Shown here one piece after another: positions 1 through 64,000 of a DNA stretch of 64,000 bases. The position numbers and the translations under genes are program-made. The notes under the pieces were generated by a model, which saw only the letters and a list, made by a program, of their open reading frames with translations, was not told where the DNA came from and ran no database searches. Positions within the stretch are counted from its first letter, which is position 1; each line of letters starts with the position of its first letter. Source of the stretch: a candidate division TM6 bacterium GW2011_GWF2_37_49 (GTDB lineage: Bacteria; Babelota; Babeliae; Babelales; RVW-14); contig LBTE01000001.1 in NCBI GenBank assembly GCA_000989955.1, forward strand, positions 206,615 to 270,614, written 5' to 3'.

Positions 1-122
1 CCGACTAGCTCAAGTAAATTTACAATTTTAAGCGGGGAATCGAGTAGTAAAAGCCCTCAAATTCTCATTCCATTCTAGCAAACTAAACCTTTATGTCTAG
101 ATATAATCTCAACTTGGGCTAC

Positions 123-869
123 TTAACTCAGGCACTTAATTATTATTTCCCAGATTGGGTCAATTTTTTCGACCATTTTATCGAAGGCACCATTTTTTTT
201 GGTAACAAATGAGTGTAATTCTTTGATGTCAGATTTGTCTAGCACGCAGGATAAATATTTTTCAAAATTTTCGCTAAGAGAGCTGAGGGTAGTGCTTTCT
301 AGCCCTAAGCTGTACTCAAATAGTTGTTTTAGTGCTGGATTTACTTTCTGCATTATATCCTGAAACTTTTCATTTTTTGACAATGATGGCTTTTCGCATA
401 ATTGGATAGTGCTTTTTGTTTCATCTGGTATAAAGCTTGAGATATATGTTAAAACGTCCAGAAGGTCCGCCGTTTCATGTTTTGAAAGCTGAAGAATTTG
501 TAAATCTTCGGCCTTAATTTTGGCTATTAGATTCAGCAAAATGTAGCCTAATTTTAAAAAGAGCTTTTTATTTTTTAACTTAAATCTTGTTAATTCAAAA
601 AACTGAGCTCCGTTACATGAAGAGATAATGTAAACGCAGCTTTCTGATTTTGCGGCTTCTAGCTTGTTTTCTATTTCTTCAGAGTTTTCTTTGTGTTTTG
701 AAACGATATTTTTGGCAAATTTTATAAAATTTTTGATTTTAACATTATCTACGCTTTCACCAACCAAAGCCTCGTTGTCATTCTCGACTGAGTTGTGGAT
801 ATCGTTTGAATAAACGAGTTGGATTGTGGTTAAATACAAAATTAGTGTAAATAATAACTTTTTAAACAT
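123..869 (-). CDS. hypothetical secreted protein (N-terminal signal peptide)
   Basis: 248-aa ORF; hydrophobic N-terminus MFKKLLFTLILYLTTIQLVYS; no recognisable catalytic motif. Confidence 0.5.
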   Translation of the reverse strand: MFKKLLFTLILYLTTIQLVYSNDIHNSVENDNEALVGESVDNVKIKNFIKFAKNIVSKHKENSEEIENKLEAAKSESCVYIISSCNGAQFFELTRFKLKNKKLFLKLGYILLNLIAKIKAEDLQILQLSKHETADLLDVLTYISSFIPDETKSTIQLCEKPSLSKNEKFQDIMQKVNPALKQLFEYSLGLESTTLSSLSENFEKYLSCVLDKSDIKELHSFVTKKNGAFDKMVEKIDPIWEIIIKCLS

Positions 870-983
870 AACAAATGCCTTACATTTTCATATATTGACC
901 TGTATTTAAGAATGGCTCCATGCAGGCGAGTATTTATCTTTTCAGTGTTATAAGTATCAATTAATAAAGCCATAGCGTCAAGG

Positions 984-1028
984 CCATAAAGCTATATTTA
1001 TTCAATTTGAGTAAATATAGCTTTATGG
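984..1028. promoter_or_regulatory. 17-bp perfect inverted repeat with 11-nt spacer in divergent intergenic region
   Basis: ccataaagctatattta - ttcaatttgag - taaatatagctttatgg between divergently transcribed genes (123..869 minus, 1113..2771 plus). Confidence 0.4.
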
Positions 1029-1112
1029 TTTAAATTAATTACTTCAGAAAGTATTTTTTTGATGTTATTATGGATTAAATATTGCAAGTTTTTACTAAAA
1101 GAAGTTGTTTGA

Positions 1113-2771
1113 GTGATGTTAAGAAAAAGCAGCATTTTTATCCTATTATTTTTTGTTTTACCACATATAATATTTTCTGCATGCACGAAATCGTCAGGCA
1201 AGCATGCCTCTAAAGTACAATTAGAGAAATTTGTTCACATGGCGAATTTGTCATCAGATTGGTACCCGCAACAGTCAGAATCCCTTGAAAAAGAACTAAA
1301 CGCGTATTTCGAACAAGCAAAAAGAGATTTTAACATAGTTGTGGATGGTGATAAAATTAAGGCGTTAATTGTGCCTCATGCTGGATATTATTATTCGGGT
1401 CTTTGTTCTGCTTGTGCTTATCGGGCGCTGCTTGACAAAAATGGTGATAAAAATAAACATATTTCAAGGGTGATTGTTCTTTGTCCGAGCCACAGAGTTT
1501 TTTTAAACAATATTGCCTTGCCAGACTACAATGTTTATCAAACCTGTTTGGGGCAGCTAGACGTTGATACGCAGGCGATAAATATTTTAGGTAAGTCAAG
1601 TTCTGTGTTTAGGACCCATGCGGATGCTCACAATATTGAGCATGCAATTGAGGTGCAGTTGCCATTTTTGCAAAAAACTATCAATAATTTCAAAATAGTT
1701 CCACTTATAGTTGGACACCTAACCCAAGATTCGTTTCATGAAGCCGCCATGGCTATTAAAAAAATAGTGAATGACGCGACATTGGTTGTGGTAAGCTCAG
1801 ATTTTACACATTTTGGAAAGACTTACGAATATTTGCCATTTTCAAAGCTTGTATTTCATCAGGTTCGGTATTTGGATTCATTGGCTATACAGGCTATAAC
1901 AGGGCTTTCCGGTTATGGCTTTGAGCAATTTTTGCATGATACCCACGCAACAATTTGTGGTCAAATGCCAATAAATGTACTACTAGGCCTTTCTAGCCTT
2001 GGTGTTTATAAAAGTTTAAATTCTAGACTTGCTTGTTACTACAATTCCGCCCAGCTTAAAAAAGCAATAAATGGCAATGTTATTAATTCTGATATTTTGC
2101 TAAATCCAGTATCCGATCTTGAGTGCGAAGGCTGCGTAAGTTATGCAAGCATCATTTTTACGGAACATGCGGTTGGTGAGCTCAGCCGTGAAGATGTGCT
2201 TTCTGATTATGATAAAAAATCTTTATTAAAGCTTGCTAGGCAGGTGATAGTAAATGCTTTTAGGTTAGACATCGATAAAATTCCAGAGCATCTAATTTAT
2301 CCAGTTATTACGCCAACAATTCAACTAGCTTCTGGTGCTTTTGTCACGCTGAATACCAAAAATGGAGATTTGCGAGGATGCATAGGTCAAATTTGGGCAA
2401 ATAAACCACTCTATCAAATAGTGGCAGAAATGGCGTTAGCGTCGGCTTTTAACGATTCAAGATTTTCACCATTAAAAAAAGAAGAACTTGATAATATTGT
2501 AATCGATATTACAATTCTTACTGTGCCCAGGAAAGTAGGTAATTACAAAGAGATTCAAATAGGTCGAGACGGTGTTATTCTTAATAAAATTGATGCGTCT
2601 GGACAAGTTAAGGCGACAGCAGTTTTTTTGCCTCAAGTCCCTGGGCAGTTTGGGTGGAATCTTGCAACGACGCTTGAGCATTTAAGCCAAAAAGCAGGTT
2701 TAGGTAAGAATGATTGGCAGCACGATTGTGAGTTTGAAGTATTTGAGGGCTTTGAAATCAGAGAGAAATAA
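1113..2771 (+). CDS. Memo-like (AmmeMemoRadiSam system protein B) fused to AMMECR1 domain; N-terminal lipoprotein-type signal
   Basis: IVPHAGYYYSG...VIVLCPSHR Memo/UPF0103 signature in N-half; C-half GAFVTLN...LRGCIG AMMECR1 signature; N-terminus LLFFVLPHIIFSAC resembles signal peptide plus lipobox. Confidence 0.6.
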   Translation: MMLRKSSIFILLFFVLPHIIFSACTKSSGKHASKVQLEKFVHMANLSSDWYPQQSESLEKELNAYFEQAKRDFNIVVDGDKIKALIVPHAGYYYSGLCSACAYRALLDKNGDKNKHISRVIVLCPSHRVFLNNIALPDYNVYQTCLGQLDVDTQAINILGKSSSVFRTHADAHNIEHAIEVQLPFLQKTINNFKIVPLIVGHLTQDSFHEAAMAIKKIVNDATLVVVSSDFTHFGKTYEYLPFSKLVFHQVRYLDSLAIQAITGLSGYGFEQFLHDTHATICGQMPINVLLGLSSLGVYKSLNSRLACYYNSAQLKKAINGNVINSDILLNPVSDLECEGCVSYASIIFTEHAVGELSREDVLSDYDKKSLLKLARQVIVNAFRLDIDKIPEHLIYPVITPTIQLASGAFVTLNTKNGDLRGCIGQIWANKPLYQIVAEMALASAFNDSRFSPLKKEELDNIVIDITILTVPRKVGNYKEIQIGRDGVILNKIDASGQVKATAVFLPQVPGQFGWNLATTLEHLSQKAGLGKNDWQHDCEFEVFEGFEIREK

Positions 2772-3968
2772 ATGGCTATAAAAAATGTGATCATAGGTGC
2801 ATCTGCTGCAGGTATTGCATGTGCAACAAAATTACGTGAGTTGAGTAAAGAGATAGACATTCTTGTTATTGATTCGGAAGAAAAACTTCCATGTAACAGG
2901 TGTCTGTTGTCGGATTTACTGTCTGGTAACAAAACTGAGCAGGAGATTCTTGTCAGAAAGCAAGAAGATTTTAGATTACAAAATATTGATTTAATGCTTG
3001 AAACGAGGGTGAAAGAGATTCTTCCTCAAGAAAATTGTGTAAAAATACATAACGGCCAAAAAATATATTATGATAAGCTCTTTTTGGGAACTGGTAAAAC
3101 TGGCTTTATACCCAATATTTCTGGATCTTCCAAAAAAGGGGCTTTTTCTTTTTATGGTCTATCGGATATAAAGGCGATTCTTAATTTTATTCAAAGTAAT
3201 TCCGTAAAACACATTACTGTCATTGGAGCAGGCCTGACAGGCCTAGAGTGTGCGGCCGCCTTATTAGATCGTGGTTTTGAGGTGGCGCTAGTTGAGCGTA
3301 GCTCCCATGTTTTGCCATATCAGATTGACGTTGAAGGTGCCAAAATAATTCAAGCTTTGATGAAAAAATACAAAATTTCGTTTTATCCTGGTCAGATAGT
3401 TGAAGAGATTAATGGTGACGGACTTGTTAATGAAGTGATACTTTCAGAACAAGGCCCTCTTAAAACTGACATGGTAATTTTTTCGATTGGTGGCAGGCCT
3501 AATATTCAAATCGCTCTTAGGGCAGGGCTTGAGACTTTGCCGCAAGGGATTGTAACTAAGCCAACAATGCAGACTAGCATAGATAATATTTTTGCAGGAG
3601 GCGACAGTTGCGCGGTTCGTGACATTATCTCCGGTGACACTGTTCAAAATTGCTTGTGGACAGAGGCAGCCATGCAGGGCATGGTTGCGGCACATAACAT
3701 GCTTGGCATAAAAAAAGAATATCCAGGGGTGCTTGCGATAACCAGCTCCAATCTATTTGGTACACCAATTGTTTCATGCGGCCAGATGGGTAGACACTCC
3801 GAGACTTATAAGGAAACGGTCAAACGCGGTGACAATTTTTATCAAATGTATTTAACTGATAACAAAACGCTTGTTGGCTTTGCAATGATCGGCAAGACAG
3901 AAAATATTGGCATGTTAAGAAGGGCGTTAATCGACAAAACACCTTTTAATGTTGATAATGTTTCCTAA
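2772..3968 (+). CDS. FAD/NAD(P)-dependent pyridine nucleotide-disulfide family oxidoreductase (NADH oxidase/rubredoxin-reductase-like)
   Basis: Two Rossmann GxGxxG motifs (VIIGASAAGIACA; VIGAGLTGLECAA); ATG immediately follows TAA of upstream gene (coupled). Confidence 0.6.
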   Translation: MAIKNVIIGASAAGIACATKLRELSKEIDILVIDSEEKLPCNRCLLSDLLSGNKTEQEILVRKQEDFRLQNIDLMLETRVKEILPQENCVKIHNGQKIYYDKLFLGTGKTGFIPNISGSSKKGAFSFYGLSDIKAILNFIQSNSVKHITVIGAGLTGLECAAALLDRGFEVALVERSSHVLPYQIDVEGAKIIQALMKKYKISFYPGQIVEEINGDGLVNEVILSEQGPLKTDMVIFSIGGRPNIQIALRAGLETLPQGIVTKPTMQTSIDNIFAGGDSCAVRDIISGDTVQNCLWTEAAMQGMVAAHNMLGIKKEYPGVLAITSSNLFGTPIVSCGQMGRHSETYKETVKRGDNFYQMYLTDNKTLVGFAMIGKTENIGMLRRALIDKTPFNVDNVS

Positions 3969-4039
3969 TCAAATACTATTACTTGATCGTAGATTTGTAG
4001 TTCAATAAAATTTAGAATCGCCGATTCGTCAAATGATTG

Positions 4040-4195
4040 ATTGTTAGTGGCATACATTGACTGTGCTTGTCAATGTATGCGATTGCATGAGGTCTGTAGT
4101 GAAATTGATAAGTTTTTAGATGTGGCCTGCCGGCATTGATTGGATGCAGGCAGGCGAATGATTTTTTAAAAAATTGTAAAAACGCTGTGTGATGT
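4040..4195 (-). repeat. dispersed composite intergenic repeat, copy 1 (full-length, minus orientation)
   Basis: Reverse complement contains tcaatgccggcaggccacatctaaaaacttatcaatttcac plus flanking gcaggcgaatgatttttt and catacattgac palindrome. Confidence 0.7.
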
Positions 4196-4711
4196 TTATA
4201 CCCATCGGCCGGATGTACATAGCGTCAAATAACGCTCCTCATCCCTAAATTCACGATGTCTTACGACATAGGACTGAATTTCTTTGAGGTCATCAATCAG
4301 ATCAATTGATTTGTCAAGAGTCATTTGAATTTGTTTGCAGTCTTTATACTTATTCAAAGGATCAATTAAGCTATTTAAGCGTTGAATGTTGTTTTTCAAT
4401 ATTTCGTTGTATTTGTGAAAAGGTATTCTTTCTGGTGATACGGATTTTAATACGCTTTCCCAAAAAGTTGATATATATTTTTTGTCCCCAACAACTTCGC
4501 CAAGCAAATCTTTTATTTTTAGCTGGTCGGTTTCATGTTTGATCAAGTCAAACTCTTGCTCATAATTTTGGTATATCGACTCACAGAGAGAAGCCGCTTG
4601 TGTCTGAAGGCGCTGGCTTTTTTCTTGAGGTGTTTCGTGTTTGCCGCAGCCTGTTATCAAAATTGCCAGGAGCAGGCAAGATAGCCTTATTATTTTATTG
4701 AGCAAATTCAT
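4196..4711 (-). CDS. hypothetical lipoprotein
   Basis: Signal peptide with lipobox LLAILITGC; 171 aa. Confidence 0.45.
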   Translation of the reverse strand: MNLLNKIIRLSCLLLAILITGCGKHETPQEKSQRLQTQAASLCESIYQNYEQEFDLIKHETDQLKIKDLLGEVVGDKKYISTFWESVLKSVSPERIPFHKYNEILKNNIQRLNSLIDPLNKYKDCKQIQMTLDKSIDLIDDLKEIQSYVVRHREFRDEERYLTLCTSGRWV

Positions 4712-4714
4712 TGT

Positions 4715-5227
4715 TTACTTTCCGCTCAATCTAACTTTATAGCAGTATGGGCAAAATTTGTATCCAGACTGGGCGCCAAATTTACTTCCACATTCGCGAC
4801 AATGTTTATATCTAATCAATCTGCCACCGCACTTTGGGCAACTTTGTGCGCCAAGTATTGTGACTTTTTTGCTGCAATCAACGCACCAGCGATCGTAAGA
4901 CTGCTTAAGTAGCTCATTTTCCTCTTCTAGTTGTTCAATTTTTTCGTGTTGGCGTTGTACTCTGCGTTGTTGTATTATTTTACGCTCTTTTTCTTCTTGC
5001 CTGTCTGCAGGTTTACCCATTTCACGTCCGGCAATGTTACCAACTAAGCCACCAATAACTGCACCAGTTGCACGATCGTGCTTACCTGCAACAGCAGCGC
5101 CAACAAGGGCGCCCGCAGCGGTTCCAAACATTCCGCCGGCTGTTTCATTTTTACCGCATCCAGCAAGAGCTAATAATAAAATTCCTGGGAGAAAAAAGAA
5201 TAAAACGGCCTTCAAGTTTTTCAACAT
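4715..5227 (-). CDS. glycine-zipper lipoprotein with C-terminal Cys-rich zinc-ribbon-like domain
   Basis: Lipobox LALAGC; Gly-zipper GTAAGALVGAAVAG...GAVIGGLVGNIAG; coiled-coil; C-terminal CVDC...CPKC...CREC...CPYC. Confidence 0.5.
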   Translation of the reverse strand: MLKNLKAVLFFFLPGILLLALAGCGKNETAGGMFGTAAGALVGAAVAGKHDRATGAVIGGLVGNIAGREMGKPADRQEEKERKIIQQRRVQRQHEKIEQLEEENELLKQSYDRWCVDCSKKVTILGAQSCPKCGGRLIRYKHCRECGSKFGAQSGYKFCPYCYKVRLSGK

Positions 5228-5273
5228 ACAATACCTCTATTTTAAATTTAAAACTGGGTCTAATGATTAGTCT

Positions 5274-6056
5274 CTAAAATTTTTCTACAGACGATTGATC
5301 TATCCATCCATTTTGTCCGTTGATTTTAATCTTGAAAAATCCGTCAACAGCCTTTTCAATTACAACCTCTGATGCTTCTGGGATAAAACATAAAACCTGA
5401 TAGTTTTGCCCTGGACCAGAGTATAGATTGGCATTTTTACTTACAACGACGCCATGCTCTTTTATTTCAAAATTATACTTTATTACTAAGATTAAACCAA
5501 AAATTGCAATGGTTGTAAACAGCAGTAGAATTAGAGACTTTCTTTTTGTTCTAAATAAATTCCGTATGAATAAAAACGCTAAAACCCAAAGCAATAAAAA
5601 CACAAGCTGTAAAAACAAAAGCGGTGTTGAATGTATAAAAAATTCAAAGTAAATCCTCAAATTTTGAATTTTTTGCAAAAAAGCCTCATTTTTATACTTC
5701 TCTTTTGCGTTAGCACTGCTTTCGTGAAGCTTGTTTTTGAGTAATTTGATATTGTTTAAAAGCTCTGATCCACCAATTAAGCCCAAGTTTCGCTCTGCTC
5801 GTCGCCAGTAAGCGAGCGCATAGCCGTAGTTGGATTGTTTGTATGCGCAGTTTCCCATGTCGTAGCTTACAACTGCTCCAGGGTTTGGAATTTTTTTGTA
5901 AAGCGTTAACGCTTCTTCGAATTTGTCCTTTTTATAAAGCTCATTTGCTCTATGAAAATAATCGGCATAAATTGACTGCTCTTGATTCTGAGGATAAGAA
6001 GCAGCAAAAAACAATGTGCAAATTGTGAGTAAATTTAATATTTTTCTATAAAACAT
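5274..6056 (-). CDS. batE: BatE-like protein (TPR + TM + bacterial SH3 domain)
   Basis: TPR-like N-terminus, central TM helices, C-terminal SH3b-like segment (LYSGPGQNYQVL...INGQNGWI); last gene of vWA/TPR Bat-like operon. Confidence 0.45.
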   Translation of the reverse strand: MFYRKILNLLTICTLFFAASYPQNQEQSIYADYFHRANELYKKDKFEEALTLYKKIPNPGAVVSYDMGNCAYKQSNYGYALAYWRRAERNLGLIGGSELLNNIKLLKNKLHESSANAKEKYKNEAFLQKIQNLRIYFEFFIHSTPLLFLQLVFLLLWVLAFLFIRNLFRTKRKSLILLLFTTIAIFGLILVIKYNFEIKEHGVVVSKNANLYSGPGQNYQVLCFIPEASEVVIEKAVDGFFKIKINGQNGWIDQSSVEKF

Positions 6057-6086
6057 GGAAGGACTCCGCTTTTTGAGTCTAAAAGC

Positions 6087-7928
6087 TTACTTTGTTAATA
6101 TTATAATCCAGTATTCGCCTTTTTTAAATAAACTTTCTCCAAGGCTAGCGTCTAATCGATTTGAATTTTTTATAAAATGTAGACTGGCGCAATCATTTAA
6201 AAAGTCTAAAAATTCACTAAATTTGCCGTCTTCAAGGCCTAAATCGGCAAGTTTTTCTGCTATTTTGTCGTGAGATATTTCCTGCAATTGTAGATCAAAT
6301 TTTACAGCCAAAAATTTTAAAAAAAATGAATAAAGCTGTTCAGGTTTTTGGTTTTGTTTTATTTTTTCAAAATCAACAGAAAGCCTTTTAAGCGATGACT
6401 TTTTTGAGGCAAGTTTAAATATTGGCTTTGTTTTTAATAAATATCGTATTGTTTTAGTGATTTTTGTATAAAAAAGTGCAGGCAGCAGTAAAAATATTAT
6501 TAGCAGCCACCATGGTATGGCCCAACCATTTCTTTTGATTATAAGCCCGTCCAGTTCAATAAAATTAATTTCTTTATTTTCTAAAGGTTGTTGTGGTTTT
6601 TCTTCCTCGATTTGTTGGCCAATTTCTGGTTGGATTTTGGATTTTTCATGATTTGGCAGTTCTCCGATAGGTTGCGTTATTTGCAAAACTATAGGCGTAG
6701 ACTCTAAGATTTTTACTTTTTTTGTTTCTGTGTCTAGATAAGTAAATTTTTGTGCAGGAATCGTTACTTCGCCGGATTTGCTAACTTGAATTACAAATTC
6801 GAAAGCTTTTTTCCCAGCAAATGGTCCATTGGAAGGATTTTCTTTAAAATCTGTTTTGGATTCATAGCTTTTAATAAATTGTTCCAACGTTAATTTTGGA
6901 GTCATTATTTGTTCAAAATTGCCTTCGCCTTCAATTTCTAATGTTAATTTGATGGCCTCATTTAGCAGAGCTGTCGTTTTGTCGACTGAACTTTTAAATT
7001 TTGCAAATTTACCTACGCCATCCGTACCACTTTGAACGTCATTGGGATTGGCTACATTAATTTGTATTCCATTACTTACTGCCTTTTTTGGAACAAGCCT
7101 TGCCTGATCAAAAAATCCACCAAAATTAAAAAAATCATCGTTGAACATTCCACGTAATCGGCCTCTTTGTTGTTCTGGTACATGATAAATAACAGTTGCT
7201 GGTCCTATTTTTTGTGCACCACTTTCCAGCGGAATTAAATAATATTTTTTTTCGTGCACAACGTAAGGTTTGCCATTTTGTACGGCCTCTTTACTTTCAA
7301 CTTGTTCAAGCTCCTTTGCCTGAAATCCTTTAAATGTTATTGGCTCCATTCCAATTTTGTGTATGCGTCCATGACATTTAATCTTAAGTATGGCAGTTAT
7401 TGGTTCACCAACAAAAATATTTTTTTTATCAATTACAAACTCGCACTCTGCAAAATTTTCTGCAGAATTGCCTTCATGATCATTTTTTTCTTTAAAATTT
7501 TCCGGACGTTTAATTACTCTAAAATGAACTGTGTTTGAGCGAATAAAGCTACCATTTTGTTGAACCTCAGCAGGTCCGATATCAAAAGCTCCTTCATTCT
7601 CAGCGCAAACTTCATAATTATGTGATTGATCAGCTGTAAATTTGCCGTTAATCATCACAATATTTGAGCTTGAGTTTTTGCCAACAATTTGTAATTTTTC
7701 AATACCATTTATTTTTATATCACCTGTGCTATCGTTTGCATTTTTAGCTGTGACCGTTAACCCAAATTTTTCGCCAGCAAAGACTGTGTTTTGGGCATCT
7801 TTTTCGCCTGGCAGTGTAATTTTTTTTGCGTCAGTTAGCTCTAAAATTAATTCTGTTGCAGGTAGTGTTTTTATTGTTAGAAATACTAAAAAAATACGTA
7901 TACCTACTTTAAGCAATAATTTATTCAT
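6087..7928 (-). CDS. batD: BatD-like oxygen-tolerance protein
   Basis: 613 aa, N-terminal signal peptide, C-terminal TM (WWLLIIFLLLPALFY), position between BatC- and BatE-like genes. Confidence 0.45.
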   Translation of the reverse strand: MNKLLLKVGIRIFLVFLTIKTLPATELILELTDAKKITLPGEKDAQNTVFAGEKFGLTVTAKNANDSTGDIKINGIEKLQIVGKNSSSNIVMINGKFTADQSHNYEVCAENEGAFDIGPAEVQQNGSFIRSNTVHFRVIKRPENFKEKNDHEGNSAENFAECEFVIDKKNIFVGEPITAILKIKCHGRIHKIGMEPITFKGFQAKELEQVESKEAVQNGKPYVVHEKKYYLIPLESGAQKIGPATVIYHVPEQQRGRLRGMFNDDFFNFGGFFDQARLVPKKAVSNGIQINVANPNDVQSGTDGVGKFAKFKSSVDKTTALLNEAIKLTLEIEGEGNFEQIMTPKLTLEQFIKSYESKTDFKENPSNGPFAGKKAFEFVIQVSKSGEVTIPAQKFTYLDTETKKVKILESTPIVLQITQPIGELPNHEKSKIQPEIGQQIEEEKPQQPLENKEINFIELDGLIIKRNGWAIPWWLLIIFLLLPALFYTKITKTIRYLLKTKPIFKLASKKSSLKRLSVDFEKIKQNQKPEQLYSFFLKFLAVKFDLQLQEISHDKIAEKLADLGLEDGKFSEFLDFLNDCASLHFIKNSNRLDASLGESLFKKGEYWIIILTK

Positions 7929-7963
7929 TTGTGGGCCTTTGTTCTCTAAAAATGTTCACAAAA

Positions 7964-9040
7964 TTACCAGGGTTTTTGATTTGATTTTAAAGGCTTTTGT
8001 GTATCTTGTGTTTTTTGGATAACTCTAACTTTTTGTAAATTTGACTCATAGTTTTGTAGGTTGTCAAGAATTGCACGCATTGCTTTTTGCTTGGCGGTCT
8101 CTTGCTTGTTATCACCTTTTTGAGCTGCATGAATTGATGCTTGTTCTGCTTGTTCTTGCTTTTGTTGGCCTGACTGGTTACCATGTTGTTGGTTGTTTTG
8201 TTGTTGCTCTTGCTCTTGATTGGATTGGCCATCATCATGTTTAAGATCTTGCTGTTTTTCGTTTTGATCTTTACCTTGGTCAGATTTTTTTTGATCCCTG
8301 CCGGCTCGCTTATCATCGGGTTGGCTAGAACTGTCTTTTTTGTCTTGTGTTGGCTGCTGTTGTTGATTTTGCTTATTATCTCGTTCTTTACTGTCTCGCG
8401 ATGAATCCTGGTTTGGTTGCCGTTGTTGTGGGTTATTGTCCTGGTCTTTATTTTCAGTTTTTTGATTTTGCTGATCTTGTTTCTGATCTTGATTTTGGTC
8501 AGACTTATCCTTTTTGTCTTGCTGATTTTGTTGTTGCTGCTTCATTTTTTCTTGTAAAACTTTTAACGTATCTTTGGCTTTTTTTAAGTTGGATGTACCA
8601 TGAATATTTTTTTTATTTATCTCCAACAAATTTTCATAATTTTTAATTGAATCTTTTACCTCTTGTATTGACTGTGTTAATTTTGTTTGATCAACTTCAA
8701 CATCTTTATTTGACCAGTTAACCGGCAGCATTGATAATCCGTTTTTGTAAAAACTGTTAGCAAGATTAAAGTACCCGCGCTCTTTCAACTTCTTATTTTT
8801 AGCGTGGATTAGGCATCTTTGAAAATTGCTTTTGGCTTGGTAAAATTTCTCTGTTTTATAAAGAGCCACTCCAAGATTGTAATTGATATACGGATCGGTT
8901 GGATTGTTAATTTGTTCAACTACTAAATCCTGAACGTTTTGATCTGGTGGAAGATTTGAGTAGTTTTTAAATAGACTAAAAGCCATCAAATTAGTTGAAA
9001 GCAGAAGTAAATAAATCAATAAATACTTGAATAGATTCAT
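7964..9040 (-). CDS. batC: BatC-like TPR protein with long Q/D/K/N-rich low-complexity region
   Basis: TPR repeat (NYNLGVALYKTEKFYQAKSNFQRCL...); probable start MNLFKYLL (signal peptide) at 9040 with AGGAA RBS; ~170-aa QDKN-rich disordered tract. Confidence 0.5.
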   Translation of the reverse strand: MNLFKYLLIYLLLLSTNLMAFSLFKNYSNLPPDQNVQDLVVEQINNPTDPYINYNLGVALYKTEKFYQAKSNFQRCLIHAKNKKLKERGYFNLANSFYKNGLSMLPVNWSNKDVEVDQTKLTQSIQEVKDSIKNYENLLEINKKNIHGTSNLKKAKDTLKVLQEKMKQQQQNQQDKKDKSDQNQDQKQDQQNQKTENKDQDNNPQQRQPNQDSSRDSKERDNKQNQQQQPTQDKKDSSSQPDDKRAGRDQKKSDQGKDQNEKQQDLKHDDGQSNQEQEQQQNNQQHGNQSGQQKQEQAEQASIHAAQKGDNKQETAKQKAMRAILDNLQNYESNLQKVRVIQKTQDTQKPLKSNQKPW

Positions 9041-9060
9041 ACCTAAATTCCTGTTAATTT

Positions 9061-10065
9061 TTATAAAATCCAATCGAGCAGAAGCATAGCCCAAGCTATG
9101 CCTAAAAACCATGGATATTGATCGTGATACAAAGAAAATTGTTTTTCAGTTATTTTTTCTTTTTCAAAGCCATGCAAAAGTATTATTAGCTGGTCTATAT
9201 CGCTATCTTGATAGGTTGATCGGATGTAGTTACCAGCCAACGATTGCGTTATACTGCTTAAAAGCTCTTCGTTTAATTTCGATATTGCTATTTTACCGTC
9301 TTGCTCTGTGTAGTGTCCGGTCTGCTTGCCTGAGTTGTCAAACATTGGAATTGGTGCCCCATCAGTTGTTCCTATGCCAATGGCAAAGAGATGAATATTT
9401 TGTTCGGACGCCCAATTTTTTGCCTGACCTAGATTGACTGAAAAGTCTTCTCCGTCGGTTATCATAACCAATATTTTATTTTTACGTTCTTGTGATGCCT
9501 TGAAGACTGAAATAGATTTTTGCAAAGCATTTTCTATAGAAGTTGTCCCTGACGATATTGTTTCGGCATCGATGTGGTTGAGATACATTAAAAAAGCTGC
9601 GTGGTCAACTGTTAATGGGCATTGCAAAAAGGCTGAGCCAGAGAAAACAATTAATCCAACTCTGTCTGTTTTTAGTTTTGATACAAGTGTTCGGATCTTT
9701 AGCTTTGCAAATTCCAGTCTGTTTGGCTTTAAGTCCTTGGCCAGCATGCTTTGCGAAATATCAAGCATGATAAGTAAATCGCGGCCTTCTTGGATAATGT
9801 TTTGCTCTTTTTTGTCCCACTGAGGTTGCAGTAGTGCTAGAAAAATAAATATTAATGCGGTAACCAACGAAAAAACTTTTAGCCGCTGCTTAATTAATGA
9901 AAAAGCTGGGAATATAAGTCTTTTTTGGCTTTTTACATAAAGTTTAGAACTACTATTTTTAATTCTGAAATAGTTTTTTATTACCGCAGCAATCAAAATC
10001 AAAAATATTGGAAAATAAATTATTTTATCAAATCCTGCCCAATGTATTCCTAACATTTCAATCAT
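9061..10065 (-). CDS. batB: von Willebrand factor A domain protein (BatB-like)
   Basis: vWA MIDAS motif DISQS...T..TTS...LVMITDGED; N-terminal TM. Confidence 0.6.
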   Translation of the reverse strand: MIEMLGIHWAGFDKIIYFPIFLILIAAVIKNYFRIKNSSSKLYVKSQKRLIFPAFSLIKQRLKVFSLVTALIFIFLALLQPQWDKKEQNIIQEGRDLLIMLDISQSMLAKDLKPNRLEFAKLKIRTLVSKLKTDRVGLIVFSGSAFLQCPLTVDHAAFLMYLNHIDAETISSGTTSIENALQKSISVFKASQERKNKILVMITDGEDFSVNLGQAKNWASEQNIHLFAIGIGTTDGAPIPMFDNSGKQTGHYTEQDGKIAISKLNEELLSSITQSLAGNYIRSTYQDSDIDQLIILLHGFEKEKITEKQFSLYHDQYPWFLGIAWAMLLLDWIL

Positions 10066-10067
10066 AA

Positions 10068-11057
10068 TTACACTCCTCGCCAGATAAAAAATCTTAGCAA
10101 AAATTCAAGCCCGAGTAGCGCTAAAATTATCCAAATAAATGTTAAGAATGCTTCGTAGTAATTATGAAATATTTCGCTTTCGATTTTGGTTTTTTCAAGT
10201 GAATCGATTTTATCATAAATCATGCGCATTTCTTTTGCGTTTGAAGCTTTGAAAAACTGTCCACCCGTTTTGTCGGCTATTGATTGTAAGAGTGTAGTGT
10301 TTAAGGTGTATTGTGTTTGTTGCAGTCCAAACATTGGATGATAAAAATATCCACCTTTTTCATTGCCTATCCCAATCGTGTAAATTTTGATATTAAATTG
10401 TTTTGCCATCTCAATTGCTGCGTCTGGTTCTACTTTTTCTGGCTGAGTTGGCTCTCCATCTGTCAGCAATATTATAACCTTGCTTTTTGCCTTGGAGTTT
10501 CGCAACCTGTTTACAGCGGTGGCCATTCCCGTACCTAGCCATGTGCCTGACGGGTCAATTTCTCCAAGTTTTATTTGTCCAACAAGCTCTTTTAAAATAG
10601 ATTTATCTAGTGTTAGTGGACATCGTGAAAGTGCCTCTTTACCAAATAATACAAGCCCGATTGGGTCGTTTGTTCTTTTTTCAATAAACCTGATTGCTTC
10701 GCGCTTTGCAACCTCTATTCTGGTGAGTCTGTCAGAAAGGTCATCTATTAATTGCATGCTGTCAGAAGCATCGATTGCAACTACAATGTCTATGCCTTCA
10801 ACGTTGAGCTTTGAAGATTCATCGACCCATTGCGGTCTAGCAATTAAAAAAGTTAAGCCGATTAGCGCTATGATACGCACAAAAAATAAAATTTTTTTGT
10901 GGTTGTTATTTTTTATAAATCGTGAGTTTTTTAAAAAACTTACTGCAGGAAATGTGTAAACTGGGTATTTATAAATAAATAATCGATATAAAATTACTAA
11001 TATAAACACCGGGAACAGAATGTAAAGTAAGTTGAGGTAGGCTAAGCGTAAAAACAT
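10068..11057 (-). CDS. batA: von Willebrand factor A domain protein (BatA-like)
   Basis: vWA motifs VVAIDASDSM...GTGMATAV...ILLTDGEPT; N-terminal TM helices. Confidence 0.6.
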   Translation of the reverse strand: MFLRLAYLNLLYILFPVFILVILYRLFIYKYPVYTFPAVSFLKNSRFIKNNNHKKILFFVRIIALIGLTFLIARPQWVDESSKLNVEGIDIVVAIDASDSMQLIDDLSDRLTRIEVAKREAIRFIEKRTNDPIGLVLFGKEALSRCPLTLDKSILKELVGQIKLGEIDPSGTWLGTGMATAVNRLRNSKAKSKVIILLTDGEPTQPEKVEPDAAIEMAKQFNIKIYTIGIGNEKGGYFYHPMFGLQQTQYTLNTTLLQSIADKTGGQFFKASNAKEMRMIYDKIDSLEKTKIESEIFHNYYEAFLTFIWIILALLGLEFLLRFFIWRGV

Positions 11058-11069
11058 GATGTACTCCTG

Positions 11070-11807
11070 TTATTCTGATTTTGATTCAAGCTCCTTTTCA
11101 AACCACATTTGTGTGTATTCTACAAAATCTTGGCGAGTTTGAAAATCTTTGTAATTTATTGCTGGTCCAATTTTAATTTTAACCGTTTGTGCATACGAAT
11201 CAACTAAAAAACTTTTTGATGGCAAAATTTTGTTTAATCCTGACACAGCAATCGGAATTACCGATCGATCAAGAGTTTGCGCCATAACAGCAAAGCCTGG
11301 AAATAAGCTATGTATTTTGCCGTCTGTGTAGCGTCGACCCTCGGGAAAAAGCGCAATGTGGGAGCCATAGTCACTTGCCAGCTTAAATATTTTTTCCATC
11401 GCGTGTTTTACGCTAGAATGGCTTTCTCTTTTTAATGCTACGTGCATGCGATTTAAAACAAAGCCCCAAACAGGTACTTTGGTGTACTCCGCTTTGGTTA
11501 TCCAAATTCGAGGCTGAGAGCCTAAAATTAGCTCTATCACTGGAATATCAAGGCTGGACGTATGGTTCATCACAAAAACTGCAGGATTGTTGTGATCAGG
11601 TAAGTTGTTTTTGCCATAAATTTTGTATTTTATAAAACCGAAAAAAAATATAAGCCTGGCACATACATTGACGAAGAGGTGGAAGATTCGGCTTTTATAG
11701 CGATACTTTTCTGGAAGAAGGGCAATCGGTAGGCAAAGTAGCGTGGTGATTACCAGAATCACAGGAACAAACGAATAAGCTATTACATTTTTCAAAAACT
11801 TGAACAT
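11070..11807 (-). CDS. plsC: 1-acyl-sn-glycerol-3-phosphate acyltransferase (PlsC family)
   Basis: NHTSSLD (HxxxxD) and FPEGRR acyltransferase motifs. Confidence 0.65.
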   Translation of the reverse strand: MFKFLKNVIAYSFVPVILVITTLLCLPIALLPEKYRYKSRIFHLFVNVCARLIFFFGFIKYKIYGKNNLPDHNNPAVFVMNHTSSLDIPVIELILGSQPRIWITKAEYTKVPVWGFVLNRMHVALKRESHSSVKHAMEKIFKLASDYGSHIALFPEGRRYTDGKIHSLFPGFAVMAQTLDRSVIPIAVSGLNKILPSKSFLVDSYAQTVKIKIGPAINYKDFQTRQDFVEYTQMWFEKELESKSE

Positions 11808-11810
11808 GTT

Positions 11811-12572
11811 TTATTGACCCAAAAATAGATCAGGATACGTATGCTTGATTTTGACGTAAAATATCGAAAGCAACGATAGTTGAAAAAACGATAAAAACAT
11901 GAAAATAAGAGTAATGAGCGAAATGCTGATAACAAGCGAGTACGGAATTATAAGCATTATAAAATATGCCAGATGCGATGGAGTTTCTGCAGGTGTGACG
12001 AATGAAATATTATACAAAGTTGTTGGAATTATAAATGCAAAAAAACTGAATGAGAGCCAGTTTAGAATGATAAATGGTACTACAATTGCAGGGAAATAAA
12101 TTAAAAATTTTATGCTATTTAATATTGATTCTAACATATCTCTGAATCTGAAATTTGAGTCCATGTAAAAATATGCACTTAAAAGAATGATTGAGCCAAT
12201 GCCAGAAAAAAGGCTGGATAGAAATGTTAGCGCTAGCATGCCAGGAGCGGCTGCCGTGTAGGTCGAAAAATATTGAGTATCTTTTCGTTCAAGCGATGCT
12301 CGGCTACTTAAAATATAAACAAAAAATATTAAATTTAATGCCGTGATCATGATTATGGATTCAAGCAGGGATATGGCAAGGCTGGTTTCCATCATAATTG
12401 TGTGCATGATAGGTAAAAGCAGAAATGGCACAAGCCACCAGCCAAAACCGATGGTTAGCTTGACAGATCTTACAAAGTTGTTTAGCCCAGCAAGCAGAGA
12501 GAGTTTTAACTGTCCCCACCTTAAAAGTTGAAACGAGTCTTCCCAGTAATCCAAAATTTGCTTTGAACTCAT
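11811..12572 (-). CDS. hypothetical polytopic membrane protein
   Basis: 253 aa, multiple hydrophobic helices. Confidence 0.45.
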   Translation of the reverse strand: MSSKQILDYWEDSFQLLRWGQLKLSLLAGLNNFVRSVKLTIGFGWWLVPFLLLPIMHTIMMETSLAISLLESIIMITALNLIFFVYILSSRASLERKDTQYFSTYTAAAPGMLALTFLSSLFSGIGSIILLSAYFYMDSNFRFRDMLESILNSIKFLIYFPAIVVPFIILNWLSFSFFAFIIPTTLYNISFVTPAETPSHLAYFIMLIIPYSLVISISLITLIFMFLSFFQLSLLSIFYVKIKHTYPDLFLGQ

Positions 12573-12869
12573 ACAGCTCCCGAGTTGCCCGTTCGTGGTG
12601 AGTGCTGGCCGATCCTTCGATACGATTTGCTTTACAAATCACTCAGGACGAGCGGCCAGTGTATCGAACCATGCGGGCATAATACTTGTTTCGAATGATA
12701 TTACCACCACATAATCTAAATAATTTTGAGTAAAAGCGCAAATTTAGTAAAAACAATTATCTGGAGCTGTATATAAATACATATTTGTATGTAGGCGCTT
12801 GTAGATCGGCTCATTCAAAGCCGATGTCAGTTTTTGAAGCTTTTGAAAATTTAATTCGATATGCGGCTT

Positions 12870-12925
12870 CTGGTCGGTACAAGCAGGCCGCGGTATAAAA
12901 ATTGTCAATTTCTCTTGAGCCCTGA
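12870..12925 (+). repeat. dispersed intergenic repeat, degenerate partial copy
   Basis: caagcaggccgcggtataaaaattgtcaatttctc aligns to core. Confidence 0.4.
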
Positions 12926-13108
12926 TCTGGCCGCACTTGCGAATGGCGATGGTCGATGTATGTGCCTGAAAATAATAGTTTTGGCGCGGCAGGCTTGTGG
13001 CGTCTTTTCAAATTGAATTAAGTTGATCGTTTGAAGTTTTGTTTTTTTTGTTATACGCTTATTTAATATTTTGTCAGATGTATATTTTTAAAATAAGGTG
13101 TTTTACTC

Positions 13109-13945
13109 ATGAAGCTATTGAAACAATATTTAGCTCTGGTTGTTATTTTTCTTGCAGGTTCGACAAACGCTATGAATTCGGATGAATTGGTATCGCAAGC
13201 TGTTGACATGCAGCCTCAAGAAGTTCAGGCGGCAAAAATTGCAGCGCCAAAACCAGCCGTAGTTAAAAAGTTTGAAAAATTGGTAGAGGCTGCGATGAGA
13301 GCAGATAAAGCATCTGTTAATATGCGAGTTGGCGCTGGTGTACTAAAAGAATTTTTGAAGATATTTAGCCCACTTTTTATTTTATTGATTCATATGTGTG
13401 GGACTAAAAATAGAGACTTTGTAGCGTTGATTATATACTTGCTTACGCTCTATCCTCCATTCACGCTTATTCTGATGTGCAGTTCTTCGTTAATGTGGGA
13501 GTTTGTATTTAATTATATATCCGATAATGACCTATCAACTGTCAGCGACAAATCACTTGTGGCTTTACGAGCTCTTCAACGACATGTTAATTCATTAACG
13601 CCTGAAGAAAAAAAAGAAATCGCTTTGCAGTTCAAAGAAAAATATGCTCATAAATTAAGTGAAAAAATTACAAAAGAAAAAGATGGCAAGGGCCTAGTTA
13701 TTGGACGTAGCGCGATGTCGATATTGACTGGCGTTGGTATGCCTTTAATTTATATTTTTATTATGAGGAAATTTAAATTGAATGAATCGTTGGCAAGAAG
13801 TATTAAAATAAGTGATAAAACGGCCAATGGCTTTATTTATACAATGGCAACGTTGCATGCTCTGGCTGCCGCGTATAATGCATGGTACTCAAATGATTAT
13901 CAAGAAAAATGTGCCCTACAAGAGATTGAAGCGGCTTTGGCATAA
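13109..13945 (+). CDS. hypothetical secreted/membrane protein
   Basis: Signal peptide MKLLKQYLALVVIFLAGSTNA; internal hydrophobic segment; followed by terminator hairpin. Confidence 0.45.
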   Translation: MKLLKQYLALVVIFLAGSTNAMNSDELVSQAVDMQPQEVQAAKIAAPKPAVVKKFEKLVEAAMRADKASVNMRVGAGVLKEFLKIFSPLFILLIHMCGTKNRDFVALIIYLLTLYPPFTLILMCSSSLMWEFVFNYISDNDLSTVSDKSLVALRALQRHVNSLTPEEKKEIALQFKEKYAHKLSEKITKEKDGKGLVIGRSAMSILTGVGMPLIYIFIMRKFKLNESLARSIKISDKTANGFIYTMATLHALAAAYNAWYSNDYQEKCALQEIEAALA

Positions 13946-13973
13946 TTCATAGTTTGATTTTTGAGTAAATTTT

Positions 13974-14005
13974 GGCCGGCTTGCGTAAATGTAAGCCGGT
14001 TTTTC
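13974..14005 (+). terminator. rho-independent terminator hairpin
   Basis: ggccggcttgcg-taaatg-taagccgg followed by ttttt, just 3' of CDS 13109..13945. Confidence 0.55.
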
Positions 14006-14287
14006 TTGGTGTGCGCGACATGCGCATTGTTTATAAGGTGAAAGTCCTGAATGGTGAGCGACGACAGTAACCATTAGCTAAACAGCAAGGGTGTACATCG
14101 CGAGATGTAATCTGAAAGAAGCTGTCCCTGGCTCGAGGAACACGAATCTCATAAGGCTAACGATAGTTGGATGAGTTTGCCAAACAAAACAAAATCCGTA
14201 CGCTTGATGCACAGGGCTATTTTAATCTTAATATCGAATGTATATCCCTAAAAATCGCAGTTTTGACTGGTTACAAATTTTAAATTT

Positions 14288-14785
14288 TTATTTGCAACAA
14301 ACCGATAAATCTTCAAGGATTGTTACCAAATCTTGCTCGTGCTTAACCTCATCTTCAAGAATTTTGGAAATCATGTTTGCAGTAACAAAGTCCTTGCAGT
14401 GCAGTTCTTTTAATAAACTGTCATAAAATTTGATAGCACACTGCTCGCCCTTGATATTTTCTTGCAAAATTGTCAGCGAATTTTCAGATTTTACAGCGTT
14501 ATACTTGCATCCGGCAAACTTTGACCATTCGCTTGGAAGCATTGTTACCGTTCCACCAAGTTGAATTATGCGATTGGTAATCATCTGAGCATGCCCAAGC
14601 TCTTCATTGGCGTGCTCAATGAGCTCAGCAACTACTACGCCACGCATAACGCCCTTTGCAATCTGCGCCCCAAGCCAATATTGATAATAAGCAGACCATT
14701 CATCGGCAAAAGCCGTAGTCAACTTTTTTAATAAATCTTTTTGATCAACTTCTATAATTTGTCTTGCCATCAATTTTATAGCCAT
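14288..14785 (-). CDS. ferritin-like diiron protein (bacterioferritin/Dps family-like)
   Basis: Paired E..H motifs (EELGHAQ; EDEVKHEQDL) and overall resemblance to Bfr helices. Confidence 0.45.
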   Translation of the reverse strand: MAIKLMARQIIEVDQKDLLKKLTTAFADEWSAYYQYWLGAQIAKGVMRGVVVAELIEHANEELGHAQMITNRIIQLGGTVTMLPSEWSKFAGCKYNAVKSENSLTILQENIKGEQCAIKFYDSLLKELHCKDFVTANMISKILEDEVKHEQDLVTILEDLSVCCK

Positions 14786-14945
14786 TTCAACAACTCCTTA
14801 AATTAAAAATAATGGATAACGTCTATTCATTCTAATACACATCAAACACCAAATAAAGCTTTATGTTTTGGAAAATATTGAAGTTTAACAGCACTTCCTG
14901 GCAAAATAGTATTAACTAAGTAATTTTTTATAAAAAGGGGGAGAT

Positions 14946-15428
14946 ATGAATAAATGTGCGTTTACGCTCATCGAGCTGATGATAGTCGTTGCGATCATCG
15001 CATTTCTTGCAACTGTTTCGGTACCACAATATTTTAAATACCAGGCTAAGGCAAAACAGGCTGAGGTAGCAGCAAACTTGGCTTCGCTGCATACCGCCAT
15101 GCAGGCCTATTTTATAGAACATGGCGAATATTCGACGGTATTAAACGGGGAAGGCGGGATTGGATGGAAACCTGACGGATATTCCGGAGGAGGCAAGGGT
15201 GAAAAATTTTATTACACATACGGGTTCAATTCCCCAGGAGCACAAGAAGGAGTTCATTATTTTACAGGAAAACTTGAAACGCCAAAGGAATCACTGGGAC
15301 AGACATCTGCTGACCAAAATCATTTTTTAGCCGGTGCCGCAGGAAACGTATCTGGCAGCGGAAAATCGGATGTGTGGAAAATAGATGAGCAAAGAAACCT
15401 TCAGCACGAAGTTGACGGGCTAGAATAA
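14946..15428 (+). CDS. type IV pilin / pseudopilin (prepilin N-terminal methylation motif)
   Basis: N-terminus MNKCAFTLIELMIVVAIIAFLATVSVPQY is the classic class III signal; strong RBS aaaagggggag upstream. Confidence 0.75.
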   Translation: MNKCAFTLIELMIVVAIIAFLATVSVPQYFKYQAKAKQAEVAANLASLHTAMQAYFIEHGEYSTVLNGEGGIGWKPDGYSGGGKGEKFYYTYGFNSPGAQEGVHYFTGKLETPKESLGQTSADQNHFLAGAAGNVSGSGKSDVWKIDEQRNLQHEVDGLE

Positions 15429-15434
15429 AAAATG

Positions 15435-15456
15435 GGCGCGGATGCGCCACTTTTTT
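15435..15456. terminator. bidirectional rho-independent terminator between convergent genes
   Basis: aaaaaa-gggcgcggatgcgcc-tttttt symmetric hairpin between pilin (+) and cdd (-). Confidence 0.55.
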
Positions 15457-15477
15457 CAAATAAATAAATTACAAAAA

Positions 15478-16101
15478 TTACTTTGCTGCTTCTTTTTCGT
15501 CCAATTTAAATGCGTATGGAAGCAATGTTTCTAAGCATTCAATCTTGTAATTACCATTCATTGTTCCCATAATTATAATGGCGTTTGGCTCAGCAAATTC
15601 ATTAATTACCTGTCTGCAAGCACCACATGGCGCACCAAATTCTGGTGCATCCAAAACAATTGCGATAGCCTTAATAAAATTACCTTTTTCGCCCTCAGAA
15701 ACAGCTTTGAATATCGCAGTTCTTTCAGCGCAGCAAGTAATTCCGTATGAGGCATTTTCTACGTTACAACCAGTATAAACTTTGCCACTTGTTGATAAAA
15801 CGGCTGCCCCTACCTTAAATTTTGAATAAGGGCTATACGCATTTTCACGAGCTTTCTTTGCGACTTCGAGCAAGTCATTAAAATTAAAATCAATTTTTTT
15901 AATTGCCTTCCTATCCGTAACAGATTTTTTTTCAACAGACTTTTCGCATTGCACTTCCACTCCTTTATCTTTTTTATCCGCAATAGCACACTTTCCTGTA
16001 ATTGGTTTGGCAAAACCGCTACCAAAAACAAAAATAGCCACCACAATTTTTAATAAATTTTTCATGTCAAATATCCTTTTAAAATAAGACTTTTTACTCA
16101 C
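15478..16101 (-). CDS. cdd: cytidine deaminase with N-terminal signal-peptide-bearing extension
   Basis: CMP/dCMP deaminase zinc motifs CAERTA and PCGACRQ; AYSPYSKFKVGAA core; ~60-aa N-terminal extension with hydrophobic signal (LLKIVVAIFVFGSGFA). Confidence 0.65.
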   Translation of the reverse strand: MSKKSYFKRIFDMKNLLKIVVAIFVFGSGFAKPITGKCAIADKKDKGVEVQCEKSVEKKSVTDRKAIKKIDFNFNDLLEVAKKARENAYSPYSKFKVGAAVLSTSGKVYTGCNVENASYGITCCAERTAIFKAVSEGEKGNFIKAIAIVLDAPEFGAPCGACRQVINEFAEPNAIIIMGTMNGNYKIECLETLLPYAFKLDEKEAAK

Positions 16102-16167
16102 AAATAGTGATGCATCTTACAACAAGATAAAGCTGAAATCAAGCAAATAGTTAATGAAAAATTAATA

Positions 16168-17034
16168 TTATGAAAAGAAAAATCTTATAAAATCTTTATC
16201 GAATAAAAAGTAAAAAGTGGCACCCAGAGCCAAAAATGGACCGAATGGAAGACGAGTTGTCATCTCTTTTCTGAAAATGATTAGATATAATGTCCCGATA
16301 AGCAATCCAGACAATGAACCAATCAACAACGAAAACCACACGCCAAGCGGGCCTAAAAAGCTGCCAATCAATGCAAGCAATTCCATATCTCCAACACCCA
16401 TGCCATCACGTTTGGTTACAAGCTTAAAAATAAGAGCCACAAACCAAAGACTAAAATACCCGATAAAGGCACCAATCAAGCTTGCCTTTATCGAGATAGA
16501 GATAATATTAAAGTAGGCAAACAAAAAACCCAGCGGTACAAGCCACAAAGAAAATAGCTGCGGAATAACCATTGCTTCAAGATCTGATCTAGTAGCAGCT
16601 ATCAATGCGCTGAAAAAAATAAAAAACGCACCCAGCATACATAATCCACGTAAAAAAACTTGATCTGGAATAACTGATGAAAAATTCATAGAATCAACCA
16701 TCAACTGATCTGTCGAGATAAAATAATGAAATGGAGAAAAATACGGCAATAACTTAAAAAACACACAGACAAAAATAAGACCAGAAATCAATTCAATTGC
16801 AGGATATAAAAATAAAATACGATTTTTACAATTTCTGCATTTGCCCATGAGCAAAAGCCAAGATAGCAGGGGAATATTGTCATACCAAAAAATAACATGT
16901 TCACACACAGGGCACTTTGACCGATTTGTAAAAAATGGCTTTCCAAGCGCAAATCTATGAGCAACAACATTTAAAAATGAACCCCAAACTAATCCAAATA
17001 AAAAAATTGCAATCACTATAATTGAAATCTCCAC
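16168..17034 (-). CDS. pilD: prepilin peptidase (A24 family, PilD-like)
   Basis: N-terminal Cys motif CPVCEH...CRNC; polytopic; conserved GxGDxK-like GMGVGDMEL. Confidence 0.7.
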   Translation of the reverse strand: MEISIIVIAIFLFGLVWGSFLNVVAHRFALGKPFFTNRSKCPVCEHVIFWYDNIPLLSWLLLMGKCRNCKNRILFLYPAIELISGLIFVCVFFKLLPYFSPFHYFISTDQLMVDSMNFSSVIPDQVFLRGLCMLGAFFIFFSALIAATRSDLEAMVIPQLFSLWLVPLGFLFAYFNIISISIKASLIGAFIGYFSLWFVALIFKLVTKRDGMGVGDMELLALIGSFLGPLGVWFSLLIGSLSGLLIGTLYLIIFRKEMTTRLPFGPFLALGATFYFLFDKDFIRFFFS

Positions 17035-17058
17035 TCCTTCATCCTTTCACAATACGAT

Positions 17059-18075
17059 TTAAGCTTTTATTCCTGCCTTTATTAAGTCATGAACATGAAT
17101 GACCCCAACAACAATATTATCGTGCTCAGTTACAATTAAACTTGTAATATTAAATTTATCCATCATTTCTAGTGCATTAAACGCAAGTTTCGCAAAATCA
17201 ATAGTTTTTGGGTTCAAAGTCATTACATCTGCAGCCTTTTTATCAAAAACAGATGGGCCAAATTTATCACATGCACGACGTAAATCTCCATCTGTAATCA
17301 AGCCAAGCAATTTATTGCTTCCATCCACAACTACAGCAACCCCTAATTTTTTGGAAGAAATTGTATACAATATTTCGCTGAATTTGGTTTCCAAGCTAAT
17401 TGTTGGCGATAACAGCCCTCCATGCATAAAGTGTTGCACCGTCAAAGTCAATCTACGCCCTAGAGCTCCAGCCGGATGATTTTTGGCAAAATCGGCTTTA
17501 TTAAAATTTTTAATTGAACTTACAGCAACAGCCAACGCATCGCCAAAAACCTGCATTAACGTAGAACTGCTTGTCGGTGCCAAATTTAATAGGCAGGCCT
17601 CTTTTTGCAATGGAAGCCTAATCACAAGGCGAGCCAGAGAACAAAGTTGCCCACTGCTACAACAAATTAGTACCGAATCACTAGCTCGATTGTTTAAAAC
17701 CGAATAAACACATTCAAGTTCTTCTCCACTCGCACTTTTAGAAATTCCAACAAAAAGATCTTGTTGCTGCATCATTCCCAAGTCGCCATGCAAAGCATCA
17801 CATGCATGAACAAAAATTGATGGAATGCCAAGACTAGAAAATGTTGCTGCAATTTTTTGTGCTACCAAGCCAGACTTTCCAATGCCTGAAAAAATTACCT
17901 TGCCTCTGGTGTTTATTATTTTTTCAACAAATAAAACCGCCTCGTCTGGCATATTCAATTCCAAATTTAATAAAGCATTGGCTTCATCAGCAACAATTTT
18001 TGAAATTATATCTTTTATTTTTATTGAAGCTGCGCCATGCACAGCAAACGAATCTTTTTTTTGCTGTTCCAACAT
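17059..18075 (-). CDS. kdsD: arabinose-5-phosphate isomerase (SIS + tandem CBS; KdsD/KpsF)
   Basis: SIS motif FSGIGKSGLVAQKIAATFSSLG; C-terminal CBS pair. Confidence 0.65.
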   Translation of the reverse strand: MLEQQKKDSFAVHGAASIKIKDIISKIVADEANALLNLELNMPDEAVLFVEKIINTRGKVIFSGIGKSGLVAQKIAATFSSLGIPSIFVHACDALHGDLGMMQQQDLFVGISKSASGEELECVYSVLNNRASDSVLICCSSGQLCSLARLVIRLPLQKEACLLNLAPTSSSTLMQVFGDALAVAVSSIKNFNKADFAKNHPAGALGRRLTLTVQHFMHGGLLSPTISLETKFSEILYTISSKKLGVAVVVDGSNKLLGLITDGDLRRACDKFGPSVFDKKAADVMTLNPKTIDFAKLAFNALEMMDKFNITSLIVTEHDNIVVGVIHVHDLIKAGIKA

Positions 18076-18095
18076 TTGAAAGTCCTTTATAACCT

Positions 18096-18494
18096 CTATT
18101 TCTTCCCCGCCAAATCATCACGAACCATATCAAGCAAATTATCGATTTTACTTTGTTTTTCTCTTACTTTATCGTATAAAAAGATGATATTGGGAGTGTA
18201 TCGTGGATTAAGGCGTGTTGCAAGTTCTTTGCGCATAGATGGCCTATAAAGTTTAAGTCTATCTAGCGATAGATTAAAGGCCTCTTCTGAAAACTCATCA
18301 AACGTAGACAAATAAACATAAAGGATGCCGTAATCATTAGAAAAATCCACCCTTGTTGGATAGACCTTGCCAACCAATGGCTCAGCCTCGGCTAATAATT
18401 GAATTATTTGAGTTATTTCGCGAATAAAGAGGGACTTTTTCTGTTCCCTCTTTATTTCATGACTTTTTAAAGTATGAACCATTCTTAAAAACAA
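18096..18494 (-). CDS. rbfA: ribosome-binding factor A-like
   Basis: Length and pattern (R..R....I...L....VYPTRVDFSNDYGILYVYLS...LATRLNPRYTPNIIFLYD) match RbfA KH-like fold. Confidence 0.45.
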   Translation of the reverse strand: MFLRMVHTLKSHEIKREQKKSLFIREITQIIQLLAEAEPLVGKVYPTRVDFSNDYGILYVYLSTFDEFSEEAFNLSLDRLKLYRPSMRKELATRLNPRYTPNIIFLYDKVREKQSKIDNLLDMVRDDLAGKK

Positions 18495-18497
18495 AGC

Positions 18498-18707
18498 TTA
18501 TTGAAGCATGCCTTCCATACTTTTGATTATATTATTTTTGATCGCGCGCATCAGGCGCTTTCTTCTTTTTTGCGTTGGAGGCTCAAAATAAACTTGACGC
18601 TTCATGTCACGAACGACACCCTCACGCTCAATTTTCTTTTTAAGCTGCTTGAGGCTGCGTTCCAAGCTTCCAGATACCTGAATTTCAATGTTATATGACT
18701 TAGCCAT
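18498..18707 (-). CDS. rpsU: 30S ribosomal protein S21
   Basis: 69 aa basic protein; ...GVVRDMKRQVYFEPPTQKRRKR... matches S21. Confidence 0.7.
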   Translation of the reverse strand: MAKSYNIEIQVSGSLERSLKQLKKKIEREGVVRDMKRQVYFEPPTQKRRKRLMRAIKNNIIKSMEGMLQ

Positions 18708-18979
18708 TTAAATTAACACCGCCTTGAAATACGTTAAATTTGTTTAAAAACAAAAAGATAATATCAAAAGCCCAACATTTGTCAAAGAAAAGTTAAATCA
18801 ATAAACTCTTAACTCGCAAAAATTGACAATCAGACACAATAAATTAATCTTCTCCTAATTTTGAATAAAAATAAAAAAAACACTTCACAAACAATGTTTT
18901 TGTTGTAGAATCTCATGCACCTCTAAAGTCTGTTAATTGTCAATGATAAATAATAAAACCATTACTTACGGAGTTTTAT

Positions 18980-19939
18980 ATGAATAAATACATGAAGCTA
19001 TATTTACCGATTTTTTTTGCATTGCTATCTCTCACGTCTACGGGGAAGGCTTGGATTTTTGAAGCAGTAGTCCCAAGCTTTGATACATTTTATAAACTCG
19101 TAGAAATAACTGAAAATAAAGGTCTCACGTTGTGTTGTTGCGATTTAGATGATACGGTAATATCTTATCCTGACTATATTGGATCGGAAGCATGGTTTTC
19201 AGGCACATATAGCGCATTAAAGGCTGGTGGCGTTATTGATCCTATGCCAATTACATTTTGTACAGCAACAATAGCTCATCAACTTAATATTGATAAAGTG
19301 ATTCCAACTGAACCGAATGTTGTAAGCATTATTAATAGGATGAGAGCAGAATTGCAAATCAAATGCATAGCATTAACGTCAAGAACACACGCCTTATCTG
19401 AAATAACACAAAAACAACTAATAGCTATTGGGCTAACTTTTTGTTGTCCATGGCCAGGAGATGAAAAGCCTCTAAATATGGATAGAATTTGGAAGGCCGT
19501 ATTCAAGCCAAGCGATGGAAGTGTTTATTGTAGTGGAGGCAATAAAGGCGAAACTTTGGTAAGCCTTCTTAAACAAACAAATTGCATGATTGATGGTAAA
19601 AAAATTAACACAATAATCGTTATAGATAATGACCAAAGACATTTAATTAGAATTAAAGACGCCATAGCAAAGCACAATATTCCTGCAAATCTTATGCTAT
19701 TTACATATAAACCACACATACTCAATCAATCGCAAGCTAATCCAATCGCAGAAAAAGTAACAAATTTTTTGGTTGATATGGCTAAGCAATCACAAGATGC
19801 AATAATTAAAGATGCGTATGAAAAAGGAATAATACAAGGAAAAATTCAAGCCATCCGTGAAATATTAGCAACACCTTCCCGCAAAATTAATCACCGTACT
19901 CTATCAACGCCTAGCTTGCCAAACGTACAAGTAAACTAA
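18980..19939 (+). CDS. secreted HAD-superfamily-like hydrolase (DxDxT motif)
   Basis: Signal peptide; CDLDDTV matches HAD motif I. Confidence 0.35.
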   Translation: MNKYMKLYLPIFFALLSLTSTGKAWIFEAVVPSFDTFYKLVEITENKGLTLCCCDLDDTVISYPDYIGSEAWFSGTYSALKAGGVIDPMPITFCTATIAHQLNIDKVIPTEPNVVSIINRMRAELQIKCIALTSRTHALSEITQKQLIAIGLTFCCPWPGDEKPLNMDRIWKAVFKPSDGSVYCSGGNKGETLVSLLKQTNCMIDGKKINTIIVIDNDQRHLIRIKDAIAKHNIPANLMLFTYKPHILNQSQANPIAEKVTNFLVDMAKQSQDAIIKDAYEKGIIQGKIQAIREILATPSRKINHRTLSTPSLPNVQVN

Positions 19940-20082
19940 AATCCGCATATAATGGGCCATACATCAAGTATGCAATTCAAAAAGCACGCATGTATGAGCC
20001 CTGCCAGCAATTTAATAAATTTTTACTATCGGGCTGCAAGCATTGATCAGAAGCGGTCTGGCGAATAAAATTTTGTAAAATA
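19940..20082 (-). repeat. dispersed intergenic repeat, copy (minus orientation)
   Basis: gggccatacatcaagtatgcaattcaaaaagcacg...ctgcaagcattgatcagaagcggtctggcgaataaaattttgtaaaa; aligns to copies at 4040 and 60565. Confidence 0.55.
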
Positions 20083-20361
20083 GGTAACTATTCAGGTGCC
20101 TATCTTATACGAGAAATAAAGGCTTTTTTTAAAAATAGACGTGGTAAATTTCAAGCTGTTGCATATAACTTTTTGTAGCATGATTTTCGCATAATTTTAC
20201 TTAAGAACGCCTGCTAATGAGGGTTTCGGTGTTGTTTTCGTTGATGAAAAAATTAACTGAAATGAAATGTAAATCAGACAGGCGACTCAATCCAAAAAAC
20301 TTAAAAAGTGCTTTAAACAGGGCGTTTTGGTGTTTTGCGGATGGCACCTGAATAGTTACCT
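20082..20361. repeat. 19-bp perfect terminal inverted repeats enclosing 242 bp (MITE-like or regulatory cassette)
   Basis: aggtaactattcaggtgcc at 20082-20100 and its exact reverse complement ggcacctgaatagttacct at 20343-20361. Confidence 0.55.
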
Positions 20362-20523
20362 TTTTAGAGTAAAGTGGCATTGGTGTTTGGCGATATGAAA
20401 AGCTGTTACTATATTTCCAATTCTATTTTGCGAAAAAAAGGACTTTTTTTAATTGTGTTGACATATTATTAGCATATTTAAGTTTACTAATGTTATAAAT
20501 TATCATACAATGTCCGTCCTAAT

Positions 20524-21465
20524 ATGCTGAAGTTCAAGCTATATTTTAACAGAAACAATACATTTTTGGGAATGGTTTTTATGTGTCATAAAATATATAA
20601 ACAGTTTGTTAAGCTGCTTACATTGTTAATTTTTATTGGAGTTACTCCAAATGTTTGTTATTGCGCTGCGACAAAAATAATAGATAGTACGAGCGTTAGC
20701 ACTTTAATGGATAAACAGGAAGATATGGCGGTGCTAAAAAAATATCTTTCAGGTGCACTTATTGAAACAGATGCAGAACGCTTAATTGTACAAGTAGGTA
20801 TTTGTAATATTATAGGGCCTCTTTTTTGGGGATTGATTAAAGAGGATAAGTGTAATATTTACGATGATCATATTTATGATGTATTCATTACCGTGAATCC
20901 AACGATTATATCGCTACAAGATTATTGGTTGCGTTTTGTTGAACACTTACATTGTAACCGTAAATGTTTTATTTTGGCTTTAATTTTTATTGGTAGATTA
21001 ATGGAAATTGATGAAAAATTGTTTTTTAAATTGTTTTCAACTCATTATATTCATAAAACTTTTTTAGCCGCCGTGATGTTTGCATTTAAATGTAATATAG
21101 ATTGTAAAGCAGATTTTCAACATTGTGCAAAGGTTGGAGGAGTGCCTTCTGATCTATTAATGAAATTAGAATTACATTTTTTGCAAATATTAGACGGTAA
21201 ACTTTTTGTATCAGCAGAATATTGGCATGGTTTTATTGATTCTCTGTTTATATTAAATGAACAACAGTATAAAAAAATATGTCCTAATATATTTATAAAG
21301 GAATTAAATAAATCGAATGGCGATGAATTAACTAAAGAGTACTGTGCGGGAATATCATGTTTTCTTCGTATAAGGAACAATCAAATATTGTGTCCTCAAA
21401 AATACACCCTGGAAACAATAGTAGATTTCGATAAAATTAATTTGATCTTAGCGCCATTATTTTAA
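20524..21465 (+). CDS. secreted Pho85/P-type cyclin-box-like protein (paralog 1)
   Basis: Signal-peptide-like N-terminus; HCAKVGGVPSDLLMKLELHFLQILDGKLFVSAEYW closely resembles fungal/plant PCL cyclin box (AWAKVGGIS..ELN.LE..FL.LLDF.L.VS.EEY). Confidence 0.55.
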   Translation: MLKFKLYFNRNNTFLGMVFMCHKIYKQFVKLLTLLIFIGVTPNVCYCAATKIIDSTSVSTLMDKQEDMAVLKKYLSGALIETDAERLIVQVGICNIIGPLFWGLIKEDKCNIYDDHIYDVFITVNPTIISLQDYWLRFVEHLHCNRKCFILALIFIGRLMEIDEKLFFKLFSTHYIHKTFLAAVMFAFKCNIDCKADFQHCAKVGGVPSDLLMKLELHFLQILDGKLFVSAEYWHGFIDSLFILNEQQYKKICPNIFIKELNKSNGDELTKEYCAGISCFLRIRNNQILCPQKYTLETIVDFDKINLILAPLF

Positions 21466-21491
21466 GCAGTGTTTTTATTGAAAGGATTTCA

Positions 21492-22334
21492 ATGTTTTAT
21501 AAAAAAATTAAATTATTTGTAGCTATAGTTTTAATTGGAGCGTCAACAAATGTTTGTCATAGCGCTGCGTTACCAACAACAGAATTGCCAAGCATATCAT
21601 TTGATACTGTTAAATCATTAGTTTTGATGCTGGTTGGCAAAGAATATAAGCGAGTTAACCTAGATAGTGTTCAAGAAGATTTTAAGATATTTTTTGGGAT
21701 TGGTGCAATATCTTCGTTATTAACCCCAGAATATTATTTAAAACGATTAATTACCTATTTACATGCCTGTCCAGAGTGTTTTGTATGTGCTTCAATATAT
21801 ATGCTTAAGATATTTAAAAAAGCTCCCGATTTATGCAATAGCATCTCTTTTTATCGCTTATCCTTGGCTGCATTGGTTATTGCTATTAAATACTTACAAG
21901 ATAACTACTACTCAATGTCTTATTATGCAGGAATTGGAGGAATTGATGTTAATGAGCTTGGCAATCTTGAGTTGCGAGTGTTACAACTTTTAGATTATGA
22001 CATTTCAATATCGCGTGAATATTGGCAAGGATTTACCGATTCTATTTTTAAGCTGTATTCGCTTGAAAATTTGTTTGGTAATACTATTGTGAGAATTCAC
22101 ATAGAAGATGCTAAAAAAAAGCAGGATTATATTGATGGCGTTATTGATTTTGTTTATGTTTTTAATGTAGTACAGCATGACAATCCAAGAAAATATATGT
22201 TTAGTTGCTGTGACGTTGACAAAGTAGGGGTCAATTTGATTATTAGGCCTCTAACTTTTGAAGAGTCCAAAAATATTGCAGATGAAAATGTACGAGCCAA
22301 GATTCTTCAAGAAATGTATGCAGAATTAGAGTGA
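21492..22334 (+). CDS. secreted Pho85/P-type cyclin-box-like protein (paralog 2)
   Basis: Paralogous to 20524..21465 (shared CF[IV]..., YW.GF.DS.F motifs); LSLAALVIAIKYLQDNYYSMSYYAGIGGIDVNELGNLELRVLQLLDYDISISREYW cyclin-box-like. Confidence 0.55.
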   Translation: MFYKKIKLFVAIVLIGASTNVCHSAALPTTELPSISFDTVKSLVLMLVGKEYKRVNLDSVQEDFKIFFGIGAISSLLTPEYYLKRLITYLHACPECFVCASIYMLKIFKKAPDLCNSISFYRLSLAALVIAIKYLQDNYYSMSYYAGIGGIDVNELGNLELRVLQLLDYDISISREYWQGFTDSIFKLYSLENLFGNTIVRIHIEDAKKKQDYIDGVIDFVYVFNVVQHDNPRKYMFSCCDVDKVGVNLIIRPLTFEESKNIADENVRAKILQEMYAELE

Positions 22335-22388
22335 AACTTTGCTTTGCCTAATTTATAAAGATTAGCTAATCTGAAGATCGGTTTTCAT

Positions 22389-23048
22389 TTGTTTAGTCTT
22401 TATAAATTAGGCAAAATTGATATGGTGAAAATAAAAAACAGTATAGTTTTTGTTATATTTTTATTTTTTACACCAATTGTGGCCATAGATCCGTTTTCTA
22501 AGATTTTGATCACAAGTGAGAAAGCTGTTTGTAAAAAAGACGACTCTGCTAAAAATGTTTTTCTATTTAATTATTTAGGCAACGTTGTTGTTACGCTTGC
22601 AGATGGCAGCAAAATTACTGCCAAATCGCTTGAAATAACGCTTGACGGCAAGGGAATAAAAGTTTTCGATGGTGCTGCAAGCAAGCCATTCAAGCATAAA
22701 AAGGGAAAACACAAAAATAAATCCGATAAAAATACTTCACATGTCAAAAAAATTATCTTTAAAAATAATGTAAAAATTTTTAATAATAATCGCCAAGCAT
22801 CATCTGATTCGGCTGAAATAGATATGCAGGAAAACACTTGCAAGCTTATTGGCAATGTAAAAATTATTCAAAATAAAACATCTGAAAAAAAAGACATTCC
22901 TCTAAATATTCAAAGCAGTTGCGCGCTTATAAATTTGAAAACATCTGAAATTACATTGCTTGGCAGCAGCAAAGATCCAGTCAGCACGATAGTTGAGCTT
23001 GGCAAAGAAATTTTGTCGCCTGGTCGAAAGAATTCTAAAAATGAATAA
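22389..23048 (+). CDS. periplasmic LptA/OstA-N-like protein
   Basis: Signal peptide; repeated GNV-x-V/I beta-strand pattern resembling LptA; overlaps mutL start by 8 nt. Confidence 0.35.
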   Translation: MFSLYKLGKIDMVKIKNSIVFVIFLFFTPIVAIDPFSKILITSEKAVCKKDDSAKNVFLFNYLGNVVVTLADGSKITAKSLEITLDGKGIKVFDGAASKPFKHKKGKHKNKSDKNTSHVKKIIFKNNVKIFNNNRQASSDSAEIDMQENTCKLIGNVKIIQNKTSEKKDIPLNIQSSCALINLKTSEITLLGSSKDPVSTIVELGKEILSPGRKNSKNE

Positions 23049-24921
23049 AATCAAGGTACTGCAAGCTGATCAAGCGCAAAAAATTGCTGCTGGTGAAGTT
23101 ATTGAACGACCGTCTAACGTCATCAAAGAAATTATAGAAAACTCGATTGATGCTGGCGCAACGCAGATTTCTCTTTTTATTGAAGATACTGGCAAAAATT
23201 TGATTCGTGTTGTTGATAATGGCTGCGGCATGACGTCAGACGATGCACAAATGTGTTTTTTGCCGCATGCAACGAGTAAAATTACTTCGATGGATGAGCT
23301 CGAAAATATTGATTCATTCGGGTTTCGCGGTGAGGCTTTAGCCAGTATTTCAGCGGTAAGTCGTGTAACGCTTATTACAAAATTAAACCGGCTGCAAGAC
23401 TCTGATGCAGGAATAAAAGTTGAATTTGTCGATGGCAAGGTTCGCGACGTTCAGCCAGCTTCATGCAATGTTGGCACTGATATTTCGATACACAGCCTAT
23501 TTTATAATGTTCCTGTTCGAAAAAAGTTTTTAAAACAGGACGAAACTGAATGGAACCTGATTCAGTCGATATTTCACGCGTTTTGCTTGAGCCACACAGC
23601 TATCCATTTCAAGCTATTCCGCGATGATAAAATGGTTTTAAATGCACCAACTGTAACCGATATAAAAACACGAGTATCACAAATTTGGGGCAACAACATA
23701 TCTCAAAATTTACTTGAATTGACCCCAAAAAAACATGCTGAAAACTGGCTTGATTTTTATGGCTACATATCCAACCACAATTTTTGGCGGTACGGCAGAA
23801 CCCATATATTTTTCTTTGTTAATAATCGATGGATCAAAAACTCTGAGCTATCAAAGGCCTTACTCAAAGGATATTTAAACGTTTTACCTCCGGCAAAGTT
23901 TCCAGCAGCTTTTATTTTTGCAACGGTAGACAAAACGTTTGTTGATGTAAACTGTCACCCCAAAAAAGAAGAGGTGCGCTTTCTAAAACCTGCAACTGTT
24001 CAGGCACGGCTGCAAGAAGTCGTTAAAGCTACCCTTGAAATCAATATTTCAGCTCAACTGTCTCCTCAAAAAACAGTATCTATTTTTGAGGAGACGCCCA
24101 CAAATTTTGAATACAAAGACCAATATTTTGTAGAAAAATCTTTCGCAAGTGGACTAAATATTCAACAACCAAATTTTACTGAAAATAAAAGCAAATTTTA
24201 TCATAACAACGATGCCGCTGATTCAGATTTTATTAGTCCATTAATAAAAATAAATTCAGTTTTGCAATATAAAGAAAGCGTAGTCAATCAGACTCAAGAC
24301 GATATCGATTTTGGCAGAGATCAAAGCATCAATCAAGACTACTATAATTTCAAAATAATAGGGCAGCTATTTAACACATACATCGTGCTTGAAAATGGCG
24401 ATGATTTGATAATAATCGATCAGCACGCGGCTCACGAGCGAATTTTGTATGAAAAAATGCTTAAAAACTTTGAGCGAAAAGATGGCGTACGATTGATGTT
24501 TCCAGAAATTTTAAAATTGACTGAGCATCAAATAAATCTACTGCTCGAGCATCAAGATTTTTTGAACAATCAAGGCATTGAGTTTGACGTGTTTGGCAAA
24601 AGCGAAATATCCATAAAATCTGGGCCGGTTGCGTTGGTCAAGGCCTCGTTACAAGAATTGATTTTGGAGATAGTCAATTTCATTGATGAAAACGAGGAGA
24701 TGGATAACGATGTGTTTCGCAAAAAGCTGAACGAACACACTCATTCACATCTTGCTTGTAAATCAGCTATCAAAGCAGGAGATGAGCTATCAGTTTTGCA
24801 GATGCAAAACTTGGTACAGGAGCTGCAAAAAACAAACAACCGCTTCATCTGCGTGCACGGCCGACCAACAACTTGGACAATTAAAAGGCCAGACCTGGAA
24901 AAAAACTTTAAAAGAAGATAA
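23041..24921 (+). CDS. mutL: DNA mismatch repair protein MutL
   Basis: N-terminal GHKL ATPase motifs QKIAAGEVIERPSNVIKEIIENSIDAGA; start taken at MNKIKVL (atgaataa overlap with upstream stop). Confidence 0.85.
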   Translation: MNKIKVLQADQAQKIAAGEVIERPSNVIKEIIENSIDAGATQISLFIEDTGKNLIRVVDNGCGMTSDDAQMCFLPHATSKITSMDELENIDSFGFRGEALASISAVSRVTLITKLNRLQDSDAGIKVEFVDGKVRDVQPASCNVGTDISIHSLFYNVPVRKKFLKQDETEWNLIQSIFHAFCLSHTAIHFKLFRDDKMVLNAPTVTDIKTRVSQIWGNNISQNLLELTPKKHAENWLDFYGYISNHNFWRYGRTHIFFFVNNRWIKNSELSKALLKGYLNVLPPAKFPAAFIFATVDKTFVDVNCHPKKEEVRFLKPATVQARLQEVVKATLEINISAQLSPQKTVSIFEETPTNFEYKDQYFVEKSFASGLNIQQPNFTENKSKFYHNNDAADSDFISPLIKINSVLQYKESVVNQTQDDIDFGRDQSINQDYYNFKIIGQLFNTYIVLENGDDLIIIDQHAAHERILYEKMLKNFERKDGVRLMFPEILKLTEHQINLLLEHQDFLNNQGIEFDVFGKSEISIKSGPVALVKASLQELILEIVNFIDENEEMDNDVFRKKLNEHTHSHLACKSAIKAGDELSVLQMQNLVQELQKTNNRFICVHGRPTTWTIKRPDLEKNFKRR

Positions 24922-24959
24922 TCAAATTAAAAAGACAAGAATTTAAAAATGCTGTCGAT

Positions 24960-25140
24960 ATGTTAACCAAATCCGCGATTACAACGGTTATACATTGACC
25001 ATAGCTCTATAAAACACCATGCCTGTCGGCTTTGTCAGTAATATTGCAAATTTTTAGATGCGGCCTGCTAGCATCGATCTAATCGTGGATTTCATGCAAA
25101 AAAAATGAAAATAAGCAAAAGTGGTAACTCGAAATTTTGA
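24960..25140 (-). repeat. dispersed intergenic repeat copy 3' of mutL
   Basis: ccaaatccgcgattacaacgg...atacattgacc...tttttagatgcggcctgctagcatcgat. Confidence 0.65.
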
Positions 25141-25305
25141 GTAGGGAATTTTATTTTTTGATTATTGCCAAACAGTATCTATTTTAATAATTGATATACC
25201 AAAACCATGTTGAATTCATGCAAAACATACCATCGAATTGCCTTTTTCGTGAAAAAGCGCTACAGTGCACTAATTCATTTGACCTAACAATAAATAACGA
25301 AAAAT

Positions 25306-25953
25306 TTGGGAGGCTGCATGTTTTTTAATACAATCTCTTATCTTAAAGAAAGACCGGATCTTATTTTTTGGGCCTGTGCGTTATTTGGCTCGGTCATTTT
25401 TGTTTTGCGTATGCTGACATCTTTTTTTATGCACTCAGGTGATGATGATTTTAATTGTGATGCATCGTGTGGTCATGACGGTGTGCATGATGGCCTTGAT
25501 TCGCATGATTCGATTGAGCATAATAATTTTTTATCTTCATTTAATTTTTTCACAATGCATTCAGTTGCCGGTTTTTTTATGATGTTTGGTTGGACTGGAC
25601 TTGCATGCTTTAAGCAGCTTGAGTGTGGACATTTAAAATCAATGATGGTTGCCTTTACTGTTGGCATAATTACCATGTTTTTGACAGCACTTATATTTAA
25701 AGGTGCAAAATTGCTTGTTAGTCCTGGTTCTTGCATTGATACTAAAAAAATGCTTGGACTTGTCGGAACTGTTTATAATAATATTCCCAAAAATGGATTG
25801 GGTAAAATTCAAATCGACGTGGACGGTGTGACACGCGAAGTTCTTGCCAGATCGCTTAATAACTCTGAGATAGAATCATTTAAGCTTGTTAAGGTTGTAC
25901 AGATTCTTGATCATGAAGTTGTCGTAGTCAAAGAAATTAACTCATCAAACTAA
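25306..25953 (+). CDS. NfeD/YqiJ-like membrane protein (C-terminal OB-fold)
   Basis: N-terminal TM helices, C-terminal beta-rich segment GKIQIDVDGVTREVLARS; immediately upstream of flotillin-like gene. Confidence 0.5.
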   Translation: MGGCMFFNTISYLKERPDLIFWACALFGSVIFVLRMLTSFFMHSGDDDFNCDASCGHDGVHDGLDSHDSIEHNNFLSSFNFFTMHSVAGFFMMFGWTGLACFKQLECGHLKSMMVAFTVGIITMFLTALIFKGAKLLVSPGSCIDTKKMLGLVGTVYNNIPKNGLGKIQIDVDGVTREVLARSLNNSEIESFKLVKVVQILDHEVVVVKEINSSN

Positions 25954-25982
25954 GGATTGTAATATCATTTGCGTCTGTATCG

Positions 25983-27329
25983 TTGGCGGTATTTATATTT
26001 TTTACATTCATGTTTTTAGCAAGTTGCTACAAGCGTTGCCCTTCAAACAAAATATTGGCAGTATTTGGAAAAGTAAGCGGTGGAAAATCGGTCAAGTGTT
26101 ATCACGGTGGTGGTGCCTTTATTTTGCCACTTATTCAGGATTATACTTATCTAGATTTAACACCAATGACTCTACATATTCCTCTTAAATCGGCCCTTTC
26201 GCAGCAAAACATACGTATTAATGTACCGAGTACCTTTACTGTCGCCATTGATACAACGCCTGAGGCCATGAACAATGCATCAGTAAGGCTTTTGACGTTG
26301 TCACGTGAGCAAATCGAGATGATGGCAATCGAAATGATCATTGGTCAATTACGCTTAACAGTCGCATCTTTGAGAATTGAAGAAATTAATCAAGACAGAG
26401 AGCGTTTTTTATTGGAATGCAGAAAACATATTGAGCTAGAGCTTAAAAAAATTGGCCTAATGCTTTTAAACGTTAACATAACAGATATTACCGATGAATC
26501 CGGATATATCGAAAGCATCGGCCGAAAATCAATTTCAACTGCGTTAAACCAGGCAAAGGTTGACGTTGCAAATCAAGAAAAAACTGGTGAAAGTGGAAAA
26601 GCTGCTGCTGAAAAAGAGCGCAGAATTCAAGTCGCAACGTACAATGCCGATGCTGTTCAGGGTGAAAATGAAGCAAAGGCAAAGATTGCAAATGTAAATG
26701 CACAGCTGCTCGAGCAAGAGGCAGATGCTGCTAGACGAGGACAAATTGCACAACAAAATTCTTATGCTGAAATTAACAAAGCAAAAAGCTTGGCGGAACT
26801 TCAACGTCTTGAAGCAGAAGAGATTGTGCCAAAAGAAATAGAAAAAAGAAAAATCGAGATTGCGGCTGCAGCGGATGCTTCAAAGCAGCGACTAGAAGCT
26901 GAAGGTAAGGCAGCGGCCATTTTAAGCATAAAAGAGGCCGAAGCCGAGGGTACTCGCAAAGTGTTGGCAGCAAAAGCCGAAGGTTATAAGTTACTTGTTC
27001 AGGCTTGCGCAAACAATAGTCAGGATGCTGCAACAATGCTTATGATTGAAAAGCTTGAAGAGATAGCTAAGCTGCAGGCAGAAGCAATCAAAAATATTAA
27101 AATTGATAAAATTACGGTATGGGACAGTGGCAATTCAAGCAATGGCAACAGTTCAACTGCCAATTTTGTTAGCAGCATGGTAAAGGCACTTCCTCCATTG
27201 CATGAAATTGCAGCGATGACTGGTGTAAATTTGCCAAATTATTTGGGTGATTTGCAAAAACACAATGCGGCGACGACTGCTGTGCCGGCTTCAGAGGAAA
27301 ATAATAAATCATCTAAAATTTCTAAGTAA
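25983..27329 (+). CDS. SPFH/band-7 flotillin-like protein (YqiK/FloT-like)
   Basis: N-terminal TM + SPFH domain, long Ala/Glu/Lys-rich coiled coil (EA-repeat region). Confidence 0.6.
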   Translation: MAVFIFFTFMFLASCYKRCPSNKILAVFGKVSGGKSVKCYHGGGAFILPLIQDYTYLDLTPMTLHIPLKSALSQQNIRINVPSTFTVAIDTTPEAMNNASVRLLTLSREQIEMMAIEMIIGQLRLTVASLRIEEINQDRERFLLECRKHIELELKKIGLMLLNVNITDITDESGYIESIGRKSISTALNQAKVDVANQEKTGESGKAAAEKERRIQVATYNADAVQGENEAKAKIANVNAQLLEQEADAARRGQIAQQNSYAEINKAKSLAELQRLEAEEIVPKEIEKRKIEIAAAADASKQRLEAEGKAAAILSIKEAEAEGTRKVLAAKAEGYKLLVQACANNSQDAATMLMIEKLEEIAKLQAEAIKNIKIDKITVWDSGNSSNGNSSTANFVSSMVKALPPLHEIAAMTGVNLPNYLGDLQKHNAATTAVPASEENNKSSKISK

Positions 27330-27344
27330 AATCAAAAACTGAGG

Positions 27345-27570
27345 TTAGCCAAATCTGCGATTGCAACGACAATACATTCGCTACATCTCTATAAAGTATT
27401 GAGTAAGTGGGCTCTATTAATAAATTAACAAATTTTATAATACGGCCCGATTGCACAGATCAGATCTTGGTTTTCAAGTAAAAAAATAGACAATTTTTTC
27501 AAACGTATCTGAAATCCAGCATCAGATCAATGTCCGTAGGCCGCACCTAAAAATTCATCAACCTGCTGAG
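27345..27570. repeat. dispersed intergenic repeat copies (two partial, opposite orientations)
   Basis: agccaaatctgcgattgcaacgacaatacattcgc (matches 24960 segment) and atcaatgtccgtaggccgcacctaaaaattcatcaacc (core). Confidence 0.55.
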
Positions 27571-27676
27571 AATGCGCAAGCAATCGAGTATTTAGAGGTT
27601 GATGATTGATGTATAACAGTAAACATGATGGTTTTGGCGAGGAGCGCTTGCGTTAATAGATTTAATTTTTTGTACT

Positions 27677-27704
27677 TGGATATTTAATGGCATCGAGCTA
27701 TTAT
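27677..27704 (+). promoter_or_regulatory. candidate sigma70-like promoter (TTGGAT-N16-TATTAT)
   Basis: Located ~35 nt upstream of CDS 27736..28293. Confidence 0.2.
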
Positions 27705-27735
27705 TATTTAAGTTTTTTAACCAAATTTTCGGGAG

Positions 27736-28293
27736 ATGTACATGTTTTTTATTATTCCAGCGATGTTTACGGCTTTGGCAGCCTTTTTTAACATGCAAAC
27801 TTCTATTGTGTTGATTGCATCATTTTTTATTATAAAAAAGCTTGTATTTGGGGGTATATTTTTGACTTGTGGTTTGCCAACGTTAGCTGGTGCTGCAACA
27901 TTTGCATTGATTCAAAACGATGCGTCGAACTCGGATAAATATTTTAGCATAGTTTTACGCCTTTTGCTGCCTCTGACTTGCATGCTTTTATTCATCTTTC
28001 ATCCGATTGCGGGTTCGGCATTTTTATATTCATTTTATTGGTTCATTCCAATGATTTTATATTTTGTAAAATCTAAAAATGTTTTTATAGCATCACTGAG
28101 TTCCACATTTGTCGCTCATGCTGTTGGCAGCATATTATATCTTTATTCTACAAATATGGCTGATAGTCAATGGCTAGCATTAATCCCAGTTGTTGCATTT
28201 GAACGATTTGTAGCGGCTTTTGGCATTGCATTGTTTTATGTGACTATTAAAGGCATTGTTGTCTTGTGTGTTAATAAGTATTTACGCAATTAA
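27736..28293 (+). CDS. hypothetical polytopic membrane protein
   Basis: 185 aa, 5-6 hydrophobic helices. Confidence 0.4.
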   Translation: MYMFFIIPAMFTALAAFFNMQTSIVLIASFFIIKKLVFGGIFLTCGLPTLAGAATFALIQNDASNSDKYFSIVLRLLLPLTCMLLFIFHPIAGSAFLYSFYWFIPMILYFVKSKNVFIASLSSTFVAHAVGSILYLYSTNMADSQWLALIPVVAFERFVAAFGIALFYVTIKGIVVLCVNKYLRN

Positions 28294-28327
28294 TATTGCT
28301 TGGTGTTAAAAGAGATTTAGGAGATCT

Positions 28328-30079
28328 GTGATAATTGTTACGCTACTGCGACAATTACTGACGAGGAGAGATAAATTTGTTTTATTAATACTTATTTTTT
28401 TATCTATTTTTGTCTCTATCATTGAAACCGTTGGAATTTCAGCAATTATGGTTTTTGTTGGATTGGCAACCAATCTTGAAACCGTATTAACAAATAAATA
28501 CTGTGTCAAAATTTATACACTTTTCGGATTTACTAGGCCGGCAAATTTTGTGATATTTGTTGGCGTAGTGCTTTTGTTTTTTTATTTGTTTCGAGCTGTT
28601 TTAACCATTTTTTATACATACTTAGCAAACTATTATGCATTTCGGCGACAGCACTATTTTTCTTGTACAATATTCAACAATTTTCTACATTTTAATTACA
28701 ATGATTTTGTAACGAAAAATTCTTCGCTACTTAGTCAAATTATATTTTCTTATTCGGGTAGCTTTTCTCAGGTTTTGGCAAGTATGATAACTATATTTGC
28801 AGAGGTATTCACAATTTTGTGTATTTATTCAATGTTGTTGTATGTGAGCTGGAAAATTACGGCCGTTTTGACTGTAATGTTAGGTATTATGGTAGGAATT
28901 ATTACAAAAATTTCGTCAAAAAAAGTTACGCGTTCAGGTTTACAAAATCAAAAAGCTTCTTATCTGATGGGCAAGGTTTATACCGAATCGTTTTGGAATT
29001 TTAAGTTTTTAAAGTTAATTGGAAGATATGATTATATTTCTTCAAAATTTTCTGAAGTAGTTCAAGCCCTTGTAAATGCAAGCATTACGAATATTGTTTG
29101 GCAGACGATTCCACGGTTTATTATTGAAACAATTGCATTTTCGATAATGATAAGCGTCATAATGTATGTTCTTTTCATGTACAATAATGCAAATTTTATT
29201 TTGCCTATTGTTTCTATGTATGCATTGGCATTTTATCGCTTTATGCCATCAATAAATAAAATTTTTGCGTCGTATAATCAAATAATTTTTCATAAATATG
29301 TACTAAACCCTTTATATGAATATTTAAAACATGATTTTGAAATGCTTGGTAATGGATCAGTTGAGTTTGAAAAGAGCCTAGAGTTTAAGAAAATATCTTT
29401 TTCTTACAGCACTGGAAATAATATACTATCAAACGTATCTTTTAAGGTGTCAAAAGGTGATAGAGTTGCATTTGTTGGTCCGAGTGGAGCTGGCAAGAGC
29501 ACGCTTGCTGATATTTTGATGGGACTACATATTCCGAAAATGGGACATGTTTGTATTGATAACACGCCATTAACTTTTAAAAATGTACAGAGTTGGAGAA
29601 ACAAAATCGGTTACATTCCACAAAATGTTTTTCTTTTCGATGGGACAGTTGCAGAAAATGTTTTGTGTGGCAGAAATTATGATGAGAGTAAAATTATTCA
29701 GGTCTTAAAAAGAGCTCAGATTTATGATTTTTTACTTACAAAAGAAGGCCTTGATACACGAATTGGAGAAGGTGGGGTGATGTTTTCTGGTGGACAAAAA
29801 CAACGTGTGGCAATTGCCCGTGCTTTGTATTCTGAACCAGATGTTTTGGTGCTTGACGAGGCAACCTCTTCGCTTGATAATGCAATGGAGGCCAAAATTA
29901 TGGAAGAAATTTATAGCGTTAGTGCACGAGTAACATTGATAATAATTGCCCACAGATTAACAACAATTGAAAAATGTAATAAAATTTTTAGAGTTGAAAA
30001 TGGTCAAATTTATCAACTAAATTCGTGGAATGATGTTGCTGCTGGCAATTGGCAGGGAAAGCAAATTACTCAAACCTAA
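28328..30079 (+). CDS. ABC transporter, fused permease/ATP-binding (type I exporter, MsbA/PglK-like)
   Basis: 6-TM N-half; Walker A GPSGAGKST, signature FSGGQKQRVAIARAL, Walker B VLVLDEATSSLD; GTG start with AGGAG RBS. Confidence 0.8.
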   Translation: MIIVTLLRQLLTRRDKFVLLILIFLSIFVSIIETVGISAIMVFVGLATNLETVLTNKYCVKIYTLFGFTRPANFVIFVGVVLLFFYLFRAVLTIFYTYLANYYAFRRQHYFSCTIFNNFLHFNYNDFVTKNSSLLSQIIFSYSGSFSQVLASMITIFAEVFTILCIYSMLLYVSWKITAVLTVMLGIMVGIITKISSKKVTRSGLQNQKASYLMGKVYTESFWNFKFLKLIGRYDYISSKFSEVVQALVNASITNIVWQTIPRFIIETIAFSIMISVIMYVLFMYNNANFILPIVSMYALAFYRFMPSINKIFASYNQIIFHKYVLNPLYEYLKHDFEMLGNGSVEFEKSLEFKKISFSYSTGNNILSNVSFKVSKGDRVAFVGPSGAGKSTLADILMGLHIPKMGHVCIDNTPLTFKNVQSWRNKIGYIPQNVFLFDGTVAENVLCGRNYDESKIIQVLKRAQIYDFLLTKEGLDTRIGEGGVMFSGGQKQRVAIARALYSEPDVLVLDEATSSLDNAMEAKIMEEIYSVSARVTLIIIAHRLTTIEKCNKIFRVENGQIYQLNSWNDVAAGNWQGKQITQT

Positions 30080-30099
30080 AAAAGGAGGTAGGGGTTAAG

Positions 30100-31158
30100 A
30101 TGTTGAAATATAAATCAATTCTTATTACTGGTGGAACAGGGTCTTTTGGCAAGGCCTTCATAAAGACAATTTTACAGAAACATCCAGAAGTTGAGCGTGT
30201 GGTTGTTTTTTCCCGTGATGAATTCAAGCAGTTTGAGATGTCAAATTTTCCAGAATTTAAAAATAGTGATAAACTTCGTTTTTTTGTTGGAGATGTCCGC
30301 GACAAGGATCGCTTAAGTCGTGCTTTTGATGGTGTTGATGTGGTAATACATGCTGCGGCATTAAAGCAAGTTCCTTCTTGTGAATACAATCCGTTTGAAG
30401 CGGTTAAAACAAATATTATTGGTGCACAAAATGTTATTGATACCGCTATTGATAGAGATGTGAAAAGAGTTGTTGCATTAAGCACAGATAAGGCATGCGC
30501 TCCTGTTAATTTGTATGGAGCTACAAAGCTTTGCTCAGATAAGCTTTTTATTTCAGGAAATGTTTACTCTGGCTCTCACGACACAAGATTTAGTGTCGTG
30601 AGGTATGGAAATGTAGCCGGAAGCCGTGGGTCTGTAATTCCATATTTTAAAGAATTAATTGAACGCGGAGCAAAAGAATTGCCTATTACAGATTTTAGGA
30701 TGACTCGGTTTTGGTTGAGGCTTGAACAGGCTGTTGATATGGTTTTGATGGCCCTACAGACAATGTATGGCGGCGAACTTTTTGTCAAAAAAATTCCATC
30801 GATGCGCATGACTGATTTAGCTCAGGCGATATCTCCGGATATAAAAATGGTTGAGGTTGGCATTCGTCCAGGTGAAAAAATTCACGAAGTTATGATAACG
30901 CGTGAAGATGCTAGAAATACGATTGAGCTTGATCAATATTATATTGTTAAGCCAGAGTTTGGATCTATATTAAAAAATGCTTCAAATTTAATAAACGGTA
31001 CACCTGTTTCAGATGATTTTGAGTATCATAGTGGTAATAACGATCAATGGTTATCGATTGACCAAATGCAAACAATGATTGAAGATTTATGCCCTGAATT
31101 GGGCAAAAGGCTTCTATCCAAAAAAATAGAATATAGAAGTTGTGTTTTGGGTTCTTAA
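30100..31158 (+). CDS. pseB: UDP-N-acetylglucosamine 4,6-dehydratase (inverting), PseB/FlaA1-like
   Basis: ITGGTGSFGKAF NAD(P) motif, YGATK catalytic motif, CapD-like; start at MLKYKS with AAGGAGG RBS. Confidence 0.75.
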   Translation: MLKYKSILITGGTGSFGKAFIKTILQKHPEVERVVVFSRDEFKQFEMSNFPEFKNSDKLRFFVGDVRDKDRLSRAFDGVDVVIHAAALKQVPSCEYNPFEAVKTNIIGAQNVIDTAIDRDVKRVVALSTDKACAPVNLYGATKLCSDKLFISGNVYSGSHDTRFSVVRYGNVAGSRGSVIPYFKELIERGAKELPITDFRMTRFWLRLEQAVDMVLMALQTMYGGELFVKKIPSMRMTDLAQAISPDIKMVEVGIRPGEKIHEVMITREDARNTIELDQYYIVKPEFGSILKNASNLINGTPVSDDFEYHSGNNDQWLSIDQMQTMIEDLCPELGKRLLSKKIEYRSCVLGS

Positions 31159-31171
31159 AAATTAGGTTATC

Positions 31172-32314
31172 ATGAAAACATATGCTTACGGAAAACAATC
31201 AATTTCGTTTGGTGATATTTGGGAGGTTGTCAAAGTTTTGCGTTCACCACTACTAACACAAGGGCCAAAGGTTAAGGAGTTTGAAGATGCGCTTTGCGCC
31301 TATACCGGTGCAAAATATTGTGTTGTTGTTGCAAATGGTGCCGCAGCGTTACATCTTGCCATGCTCAGCCTTGAACTTTATCCTGGTGATCAGGCGATTA
31401 CAACACCAATTACTTTTGCTGCAACTGCAAATTCAGTTTTATACGCTGGTGGAGTTGTTAAATTTGCCGATGTTCAGACTGATACTGCGAATATAGATCC
31501 GATTGAAATTGTTAAAAATATTACAGATAAAACAAAAGTACTGGTTCCGGTCCATTTTGCGGGTCAGTCATGCGATATGCAGAAAATTCGTGAAATTGCT
31601 GATAAACACAATCTTTTTGTTGTTGAAGATGCGGCTCAAGCAATTGGCTCTGAGTACAATGGACACAAAGTTGGAAGTTGTAAATATTCTGATCTAGCAA
31701 TATTTTCATTTCACGCAGTAAAAACAGTAACAACTGGTGAAGGTGGTTCTATTACAACAAACAACAAAAATTTATATGAAAAATTACTGATGCTTCGGAC
31801 TCATGGCATTACGCGTAACGTAAATTATTTTACTCGTGATGAAGGACCTTGGTATTGTGAGCAACACGTTCTTGGATTTAATTATAGATTAACTGATTTC
31901 GCTTGTGCGCTGGGGATCTCGCAGTTGAAGCGGCTTGAGGGTTTTACAAAACGACGTCGAGAGATTGTTGAGTTCTATAAAAATGCATTTTCAGATGATG
32001 AACGATTTGGATATTTAACAGAGATGCCTTATTCTAAAGCATGCTTTCATCTGTTCCCATTGCTTATAAATTTTAAAAAAATTAAAAGTGATAAAAAAGA
32101 AATTTTTGAAAAATTGAAACAAAAAAATATACATGTCCAAGTTCACCATATTCCTGTTTATTGGCATCCGTATTATCAAAAACTTGGATTTAACCATGGC
32201 GATTGCCCTGTGGCTGAAAATTATTACAGAAGTGCCGTATCTTTACCGCTTTATCCGGGCTTGATGGATGCTGATTTGAGATATATTGTTGATACCGTGA
32301 AGCAGTTTTGTTGA
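31172..32314 (+). CDS. pseC: DegT/DnrJ/EryC1/StrS-family PLP aminotransferase (PseC-like)
   Basis: PLP lysine context SFHAVKTVTTGEGG; family-typical length. Confidence 0.7.
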   Translation: MKTYAYGKQSISFGDIWEVVKVLRSPLLTQGPKVKEFEDALCAYTGAKYCVVVANGAAALHLAMLSLELYPGDQAITTPITFAATANSVLYAGGVVKFADVQTDTANIDPIEIVKNITDKTKVLVPVHFAGQSCDMQKIREIADKHNLFVVEDAAQAIGSEYNGHKVGSCKYSDLAIFSFHAVKTVTTGEGGSITTNNKNLYEKLLMLRTHGITRNVNYFTRDEGPWYCEQHVLGFNYRLTDFACALGISQLKRLEGFTKRRREIVEFYKNAFSDDERFGYLTEMPYSKACFHLFPLLINFKKIKSDKKEIFEKLKQKNIHVQVHHIPVYWHPYYQKLGFNHGDCPVAENYYRSAVSLPLYPGLMDADLRYIVDTVKQFC

Positions 32315-32329
32315 GGAATGTAGTATTTT

Positions 32330-33109
32330 ATGTGCAAACTTGGATTAAAAATTTGGTCTATTAATTTAAGTTATATCAACGATGCCATGCGCTTGTATGA
32401 ACAAGGTTTTTGCCAATACATTGAATTATTTGCTGTTCCGGGAACTTATAATGATGTTGCGCAAAAATGGGCTAATTTAAAAATCCCATGCGTTATACAT
32501 GCTCCTCATTTCAAACAAGGGCTTAATTTTGCCCAAAAAAAGAGTTTTGATCTTAATAAAAAATTGGCAGCAGAAGCATTGCTTTTTGCGGATAGGCTCA
32601 ATTCTGAATTTGTTATTTTTCATCCTGGCGCTGATGGTGATATCCACCAAACTTTAGAACAGATAAAAAAAATATTTGATAATCGAATGGTAATTGAAAA
32701 TAAACCATATTTTTCGCTTGATGGCAAATTAGTGTGCAATGGTTATTCCCCGCAAGATATTGAGATGTTAATTAAAGAGGCTGGTGTTGGTTTTTGCCTT
32801 GATTTTGCGCATGCAATTTTTGCGGCCAATGCATTGAAGCTTAATAAAATCGATTTTATTAAGCAATTTATGAAGTTAAATCCTAGCATGTTTCACATAA
32901 CGGATGGACAGTGGGACGGCGTTTTTGATGAGCACCTAAATTTGGGTCATGGTGATTTTGAATTTGATAAATTAAAAACGTTTTTTTTGCCGGATTCCAT
33001 GATTACAATTGAAACAAAGCATAATTTTGAATCAAGCTTGAATGATTTTGAAGATGATGTGTTCTTCCTAAAAAATAAAGGAATTTTAAATGAGCCGTGG
33101 ATTAAATGA
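32330..33109 (+). CDS. xylose-isomerase-like TIM-barrel sugar isomerase/epimerase family protein
   Basis: ELFAVPGT...HAPHF...FHPG pattern typical of AP-endonuclease-2/XI-like TIM barrels. Confidence 0.35.
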   Translation: MCKLGLKIWSINLSYINDAMRLYEQGFCQYIELFAVPGTYNDVAQKWANLKIPCVIHAPHFKQGLNFAQKKSFDLNKKLAAEALLFADRLNSEFVIFHPGADGDIHQTLEQIKKIFDNRMVIENKPYFSLDGKLVCNGYSPQDIEMLIKEAGVGFCLDFAHAIFAANALKLNKIDFIKQFMKLNPSMFHITDGQWDGVFDEHLNLGHGDFEFDKLKTFFLPDSMITIETKHNFESSLNDFEDDVFFLKNKGILNEPWIK

Positions 33110-33872
33110 AATTTTAGATAAGGCAACAAATAGTCATAATTTAGCAGAAAGAATTAAAAAAAACACGCAGGGTACGGAAGATATCTTTAGTTCGTGGACG
33201 GATAGTCTTTTTGTATCTTTGAATTATTCAAATGTTTTAGATATTTGTTGTGGTACTGGAAACCAGATCGTTAAGTATGCCACTAATAAAAAAGTAAAAA
33301 ATATTACAGGTATTGATATTTCCGAAGGTTCATTGAATTTTTCTTTAAGCCGATTATCAGAATTAAATAGTACAGCAATGATAGATTTAAAAAATATTAG
33401 CATGGATCTTTTTTTTGAAAAACGGCATCAGAAATATGATTTGATATCATGCTTTTATGGTTTGTATTATTCTAAAAATATAAAAAAATTAATTTCACAA
33501 ATGATTAATTGTACAGAAGATGGTGGGGTAATTCTGATTGTAGGACCATATGGAGAGAATAATGCGTCTTTTTTTGGATTGATTGAAGAACATTATAAAA
33601 TACCTGATTTAGTTAAAAAAAGTGCAACTTCCTTTATGGGCGATGATGTATTGCCTGAGCTTTCAATGCAAACACGGGTGCAGATGAAAACGCTTGTGAA
33701 TAAAATATATTTTTATTCTTCAGATGAGCTTGTTAATTATTGGAGGGCAACAACTTTTTATAATTTTACTCATGAAAAAGCTGTGAGATTAGATATTGAT
33801 TCTTATTTTGTCAAACATGATTTTTTTATTATTGAAAAGCATATTATTGCTTTTATCGCAACAAAGATCTAA
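33090..33872 (+). CDS. class I SAM-dependent methyltransferase
   Basis: Motif I VLDICCGTGNQ. Confidence 0.65.
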   Translation: MSRGLNEILDKATNSHNLAERIKKNTQGTEDIFSSWTDSLFVSLNYSNVLDICCGTGNQIVKYATNKKVKNITGIDISEGSLNFSLSRLSELNSTAMIDLKNISMDLFFEKRHQKYDLISCFYGLYYSKNIKKLISQMINCTEDGGVILIVGPYGENNASFFGLIEEHYKIPDLVKKSATSFMGDDVLPELSMQTRVQMKTLVNKIYFYSSDELVNYWRATTFYNFTHEKAVRLDIDSYFVKHDFFIIEKHIIAFIATKI

Positions 33873-33885
33873 TCGAGGCTTGGCT

Positions 33886-34380
33886 ATGAATGGTTTTTTA
33901 AAGATTAATTTAGCCTCGCAACGTGATTTAATTGACGTTTTTACATTGTCTAATGATGATATTGTCAGGCATAATTCTTTTAACTCAAATAAAATTGAAT
34001 TAAACTCTCACAAAGTTTGGTTTTGTAAAAAAATAAATGATGAAAATTCTTTATTTTTTATAATAAGAACGATAGACGATATTTTTGTTGGATATGTTAG
34101 GTTTGATCGGGAATACGGTGATGAACCCCTTAAGTCGTATACCATCACTATACATCTTGCTCAAGCGTTTAGATGCAAGGGTTTTGGGACTAAATTGATA
34201 ATGGATACCTCTAATACAGTTATTGATCAATACGGCTCAAAAAAGATATATGCTTACGTAAAAAAGGAGAATGGCGCTTCCTTAAAAAGTTTTGTTAAGG
34301 CTGGATATTCCTTAATTGGCCCGGATGTGATAAAAGGTTTTGATTGTGTTAAATTAATTTATGAAAAAAATGACGAATAA
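33886..34380 (+). CDS. GNAT N-acetyltransferase (PseH-like)
   Basis: GNAT fold pattern ...RCKGFGTKLI...; start at MNGFLK. Confidence 0.5.
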   Translation: MNGFLKINLASQRDLIDVFTLSNDDIVRHNSFNSNKIELNSHKVWFCKKINDENSLFFIIRTIDDIFVGYVRFDREYGDEPLKSYTITIHLAQAFRCKGFGTKLIMDTSNTVIDQYGSKKIYAYVKKENGASLKSFVKAGYSLIGPDVIKGFDCVKLIYEKNDE

Positions 34381-35065
34381 GCAAACTGTTTTAGTTATCG
34401 CTGCCCACCCAGACGATGAAGTATTGGGGTGTGGCGGCACAATTGTAAAACATGTACAAAATGGAGATGAGGTAAATGTAGCGATTCTAGCTGAGGGCAT
34501 TACGGCAAGAGATTTAATAAGAGATCCTAAACAACGAAAAGATGAAATTTCAAAGTTAAGTGTGGCCGCTCATAAAGTTAGTGAGTATTTAGGCGCCCGC
34601 TCTTTAATTTTGCATAATTTTCCCGATAATCGTATGGACTCGCTAAATCGTCTTGACGTTATAAAATTTGTTGAACATTTAATTCAAAAATTTAGGCCCA
34701 GTATTGTTTACACCCATCATGCCGGCGACGTAAATGTTGATCATAGAATAATTCATGAAGCAGTAGTTACGGCATGTCGTCCCATCCCTGGATCTTTTGT
34801 TAAAATAATTTTATTTTTTGAAGTTGCATCAAGTACCGAGTGTCAGACGCCATTTTCTAATTTTCAATTTAGTCCCAATTGGTTTGTTGATATTTCGGAA
34901 ACATTGCATTCAAAATTAGGAGCCATGCAACTTTACAAAACTGAAATGAGAGATTATCCTCATGCTCGGTCGCTTAGGGCGCTGGAATGCCTTGCAAGGT
35001 GGAGAGGTGCAAGTATTGGAGTAGATGCGGCGGAATCATTTTTTTTAGGAAGAAAAATAGATTAA
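34361..35065 (+). CDS. LmbE/PIG-L family N-acetyl-sugar deacetylase
   Basis: AHPDDEVLGCGGT signature. Confidence 0.7.
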   Translation: MKKMTNKQTVLVIAAHPDDEVLGCGGTIVKHVQNGDEVNVAILAEGITARDLIRDPKQRKDEISKLSVAAHKVSEYLGARSLILHNFPDNRMDSLNRLDVIKFVEHLIQKFRPSIVYTHHAGDVNVDHRIIHEAVVTACRPIPGSFVKIILFFEVASSTECQTPFSNFQFSPNWFVDISETLHSKLGAMQLYKTEMRDYPHARSLRALECLARWRGASIGVDAAESFFLGRKID

Positions 35066-35077
35066 TGGGGAGTGGTA

Positions 35078-36130
35078 ATGAAAGAAATAAATATTTCTGG
35101 AGTAAAAGTAGGTCATGCATATTCACCGTTTATTGTAGCGGAAATGTCTGGAAATCATAACCAATCATTAGATATTGCATTACAAATTGTTGAGGCTGCA
35201 TCTAAATCTGGTGTTCATGCTATAAAATTACAGACATATACCGCTGACACAATCACATTAGATGTAAATTCTTCCGATTTTTATATATCTGATGCAAATA
35301 GTACATGGAACGGTGCAAAACTTTATGATCTTTACAAAAAGGCTTATACTCCCTGGGAATGGCATAAACCGATAATGGATATGTGTAAAGCACTTGATCT
35401 TGTTTGTTTCAGTACGCCATTTGACGAGACAGCAGTAGATTTTTTAGAAACACTTGATGTACCATGCTATAAAATTGCATCTTTTGAAATTTTGCATTTG
35501 CCGCTAATTAAAAAAGTAGCGCAAACAGGCAAACCTATAATTATGTCGACAGGAATGGCAAGCATCGCAGAACTTGATGATGCTGTAAAAATAGCAAGAA
35601 ACAATGGTTGTAAAGATCTAATTTTACTAAAATGTACGAGCTCATATCCTGCAGATCCAAGCCAATCAAATCTCTTGACAATTCCTCATATGCAAAAGCT
35701 TTTTGATTGTCAGGTTGGCCTGTCCGACCACACTCTTGGCATTGGCGTTAGCGTTGCAAGCGTTGCTCTGGGCGCCACATTTATTGAAAAACATTTTACA
35801 CTGTCTCGTGCAGATGGAGGCGTAGACTCATCATTTTCACTTGAATCTGAAGAAATGAAAAATTTAGTTATAGAAACGAATCGAGCTTGGCAAGCATTAG
35901 GTAGAGTTTGTTATAAGCCGTCCGGATCTGAAGAAAAATCATTACAGTTTCGTAGGTCTTTGTATGTTGCCCAAGATATGAAAGTTGGCGATGAGTTTAC
36001 TCAGGAAAATTTAAGAATAGTAAGGCCTGGTTTCGGGCTTTCACCAAAATATTATGATGAGTTTCTTGGCAAAAAAATTTCCCGCGATTTAAAAAAAGGT
36101 ACTCCAGTTACATGGAATATTTTGTTTTAA
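35078..36130 (+). CDS. pseI: N-acetylneuraminate/pseudaminic acid synthase family (NeuB/PseI-like)
   Basis: FIVAEMSGNHNQSLD...AIKLQTY NeuB signature; C-terminal SAF domain; GGGGAG RBS before ATG. Confidence 0.75.
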   Translation: MKEINISGVKVGHAYSPFIVAEMSGNHNQSLDIALQIVEAASKSGVHAIKLQTYTADTITLDVNSSDFYISDANSTWNGAKLYDLYKKAYTPWEWHKPIMDMCKALDLVCFSTPFDETAVDFLETLDVPCYKIASFEILHLPLIKKVAQTGKPIIMSTGMASIAELDDAVKIARNNGCKDLILLKCTSSYPADPSQSNLLTIPHMQKLFDCQVGLSDHTLGIGVSVASVALGATFIEKHFTLSRADGGVDSSFSLESEEMKNLVIETNRAWQALGRVCYKPSGSEEKSLQFRRSLYVAQDMKVGDEFTQENLRIVRPGFGLSPKYYDEFLGKKISRDLKKGTPVTWNILF

Positions 36131-36179
36131 TACAAGCGAAATAGAAAGCCATAATTTATTAGACCTGTTCCAAAACGCT

Positions 36180-36330
36180 TTCTTCGATTATGATTTTTTG
36201 CAATTTGTCAAAAAAACATTCGCCAGCCTCGTCCCAATCAATGCTGGCAGGCCGTATCTAAAAACTTATCAATTTCACGGCAAGCACGACGCAGCCGCAG
36301 GTTTAGACATACACCACCGATGTATAACCC
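36180..36330 (+). repeat. dispersed intergenic repeat, full-length plus-orientation copy
   Basis: attttttgcaatttgtcaaaaaaacattcgccagcctcg...tcaatgctggcaggccgtatctaaaaacttatcaatttcacggcaagcacg. Confidence 0.7.
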
Positions 36331-36436
36331 TAAAAGTCAATATTTTGGCCATAGGTTGACTTAATGAATTTTTAAAGCTAAATTACACAATGATGATGTA
36401 TTTATATAATCAATGATTAGCTATAAATGAAAAACT

Positions 36437-37009
36437 ATGAAAAAAATTAATAAAAGCCGATACGCGATTCTGGGCATGCTTTTTGATAAGCCTCGTTCTG
36501 GTTATTCCATAAAAAGTAACATGCTTGAATCAACTTCACGCTTTTGGCAAGAGTCGGACGCATCAATTTATCCGATGTTAAAAACTCTTGAGGCCGAAGG
36601 CAAGGTCACTTCCAAAAACGAATTTGTTGGCAAGCGTGCAAAAAAAATGTTTGAAATCACTCAGACAGGCAAAGACGAGTTTTTGGCCTGGATGGCCCTG
36701 CCGGCCGAAAGCGAAACACATCGCGATGAGCTGCTTTTGAAATTGTTTTTTGGGGCAAACACAACGCCTGACGAAACAATCAAACAGCTTCGATTAAAGC
36801 TCCAGCAGTCTCAAAAAAAGAGAGCTCAGCTAACGATCGTTCAAATCGATACTTTGGCGCAAATACCAGATACGCACACCCACAAGCTGTTTTGGGAGAT
36901 GGCGCTAAAAAATGGATTGATGCATTACGATGCTCAAATAAATTGGCTGATAGATTCTATAAATTGTTTAGAAAACAAATTTGGAGGTAAAAATGGAAAC
37001 AAAAATTGA
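36437..37009 (+). CDS. PadR-family transcriptional regulator
   Basis: ILGMLFDKPRSGYSIKS...IYPMLKTLEAEG winged-helix PadR signature. Confidence 0.7.
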   Translation: MKKINKSRYAILGMLFDKPRSGYSIKSNMLESTSRFWQESDASIYPMLKTLEAEGKVTSKNEFVGKRAKKMFEITQTGKDEFLAWMALPAESETHRDELLLKLFFGANTTPDETIKQLRLKLQQSQKKRAQLTIVQIDTLAQIPDTHTHKLFWEMALKNGLMHYDAQINWLIDSINCLENKFGGKNGNKN

Positions 37010-37772
37010 TTTTTTAAAATGGTTATCACTCAAACTTTATTTAACAAATGCCGCTATGTATGCGACAGTTGGCTTATCAATGCTTTTGCCGTTTTTGTTG
37101 CTTCAGGCGCTTGCCATGCCTCAGCTGATTGCCAGCTTTGTCGCATTTTTGATTATATCATTGTCACGCGCTTTTTTTGAAAGCATCGTCATCAACGAGT
37201 CACCAATCAACGGCTTGGCCGTGTCCAAACTCTTGACTTTATCGGTAGCAACAGCAGCAACAATGACCATTGTTATTTTTTATTTAAAAGCACCCTGCGG
37301 CAATTTTGTTATTCCACTCGCAGTTATAATTTCAAGAAAAATTGTTGGCGCGCTAAAAACTGCGCTGTGGCAAAACACCGTCAGGCTCGGATATTTTGCT
37401 GAACTTGCAACAAAATTGCAATTTAACATGACGGGAACTTATTATTTTTTTGGAGCTCTTGTCGGAATAACGTACTTTGCGTACGGAAAATATGGATTCA
37501 ACTTCGCATACATCTTCCCCGCAGCATTTTTTCTTGGAATAATTTGCGAAGAGTTGTATTTTATGATTAATGTGTATGAGATCGAACCTGGTATCAACAC
37601 GATGTTTAGGCTCATGGCATGGGCGGCAGCTTGCGCGATTGCATCAACTATTATCGTCATTTCAATGATGCAACTACTCGGTTGCAGCGGCCAGGTAGCC
37701 ACAATCGTCGGCGTCATCTTAATTAAGTTAGTTCAGCCGCTCGGATCACGTAAATTGATTTTGGGGTTATAA
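36981..37772 (+). CDS. hypothetical polytopic membrane protein
   Basis: 263 aa, 6+ TM helices; overlaps PadR 3' end. Confidence 0.4.
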   Translation: MEVKMETKIDFLKWLSLKLYLTNAAMYATVGLSMLLPFLLLQALAMPQLIASFVAFLIISLSRAFFESIVINESPINGLAVSKLLTLSVATAATMTIVIFYLKAPCGNFVIPLAVIISRKIVGALKTALWQNTVRLGYFAELATKLQFNMTGTYYFFGALVGITYFAYGKYGFNFAYIFPAAFFLGIICEELYFMINVYEIEPGINTMFRLMAWAAACAIASTIIVISMMQLLGCSGQVATIVGVILIKLVQPLGSRKLILGL

Positions 37773-37790
37773 ATCGAAAGGATTTTTGTT

Positions 37791-38570
37791 ATGAAAAAAT
37801 TAGGACTACTGTTTATTTTGGCTGCAGCAGTAATTGCCTCGGTCATATTTACGCGATTTAAATCTACCCAAGAGCCATTTACGCTTGAATGGCGCAAAAT
37901 AACGCTACAATCGTATGATGAAATGAAGCCAACATTTGAATTATTGCAAACTATATTTGTTGAAGCTTTTTTGCCTTTGATAAAACCGGATGTCTACAAG
38001 TATGATGCAAGATTTGCGAATATTCCAGCCGACAAAAAAAGCGTTGTCGATCAAAAAATCATTGAAGGCATCACGAAGTCGTTACAATCAGCGTGGTTCA
38101 AAAAAATGGATAAACTCCATGCCTACCTGCAAGACAAACACCTTCCTGCTGCGTATCTAGCAATTGCCAAAGACAGCCAAAATAAAGCGCTTGGATTTTC
38201 GCTATTCATGGAAGAACCAATTAAAGACAACATTGGTTCACGCATACTCAATATAACGCAAGGATCGCTTGAGCGCATCAGCCAAGACCATCAAGTCAAC
38301 GATGAAGTGTATGTAAGCCTTTTATCTGTCGATCCTGGAATACAAAAAAAAGGCGTCGGCAAAGCTTTGTTGTTTTCTGTGCTCGATCATTGTCCGCACA
38401 TTAAAACAATGTACCTAACAACTTCCGCAGGTGATTCGAATAAAAACACACAGGCGTTCTATGAACACGTAGGTTTTACTCGAATTCTTACAGGAATATT
38501 CACATCGAGCGGCGAGGAATCTGATTACGAACAGGCGGGTAAAATAGTGTATTTATACAAAAGACCCTAA
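37791..38570 (+). CDS. GNAT-family acetyltransferase with N-terminal TM/signal
   Basis: Motif A LSVDPGIQKKGVGKALL. Confidence 0.45.
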   Translation: MKKLGLLFILAAAVIASVIFTRFKSTQEPFTLEWRKITLQSYDEMKPTFELLQTIFVEAFLPLIKPDVYKYDARFANIPADKKSVVDQKIIEGITKSLQSAWFKKMDKLHAYLQDKHLPAAYLAIAKDSQNKALGFSLFMEEPIKDNIGSRILNITQGSLERISQDHQVNDEVYVSLLSVDPGIQKKGVGKALLFSVLDHCPHIKTMYLTTSAGDSNKNTQAFYEHVGFTRILTGIFTSSGEESDYEQAGKIVYLYKRP

Positions 38571-38596
38571 AATCCTTAGCATTAAATAGTTTCTTA

Positions 38597-38815
38597 CTAC
38601 TGAATGTTGAATTTATTAATTTTACGGTATAACGTACTGCGACCAATGCCAAGAATACGTGAAGCCAAAAGCAGGTTATGATCGGTCTCTTCAAGAACAA
38701 TTTCTATCAAGCTTTTTTCAAGTTCTTGAATAATCAATGGATGGATATTGCCTTTTTGGTTGCGGCCAATGCCGCTTATCATTTTTTTGACATCAGATTT
38801 TAAAAGATCATGCAA
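38597..38815 (-). CDS. Fis-family small HTH DNA-binding protein
   Basis: C-terminal LLASRILGIGRSTLYRKINKFNI matches Fis/NtrC HTH_8. Confidence 0.5.
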   Translation of the reverse strand: MHDLLKSDVKKMISGIGRNQKGNIHPLIIQELEKSLIEIVLEETDHNLLLASRILGIGRSTLYRKINKFNIQ

Positions 38816-38836
38816 GGACTGCTTCTCATCAACGAA

Positions 38837-39775
38837 TTATTTGAAATGACCGAGATAAAACAAATCAAGCGAATGAAACGATGATCCCATTTTAACCGCA
38901 TAATCAATTTTGTACAAATCTTGGTACAAGCTGTGCAAGTACGCTGGCGAAAACGATGACCACTGCTTGTTTATAAATGCGTAAGGCAGGCCATAGCTCA
39001 ACTGTTTGGCTTTGATAAAGTCTCGATTTTTCATGTATCCAACAACGTGGAATGCACGCCACACTTGATCAGCCCAAAAAGAGACCCAAAACATTTCTGG
39101 ATATGTTGACTCAAGCTCTGACCAGAGCGCAAAAAATGGCTTGGGCTGCTTGTTAAAAAAATAGTTGGATAGCTGGTTAAGCGCCGGCTGAGCTCCGATG
39201 ATTGGCGCAAGGTAATCAGGCAGATCATCAACCATATTTGCGCTTACAAGTTCTAAATAATTTATGAGCATGCAAACAACGTCCGGGCCAAGCTCTTTTT
39301 GCTGATCAAAAAATTGACGCGCTACGGATAATTTTTTGGAGGTAAGTCGACTACCCAAGAATTGTAGCAACAAATCAAACTCGCGAGCGGAAATAGACTG
39401 ATTTATATCGATAAATTCTACCAAATCTGATTTACCAACTTCGCTTGAAGTAAAAAATGCGAGATGATGCGGGCCACTGTACTTTAAGATGTAGCCAATT
39501 AATTTATCTTTTTTGCCTTGATCGGATAAATCACCCATCCAATAAAAGTTAGACATGCCCAAAACGCTCTGTCCAAGCGTTTGTTCAAAATTATTTTTAA
39601 GAGTATCCGCGTTGATGCTTTTTTTGGGGAAAGGCAAAGCATCGATTTCGACGAGTTTATTCCATAAAAAATGAAAAAACAAAAGCTCGCAAAATCGGCC
39701 TCTGAAACAAAAAACTTTTTTAGATTCCCAAAAAGTCCGATCTATTGCTCTTTTTAAAAAATCCTCAAAATTCAT
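38837..39775 (-). CDS. holA: DNA polymerase III delta subunit-like
   Basis: Length and pattern; gene order lptE-holA as in many proteobacteria. Confidence 0.35.
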   Translation of the reverse strand: MNFEDFLKRAIDRTFWESKKVFCFRGRFCELLFFHFLWNKLVEIDALPFPKKSINADTLKNNFEQTLGQSVLGMSNFYWMGDLSDQGKKDKLIGYILKYSGPHHLAFFTSSEVGKSDLVEFIDINQSISAREFDLLLQFLGSRLTSKKLSVARQFFDQQKELGPDVVCMLINYLELVSANMVDDLPDYLAPIIGAQPALNQLSNYFFNKQPKPFFALWSELESTYPEMFWVSFWADQVWRAFHVVGYMKNRDFIKAKQLSYGLPYAFINKQWSSFSPAYLHSLYQDLYKIDYAVKMGSSFHSLDLFYLGHFK

Positions 39776-40314
39776 TATTCCTCAACGCTTTGAGCTATAA
39801 ATTTTTTAAAATATTGTTCAATTTTTGGAGCAGCTGACCACATCAATCGCTTGTATTCATAATTTAAAAAATCGCTATTTAAGACTGGATTTTTGGGCTT
39901 GGATATCAATCGATCAAAGCTGAAAGAGCGTTGTGCAACAACTTCTTTTCTGTAGTTCAAAAGCTCGCAAAACAGCTCTAATTTAACAGTTGAATGAAAC
40001 AATAAAATATCTGGCGACACGTATTTCTGCACTGGATCAAGGCTTTTGATTGTAACTCGAAGCGCATAAGCTGATGATTGGCTGCTTACAACCTTGTATC
40101 CAATACGTTGAAAGTGAGACACTAGCGAATCATAAACCAAGCTTGAAATATTTTCAAAAACATTATTATTTACTGGAAGTTCAATAAAAATAGGAGTGTT
40201 TATGTGTTTGCGCATGCAATAAGTGGAACCGCTACGCCTTAGCTGACAAGCGGGAAAAAATAAAACTAGGATTGCTAAAAAAAATTTTATTACCCTTGAA
40301 TTAAGGTTAAACAT
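39775..40314 (-). CDS. lptE: LptE-like LPS-assembly lipoprotein
   Basis: Lipobox FFPAC; ~180 aa; immediately upstream of holA-like gene. Confidence 0.35.
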   Translation of the reverse strand: MFNLNSRVIKFFLAILVLFFPACQLRRSGSTYCMRKHINTPIFIELPVNNNVFENISSLVYDSLVSHFQRIGYKVVSSQSSAYALRVTIKSLDPVQKYVSPDILLFHSTVKLELFCELLNYRKEVVAQRSFSFDRLISKPKNPVLNSDFLNYEYKRLMWSAAPKIEQYFKKFIAQSVEE

Positions 40315-40322
40315 AGCAAATC

Positions 40323-41153
40323 TTATGACGTTTTACTGATTCTACTGCCAAGACTGAACATACCACCCTTTTGAGCGTAACCATTGTTTGAATAAGGCTT
40401 TTGAGCTACGGTGGACTGAACAAATTTAACGGGTGGAATGGTCTTTTTACATTCTACAATCAACTGCTGTATAGCTGTTGTTGCCATGTTTTTAAGCACA
40501 TCAAACTGAGAAGCGTTAATAGTTTTTTTCTCGCATGTGCCCTGAATCTCAACTAAATTACCGCTGCCGGTCATAACAAAGTTAAAATCGGCATCAGCAG
40601 AACTATCTTCATTAAAATCAAGATCTACAGCCTCTTTTTCACCAACAACGCCAACAGAAATAGCAGCAATGCTCTCTTTAAAAACGTCTTCTTCGAAAAT
40701 ATTGGCACTAACCCAACGATGTATAGCTAATTCTAGAGCCAAACTTGAAGCAGTGATGCATGCAACACGCGTACCGCCATCTGCTTGCAAAACATCGCAA
40801 TCAACAATAATACTACGTTCGCCAATTTGATTGAGATCTACAACGGTTCGCAAGCAACGGCCAATTAAGCGTGATATCTCGACACTGCGAGCATTGCGCT
40901 GCGCACCCGACGATTCTCGCTGAGTTCTTTGTTGAGTGGCGCACGGTAACATCGCATATTCGGCAGAAAGCCAACCAACGCGTTGCCCCTTTAAAAATTG
41001 CGGCACTGATTGCTGCAAAGAAACCGATACCATAACTTTGGTATTACCCAGCTCCAGCAACAACGAAGCATCAGCATATCCGTAGACATCGTAATTTAAT
41101 TTAACAGGCCTCAGATCACTCAAACCTCGACCGTTGGATCGATTGAAACTCAT
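40323..41153 (-). CDS. rph: ribonuclease PH
   Basis: RPVKLNYDV...GNTKVMVS...FLKGQRVGWLSAEYAMLP...DCDVLQADGGTRVA strongly matches RNase PH; ~40-aa C-terminal extension. Confidence 0.85.
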   Translation of the reverse strand: MSFNRSNGRGLSDLRPVKLNYDVYGYADASLLLELGNTKVMVSVSLQQSVPQFLKGQRVGWLSAEYAMLPCATQQRTQRESSGAQRNARSVEISRLIGRCLRTVVDLNQIGERSIIVDCDVLQADGGTRVACITASSLALELAIHRWVSANIFEEDVFKESIAAISVGVVGEKEAVDLDFNEDSSADADFNFVMTGSGNLVEIQGTCEKKTINASQFDVLKNMATTAIQQLIVECKKTIPPVKFVQSTVAQKPYSNNGYAQKGGMFSLGSRISKTS

Positions 41154-41254
41154 CTAAATCTTTTCAAATTTTTAACTAATTAAATTTATGGCTTATCTAC
41201 AACTAATTACGCCGCTCTAAAAACACGTCCTAATCAATGCTCAAAAATCAACAG

Positions 41255-41400
41255 ACATTTTTTGCAATTTTTCAAAACTTCATTCGCAATTCAGCTCTGA
41301 ATCAATGCCAGCAGGCCGCATCTTAAAATTTATCGATTTATCGCCAGAGCCGACTGGCTCTAAATTAAAAAGGGTCATATCTAATGTATGACCCTTTTTA
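41255..41400 (+). repeat. dispersed intergenic repeat, plus-orientation copy (3' end forms pnp terminator)
   Basis: cattttttgcaatttttcaaaacttcattcgcaattcagctctgaatcaatgccagcaggccgcatcttaaaatttatcgatttatcg. Confidence 0.7.
41370..41399 (-). terminator. rho-independent terminator after pnp
   Basis: aagggtcata-tctaatg-tatgaccctt flanked by A/T runs. Confidence 0.5.
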
Positions 41401-41417
41401 TCAATCATTTGACCATA

Positions 41418-43502
41418 TTACTCTAATTCTGGAGAAACAAGACGTATACGATCGGTATCGCTATCATAGGCAACAACCTTAACCTGTAACGGCTCATTAA
41501 TCTTGCAAATCTTGTACAAATCGTTTTGTTTTTGTCTGTTGATTGTTGAAATATGTATCAAGCCTTCTTTGCCCGGTACCAATTCAACAAAAACACCAAA
41601 ATCTGCAACTCGTTTTATTATTCCAGTAAATACTGAACCAACTTTAACGTCTCCTGCTATAATTCTTATCCAACACTCTGCACGGCCAGCTGCGGTACTA
41701 TCTTTTGAATAAATTTTAACAGTGCCGTCGTCTGAAATATCGATTTGAGTTGTGGTTTTAGCAATAATTTCTTTAATAATTTTACCGGCAGGACCGATAA
41801 TTGCGCCAATTTTATCTTGCGGAACCTTGAAAGATATTACGCGAGGGGCAAGATCTGAAAGCTGTTTTGGCTTAACAAGAGTTTTTGCCATTTCACACAA
41901 AATATGAATTCTGGCAATTCTTGCCTGTTCTAACGCTTTTTCCATCAATTGACGAGGCAAACCTACTTTATCTTTAATATCAAGCTGAAATGCCATGATA
42001 CCTGATTCAGTACCGGTAACCTTGAAATCCATTAACCCGAAACCATCTTCTTTGCCAGTAATATCAGTCAAAACGTGCATGTTGCCATCAGCATCTCGCA
42101 ATGCACCCATCGCAACGCCACTGATATGACTTTTGAGCGGAACACCTGCGTCCATCAAGCCTAAGCTTGTGGAACAAACAGAAGCCATCGATGATGATCC
42201 ATTAGATTCAAGAATATCTACGACAGATCTAATTGTGTAAGGAAACTGCTCTTGTGATGGTAAAACATTTAAGAATGAAGATTCTGCTAAATATCCATGT
42301 CCAATCTCTCTTCTACCAGCACCACGGATCGGCTTAACCTCACCAGTTGCAAACGGAGGAAAGTTGTAATGAAGCATGAATGAACGTTCACCAAGCCCAC
42401 CAAGCAATGTTTCTGTTTTTTGTGCATCTTGACCGGTTCCAAGAATAATACTTGCTAAAGCCTGAGTTTCTCCGCGCTGAAAAACCGAAGAACCATGCGC
42501 ACAAGGCAAAACACTAATTTCAGACATAATGTTGCGAACCTGATCAAGCGCTCTTCCATCAAGACGCTTAGAACGTTTTACAATCTCTTGTGGAAGCTCA
42601 TCTTTTACAATGGCATCCAACAAACTAAGTATTATTGTTTTAGATATTTCTTCGGATTTAATTTGACTTTCGAAAGTCTCTACAACTTTATTTTCTAAAG
42701 CTTCAAATGCCGCATAACTTGCTTTTTTAGATGTCGAAAACAAAGGATTTAAATAATCTGTAGCAAGAACATCTTTTATTTTCTTTTTCCATCCGGCTAA
42801 ATCAATACTGTTATTTAATTCAGCCTTCTTAACGCCAAGCTCTTTTTGGATATCTAGCTGCCACTGAATCTGCTTTTTGATTTCTTCATGAGCAGAGAAA
42901 AGCAAATCTATAAGTTCAGACTCTGGAACATTATTACAGTGCCCTTCAACCATGCAAATACCAGCTTGCGTTCCAGCTATCATAATATCAGAATCAGCGT
43001 CTGAAGCCTCTGAATATGGAGCATTAAATTTCCATTTACCATCAATTTTGCAAGCATGTACAGCCCCAACCGGTCCAAGAAATGGAATCTCCGATATAGT
43101 AAGCGCTAGGGAAGCACCGATCAACGCAAGTACGTTAACAGGAAATTTACCATCAAATGAGTAAACTGTGCAAAGCAATTGAACTTCATTAAAAAATTCT
43201 TGTGGAAATAAAGGACGAATTGGTCGATCAATCAGCCTAGAGGTAAGAACCTCATTATCGCTAAGCTTTCCTTCGCGTTTTACAAAACCACCAGGTATTT
43301 TTCCCACAGACGAAAAACGCTCACGATACTCAACTGTAAGCGGAAAAAAACCAAGATAATCTTGATCTTTTTTTGATGCAACAACAGTTGCCAAGACAAC
43401 ATTGTCTCCCGCTTTTATCCAAACAGCCCCATCAGCTTGACGAGCAAGCTTGCCAATTTCTGCTGTCAAGCCTAACTCAGGCAGATCAAAAACCTTATGC
43501 AT
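41418..43502 (-). CDS. pnp: polyribonucleotide nucleotidyltransferase (PNPase)
   Basis: 694 aa; two RNase PH domains, KH and S1 C-terminus. Confidence 0.9.
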   Translation of the reverse strand: MHKVFDLPELGLTAEIGKLARQADGAVWIKAGDNVVLATVVASKKDQDYLGFFPLTVEYRERFSSVGKIPGGFVKREGKLSDNEVLTSRLIDRPIRPLFPQEFFNEVQLLCTVYSFDGKFPVNVLALIGASLALTISEIPFLGPVGAVHACKIDGKWKFNAPYSEASDADSDIMIAGTQAGICMVEGHCNNVPESELIDLLFSAHEEIKKQIQWQLDIQKELGVKKAELNNSIDLAGWKKKIKDVLATDYLNPLFSTSKKASYAAFEALENKVVETFESQIKSEEISKTIILSLLDAIVKDELPQEIVKRSKRLDGRALDQVRNIMSEISVLPCAHGSSVFQRGETQALASIILGTGQDAQKTETLLGGLGERSFMLHYNFPPFATGEVKPIRGAGRREIGHGYLAESSFLNVLPSQEQFPYTIRSVVDILESNGSSSMASVCSTSLGLMDAGVPLKSHISGVAMGALRDADGNMHVLTDITGKEDGFGLMDFKVTGTESGIMAFQLDIKDKVGLPRQLMEKALEQARIARIHILCEMAKTLVKPKQLSDLAPRVISFKVPQDKIGAIIGPAGKIIKEIIAKTTTQIDISDDGTVKIYSKDSTAAGRAECWIRIIAGDVKVGSVFTGIIKRVADFGVFVELVPGKEGLIHISTINRQKQNDLYKICKINEPLQVKVVAYDSDTDRIRLVSPELE

Positions 43503-43565
43503 TTCAAATACCTCGTGATTTTAATAAAAACAAGCTCGCATTACACACGAATTTCACTCACAATT

Positions 43566-43826
43566 TTATGCATTAATTGCCTGCATCAATTTCTCGTATG
43601 CTGATCGATCTTTTTTCGCAAGATAATTCATTAAAGAACGTCTTTGTCCGACTAATCCTAACAAACCACGTTGTGAGTGATAATCTTTAGGAAATTTTTT
43701 AAGATGCTCTGAAATTTGACTTATTCTTTCTGTCAAAAGAGCAATTTGTACTTGACTTGAACCTGAATCCTTATCATGTACTCTAAACTTACCAACCAAA
43801 TTAATCTTCGTTTCTTTACTTAGCAT
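43566..43826 (-). CDS. rpsO: 30S ribosomal protein S15
   Basis: 86 aa, ...RHLKKFPKDYHSQRGLLGLVGQRRSLMNYL... Confidence 0.85.
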   Translation of the reverse strand: MLSKETKINLVGKFRVHDKDSGSSQVQIALLTERISQISEHLKKFPKDYHSQRGLLGLVGQRRSLMNYLAKKDRSAYEKLMQAINA

Positions 43827-43852
43827 TTTATATTAACCTCAATACCTTAAAA

Positions 43853-43925
43853 TAGGCGCGAGCGGATTCGAACCGCTGACCCTTGCTACGTCAAAGCAAT
43901 GCTCTACCAACTGAGCTACACGCCC
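43853..43925 (-). tRNA. tRNA-Val (anticodon GAC)
   Basis: Manual fold: acceptor GGGCGTG/CGCGCCT (two G-U), D-arm GCTCAGTTGGTAGAGC, anticodon loop TTGACGT, T-arm AGCGGTTCGAATCCGCT; no encoded CCA. Confidence 0.6.
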
Positions 43926-43933
43926 GATTAAAC

Positions 43934-46900
43934 CTATTTATTCAACCCTATTTCTAATACTTCTTCTTCACGCGCCTGTTTTTCCAATGCGGAAATATCC
44001 TCACCTATATATTTTCTTTTAAATGATTCTACACCAGTACCGGCAGGAATTATTTTACCAATTATTATATTTTCTTTCAAGCCATGTAAATAATCCACCT
44101 GGCCAACCAAGGAAGCCTCTGTCAAAACACGTGTTGTTTCTTGGAAAGATGCCGCCGATATAAAGCTTTCCGTACCAAGAGAAGCCTTCGTAATACCCAT
44201 CAAAATAGGCTTCGATGTTGCTATTCTTTTTCCTTCGTTAGCCATAGCCTTATTTACAGTTTGCAAGTACAGTTTGTCTACGCGATCCCCAACAACAAAA
44301 TTCGTATCACCTGGATCTGTAATTCTAACTTTACGCAACATTTGACGTACAATAACTTCAATATGTTTATCATTAATATCAACGCCTTGGAGAGTATAAA
44401 TTTCTTGAACCTCTTTGACAAGAAATTTTTGCACAGCATCAGGCCCAAGGATCTTTAAAATATCATGGGCATTTGGAACACCAAATGTAAGAGAATCGCC
44501 AGCATTCACACGTTCGCCATCTTCAACATTCAAATGTCTATTTCTTGGTACACTGTACTCAAATGATTCATTTTCATCAGTTATTACCATAATTTTACGC
44601 TGACCGCGATGTACTCCACCAAATTGAACAACACCATCAACCTCACTCAATATTGCAGCATCTTTTGGAATACGTGCTTCAAATAATTCAGTAATACGAG
44701 GCAATCCACCAGTAATATCTTTAGTTTTCTTTTCCTCTCGAGGAATCTTAGCCAAAATATCTCCTGGATGTACCGCTGCATTGTTTTCAGAAATTAAAAT
44801 AGCATCGGTAGGCAAATAATATCTTGCAATTTCGCCACCATCCTTATCCACAATAGATACGCATGGCTGGCGCTTTTCATCTCTTTTTCCAAGAATACTC
44901 TTGATTGATTTACCAACCGTTTCATCAAATTGTTCGTGATAAGTTACATTTTCGATTAAATCGACATACTGAGCTCGACCAGCCTTTTCACTCATAATAA
45001 CTTTATAAAGATCCCACTCTGCTATTTTTTTACCCTTTTCAACAATATCTCCATCATCAACAAATAACAGTGTACCGTGTTCTATTTTAAATTCTTCAAG
45101 CTCTCGACCATCATCAGCAACTATGGCAATACTTCCTCGTCGATTAATAACAGTTAACACACCATTTCTGTTTTTAACTGCATAAACACCTTTAAAAACT
45201 ATTTTACCTTTAACTTTAGTCTTAAAAGAATTTTCTTCTACAAGACCACTTGCCGTACCACCAACGTGAAAAGTTCTCATGGTAAGCTGTGTTCCTGGTT
45301 CACCAATTGATTGAGCGGCAACGATGCCAACAGCAGCTCCAACATCTATCATTTCTAACCTGGCTAAATCCATTCCATAACATTTAGCGCAAACCCCACG
45401 ATTAGTTTGACATGTTAAAATTGATCTAACAGGGGCCTCAGTTACAGCAGAATCTTTAAGTAACTCAACGATGACATCATCTATCATATCGCCTTGCTTA
45501 GCAATTAGCTTGCCAGTAACCGGATCCTTTATATCATCGGCTACAATTCTACCAAAGACACGCTTTGACAATGGCGCTATTACTTCACCAGATTCCTTAA
45601 GATCACTCAAAATCACGTATCCAAGAGTTTGACAATCAATTTGCGTTATAACTACATCCTGAGCAACATCCACTAATCTACGAGTTAAATATCCAGCATC
45701 AGCAGTTTTCAACGCTGTATCCGCCAAACCTTTACGAGCTCCATGTGTAGATGTAAAATATTCAAAAACATTCAAACCTTCTTTGAAGTTTGCTAAAACT
45801 GGTGTTTCCATGATTTCGCCAGATGGCGTTGCCATAAGACCTCTCATAGCAGCCAATTGACGAATTTGCTGTCTTGAGCCTCTAGCTCCTGAATCAAGCA
45901 TCATAAAAACAGGATTAAATGGCGACATTAACTTATCAGCATTAAGTCCGGCTTTTTGATCTTGTTCTTCAAGAACAGAAATCATATCATTTGTGACGGA
46001 TTCTGTAGCTCGAGCCCAAATTTGAATAACTTTATTGTATCGCTCACCATTGGTTATTGCACCATCAAGATAAAGCTGCTCTGCTTTTTCGACATCATTT
46101 AAACCATCTGCAACAATTTTATGCTTAGAATCTGGAATAACAAGATTTTCCATCGTAAGAGAAATTCCACCAAGCGTTGCGTTATTAAATCCGAGTAATT
46201 TAATACTATCAAGCGCCCTAACCGTGGCTGCTGGCCCACAAATTCTATACATTTTCTCAACCAGTTTGGCCAAATCTTTTTTCTTAACAGCTTTGTTTAC
46301 CCACTCAATTTTGGCACCATCAGGCAACGATTCGAATAATATTATTCGACCTACCGTTGTTTCAACAATATTTCCAGTCTTCAAACGTACTTTAATTGGA
46401 GCCTGAATATGAACTTTCTCATGTTGATATGCATAAATAACTTCTTCTGGAGAAGAAAATATTATTCCCTGGCCAGGAACATTTTTTCGAGCTTTTGTCA
46501 TGAAATAAAGACCCAAAACCATATCCTGCGACGGAATTGCGAGAGGACTGCCGCTTCTAGGAGATAAAATATTCTGAGAAGAAAGCATTAATCGTGCAGC
46601 TTCAGTTTGAGCCTTCTTGCTTAACAAAACGTGGACCGCCATCTGATCACCATCAAAATCTGCATTAAAAGCGGAACAAACAAGAGGGTTTATTTTTATA
46701 GCCTTACCCTCTACAAGAATAGGATAAAAGGCTTGAATACCTAATCTGTGAAGTGTTGGAGCACGATTTAGAAGAACCGCTCTATCTTTAACAACTTCTT
46801 CCAAAGCTTCCCAAACCTCTGGCGATACCTCTTCAACCATGCGCTTTGCAACTCTTAAATTGGCAGCCAGCTCACGTTTCTGCAACTCAACATAAACATA

Positions 46901-48049
46901 TGGCTTAAACAATTCAAGGGCCATAATTTTCGGCAAACCGCACTGATGTATCAATAATTTAGGCTCAACAACAATCACAGATCTTCCGGAATAATCAACT
47001 CTCTTACCTAATAAATTTTGACGGAATCGTCCTTGTTTACCACGTAACATCTCACTCAAAGATTTAAGCGGACGTCTATTTGATCCTCTAACCGGTTGGC
47101 CACGTCTTCCATTGTCTACCAATGCATCAACAGACTCCTGTAACATTCTTTTTTCATTTTTAATAATAACTTCAGGAGCTTCAAGCTCTATTAGTCGCTT
47201 TAAACGAATATTTCTATTTAAAACCCTTCTATAAAGATCATTTAAATCTGAGCTTGCAAAACGACCACCTTCAAGAGGTACCAACGGACGCAAATCAGGA
47301 GGCAGTACAGGAAGAACCTCTAATATAACCCATTCTGGACGAATATTGGCTTGATGCATACTCAACAAAACTTTATATCTTTTAGCAAGTCTATGCCTAA
47401 TAGCTATCGATGTGGTTTGTTCGTACTCTTCTTGAACTTTTCGCACTTCAAAATTCAAATCTACCATAGCCAAAATTAATCTGATAGATTCTGCCCCCAT
47501 TCCTGCTTTAAATGCTAAATCTTCAGCATGATCTCTTGTATAGTTTTCATATTCTTGTGAAGAAATTAGAGACTTAAAAGGATATGACGAATGGCTCTGA
47601 TTTATAACAATATAACTATCGAAATAAATAACTCTTTCCAAATCACGAACCGTCATCGAGGTAATTAAACTTAAATAACTAGGGATCCCTTTAAGGTACC
47701 AAATATGACAAACAGGTGAAACCAAATTAATGTGGCCCATACGCTCTCGTCTAACACGTGATTGAATAACTTCAACTCCGCATTTTTCGCAAGTAACGCC
47801 ACGATGCTTCATCCGTTTATATTTACCACAATTACATTCCCAGTCTTTTACAGGGCCAAATATTCTTGCACAAAAAAGACCATCTTTTTCCGGTTTCAAC
47901 GTTCTATAATTAATTGTTTCAATTTTTTTTACTTCACCGTAAGAAAGAGACCTAACCTTTTCAGGTGATGCTACACTCAATTTCATAGCATTAAATTGAG
48001 TAGCCTTTATATATTCACGAAATTTTTCAAGAATTCTATTATTCACCAA
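43934..48049 (-). CDS. rpoC: DNA-directed RNA polymerase subunit beta'
   Basis: 1371 aa; N-terminal Zn motif, NADFDGD catalytic motif. Confidence 0.95.
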
Positions 48050-51000
48050 TCTGCTCCTTACTTAGTTTAAGAAGATCAACCTGCAATCCTAAGCTTTGAA
48101 GTTCTTTTACAAATACATTGAATGACTCTGGTATTCCTGGTTCTGGAACCGCCTCGCCACGGACAACGGCTTCATACGTTTTTATTCGACCATTAATGTC
48201 ATCAGATTTTAATGTTAACATTTCTTGCAACGTGTAAGCCGCACCATATGCATACAATGCCCAAACTTCCATCTCTCCAAGACGTTGACCTCCAAATTGA
48301 GCTTTACCGCCAAGTGGCTGCTGTGTAATCAATGAATATGGACCAACAGACCTTGCATGAAGCTTATCATCAGCCAAGTGATTAAGCTTCATCATATAAA
48401 TGCTGCCAACCATTACAGGTTGCATAAAAGCAGCTCCCGTACGACCATCAAACAACTGATATGCGCCAGATTCGGACATTCCCAAAGATTTTAGTAGAGG
48501 CTTAATTTCACTTTCATAATCAGCCCCAGCAAAAATTGGAGTCTTCATAGCAACGCCATTTTTAGCAGTATTTTGAGCAAGCTCATAAATACCATCTTTA
48601 CCATCAGCTTTTTCAAGATCTTCTATTAAATTTTTTCCATAATATTCAATCATGCGCGATTTTATATCAACAAATGCTAAATCATTAATTTCTTCTGAAA
48701 GATTTTTGCCGATTTTTTTACCAACAAAGCCAAGAACTGTTTCCAAAATTTGCCCTACATTCATACGACCGGGTACACCAAGTGGATTTAAAACGATATC
48801 AACAGGGGTTCCATCAGCTAAATAAGGCATATCTTCCGGATTAACGATACAAGAAACCACACCCTTATTTCCGTGCCTTCCTGCCATTTTATCACCAACA
48901 GAAACATGTCGTTTATTTGCAACATACACCTTAATCATTTTTATAACACCGGATGGAAGCTCATCACCTTTTCTAAGTTGATTAATTTTATCAATTTTTA
49001 ATGCAGCTAAAACATGTTGTTGATTTGAATACATTTCTTTCAATGTATTCAAATCAACATTAATCTCTTTATCCTGTACAATAAGATCGAAAAGCTGATC
49101 CACGTCCATATTATTAAGCTGAAAACTCTTTAATATTTCTTTTTTAGATCCATTAATAATGCTTACGCCAGAAAGCATTTCAATCAATTTTTCTTTAATA
49201 CCAACTCTTAAAACACCAACGTGATGCGCAAAATTATCTTCAATTCTCAATGTTTCAGATTGAACGATTTCTTTGTAACGTTTATCTTTTCTTATTCCAC
49301 TTCTAGAAAACACTTTTACATCAATAACCGTACCTTCAACTCCAGGCGGAACTCTCAATGATGTATCTCTAACTTCTCGAGATTTTTCACCAAAAATTGC
49401 ACGCAATAATTTTTCTTCTGGAGAAACTTGAACATCTCCCTTTAATGTAACTTTTCCTACAAGAATATCTCCAGGCTTGACCCTCGTGCCGATTCTTACA
49501 ACACCATCGTCATCTAACGCTTCCAATGTTTTTTCTGAAAGATTTGGAATGTCTCTAGTTATTTCTTCTGCGCCAAGCTTAGTTTCTCGAGCTTCAACTA
49601 TAAATTCCTCGACATGAACAGATGTAAACACATCATCAGCAACCATTTTCTTGCTTATAACTATAGCATCCTCAAAATTATATCCTTGCCATGGCATAAA
49701 AGCGACTAGAACGTCGTTTCCTAACGCAAGCTCTGCATTATAAGTTGCAGCACCTGATGCAATAACATCACCCTTATTTACAGTTTCACCAACCTTTACA
49801 ATTGGCTTATAATCAATCCAAGTATTATGACTCGAGCGACCAAATTTTTTAAGCGTATAAATTTCAACAGGCCTTGTAACTAAATCAGATGAATTTATCG
49901 TTTTAAAATCCACACGTATTATAATTTTATCTGCAGACACATAATCAACAACCCCTGAAGATCTAGATTTTATGACAGCTCCCTCTAAGGCTCCAACTTC
50001 TATTTCCATTCCAGTACCTATGAGTGGCGCCATACACTTTACAAGAGGAACTGCCTGTCGTTGCATGTTGGAACCCATAAGTGCACGGTTGGCATCATCA
50101 TGTTCAAGAAATGGAATCATGGCCGTTGGAACAGAAAACAACAAACGAGGAGATGCATCAATAAACGAAACATTTTCTTTATTAACAGTAATAATATTTC
50201 CGTTTTTTCTGGCAAAAACTTTAGTTTCTGACATTTGATTTTTATTATTTAATTTAACAGTAGATTGAGCTATAGTCTCACCAAGCTCCTGGAAGGCATC
50301 AAGATAAAGAACTTGATTTTGGACAACACCATCTAGAACCGGTCTATACGGTGTTTCAATAAAACCAAGGTCATTAACACGTGCATAAGTTGAAAGCGAC
50401 GAAATAAGACCAATATTTTGTCCTTCAGGTGTTTCGATTGGACAAATTCTACCATAATGAGACGGATGAACATCTCGAACCTCAAATGTCGCTCTTTCTC
50501 TTGTAATGCCACCAGGCCCAAGAGCTGAAAGTCTTCGCTTATGAGCCATTTCAGCCAATGGATTTGTTTGATCCATAAACTGAGACAACTGTCCTGTGCC
50601 AAAAAACTCACGTAAAACAGCCGCAAGAGGTTTAACATTCAAAAAATCATACGGCATCATAGCTGCATAATTTTCTTGTAGCCTAAAACGTTCTTTTACA
50701 ATTCTTTCTATTCTTGCAAAACCAACGTACATTTGTGATTGTAAAAGCTCTCCAACTAAACGAATTCCCCTATTTCCAAGATGATCAATATCGTCGATTT
50801 CACCTTCGCCTCGTTCCCTAAGTCCAATTAAATACTTTAATGTGGCAATAATATCTTCTTCTGTCAGATACGTAATACTCGAATCAATGGCAAGACCAAG
50901 CTTGCGATTAATTCTCGCTCTACCAACGATAGTTAAATCATAAAATCTTGAATTATAGAAAAGATTTGATATATACTCTTCCATAATTTTTAGAGTAGGA

Positions 51001-52352
51001 ATATCGCCAGGCTTTAATTTATTGTAAGCTTCCTTAAGAGCGTCTTCACGTGTTGTTATGTTATCGTGTAACAACGTTAAAGCCATTGTCGGCTGAACAA
51101 CATATCCATAAGATTTTATTACTTCAAAAGATTTAACACCTATAAAAATACTATCCAGCAATTCTTCTGTTATAAAAGAGCCTTGGCTCAACAAAATTTC
51201 ACCTGTTGACTTATCAATAACATCCTTGGCAACAACCTTGTTAATCAATGTGCTTTTTCTGATAGATAAATTTTTTACTCCACTTTTGAATAATTTATCT
51301 ATAACTTGCTTTGTTATTCTTTGTCCTACACTAAATTTTTTTTCAAGATCCTTTGGCAAAGAATCAGCCTCAAGGCGCTGTCCAATGAGATGATCATTAA
51401 CGGCCTTAAAAAACTTTCCAGACTTAACGTCTATTTCTTCAAAATCGTAAAACTTGGAAAGTATTGTATTTCTGTCAAAACCAAGAGCTTGCAAGAAGGT
51501 TGTAACCAAAATCTTTTTCTTTTTATCGATGCGAACATAAATAAGATCATTATGATCAAATTCTATATCAATCCATGAACCACGTGCTGGAATTACGCGA
51601 GCAAGTTGATATGGTTGTCCCCTAAAATCTTTATTTTTTCTGCTAGTTGTAAAAACAACACCAGGAGCTCGATGAATTTGACTAACAACAACTCGATCAA
51701 CACCATTAATTAAAAAAGTTCCCTGACTACCGAGTTTGAAAATATTTTCTTGATCCTCATATAAATCAACCATAACCGGTAAGTCACAAAAATAAACATC
51801 CTGCTCTTTGATATCGCGAACAATTTTCTTAGATGTTTCCGGATCAACATCCCAAGTCAATAATTGCATTTTAACTTTTAGAGGCAATGTATAAGTTTTT
51901 CCGCTATATCTGCACTCATCAACAGGTGAGCCAATTTTTATAGTTACACGCGAAAAACACTTTTTACAATGAATATATACAGCAGCATCCTTATTGCAAA
52001 AAGAACATTTATTTGTATTTTGCAGTAATCCAACGCCATTTTTTTTGCAAGACTTACATTGCCACTTATACCTGTTTTCAATTCCTGTTAACTGCCCGCA
52101 AATACAAGACCAGTCTCCAAGTTCATAATTTACATATTCCAAAGATATACGATTATCATGCTCAATTGGAAAAGTGTCCCTAAAAACTTTTTCTAAACCA
52201 ATATTCTTTCTTTCTGATGGCAAACAATCTAACTGTGCAAAATCGTTAAAAGATTTAGATTGAACTTCAATAAGATTGGGTAAATAAACAACCTCTTCAA
52301 TCTTACTAAACGACTTCCTGAATAAACCTTTACCTCTTCCATATTGAGACAT
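48039..52352 (-). CDS. rpoB: DNA-directed RNA polymerase subunit beta (with Cys-rich insertion)
   Basis: 1437 aa; conserved rpoB blocks throughout; ~70-aa insert with CxC/CxxC x4 near residue 80-150. Confidence 0.95.
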   Translation of the reverse strand: MSQYGRGKGLFRKSFSKIEEVVYLPNLIEVQSKSFNDFAQLDCLPSERKNIGLEKVFRDTFPIEHDNRISLEYVNYELGDWSCICGQLTGIENRYKWQCKSCKKNGVGLLQNTNKCSFCNKDAAVYIHCKKCFSRVTIKIGSPVDECRYSGKTYTLPLKVKMQLLTWDVDPETSKKIVRDIKEQDVYFCDLPVMVDLYEDQENIFKLGSQGTFLINGVDRVVVSQIHRAPGVVFTTSRKNKDFRGQPYQLARVIPARGSWIDIEFDHNDLIYVRIDKKKKILVTTFLQALGFDRNTILSKFYDFEEIDVKSGKFFKAVNDHLIGQRLEADSLPKDLEKKFSVGQRITKQVIDKLFKSGVKNLSIRKSTLINKVVAKDVIDKSTGEILLSQGSFITEELLDSIFIGVKSFEVIKSYGYVVQPTMALTLLHDNITTREDALKEAYNKLKPGDIPTLKIMEEYISNLFYNSRFYDLTIVGRARINRKLGLAIDSSITYLTEEDIIATLKYLIGLRERGEGEIDDIDHLGNRGIRLVGELLQSQMYVGFARIERIVKERFRLQENYAAMMPYDFLNVKPLAAVLREFFGTGQLSQFMDQTNPLAEMAHKRRLSALGPGGITRERATFEVRDVHPSHYGRICPIETPEGQNIGLISSLSTYARVNDLGFIETPYRPVLDGVVQNQVLYLDAFQELGETIAQSTVKLNNKNQMSETKVFARKNGNIITVNKENVSFIDASPRLLFSVPTAMIPFLEHDDANRALMGSNMQRQAVPLVKCMAPLIGTGMEIEVGALEGAVIKSRSSGVVDYVSADKIIIRVDFKTINSSDLVTRPVEIYTLKKFGRSSHNTWIDYKPIVKVGETVNKGDVIASGAATYNAELALGNDVLVAFMPWQGYNFEDAIVISKKMVADDVFTSVHVEEFIVEARETKLGAEEITRDIPNLSEKTLEALDDDGVVRIGTRVKPGDILVGKVTLKGDVQVSPEEKLLRAIFGEKSREVRDTSLRVPPGVEGTVIDVKVFSRSGIRKDKRYKEIVQSETLRIEDNFAHHVGVLRVGIKEKLIEMLSGVSIINGSKKEILKSFQLNNMDVDQLFDLIVQDKEINVDLNTLKEMYSNQQHVLAALKIDKINQLRKGDELPSGVIKMIKVYVANKRHVSVGDKMAGRHGNKGVVSCIVNPEDMPYLADGTPVDIVLNPLGVPGRMNVGQILETVLGFVGKKIGKNLSEEINDLAFVDIKSRMIEYYGKNLIEDLEKADGKDGIYELAQNTAKNGVAMKTPIFAGADYESEIKPLLKSLGMSESGAYQLFDGRTGAAFMQPVMVGSIYMMKLNHLADDKLHARSVGPYSLITQQPLGGKAQFGGQRLGEMEVWALYAYGAAYTLQEMLTLKSDDINGRIKTYEAVVRGEAVPEPGIPESFNVFVKELQSLGLQVDLLKLSKEQIGE

Positions 52353-52425
52353 TCAAACGCTCCTAACAAAAAGATTAGAAAATCTAACAGACCCCTAACA
52401 CACAGTTGAATAAAAGAACGAAACA

Positions 52426-52469
52426 GATTCCGTTTTAAGTCAAATAAACATCAAGCTTAAAACGGAATC
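52426..52469 (-). terminator. rplL-rpoB intergenic attenuator/terminator hairpin
   Basis: 11-bp inverted repeat gattccgtttt / aaaacggaatc with ~22-nt loop, followed on minus strand by T-rich run. Confidence 0.4.
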
Positions 52470-52508
52470 TATGCAACTTTAAAAAACAATGCACGCAATC
52501 AACTAAAA

Positions 52509-52883
52509 TTAAGACAACTCTACCCTTGCGCCAGCTTCTTCAAGCGTTTTCTTAATTTTTTGTGCATCTTCTTTTGTAGCAGCTTCTGCTACAACAAACG
52601 GCACATTTTCAACTGCCTCTTTTGCGGCACCTAAAGCAAGTGTCGTAACTGTTCTAAGCGCTTTTATTACTTTAATTTTATCTGAACCGGAATTATTAAG
52701 AGTTACTTTATATTCACTCTTTTCTTCTGCTTGAACAGAAACCGGAGCCGCCACAGAAGCAGCTACAACAGGAACAGCTGCCGTCACACCAAACTTATCT
52801 TCTAAGGCTTTTACAAGTTCGGCTAATTCCATAACAGATAATTTGCTTATATCTTCCACTATCTTTGTTAATGTTACTGACAT
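52509..52883 (-). CDS. rplL: 50S ribosomal protein L7/L12
   Basis: 124 aa; Ala-rich hinge, C-terminal KEAKD/LEEAGA motifs. Confidence 0.9.
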   Translation of the reverse strand: MSVTLTKIVEDISKLSVMELAELVKALEDKFGVTAAVPVVAASVAAPVSVQAEEKSEYKVTLNNSGSDKIKVIKALRTVTTLALGAAKEAVENVPFVVAEAATKEDAQKIKKTLEEAGARVELS

Positions 52884-53020
52884 GAAAACTCCCTTACTAA
52901 AATTTAATTATTATCGCCACTTTTATTTCGGTTAATATTTAAGACAAAAACTCAACAATTGAACTAGTCTATAAATCATTAATATATTATTAATATTACA
53001 CCAAAAATTAACTTTTTATT

Positions 53021-53512
53021 CTACAATTGTTGAGTTTTTTCTTTAACTGCACTCAAAACTCTAACTAACGCGGACATTGGAGCTTGAATTGTACCAATAA
53101 CCATAGATAAAAGCACATCTTTTGGTGGCAAAGATGCAATAGTATTAATTTCTGCCAAACTTAAAACTTTAGACTCAAATACCCCAGACAGAAGCTTTAA
53201 CGACTGGTTTTCTTTGGAAAAATCCACAATCTGTTTTGCAACAGAAAAAGCCTCATTTGGAGCAAAAATTAAACCAACCTGATCTTTTAAATTCAATTTA
53301 AAACCATCAATATTTACAACATCATTTGTTGCGATTTTCATCAATCTAGCTTTTGTTACTTTAAATTTTCCTCCGCACTTACGCAAATGCTTACGTAACG
53401 ACTGAAGATTGGAAACCGTCAACCCTCTATAATTCACCAAAAAAACAGCTTGTGACTTTGAAAATAAATCTTTAATTTCCGCCACAGCCATTTCTTTTTC
53501 ATGCCGATTCAT
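53021..53512 (-). CDS. rplJ: 50S ribosomal protein L10
   Basis: 163 aa, position between rplA and rplL. Confidence 0.85.
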   Translation of the reverse strand: MNRHEKEMAVAEIKDLFSKSQAVFLVNYRGLTVSNLQSLRKHLRKCGGKFKVTKARLMKIATNDVVNIDGFKLNLKDQVGLIFAPNEAFSVAKQIVDFSKENQSLKLLSGVFESKVLSLAEINTIASLPPKDVLLSMVIGTIQAPMSALVRVLSAVKEKTQQL

Positions 53513-53538
53513 TTTAGAATCCTCTCAAAACGCCATTG

Positions 53539-54237
53539 CTAATTTTCATCCGGATTAATACTTACACCAACACCCATAGTAGATGAAAGGGTAATTTTTT
53601 TAATAAATTTACCCTTTGACGTAGCCGGCTTTGCACCATGTAGCGATTTTACCAAAGCCATAAGATTTTCTTGTAATTTATCAACCCCAAAAGAAACCTT
53701 TCCGAATGGCGCATGCAAAACACCACCCTTATCATTTCTAAACGAAAGACGTCCCTTTTTCAAATCACCAACAATGTTCGCAACTTCAAAAGTGACTGTT
53801 CCAACTTTATTATTTGGTAGCAACCCACGAGGTCCCAGTATTTTCGCTACCTTTCCGACCAAACCCATTAAATCAGGAGTAGCTACAGCTACGTCAAAAT
53901 CCATCCAACCAGATTCAATCTTATTAATAAGATCTTCAACACCAACATAATCAGCTCCAGCTTTTTTGGCGGCAGCTTCATAGTCACCTTTTGCAAAAAC
54001 CAAAACTTTGATTTTTTTGCCAGTACCGTTAGGGAGAAGAACAGAACCTCTTACAGTCTGTTCACCCTTCGAAGCATCTATACCAAGAACAATGTCAGCA
54101 TCTACGGACTCATCAAATTTAGCAGTAGCGTTCTTGATTACAAAATCCAAAGCCGATTTCCAAGACGTTACACCTGTTTTGGACAATTTTTCTTCCGCCG
54201 CTTTATGTTTTTTCCCTGTATTACTCATGACAAACAT
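53539..54237 (-). CDS. rplA: 50S ribosomal protein L1
   Basis: FDESVD...RGSVLLPNGTGKKIKVLVFA matches L1; true start may be MSNTGKK (54228). Confidence 0.85.
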   Translation of the reverse strand: MFVMSNTGKKHKAAEEKLSKTGVTSWKSALDFVIKNATAKFDESVDADIVLGIDASKGEQTVRGSVLLPNGTGKKIKVLVFAKGDYEAAAKKAGADYVGVEDLINKIESGWMDFDVAVATPDLMGLVGKVAKILGPRGLLPNNKVGTVTFEVANIVGDLKKGRLSFRNDKGGVLHAPFGKVSFGVDKLQENLMALVKSLHGAKPATSKGKFIKKITLSSTMGVGVSINPDEN

Positions 54238-54300
54238 CCACTCCAGTTAAGTATTTCTATTTGCTTTACTGCACCCAAATTTGAGCAGGCACAATCAACA

Positions 54301-54726
54301 CTAATCAATAACCGTTAAGCCCATGCTGCTGGCACTACCTGCAACTATTTTTTTTGCAGCCTCAAGGTCAGATGCATTAAGATCAACTATTTTAATTTTC
54401 GCAATTTCTTCTATGGAGCTCCACTTAATTGTTCCAGCTTGATCTTTACCAGGATTACTAGATCCCTTTGAGACATTCGCCCTCTTTTTTAATAATTCCG
54501 AAACAGGCGAAGTTTTTAAGATAAAATCGAATGTTTTGTCTTTATAAATAGTAATCAAAACCGGAACCGTTTCCCCTTTTCTACTCGTAGTAGCAGCATT
54601 AAACTTTTTGCAGAAATCCATAATATTTACACCATGTTGTCCAAGAGAAGAACCAACTGGAGGTGCAGGAGTTGCAGCTCCAGCCTGCAATTGCAATTTT
54701 ACATTTGCTTTAATTTCTTTAGCCAT
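54301..54726 (-). CDS. rplK: 50S ribosomal protein L11
   Basis: MAKEIKANVKLQLQAGAATPAPPVGSSLGQHGVN matches L11. Confidence 0.9.
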   Translation of the reverse strand: MAKEIKANVKLQLQAGAATPAPPVGSSLGQHGVNIMDFCKKFNAATTSRKGETVPVLITIYKDKTFDFILKTSPVSELLKKRANVSKGSSNPGKDQAGTIKWSSIEEIAKIKIVDLNASDLEAAKKIVAGSASSMGLTVID

Positions 54727-55268
54727 TGAAAGCCTTTTCCTAACTTTTTAACTTGATCGAAACTTAATTCAACAGGGGTCAATCTACCAAAAATACTTAC
54801 CAGTATCGTAATTTTTTCACGATCTTCATCAACTTTATCAATCCCACCTACGAAACCAGAAAATGGACCGCTGACGATGTGAACTTCATTTCCCACTGCA
54901 AACATCGACTTTTCTTCTGAAACCGCAACTTTTCCTGACATTTGAGAGAATATACGATCCACCTCTTTATCAGACAAAGAAACCGGACTACCCCCACCAA
55001 GAAAACGCGTCACACGTGGACTCGACGAAACCAACCGAAAAGACTCTCCTGTCATTTCCATTTGAATCAAAAGATACCCTGGAAATATTTTTTCTTTTTT
55101 ATCTTTATTATCTGTAAAAAAGCTAACCAGCTCAACTGTTGGCACCAGTATTTGACCAAACAAATCCTGAAGACTTTCCTCGACAACTCTTTTATCTAGG
55201 TCAGCCTTAACTATATCCTCAAAACCTGTATATACTTGAACAACGTACCAACGCTTCATTGTAAACAT
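54699..55268 (-). CDS. nusG: transcription termination/antitermination factor NusG
   Basis: KRWYVVQVYTGFE N-terminus and KOW domain; 28-nt overlap with rplK. Confidence 0.85.
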   Translation of the reverse strand: MFTMKRWYVVQVYTGFEDIVKADLDKRVVEESLQDLFGQILVPTVELVSFFTDNKDKKEKIFPGYLLIQMEMTGESFRLVSSSPRVTRFLGGGSPVSLSDKEVDRIFSQMSGKVAVSEEKSMFAVGNEVHIVSGPFSGFVGGIDKVDEDREKITILVSIFGRLTPVELSFDQVKKLGKGFQWLKKLKQM

Positions 55269-55281
55269 CCGCCCAAATAAA

Positions 55282-55464
55282 CTAGCCGACCAACCGCTTC
55301 AAAAGCGCACTAAACATAGCATCCATGAAACCCAAAATCAACGCAAACACCAAAACAATTATACACACAATTATAGTGGTTCCAATCAATTCATCTTTTG
55401 TAGGCCAAGTAATTTTTTTTATCTCAGCTTTTACCTCACTTACAAATGTCACCATCTTATTCAT
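55282..55464 (-). CDS. secE: preprotein translocase subunit SecE
   Basis: 60 aa single-TM, V.E.KKITWPTK motif, position upstream of nusG. Confidence 0.8.
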   Translation of the reverse strand: MNKMVTFVSEVKAEIKKITWPTKDELIGTTIIVCIIVLVFALILGFMDAMFSALLKRLVG

Positions 55465-55487
55465 AAATAATCCTCAACGCCAACTAG

Positions 55488-55565
55488 CTGGCAGGCCAGG
55501 AGGGATTCGAACCCCCAACCCGCGGATTTGGAGTCCGCCGCTCTACCAATTAGAGCTACTGGCCT
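55488..55565 (-). tRNA. tRNA-Trp (anticodon CCA), CCA encoded
   Basis: Manual fold: AGGCCAGTAGCTCTAATTGGTAGAGC...CTCCAAA anticodon loop...GGTTCGAATCC; acceptor AGGCCAG/CTGGCCT. Confidence 0.8.
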
Positions 55566-55578
55566 AGACTCCTTTTAC

Positions 55579-55733
55579 TTAGTTTCTTTGTGGTCAGAAT
55601 GCTTACGGCACTTTGAACAATATTTACTCAGACCAAGCTTTCCATAAACTCGTTTCTTAGAAACACGCTTGCTGTAATTCTTCATCCCGCAACCCTTGCA
55701 TTCCAAATGAATAATCGTTCTATTCTTTGCCAT
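55579..55733 (-). CDS. rpmG: 50S ribosomal protein L33 (below ORF-track length cutoff)
   Basis: Translation MAKNRTIIHLECKGCGMKNYSKRVSKKRVYGKLGLSKYCSKCRKHSDHKETK; classic L33 with CxxC...CxxC. Confidence 0.8.
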
Positions 55734-55805
55734 CGCTGTGAACCCTATAAAACCTTAAATCTCAAACTATAAAACTCAACTTCAACAGATCCCCAAAACC
55801 AAGCT

Positions 55806-55881
55806 TTGGAGCCCGCGACCGGGCTTGAACCGGTGACCTCTCCCTTACCAAGGAAGTGCTCTACCAACTGAGCTACGTGGG
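55806..55881 (-). tRNA. tRNA-Thr (anticodon GGT), CCA encoded
   Basis: Manual fold: GCCCACGTAGCTCAGTTGGTAGAGC, anticodon loop TTGGTAA, T-arm ACCGGTTCAAGCCCGGT, 3' CGCGGGC-T-CCA (one A-C mismatch in acceptor). Confidence 0.7.
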
Positions 55882-55892
55882 CCTTTAAACCC

Positions 55893-55968
55893 ATGGAGCT
55901 GGCAACTGGACTCGAACCAGCGACCTGCTGATTACAAATCAGCTGCTCTACCAACTGAGCTACGCCAG
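55893..55968 (-). tRNA. tRNA-Thr (anticodon TGT), CCA encoded
   Basis: Manual fold: GCTGGCGTAGCTCAGTTGGTAGAGC, anticodon stem GCTGA/TCAGC loop TTTGTAA, T-arm GCTGGTTCGAGTCCAGT. Confidence 0.75.
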
Positions 55969-55977
55969 CACATCTTT

Positions 55978-56054
55978 TGGAGCGGGAAACGGGTCTCGAA
56001 CCCGCAACCTACAGCTTGGAAGGCTGTCGCTCTAGCCAATTGAGCTACTCCCGC
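55978..56054 (-). tRNA. tRNA-Gly (anticodon TCC), CCA encoded
   Basis: Manual fold: GCGGGAGTAGCTCAATTGGCTAGAGC, anticodon loop CTTCCAA, T-arm GCGGGTTCGAGACCCGT; coordinates +/-1. Confidence 0.75.
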
Positions 56055-56201
56055 ACTAAAACTATGTCAAAATAATTTTAAACTCTAAAAGTTTAAGCTC
56101 GGGCAAAATTATTATATCGCAATTTTGCTGTATATCAACCACTTTTTACACAACACTCTATGATGTTTACTCCAAGAACCGCCTCGTTTGCTCAAAACAA
56201 A

Positions 56202-56286
56202 TGGTGGGGAGAGTAGGATTTGAACCTACGAAGGCTTAGCCAACGGATTTACAGTCCGTCCCCTTTGACCGCTCGGGAATCTCCCC
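56202..56286 (-). tRNA. tRNA-Tyr (anticodon GTA), long variable arm, CCA encoded
   Basis: Manual fold: GGGGAGATTCCCGAGCGGTCAAAGGGG, anticodon loop CTGTAAA, variable arm TGGCTAAGCCTTC, T-arm GTAGGTTCAAATCCTAC. Confidence 0.8.
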
Positions 56287-56453
56287 ATGCCAAACCTATT
56301 TTCTCAAACTTCAATCATTTGTAAGTATTTACAAAAACTATAAATATGATAGTGACTTTGATAAAGTTTTCAACTTTTTTTTGCAAAAATTATTCACAAT
56401 TAAAGATTAGAGCATTCAAAACATCGCACAGATCTAATAGTTGAAGAATAAAA

Positions 56454-57335
56454 TTATTTTTTCACAAAAATAGCCAGCCAACGCCTTCGCCCATGCATGT
56501 CGTTATATATTTCAAAATTTTCATAATTTAAATCTTGTAGCAACGTTTCAATAAACCATTGCGCCGGCCCAATCTCAAGAACGATACTTGGAATATCGGA
56601 TGAATAAATATTTAAATATTTAGAAGCTTGCAACAATATTGTTTCATAAAACTTCATTCCAGCATCACCTGCAACAAGCGCATTTTTATCTTCCCAAAGC
56701 CGCACATCCGCATCTAAGCATACATACTCATCAGCTGATAAATACGGCGGATTGCTGACAATCAAATCACACGTAAAATTTTCAGGCAAATTTTCAAACA
56801 TGTCTGATTGTATAAATTCAATGTTATTCAATTGATTTTCAATTTTATTTAACTTACTAAGATTTATGGCGTGCTCAGAAATATCTATTCCAAAAACATG
56901 CGATTGATGGAATGCCTTTGCAACCGCAAGACCAATGCACCCGGAGCCGCAGCACAAATCCAGTACGGAAAAATTTTTTTTGCCCGCAACTTTTAGAACC
57001 GAAATCAGCCAACAAACCCATTCTTCAGTTTCTGGTCTAGGAATTAAGACAGGAGGCTCAATCAAAATATTCAAATCACAAAATGGAACATACCCCAATA
57101 TGTAGGACAGTGGCTTATTTTGAACAACTCTTTGATCAAGCAATAAAGCAAATTTATCGGCCTGTTCACAAGGAATCTTGGCATACTTATCCAACAACAA
57201 TTCTGACCGATTTTTCCCAGTAATATGTTGCAAAAGCCACCACGCTTCCTGCTCAGCCAACATTTTGTCGCCACACGTCAACAAAAGTTGCGAATATGCA
57301 TCTTTTAGCAACTCTGATATCATGCAATTTTTCAT
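56454..57335 (-). CDS. prmC: release-factor glutamine N5-methyltransferase PrmC/HemK
   Basis: VLDLCCGSGCIG motif I and NPPY motif IVSNPPYL. Confidence 0.8.
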   Translation of the reverse strand: MKNCMISELLKDAYSQLLLTCGDKMLAEQEAWWLLQHITGKNRSELLLDKYAKIPCEQADKFALLLDQRVVQNKPLSYILGYVPFCDLNILIEPPVLIPRPETEEWVCWLISVLKVAGKKNFSVLDLCCGSGCIGLAVAKAFHQSHVFGIDISEHAINLSKLNKIENQLNNIEFIQSDMFENLPENFTCDLIVSNPPYLSADEYVCLDADVRLWEDKNALVAGDAGMKFYETILLQASKYLNIYSSDIPSIVLEIGPAQWFIETLLQDLNYENFEIYNDMHGRRRWLAIFVKK

Positions 57336-57353
57336 ACTATTTCTCGCTCAAAG

Positions 57354-58280
57354 CTATTCGTATAATAACCCTTTTACGTACTCAACATCGTCAAAGCGCT
57401 TTAAATCCTGCAGCTGCTCGCCATAAGTTGTGTACAAAATAGGAATCTGCAGCTTCTGAACCACAGCAAAAACAATCCCGCCCTTTCCGGTCCCATCAAG
57501 CTTGGTTAACACCGTTCCATTCAATTTTACCGACTGCTCAAAAACCTCTGCCTGTCGCAAAGAATTCTGTCCAAGCATAGAATCGATTGTAAGCCAGGTA
57601 CTGATATCCTCGCCAGGAATTTGCCTTTCAATAATTTTACGAATTTTTTCAAGCTCTTTCATCAGATTTACTTTTGTTTGCAATCTGCCGGCTGTATCGA
57701 TGATTATGTGATCAAAATTTTCATCTTTAAATTTTTTGCAGGCATCAAAAATAACCGATGCTGGATCTTGATTTTCTTTACCCAAAAACACAGGAATATC
57801 TATCCGATTTGCCCACTCAGTCAGCTGTTGTGTCGCAGCTGCCCGAAACGTATCTCCGGCCACCAAAATAACCTTTTTGCCATCACTTTTAAGAAGGTTT
57901 GCATATTTTGCGCAAAAAGTTGTTTTGCCGCTACCGTTGACTCCAACCATCATCAACACTCGTGGAGCATGGTTAGTGGCGTTTGTAGACAACTGAACAA
58001 GCAACAGTCGCTCAAGCTCGATCTTAACCTCATCCATTGTTTTAATTTTTGCATCTTTGATATCGACTCTCAAACGGTCAATAATTTTGTTGGTAGTTTC
58101 AACGCCGGTATCTGCAGAAATAAGCAAAACTGACAACTCATGCAAAAACTGCTCATCAAGACTTTGCCTAGAAAAAATCGAGCTAACCTGCTGCGTAAAA
58201 ACATTATAAATTTTTTTAATTTTATCTTTTATAAAACCAAACATTTCAGCTCCATATTTTAACCGTTTTGCTTGTACCAC
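57354..58280 (-). CDS. ftsY: signal recognition particle receptor FtsY
   Basis: SRP GTPase motifs LMMVGVNGSGKTT, DTFRAAA, IIDTAGR, TKLDG; no M-domain. Confidence 0.85.
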   Translation of the reverse strand: MVQAKRLKYGAEMFGFIKDKIKKIYNVFTQQVSSIFSRQSLDEQFLHELSVLLISADTGVETTNKIIDRLRVDIKDAKIKTMDEVKIELERLLLVQLSTNATNHAPRVLMMVGVNGSGKTTFCAKYANLLKSDGKKVILVAGDTFRAAATQQLTEWANRIDIPVFLGKENQDPASVIFDACKKFKDENFDHIIIDTAGRLQTKVNLMKELEKIRKIIERQIPGEDISTWLTIDSMLGQNSLRQAEVFEQSVKLNGTVLTKLDGTGKGGIVFAVVQKLQIPILYTTYGEQLQDLKRFDDVEYVKGLLYE

Positions 58281-58855
58281 TTTAAAAATTTATTTAAAGC
58301 TTTAATTCGATATAGATACTGCTCGCCACACGGCATACCGCGCAATTTTGCATAAGTTTGCTGCTCGCCGTCTGGAACAAAAAACGCATCGTACGGAAGC
58401 TGTGGATGAGCGTTAGAAGTATCAGGCTTTATCAGGTAACCATCGCATCTGCCCTCAAACACGTGATAATCTGTTGGGCCTGAAATATAAATCATGTACA
58501 ACAAAAAATAGGCCCTGTCGCCTACGTCAAACAGCCGCTTAACACCTTCAAACTTAATACCTTGTGAAACAAATTTGGAAAGAGTACCTGGAAATTTATG
58601 GTACCGTTCAAAATAAATCGCTGCATCATCAAGCAAAAGAGGCTTCCCTGTCAATGCCCATGCCTTTTTTGCTTTGTCTACAGCAATTTCAAGCTGGTCA
58701 TCGGACTGAATCTCTTGAATGTCTAGCGCAGACTTTATCAATTCAATCTCTGGGGCGTACTTTTGAGCATGCCCGTAAACCTCATCAAACTTGCCGTTAT
58801 TTGTTGTAACGTAATAAATTTTATTTTTCATAAATTCCACATAAAAACTCTTCAT
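58259..58855 (-). CDS. rdgB: non-canonical purine NTP pyrophosphatase (Ham1/RdgB/ITPase family)
   Basis: YYVTTNNGKFDE N-terminus, LDDAAIYFE, PYDAFFVPDGEQQTYAKL matching ITPase motifs. Confidence 0.6.
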   Translation of the reverse strand: MKSFYVEFMKNKIYYVTTNNGKFDEVYGHAQKYAPEIELIKSALDIQEIQSDDQLEIAVDKAKKAWALTGKPLLLDDAAIYFERYHKFPGTLSKFVSQGIKFEGVKRLFDVGDRAYFLLYMIYISGPTDYHVFEGRCDGYLIKPDTSNAHPQLPYDAFFVPDGEQQTYAKLRGMPCGEQYLYRIKALNKFLKWYKQNG

Positions 58856-58903
58856 ACAGCTATTATAAAGGCTTTAAATCAGATAACAAGATGAAATTTT
58901 TAA

Positions 58904-59011
58904 GCCTGGGTCCACGCTTTCGCGAGGACGACGGAATGATACATTGTCATTTCATCGAAAAACCAATCCAGTACCCACTTTGTACAACCGTCATTCCCGA
59001 CTTGATCGGGA
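58904..59011 (+). repeat. structured palindromic element, copy A (gtccacgc-tttc-gcgaggac ... tcccga-cttga-tcggga)
   Basis: Shares 5' 30 nt with copies at 60414 and 63979; internal imperfect long-range inverted arms gacgacggaatga / tcattcccgac. Confidence 0.6.
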
Positions 59012-59112
59012 ATCCAGACAAAACATTCACCCCACAAACTAGATATGCACCATTTTTAGTAGCTGCTTGAAACACATAAACATAAAACTGCGTCAAATTC
59101 GAGAAAAATATT

Positions 59113-60294
59113 TTAAATCTCTTGCAACATCTTGGATATCGACTTCCAAGCAAAGACGCGTCCCTGCTTATGAACAACATCATCAGATCCACCGTATACA
59201 ACGTAAGATTGAACTTCGCGCTGATCAGTAATTTTTTGCCAATCAATCAACCCTTTAAAAAAATCGGACCCCACAGTTTTGCCAGCCTTAACTTCAATCG
59301 GAATGGTGTGCCCGAGAGACTTTTCGATAACACAATCAATTTCATGCCCCTGCACATCACGCCAAAAATAGATCTGCGGGGCTAGCCCTCGATTAAAACT
59401 GTATTTAAATATTTCGCTGACAACAAACGATTCAAAAATCGCGCTTTTGAGCGGATGAAGATAGAGCTCTTCTGCCGTCCTGATGCCCAAAAGCGAGCAT
59501 ATCAACGCCGTGTCATAAAAGTATAATTTGGGGCTTTTTGTAACGCGTTTATTAAAATTATTGTGATATGGCGCCAATAATTTAATAACAAAGCTTGTCT
59601 CCAGCACACAAATCCATTCTTTGGCGGTATGCGGACTTATATCGCAATCACGCGCAAAATCGGCATAATTTAATAGGTTGCCAACACGCGCGGCGCAGAG
59701 TTTCAAAAATTTTTGGAAAGTAAGAACGTCGGTTATCTTCAGCACCTGTCGCACATCCTTTTCAACGTACGTGCTCACGTAGTTTGCACACCATCGCTCA
59801 ACGTCCATTTCCTGTGAATATAACCGAGGATAAAAGCCCTTGATTAGCTGCGATTCAACATCCTGGGCAAGTAGCCCTTCGTCAGCCAGCTCGTTCACAG
59901 AAAGTGGCAGGAGCGTCAAAAGAGCGATCCGCCCGGCCAATGTTTGCGTTATTTTTTCATACATCAAAAAATGCTGTGATCCAGTTAAAATAAAAAACCC
60001 CGGACGATGTCGCTGATCGATTATCCCCTGCATGTACGAAAGCAGCTCTGGCACCTCCTGAACCTCATCAATTATAACGCCAGGCCGCTGAGAAAACGAC
60101 CCCAAAAACCCGCGTGGGTCGTCCTTGGCCATCGTTCGTTTATCGATATCTTCCAGCGAAACATACGCATAATCCGGAAACGCAGCCTTCACCAGCGTCG
60201 ATTTGCCCGACTGCCGCGGCCCCATGACCGCCACAGCCGGAAATTGCTTTGCCACGCTCAATAATTCAGTAAACAACTCTCGCTTAATCATCAT
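59113..60294 (-). CDS. AAA-family ATPase with DUF4143-type C-terminal domain
   Basis: Walker A GPRQSGKSTL, Walker B VIIDEVQ; likely start ATGATG at 60294 preceded by AGAGGG RBS (track ORF extends to a TTG at 60408). Confidence 0.6.
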   Translation of the reverse strand: MMIKRELFTELLSVAKQFPAVAVMGPRQSGKSTLVKAAFPDYAYVSLEDIDKRTMAKDDPRGFLGSFSQRPGVIIDEVQEVPELLSYMQGIIDQRHRPGFFILTGSQHFLMYEKITQTLAGRIALLTLLPLSVNELADEGLLAQDVESQLIKGFYPRLYSQEMDVERWCANYVSTYVEKDVRQVLKITDVLTFQKFLKLCAARVGNLLNYADFARDCDISPHTAKEWICVLETSFVIKLLAPYHNNFNKRVTKSPKLYFYDTALICSLLGIRTAEELYLHPLKSAIFESFVVSEIFKYSFNRGLAPQIYFWRDVQGHEIDCVIEKSLGHTIPIEVKAGKTVGSDFFKGLIDWQKITDQREVQSYVVYGGSDDVVHKQGRVFAWKSISKMLQEI

Positions 60295-60338
60295 TTTAAC
60301 CCTCTCAAATAAACGCTTTGTAAAAAATGCACCCGTAT

Positions 60339-60375
60339 TGCATATTTTACACGATTTCTTGAAAAAGTCCAACAG
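60339..60375 (-). promoter_or_regulatory. candidate sigma70-type promoter for ATPase gene (TTGGAC-N17-TAAAAT on minus strand)
   Basis: Reverse complement reads ttggac-tttttcaagaaatcgtg-taaaat ~50 nt upstream of RBS/ATG. Confidence 0.3.
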
Positions 60376-60413
60376 ATCGACTAAACTCCGCATATTTGTG
60401 GTATGCAATCTAA

Positions 60414-60549
60414 GCCTGGGTCCCCGCTTCCGCGGGGACGACGTGATGTAAGCGCGTGAGTTATGACACCGACTCGATAACTTAAACCTGGCGCAATGAT
60501 AATTTAATTAACGTGTGAATGTTGAGTCGTCATCCCCTTGAAAAAGGGG
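60414..60549 (+). repeat. structured palindromic element, copy B (gtccccgc-ttcc-gcggggac ... cccctt-gaaa-aagggg)
   Basis: Perfect 8-bp-stem palindrome at 60420-60439; long-range arms ggggacgacg / cgtcatcccc; second 6-bp hairpin at 60534-60549. Confidence 0.6.
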
Positions 60550-60564
60550 ATCCATCCCATGCGC

Positions 60565-60720
60565 CAAAACGCCCATATTCTGGGCCATACATCAACACCG
60601 GCAATCAAAACACACGACAGCATCGGCGCTAACAAGAAAATGACAAATTTTTAGGTGCCGCGTACCGCACTCGATTGGGTCGCAGCAGGCGAATGACTTT
60701 TTTGGAAACTGCAAAAAACG
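60565..60720 (-). repeat. dispersed intergenic repeat, degenerate copy
   Basis: ctgggccatacatcaacaccggcaatcaaaacacacg...ttttaggtgccgcgtaccgcactcgattgggtcgcagcaggcgaatgacttttttgg. Confidence 0.55.
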
Positions 60721-60740
60721 GGTGTGTGTTTGTAGAAGAA

Positions 60741-60775
60741 AAAGAAGGGTGCCGATTCGGCACCCTTCTTTTTCT
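60741..60775 (-). terminator. rho-independent terminator (symmetrical hairpin)
   Basis: gaagggtgccg-att-cggcacccttc flanked by A and T runs, 3' of CDS 60798..61712. Confidence 0.55.
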
Positions 60776-60797
60776 TCTTGCATTGGATTTCGTCGAC

Positions 60798-61712
60798 CTA
60801 TTTCGGATCTTCACCAAAAAGTGTGTTCGGATTTTCATCTAATATACTTAAATCAGGATCAGTTTCTTCCGTCAACGCTGTCTCTGGCACAGGTGTTGTA
60901 GTTTTTGAAAGTGGTTGTTGTAATAGTTTTGTTAAATCCGCTGCTCGCGCTTTTCTTGCAGTCTCTTCTTCCGTCAACGCTGTAGATATTTTCAATAAGT
61001 ATGACTGTATGTTCGAAAACACATCAATTATTAATTTTTTCAATGCCTTACTTATGTCCTTCGATTTGTTGACGTAATATTTAAGCAATTCAACAAGCAA
61101 TTTCGCGCGATCATGGTTTTCTTCTTGTTTTGCCTGAGCAATTAGCACTGCCGAGCCGATAATCAATGGATCAAGATGCTCAAAATCAGACCAGCTTATG
61201 TTATATGTGCTCGCAAAATTGTCACTCTTAAACTTATTAAATATTAATGTATCCGCACCCGAATCGCCCGGGCTACTCAATACCTTTTTATAAATACCTT
61301 GAATAACATCATTGTTAGTATGAATCACGTTTTCATGCTTTAAGCACAGCCAAAACCAAGCTTTTTGCGCGGCCATGAACGCTTTGATGTTCATTTGCGC
61401 GGCATGCCTGAAAATGGAAATGTTTGCTATAATCTTTCGCTTGCCTTCTTCATTTAACGTGTCTTTTCTCCACAATTCGCCCAAAGCCTTGACGTTATTT
61501 AACAAATTCTCGATTACAGGCTCACCATCACCATCATTACGTACGTCTTTAATCATCTGATACATCATCTTCTGATTCATGCAATATTCTAATTGCAGAC
61601 GTACTTCATTTATCTCAACTTCGACGCGTTTTTTTAATTCATCACCAAAACACGACTGCGAGGCCAAAACGCCCGCCAGCAGCACAAATGTTATGTTTTT
61701 AATTATTTGCAT
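60798..61712 (-). CDS. hypothetical secreted protein
   Basis: Signal peptide MQIIKNITFVLLAGVLASQSCFG; no known motifs. Confidence 0.45.
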   Translation of the reverse strand: MQIIKNITFVLLAGVLASQSCFGDELKKRVEVEINEVRLQLEYCMNQKMMYQMIKDVRNDGDGEPVIENLLNNVKALGELWRKDTLNEEGKRKIIANISIFRHAAQMNIKAFMAAQKAWFWLCLKHENVIHTNNDVIQGIYKKVLSSPGDSGADTLIFNKFKSDNFASTYNISWSDFEHLDPLIIGSAVLIAQAKQEENHDRAKLLVELLKYYVNKSKDISKALKKLIIDVFSNIQSYLLKISTALTEEETARKARAADLTKLLQQPLSKTTTPVPETALTEETDPDLSILDENPNTLFGEDPK

Positions 61713-61743
61713 AATTTTCTCCGTTTAATTTAAATCGTTAAGT

Positions 61744-63861
61744 TCACTCATTCGCAGCAACTGGCACTATTTCGACACCTTGTTTTTGCGCTACATCAAC
61801 GTGTCTAGCAATATTCAGATCCAACTCAGCAACACGCATTTGCAGCTCCAGCAGCGTGTAATAAATGTAGTACTGCTTTGCATGTTCTGGATCTTGCCGC
61901 CAACAGCTAATTATTTCTCCTAATAAAAAAGCTCCCAAAATCGAAGCTCCGCCCTTAATTAAACCAAGCAGGCTTGAAGCTTGCAACGCAGTCCAAAGAA
62001 GCATCAAAACCGATAACCCTTTCGCAAAGACAGCGGTAGCGATAGGCATAGCTTTACCGTCAACAAAACCTGCAACAAAACCTGCAACGGATCCGTACCA
62101 GGCCTTGACCGATTCAGGAATCATGCCTCCTGCTTGAGTAAATAATTTGACAAAGACCTCGCCCAAATTTGCCGATCTAATCGTAGAAACAAATCCTGCA
62201 ATGATGTCTTTTGCTTTATCTGCGCCCCAGCTGGCACCAGACATAAATTTTAAGTAAGTAGGGTTCTCCACAATTTTAGCAAGATACAGCGTTATCATCG
62301 TCGAATCGATATTTGTAAAATACTTGATAAAAGCAGAATTGTTGAGCATCTCTAAAAACGCAGTCGAATTAGTTTGCGCAAATTTGGTAAGAGCAACTAC
62401 AAATGCAGAATTTTTAAATCTGGCAAAATATGCTGCATATTCAACTGCTTGAATCTTAGCCACAAGAGCCGCAATCGCCGGATATTGCGCTGTAAGGCTG
62501 CTTAGATATGTAGACACCGCAGTGACCGCACCTGGCATTACTGCTACATAAATAATCGGCAAAACAACTGCAATCACCAGCATTTTCATCATCACGCCTC
62601 CAGCAACACGCCACCTTGCGCTACTCAGCTCCTTGCTGGCAAGATCGCCAATGCCGACAGTGTAAAGCTCCGCAGAAAGTGTGCGTAAAGATTTCAAATT
62701 GACAAGTGTTGACTGATCAATTTCAGGCGCAGACTTTGTGCCGCCAGCATCACCAGGTTTAAGATCTGCCATGTAATACTTAGACCTAAAGAACTGCTTG
62801 TTTACATCCAAAATCTCTTTGGCTATGTTTATTGTTGCCTGTTTTTTATTTGATTTTTTAGCAAGCTCTTCAGTAGTAAACCCTCCTCTACGGCTTAATA
62901 CGTCTCTTATACTTTGTTTTACCATTGCAATTGCATCTTCTGTTCCACGTTCAGGTTTCGCAATAAAATCCAATTTGTATACGTCGTCAACGACAGAGCC
63001 AATATCCCCAGTCAGATCCATCTTGCTAAGCTGATTTTCAAGATACTGGAGTCGATCTTTAGTTGGATTATGATGCGTATCTAATTCCAAAGGCACCTCC
63101 GGCTCTACCAGTATGCGAGTGAGAGCTTGATATCGCCCGACGTAATTTATGTAACCGTCAAACCACATCGGATACTTAGAATATATGTCTGGATCACTGA
63201 TTGCCTTAAGTCTAAAATTATAAAGCGTTTCAGCATCGTACAAGTTCTGCTTGTTACCCCGCTTCATGCGTCTAAGCTTGGGCTCAATGATTGGCTTTAG
63301 CTCATTCAAAACAATTTTTGTGACCAGCTTGTCTTGATATGTGGTTGATTGCGGATATTTGCGCCAAAAAATCACCCACCCACGTTTTTTTTCCGTATAT
63401 AATTTATACAGATCTTCCGCCACTTTAATTTTTAAATATTTTGCCTGCATCGGTGTTATTAAATACGCATCAGTAACGTGAGATGGCATAGCCAAAACAT
63501 CGATTTTCAGGAAAGCGGCATTAACTGCCTCAAAAAAACCATCTGGAAGATTAACCGCTGGGGTTGATGCAGATGATGAAGGTTCTTCAACATATTCTGG
63601 TGTATCTTTTGGTAGTTTCCAGCCTCTAATACGATTAAGTGCTAGAATAATCGCACTGACAGACTTTTTTAATTCGGTAAAATCTCCTGTGGTCACGGAG
63701 CGAGCCATTAACTTAATGTCTTTATCAGAACAACTCGTTATATTTTTGATATTAAGCAGAAACAACTTTTTCATCTGACTCGACATGACCTCCGTCACAG
63801 GCTGCGCAGACTGGCACAACAAAACAGCGGCCAGCAGCGGAATTATCTTTGTAAATCTCAT
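61744..63861 (-). CDS. large hypothetical protein, N-terminal signal peptide, C-terminal TM cluster
   Basis: 705 aa; signal MRFTKIIPLLAAVLLCQSA; hydrophobic helices in C-terminal third. Confidence 0.45.
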   Translation of the reverse strand: MRFTKIIPLLAAVLLCQSAQPVTEVMSSQMKKLFLLNIKNITSCSDKDIKLMARSVTTGDFTELKKSVSAIILALNRIRGWKLPKDTPEYVEEPSSSASTPAVNLPDGFFEAVNAAFLKIDVLAMPSHVTDAYLITPMQAKYLKIKVAEDLYKLYTEKKRGWVIFWRKYPQSTTYQDKLVTKIVLNELKPIIEPKLRRMKRGNKQNLYDAETLYNFRLKAISDPDIYSKYPMWFDGYINYVGRYQALTRILVEPEVPLELDTHHNPTKDRLQYLENQLSKMDLTGDIGSVVDDVYKLDFIAKPERGTEDAIAMVKQSIRDVLSRRGGFTTEELAKKSNKKQATINIAKEILDVNKQFFRSKYYMADLKPGDAGGTKSAPEIDQSTLVNLKSLRTLSAELYTVGIGDLASKELSSARWRVAGGVMMKMLVIAVVLPIIYVAVMPGAVTAVSTYLSSLTAQYPAIAALVAKIQAVEYAAYFARFKNSAFVVALTKFAQTNSTAFLEMLNNSAFIKYFTNIDSTMITLYLAKIVENPTYLKFMSGASWGADKAKDIIAGFVSTIRSANLGEVFVKLFTQAGGMIPESVKAWYGSVAGFVAGFVDGKAMPIATAVFAKGLSVLMLLWTALQASSLLGLIKGGASILGAFLLGEIISCWRQDPEHAKQYYIYYTLLELQMRVAELDLNIARHVDVAQKQGVEIVPVAANE

Positions 63862-63978
63862 GAATCTCCTTCTTCAGAACTCCACACCACAAAATTTTAC
63901 AACTGAATAATATTTTATAAAAATAAGATTCATGAAATCAATATTTTTTAGAATTACGCAACGTCGTTATTGATTTTA

Positions 63979-64000
63979 ATGTGGGTCCCCGCTTTCGCGA
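63979..64000 (+). repeat. structured palindromic element, copy C (truncated by window end)
   Basis: tgtgggtccccgctttcgcga matches 5' end of copies A/B. Confidence 0.45.

What the first reader, a model, noticed from the sequence alone, without database searches (positions are those of the whole stretch)
36180..36330. Composite ~100-150 bp intergenic repeat family with at least nine dispersed copies in 64 kb
Every long intergenic gap in this window contains the same element in one or the other orientation.
Copies lie at 4040-4195(-), 12870-12925(+, partial), 19940-20082(-), 24960-25140(-), 27345-27570, 36180-36330(+), 41255-41400(+) and 60565-60720(-).
The shared core is TCAATGCYRGCAGGCCGYATCTAAAAAYTTATCAATTTCAC.
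It is flanked on one side by ATTTTTTGCAATTT…CATTCGCC.GCCTG and on the other by an …ATACATTGAC… palindrome.
Copies are never inside confirmed CDS and frequently abut gene 3' ends, where one copy provides the pnp terminator hairpin.
This looks like a REP/MITE-like genome-wide repeat that could shape transcription termination or mRNA stability, or serve as a recombination substrate.
Basis: seen in the sequence. Interest (0 to 1): 0.6.

Follow-up and report, generated by a model that had tools for sequence, protein, structure and literature searches.

The report
Dispersed 160-bp repeat in TM6 bacterium
A real, previously undescribed family of ~160-bp non-coding repeats sits behind genes in the genome of an uncultivated TM6 (Dependentiae) bacterium; it looks like the remains of a small mobile element that spread only in this lineage, though it lacks the usual hallmarks of such elements and keeps its length oddly exactly.

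Summary
The repeat family is real. The window holds nine full copies (~157-165 bp) and one 3'-terminal fragment. Three more copies lie in the 12 kb flanking the window, one on an unrelated metagenome contig, and one at the orthologous site of a close relative. The host is candidate division TM6 bacterium GW2011_GWF2_37_49, from groundwater.

Copies are 40-73% identical yet align without a single internal gap. All are intergenic, in both orientations, mostly just after a stop codon.

The pnp-rph site is filled here and in the relative with 89% PNPase identity. It is empty (15-38 nt) in five relatives with 86-67% identity. About 80 kb from three of those relatives holds no copy. This supports a lineage-specific insertion and expansion.

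- no terminal inverted repeats and no target-site duplications (not a classic MITE);
- no conserved palindrome (not REP);
- no consensus RNA structure on either strand, no conserved reading frame, no Rfam, plasmid or phage match.

Only one of 13 copies, the pnp copy, carries a terminator-like hairpin with a T-run.

Best reading: relics of a non-autonomous mobile element without inverted ends, mobiliser unknown. Gapless length and slower change in conserved blocks hint at constraint. Interest is moderate.

The parts
36186..36350 (+). Full copy c36k, the finding's reference copy. It lies between the NeuB-like gene (ends 36130) and the PadR-like gene (starts 36437), in the same direction as both.
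   Evidence: nhmmer E = 1.9e-35; alignment A4; gene families
41250..41414 (+). Full copy c41k, antisense to pnp. Its 3' end lies 3 nt from the pnp stop codon. On the pnp strand it supplies a terminator-like hairpin, GGGTCATACATTAGATATGACCC followed by TTTTT. The whole insertion relative to empty sites spans about 41209-41417.
   Evidence: empty versus filled site
4027..4191 (-). Full copy c4k, between two convergent genes (ends at 3968 and 4196). It contains a perfect 12-bp hairpin, GCATACATTGAC...GTCAATGTATGC.
   Evidence: (I1)
60562..60726 (-). Full copy c60k (subfamily with GTGCGGTACGCGGCA). It lies just downstream of a terminator-like hairpin of gene 60798..61712 and is followed by a module of a second repeat family.
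12822..12986 (+). Full copy c12k in a divergent intergenic region. Its 5' T-run directly follows the hairpin at 12805-12825.
19935..20098 (-). Full copy c20k. Its 3' end reaches the stop codon of the convergent gene 18980..19939.
24965..25129 (-). Full copy c25k (subfamily with a GAAATCCA left part), 52 nt after the mutL stop codon and antisense to mutL.
27347..27511 (-). Copy c27kA, the left member of a head-to-head pair. Its 3' end lies 26 nt from the stop codon of the Band_7 gene.
27475..27639 (+). Copy c27kB, the right member of the head-to-head pair. The 5' ends of the two copies overlap at about 27487-27501.
14205..14266 (+). Fragment holding only the 3' third of the element (HMM positions 94-147). 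It abuts a truncated group II intron fragment and lies 22 nt from the stop codon of the convergent ferritin-like gene.

Best explanation
The copies are relics of a small, non-coding, non-autonomous mobile DNA element of about 157-180 bp.

Shown:
- It multiplied in the recent ancestry of TM6 bacterium GW2011_GWF2_37_49 and has since been inherited vertically.
- It has landed, or survived, in the DNA just after stop codons and terminators, in either orientation.
- It now makes up about 2% of the sequence and about a fifth of the intergenic DNA.
- It is asymmetric, with neither inverted ends nor a palindromic body.

Inferred:
- It was moved in trans by an enzyme encoded elsewhere in the genome or since lost. 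That enzyme is presumably not a classic DDE transposase, which recognises inverted ends.
- Several subfamilies suggest more than one source copy.
- Resident copies are mostly passive. Individual copies have local effects: the pnp copy places a terminator-like hairpin and about 220 nt between pnp and rph, which are 15-38 nt apart in relatives.
- Conserved blocks and the exact length seem to be under some constraint.
For: Family and spread:
- Nine full copies and one fragment in 64 kb.
- Three more copies in the 12 kb beyond the window ends, one on an unrelated contig, and an ortholog in the 89% relative.

Lineage-specific insertion:
- The pnp-rph gap is 264-271 nt where filled, against 15-38 nt in relatives at 86, 78, 77, 73 and 67% PNPase identity.
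- The 39 nt next to rph align with the whole empty-site spacer, so about 209-225 nt were inserted directly after the pnp stop codon.
- No copy in 29 kb of the 78% relative, 28.7 kb of the 73% relative or 22 kb of the 67% relative. No copy in the pnp loci of 80 other genomes.

Mobile-element character:
- Subfamilies are visible in the identity matrix.
- No conserved reading frame. No consensus RNA structure on either strand. No Rfam match.
- Placement next to gene 3' ends and terminators. Pneumococcal BOX, RUP and SPRITE repeats show the same placement, which was read there as a mark of parasitic elements (PMC3049150).
Against: - No terminal inverted repeats and no target-site duplication.
- No transposase, reverse transcriptase or RAYT-type gene in the window or its flanks. 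The mobilisation step is therefore wholly inferred.
- Copies differ by about 45% on average yet show no internal indel in 14 sequences. In the same intergenic region the non-element spacer gained 3 indels in 112 nt between orthologs.
- Substitutions between the orthologous copies avoid family-conserved columns: 6% against 25%, p = 0.019.
- Copies are richer in G+C (39.7%) than other intergenic DNA (33.3%).

The last three points fit selection on resident copies better than pure decay.
Confidence: 0.6

Rival explanations
1. The element is, or has become, a host cis-acting DNA module. A host protein binds its fixed array of sequence blocks, for example a nucleoid-associated protein, IHF or gyrase, as reported for E. 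coli BIMEs. Selection then preserves the blocks and their spacing, whatever their origin. This overlaps with the best explanation as domestication after spread.
For: - Gapless alignment at 40-73% identity, with ATGTAT at a fixed offset in 12 of 13 copies.
- Seventeen invariant and 16 nearly invariant columns among variable stretches.
- Ortholog substitutions are concentrated in variable columns, p = 0.019. The element is 83% conserved against 70.5% for the neighbouring spacer, with 0 against 3 indels.
- G+C-rich blocks such as GCAGGCCGC persist in an A+T-rich genome.
- Orientation relative to neighbouring genes does not matter, as expected for a DNA-level site.
- In about half the copies the 3' block fits the IHF consensus WATCAANNNNTTR (by inspection; the consensus is from memory).
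Against: - Close relatives do without it entirely, so it is not essential.
- The selection test rests on a single orthologous pair.
- There is no 10-11 bp periodicity of A/T dinucleotides, as a DNA-wrapping site would be expected to show.
- One copy has been two-thirds deleted.
- No binding protein is identified.
Confidence: 0.25
2. The element is a multi-copy small RNA gene or cis-regulatory RNA, and its function depends on a conserved fold.
For: - Fixed length, conserved blocks and free-standing intergenic position in either orientation.
- Some copies fold much better than shuffled sequence: c4k z about -6.4, c41k z about -4 to -5.
Against: - RNAalifold predicts no pairs at all on either strand, with 9 and with 14 copies.
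- A register-based search finds only T-run with A-run pairings.
- The two best candidate helices are 53% and 62% paired and barely beat the controls.
- Most copies fold no better than shuffles.
- No Rfam match at E up to 10.
- No conserved sigma-70-type promoter in the element, although canonical promoters are seen at the tRNA and nusG genes.
Confidence: 0.05
3. The element is a retro-mobilised, SINE-like passenger of a group II intron or other reverse transcriptase. Only the 3' end needs to be recognised, and 5'-truncated or chimeric copies arise.
For: - A fragment with only the 3' third of the element is fused to the truncated 5' part of a group II intron. That intron begins with GTGCG 10 nt after a terminator hairpin.
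- The element is asymmetric and lacks inverted ends.
- All copies share a sharp 3' boundary.
- Both the intron and the elements sit next to terminators or gene 3' ends.
Against: - Full copies are not 5'-truncated. Their left parts are subfamily variants of equal length.
- The copies give no hit to any group II intron model.
- The Rfam alignment over the shared segment is poor, with non-canonical pairs and low posterior probability. The junction is explained more simply by a deletion between an intron and a neighbouring element.
- No reverse transcriptase gene is in view.
Confidence: 0.07
4. The copies result from a local segmental duplication, encode a small protein, or are an artefact of low-complexity A+T-rich sequence.
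For: - A gene caller placed a 42-aa ORF inside copy c41k.
- The sequence is A+T-rich with T and A runs.
Against: - Flanks of the copies share no similarity.
- Copies occur on other contigs.
- Stop codons interrupt every frame in most copies, and conservation shows no three-base periodicity.
- E-values reach 1e-35, and the core pattern has zero hits in shuffled sequence.
Confidence: 0.02

Closest known systems
SPRITE, with BOX and RUP: small interspersed repeats of Streptococcus pneumoniae (Croucher et al. 2011, PMC3049150)
   Same: - Non-coding repeat of about 150 bp, restricted to one species and its nearest relative.
- Enriched close to CDS 3' ends.
- No matching IS element and no demonstrable target-site duplication. 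SPRITE has only a trivial AAAA/TTTT 'inverted repeat'.
- Proliferated in the past and is now mostly fixed.
- Different repeat families cluster and abut one another. Here a second small repeat adjoins two of the copies.
   Different: - SPRITE is defined by an 18-bp duplex followed by a U-rich tract. Only 1 of 13 copies here has a hairpin with a T-run, and no helix is conserved.
- There is no sequence similarity.
- The host phylum is unrelated.
Bacterial MITEs, such as Correia/NEMIS, ERIC and Coxiella QMITE1/2 (review PMC10969869)
   Same: - Under 500 bp, non-coding, many dispersed intergenic copies, with subfamilies.
- Density similar to Correia elements (about one per 6-8 kb; the Correia figure is from memory).
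- Individual copies can add terminator-like hairpins.
   Different: MITEs are defined by terminal inverted repeats of about 4-30 bp, flanking direct repeats, and transcripts that fold into stable stem-loops. None of these is found here.
REP / BIME elements and REPINs, with RAYT transposases
   Same: Extragenic, downstream of genes, in both orientations, sometimes in head-to-head pairs (as at 27347-27639). Known in E. coli to bind host proteins such as IHF and gyrase (from memory).
   Different: REPs are G+C-rich imperfect palindromes of 20-40 nt. This element is four times longer and has no conserved palindrome. No RAYT gene is in view.
IS200/IS605-derived palindrome-associated transposable elements (PATEs)
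   Same: Small, with no inverted ends and no target duplication. This is the expected form of elements moved as single strands by HUH enzymes.
   Different: They depend on conserved subterminal hairpins and a fixed target tetranucleotide (from memory). No hairpin is conserved in register here, and no constant flank motif appears beyond a T-run.

Membership tests
MITE | Short (<500 bp), non-coding, multiple dispersed copies | tested here: met
   Copies of 157-165 bp. Twelve full copies in about 76 kb of this genome. No open frame is conserved.
MITE | Terminal inverted repeats (~4-30 bp) | tested here: not met
   Local alignment of the first 45 nt against the reverse complement of the last 45 nt scores no better than shuffles in any of 14 copies or in the consensus (z from -1.3 to +1.1).
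MITE | Flanking direct repeats (target-site duplication) | tested here: not met
   A scan of all boundary offsets and k = 2-9 finds nothing beyond chance 2-mers. At the one site with an empty-site comparison there is only a degenerate AATTAGAGTAA / AATTAGTTGTAGATAA resemblance. Old copies may have lost such repeats.
MITE | Transcripts fold into stable stem-loops | tested here: not met
   Only c4k and c41k fold clearly better than shuffles. The other copies have z from about +0.6 to -3.3, and the consensus z = -0.2 (forward) and -1.7 (reverse).
MITE | Ends match a resident autonomous IS | not testable with these tools
   The rest of the genome could not be scanned. No transposase lies in the window or its flanks.
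REP / BIME | G+C-rich imperfect palindrome of 20-40 nt as the repeated unit | tested here: not met
   No helix is conserved in register. The best G+C-rich candidate (columns 38-44 with 58-64) is paired in 53% of cells.
SPRITE-like terminator element | Long 3' duplex followed by a U-rich tract in the family consensus | tested here: not met
   A hairpin followed by a T-run occurs in 1 of 13 copies, c41k only.
Structured RNA family (Rfam or new) | Match to a curated model, or a consensus structure supported by covariation | tested here: not met
   No Rfam hit at gathering score or at E up to 10. RNAalifold predicts 0 pairs on both strands.
Group II intron derivative | Homology to intron domains (GUGYG 5' end, D5/D6, D1-D4 models) | tested here: not met
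   Only the region 14094-14261 matches RF02001, at 54 bits. The repeat copies do not match. The shared 60 nt is a juxtaposed element fragment.
IS200/IS605-type PATE | Conserved subterminal hairpins and a constant target motif 5' of the left end | tested here: inconclusive
   No G+C hairpin is conserved. The 5' T-run/A-run helix is 62% paired, no better than the slid controls. The left flank shows only a T-run and a weak AAACA motif. There are too few copies to settle this.
Small protein gene | An open frame kept across copies, with codon-like conservation | tested here: not met
   Every frame has stop codons in most copies. The information profile shows no three-base periodicity.

The most novel reading that the evidence does not exclude
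The family is not decaying junk. It would be a fixed-length sequence module of about 157 bp, spread by a mechanism that needs neither inverted ends nor hairpins, such as a single-strand (HUH-type) or reverse-transcriptase route. The host would then retain it as a binding platform that marks the boundaries of transcription units in this TM6 lineage. That would be a TIR-less, non-palindromic class of bacterial dispersed element under purifying selection.
Probability: 0.2. Interest if true: 0.65.

Novelty: new variant of a known kind. Interest (0 to 1): 0.42.

Why it matters
Small dispersed repeats are well studied in a few cultivated bacteria but have not been reported for Dependentiae (TM6). 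Two full-text literature searches found nothing.

- This family accounts for about a fifth of the intergenic DNA in an otherwise compact genome.
- It separates genes that are adjacent in relatives, as at pnp and rph.
- It breaks the usual rules used to find such elements. Having neither inverted ends nor a palindrome, it would be missed by MITE and REP finders.
- Its gapless length conservation at about 55% identity is unusual. If that reflects selection, these elements do something for the cell.
- On the practical side, the family is a marker for this lineage.

Tried and rejected
- **Quoted 41-mer core.** Only 2 hits at up to 3 mismatches, so I replaced it with a profile search.
- **Public collections.** A degenerate 32-nt core pattern found nothing in 185,579 species genomes and one contig in JGI metagenomes. 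A 24-nt core pattern found nothing in viral contigs. blastn against plasmids and phages found nothing.
- **Consensus RNA structure.** None on either strand. Two hand-picked helices were weak.
- **Coding potential.** Rejected.
- **Inverted ends and target duplications.** None.
- **Longer composite element.** Flanks are unrelated, except that two copies share a neighbouring second repeat.
- **Promoter or terminator content.** Scan counts equal those of shuffles, and no conserved promoter lies in the element. A terminator-like hairpin occurs in one copy only.
- **DNA-wrapping or bending signal.** No 10-11 bp periodicity.
- **Group II intron link.** The apparent homology of the element's 3' third to RF02001 is a forced alignment across a junction.
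- **Walking along the contig.** Blocked, because only window proteins can be looked up. One look-up failed.
- **L086 tail.** The bases after pnp in L086 first looked like an element end. They are in fact the start of rph, so that site is empty.

Full report
**Observation**

A profile search seeded with the reported copy converges on nine copies in the window, with E-values of 1e-21 to 1e-35, plus a weaker partial hit at 14205-14258. A repeat finder recovers the same places, as does BLAST.

- The copies lie at 36186-36350(+), 41250-41414(+), 4027-4191(-), 60562-60726(-), 12822-12986(+), 19935-20098(-), 24965-25129(-), 27347-27511(-) and 27475-27639(+).
- The last two are joined head to head.
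It is still the best-conserved block.
- All copies lie between ORFs. One reaches a stop codon.
- Seven of the eight gaps of at least 300 nt hold a full or partial copy. The remaining gap appears, from a by-eye reading, to hold a small unlisted gene.
- Elements make up 1,380 nt of the window, about 2%, and about a fifth of its intergenic DNA.

**Host and distribution**

The window comes from candidate division TM6 (Dependentiae) bacterium GW2011_GWF2_37_49, a groundwater metagenome genome. Its proteins are identical to NCBI entries of that name, and identical contigs exist in two ENA assemblies.

- DNA beyond the window ends holds three more copies: two in 9.9 kb past the 3' end and one in 2.1 kb past the 5' end. 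That gives 12 full copies in about 76 kb, roughly one per 6.3 kb.
- A degenerate core pattern found nothing in one genome per species of GTDB.
- The same pattern found one full copy at an unrelated locus on a 248-kb JGI contig.
- No copy occurs in the pnp loci of 80 other genomes, including a Babeliales genome.
- There is no match in viral contigs, plasmids or phages.

**Evidence that it is inserted DNA**

PNPase orthologs gave a graded series of relatives.

| PNPase identity | Locus | pnp-rph site |
|---|---|---|
| 100% (window) | window | 264 nt, element present |
| 89% | L085 | 271 nt, element present, same orientation |
| 86% | L094 | 38 nt, empty |
| 78% | L086 | empty; contig ends 16 nt into rph |
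| 77% | L093 | 15 nt, empty |
| 73% | L087 | 20 nt, empty |
| 67% | L088 | 30 nt, empty |

- The 39 nt next to rph in the filled site align with the whole spacer of the 86% relative. About 209-225 nt were therefore inserted directly after the pnp stop codon. That is the element plus about 50 nt on its 5' side.
- Further DNA from the relatives holds no copy: 29 kb at 78%, 28.7 kb at 73% and 22 kb at 67%. Their intergenic gaps are short.
- One gain in the common ancestor of this genome and the 89% relative is the parsimonious reading.

**Anatomy**

Fourteen copies align over about 157-165 nt without any internal gap.

- ATGTAT sits at the same offset in 12 of 13 copies.
- Pairwise identity among paralogs is 40-73%, about 55% on average. 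The orthologous pair is 83% identical.
- Conservation is blocky: TTTTTGCAATTTTT, ATTCGCC, ATC.ATGC, GCAGGCCGCATCTAAAAATTTATCAATTT, ATGTAT and TTTGGC, separated by variable stretches.
- At least three subfamilies are visible.
- Flanks are unrelated between copies.

**What it is not**

- *Coding sequence.* Every frame carries stop codons in most copies.
- *Known RNA.* There is no Rfam match at gathering score or at E up to 10.
- *Structured RNA.* RNAalifold predicts no pairs on either strand. A register-based count finds only T-run with A-run pairings. The two best helices are 53% and 62% paired, barely above controls. Most copies fold no better than shuffles.
- *Classic MITE.* There are no terminal inverted repeats and no target-site duplications. 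Both define the class (PMC10969869).
- *REP-like.* There is no conserved palindrome.
- *Terminator cassette.* Only c41k has a hairpin followed by a T-run.
- *Carrier of a conserved promoter.* Promoter and terminator scan counts are no higher than in shuffles.
- *DNA-bending or wrapping site.* There is no helical periodicity of A/T dinucleotides.

**Placement**

Most copies lie just after a stop codon.

- In seven sites the element's 3' end faces the end of a convergent gene at 3-67 nt: c41k, c4k, c20k, c25k, c27kA, L084 3758-3906 and L003.
- In three the 5' end follows the end of a co-directional gene: c36k, c60k and L084 9600-9747.
- In c12k and c60k the 5' T-run follows a terminator-like hairpin.
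- Orientation relative to transcription is mixed, about 6 antisense to 4 sense.

This is the pattern reported for pneumococcal BOX, RUP and SPRITE repeats. There it was read as tolerance of parasitic insertions downstream of genes (PMC3049150).

**Signs of constraint**

- Between the orthologous copies, 27 differences fall at 25%, 19% and 6% of low-, mid- and high-conservation columns (Mann-Whitney p = 0.019).
- The element is 83% identical between orthologs, against 70.5% for the adjacent non-element spacer. It has no indels, against three in the spacer.
- At the spacer's ratio of indels to substitutions, paralogs differing at about 70 positions should carry several indels each. None is seen.
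- Copies are richer in G+C than other intergenic DNA, 39.7% against 33.3%.

These points rest on one orthologous pair and on an assumed neutral indel rate. They are suggestive, not decisive. One copy has nonetheless been two-thirds deleted.

**Mechanism, as far as it can be taken**

- *Shown:* a dispersed, lineage-restricted, non-coding family, and an insertion at pnp-rph relative to five relatives.
- *Inferred:* spread by transposition from more than one source copy, catalysed in trans by an enzyme not seen here. No transposase, RAYT or reverse transcriptase is in the window or its flanks.
- The lack of inverted ends argues against a DDE transposase. A single-strand (HUH) or reverse-transcriptase route is possible but untested.
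- *Local consequence at pnp:* a terminator-like hairpin 25 nt after the stop codon, and about 220 extra nt now separating pnp from rph.

**Comparison and novelty**

The closest analogues are the pneumococcal small interspersed repeats, SPRITE above all. They share small size, lineage restriction, closeness to gene 3' ends, no partner IS and no demonstrable duplication. This family lacks the duplex and U-tract that define SPRITE.

It is a new family in a phylum where none has been described. Its architecture is atypical: asymmetric, without inverted ends and of exact length. I rate it a new variant of a known kind, of moderate interest.

Noticed in passing
window 14011-14200 (+), with the terminator hairpin at 13974-14001: Truncated 5' part of a group II intron. 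It starts with GTGCG 10 nt after an intrinsic-terminator hairpin downstream of gene 13109..13945. Rfam RF02001 (group-II-D1D4-3) scores 54 bits, full model length, at 14094-14261. There is no D5/D6 and no intron ORF. The intron part ends where a fragment of the 160-bp repeat begins. Insertion just after a terminator recalls class C introns (from memory).
   Followed up: partly
window 58895-59030 (-), 60407-60556 (-); L084 8489-8560 and 9786-9890: A second small repeat family with at least four copies within about 7 kb. It has a hairpin module, GGAT(C/T)CCC...GGG(G/A)ATGAC, and a module GTCGTCC(T/C)CGCG(A/G)AAGCG(G/T)GGACCCAGGCTTA containing a perfect 8-bp hairpin. GGGGATGACG can also pair with CGTCGTCCCC, giving mutually exclusive helices. 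Three of the copies lie upstream of genes, and two adjoin copies of the main repeat. There is no Rfam match.
   Followed up: partly
window 27347-27639: Two copies of the main repeat are joined head to head at their 5' ends, giving an inverted repeat of about 290 bp between the Band_7 gene and gene 27736..28293. The arms are only 49% identical, so this is not a recent fold-back duplication.
   Followed up: partly
window 20524-21465 and 21492-22334 (+): Two adjacent genes encode proteins with eukaryote-type cyclin domains (Pfam PF08613, E = 2e-13 and 5e-18). This fits a bacterium that lives inside eukaryotic hosts.
   Followed up: no
window 41280-41408 (-); L001 9739-9867: A public gene call of 42 aa lies wholly inside repeat copy c41k. 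The frame is not conserved in other copies, so it is probably spurious.
   Followed up: yes
window 43943 and 38819: The ENA assemblies of the same organism (L001 and L002) are otherwise identical to the window. They carry extra segments of 15 nt (near the rpoC 3' end) and 18 nt. Both lengths are multiples of three.
   Followed up: no
window about 18540-18708 (-): A small gene resembling ribosomal protein S21, read by eye on the minus strand, lies in the one long 'intergenic' gap without a repeat copy. It falls below the 100-aa ORF listing.
   Followed up: no
window 14946-15428 (+) and 16168-17034 (-): A type IV pilin gene (N_methyl and PilA motifs, with a weak sub-threshold ComP_DUS hit) and a prepilin peptidase gene. 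No link to the repeats was found.
   Followed up: no
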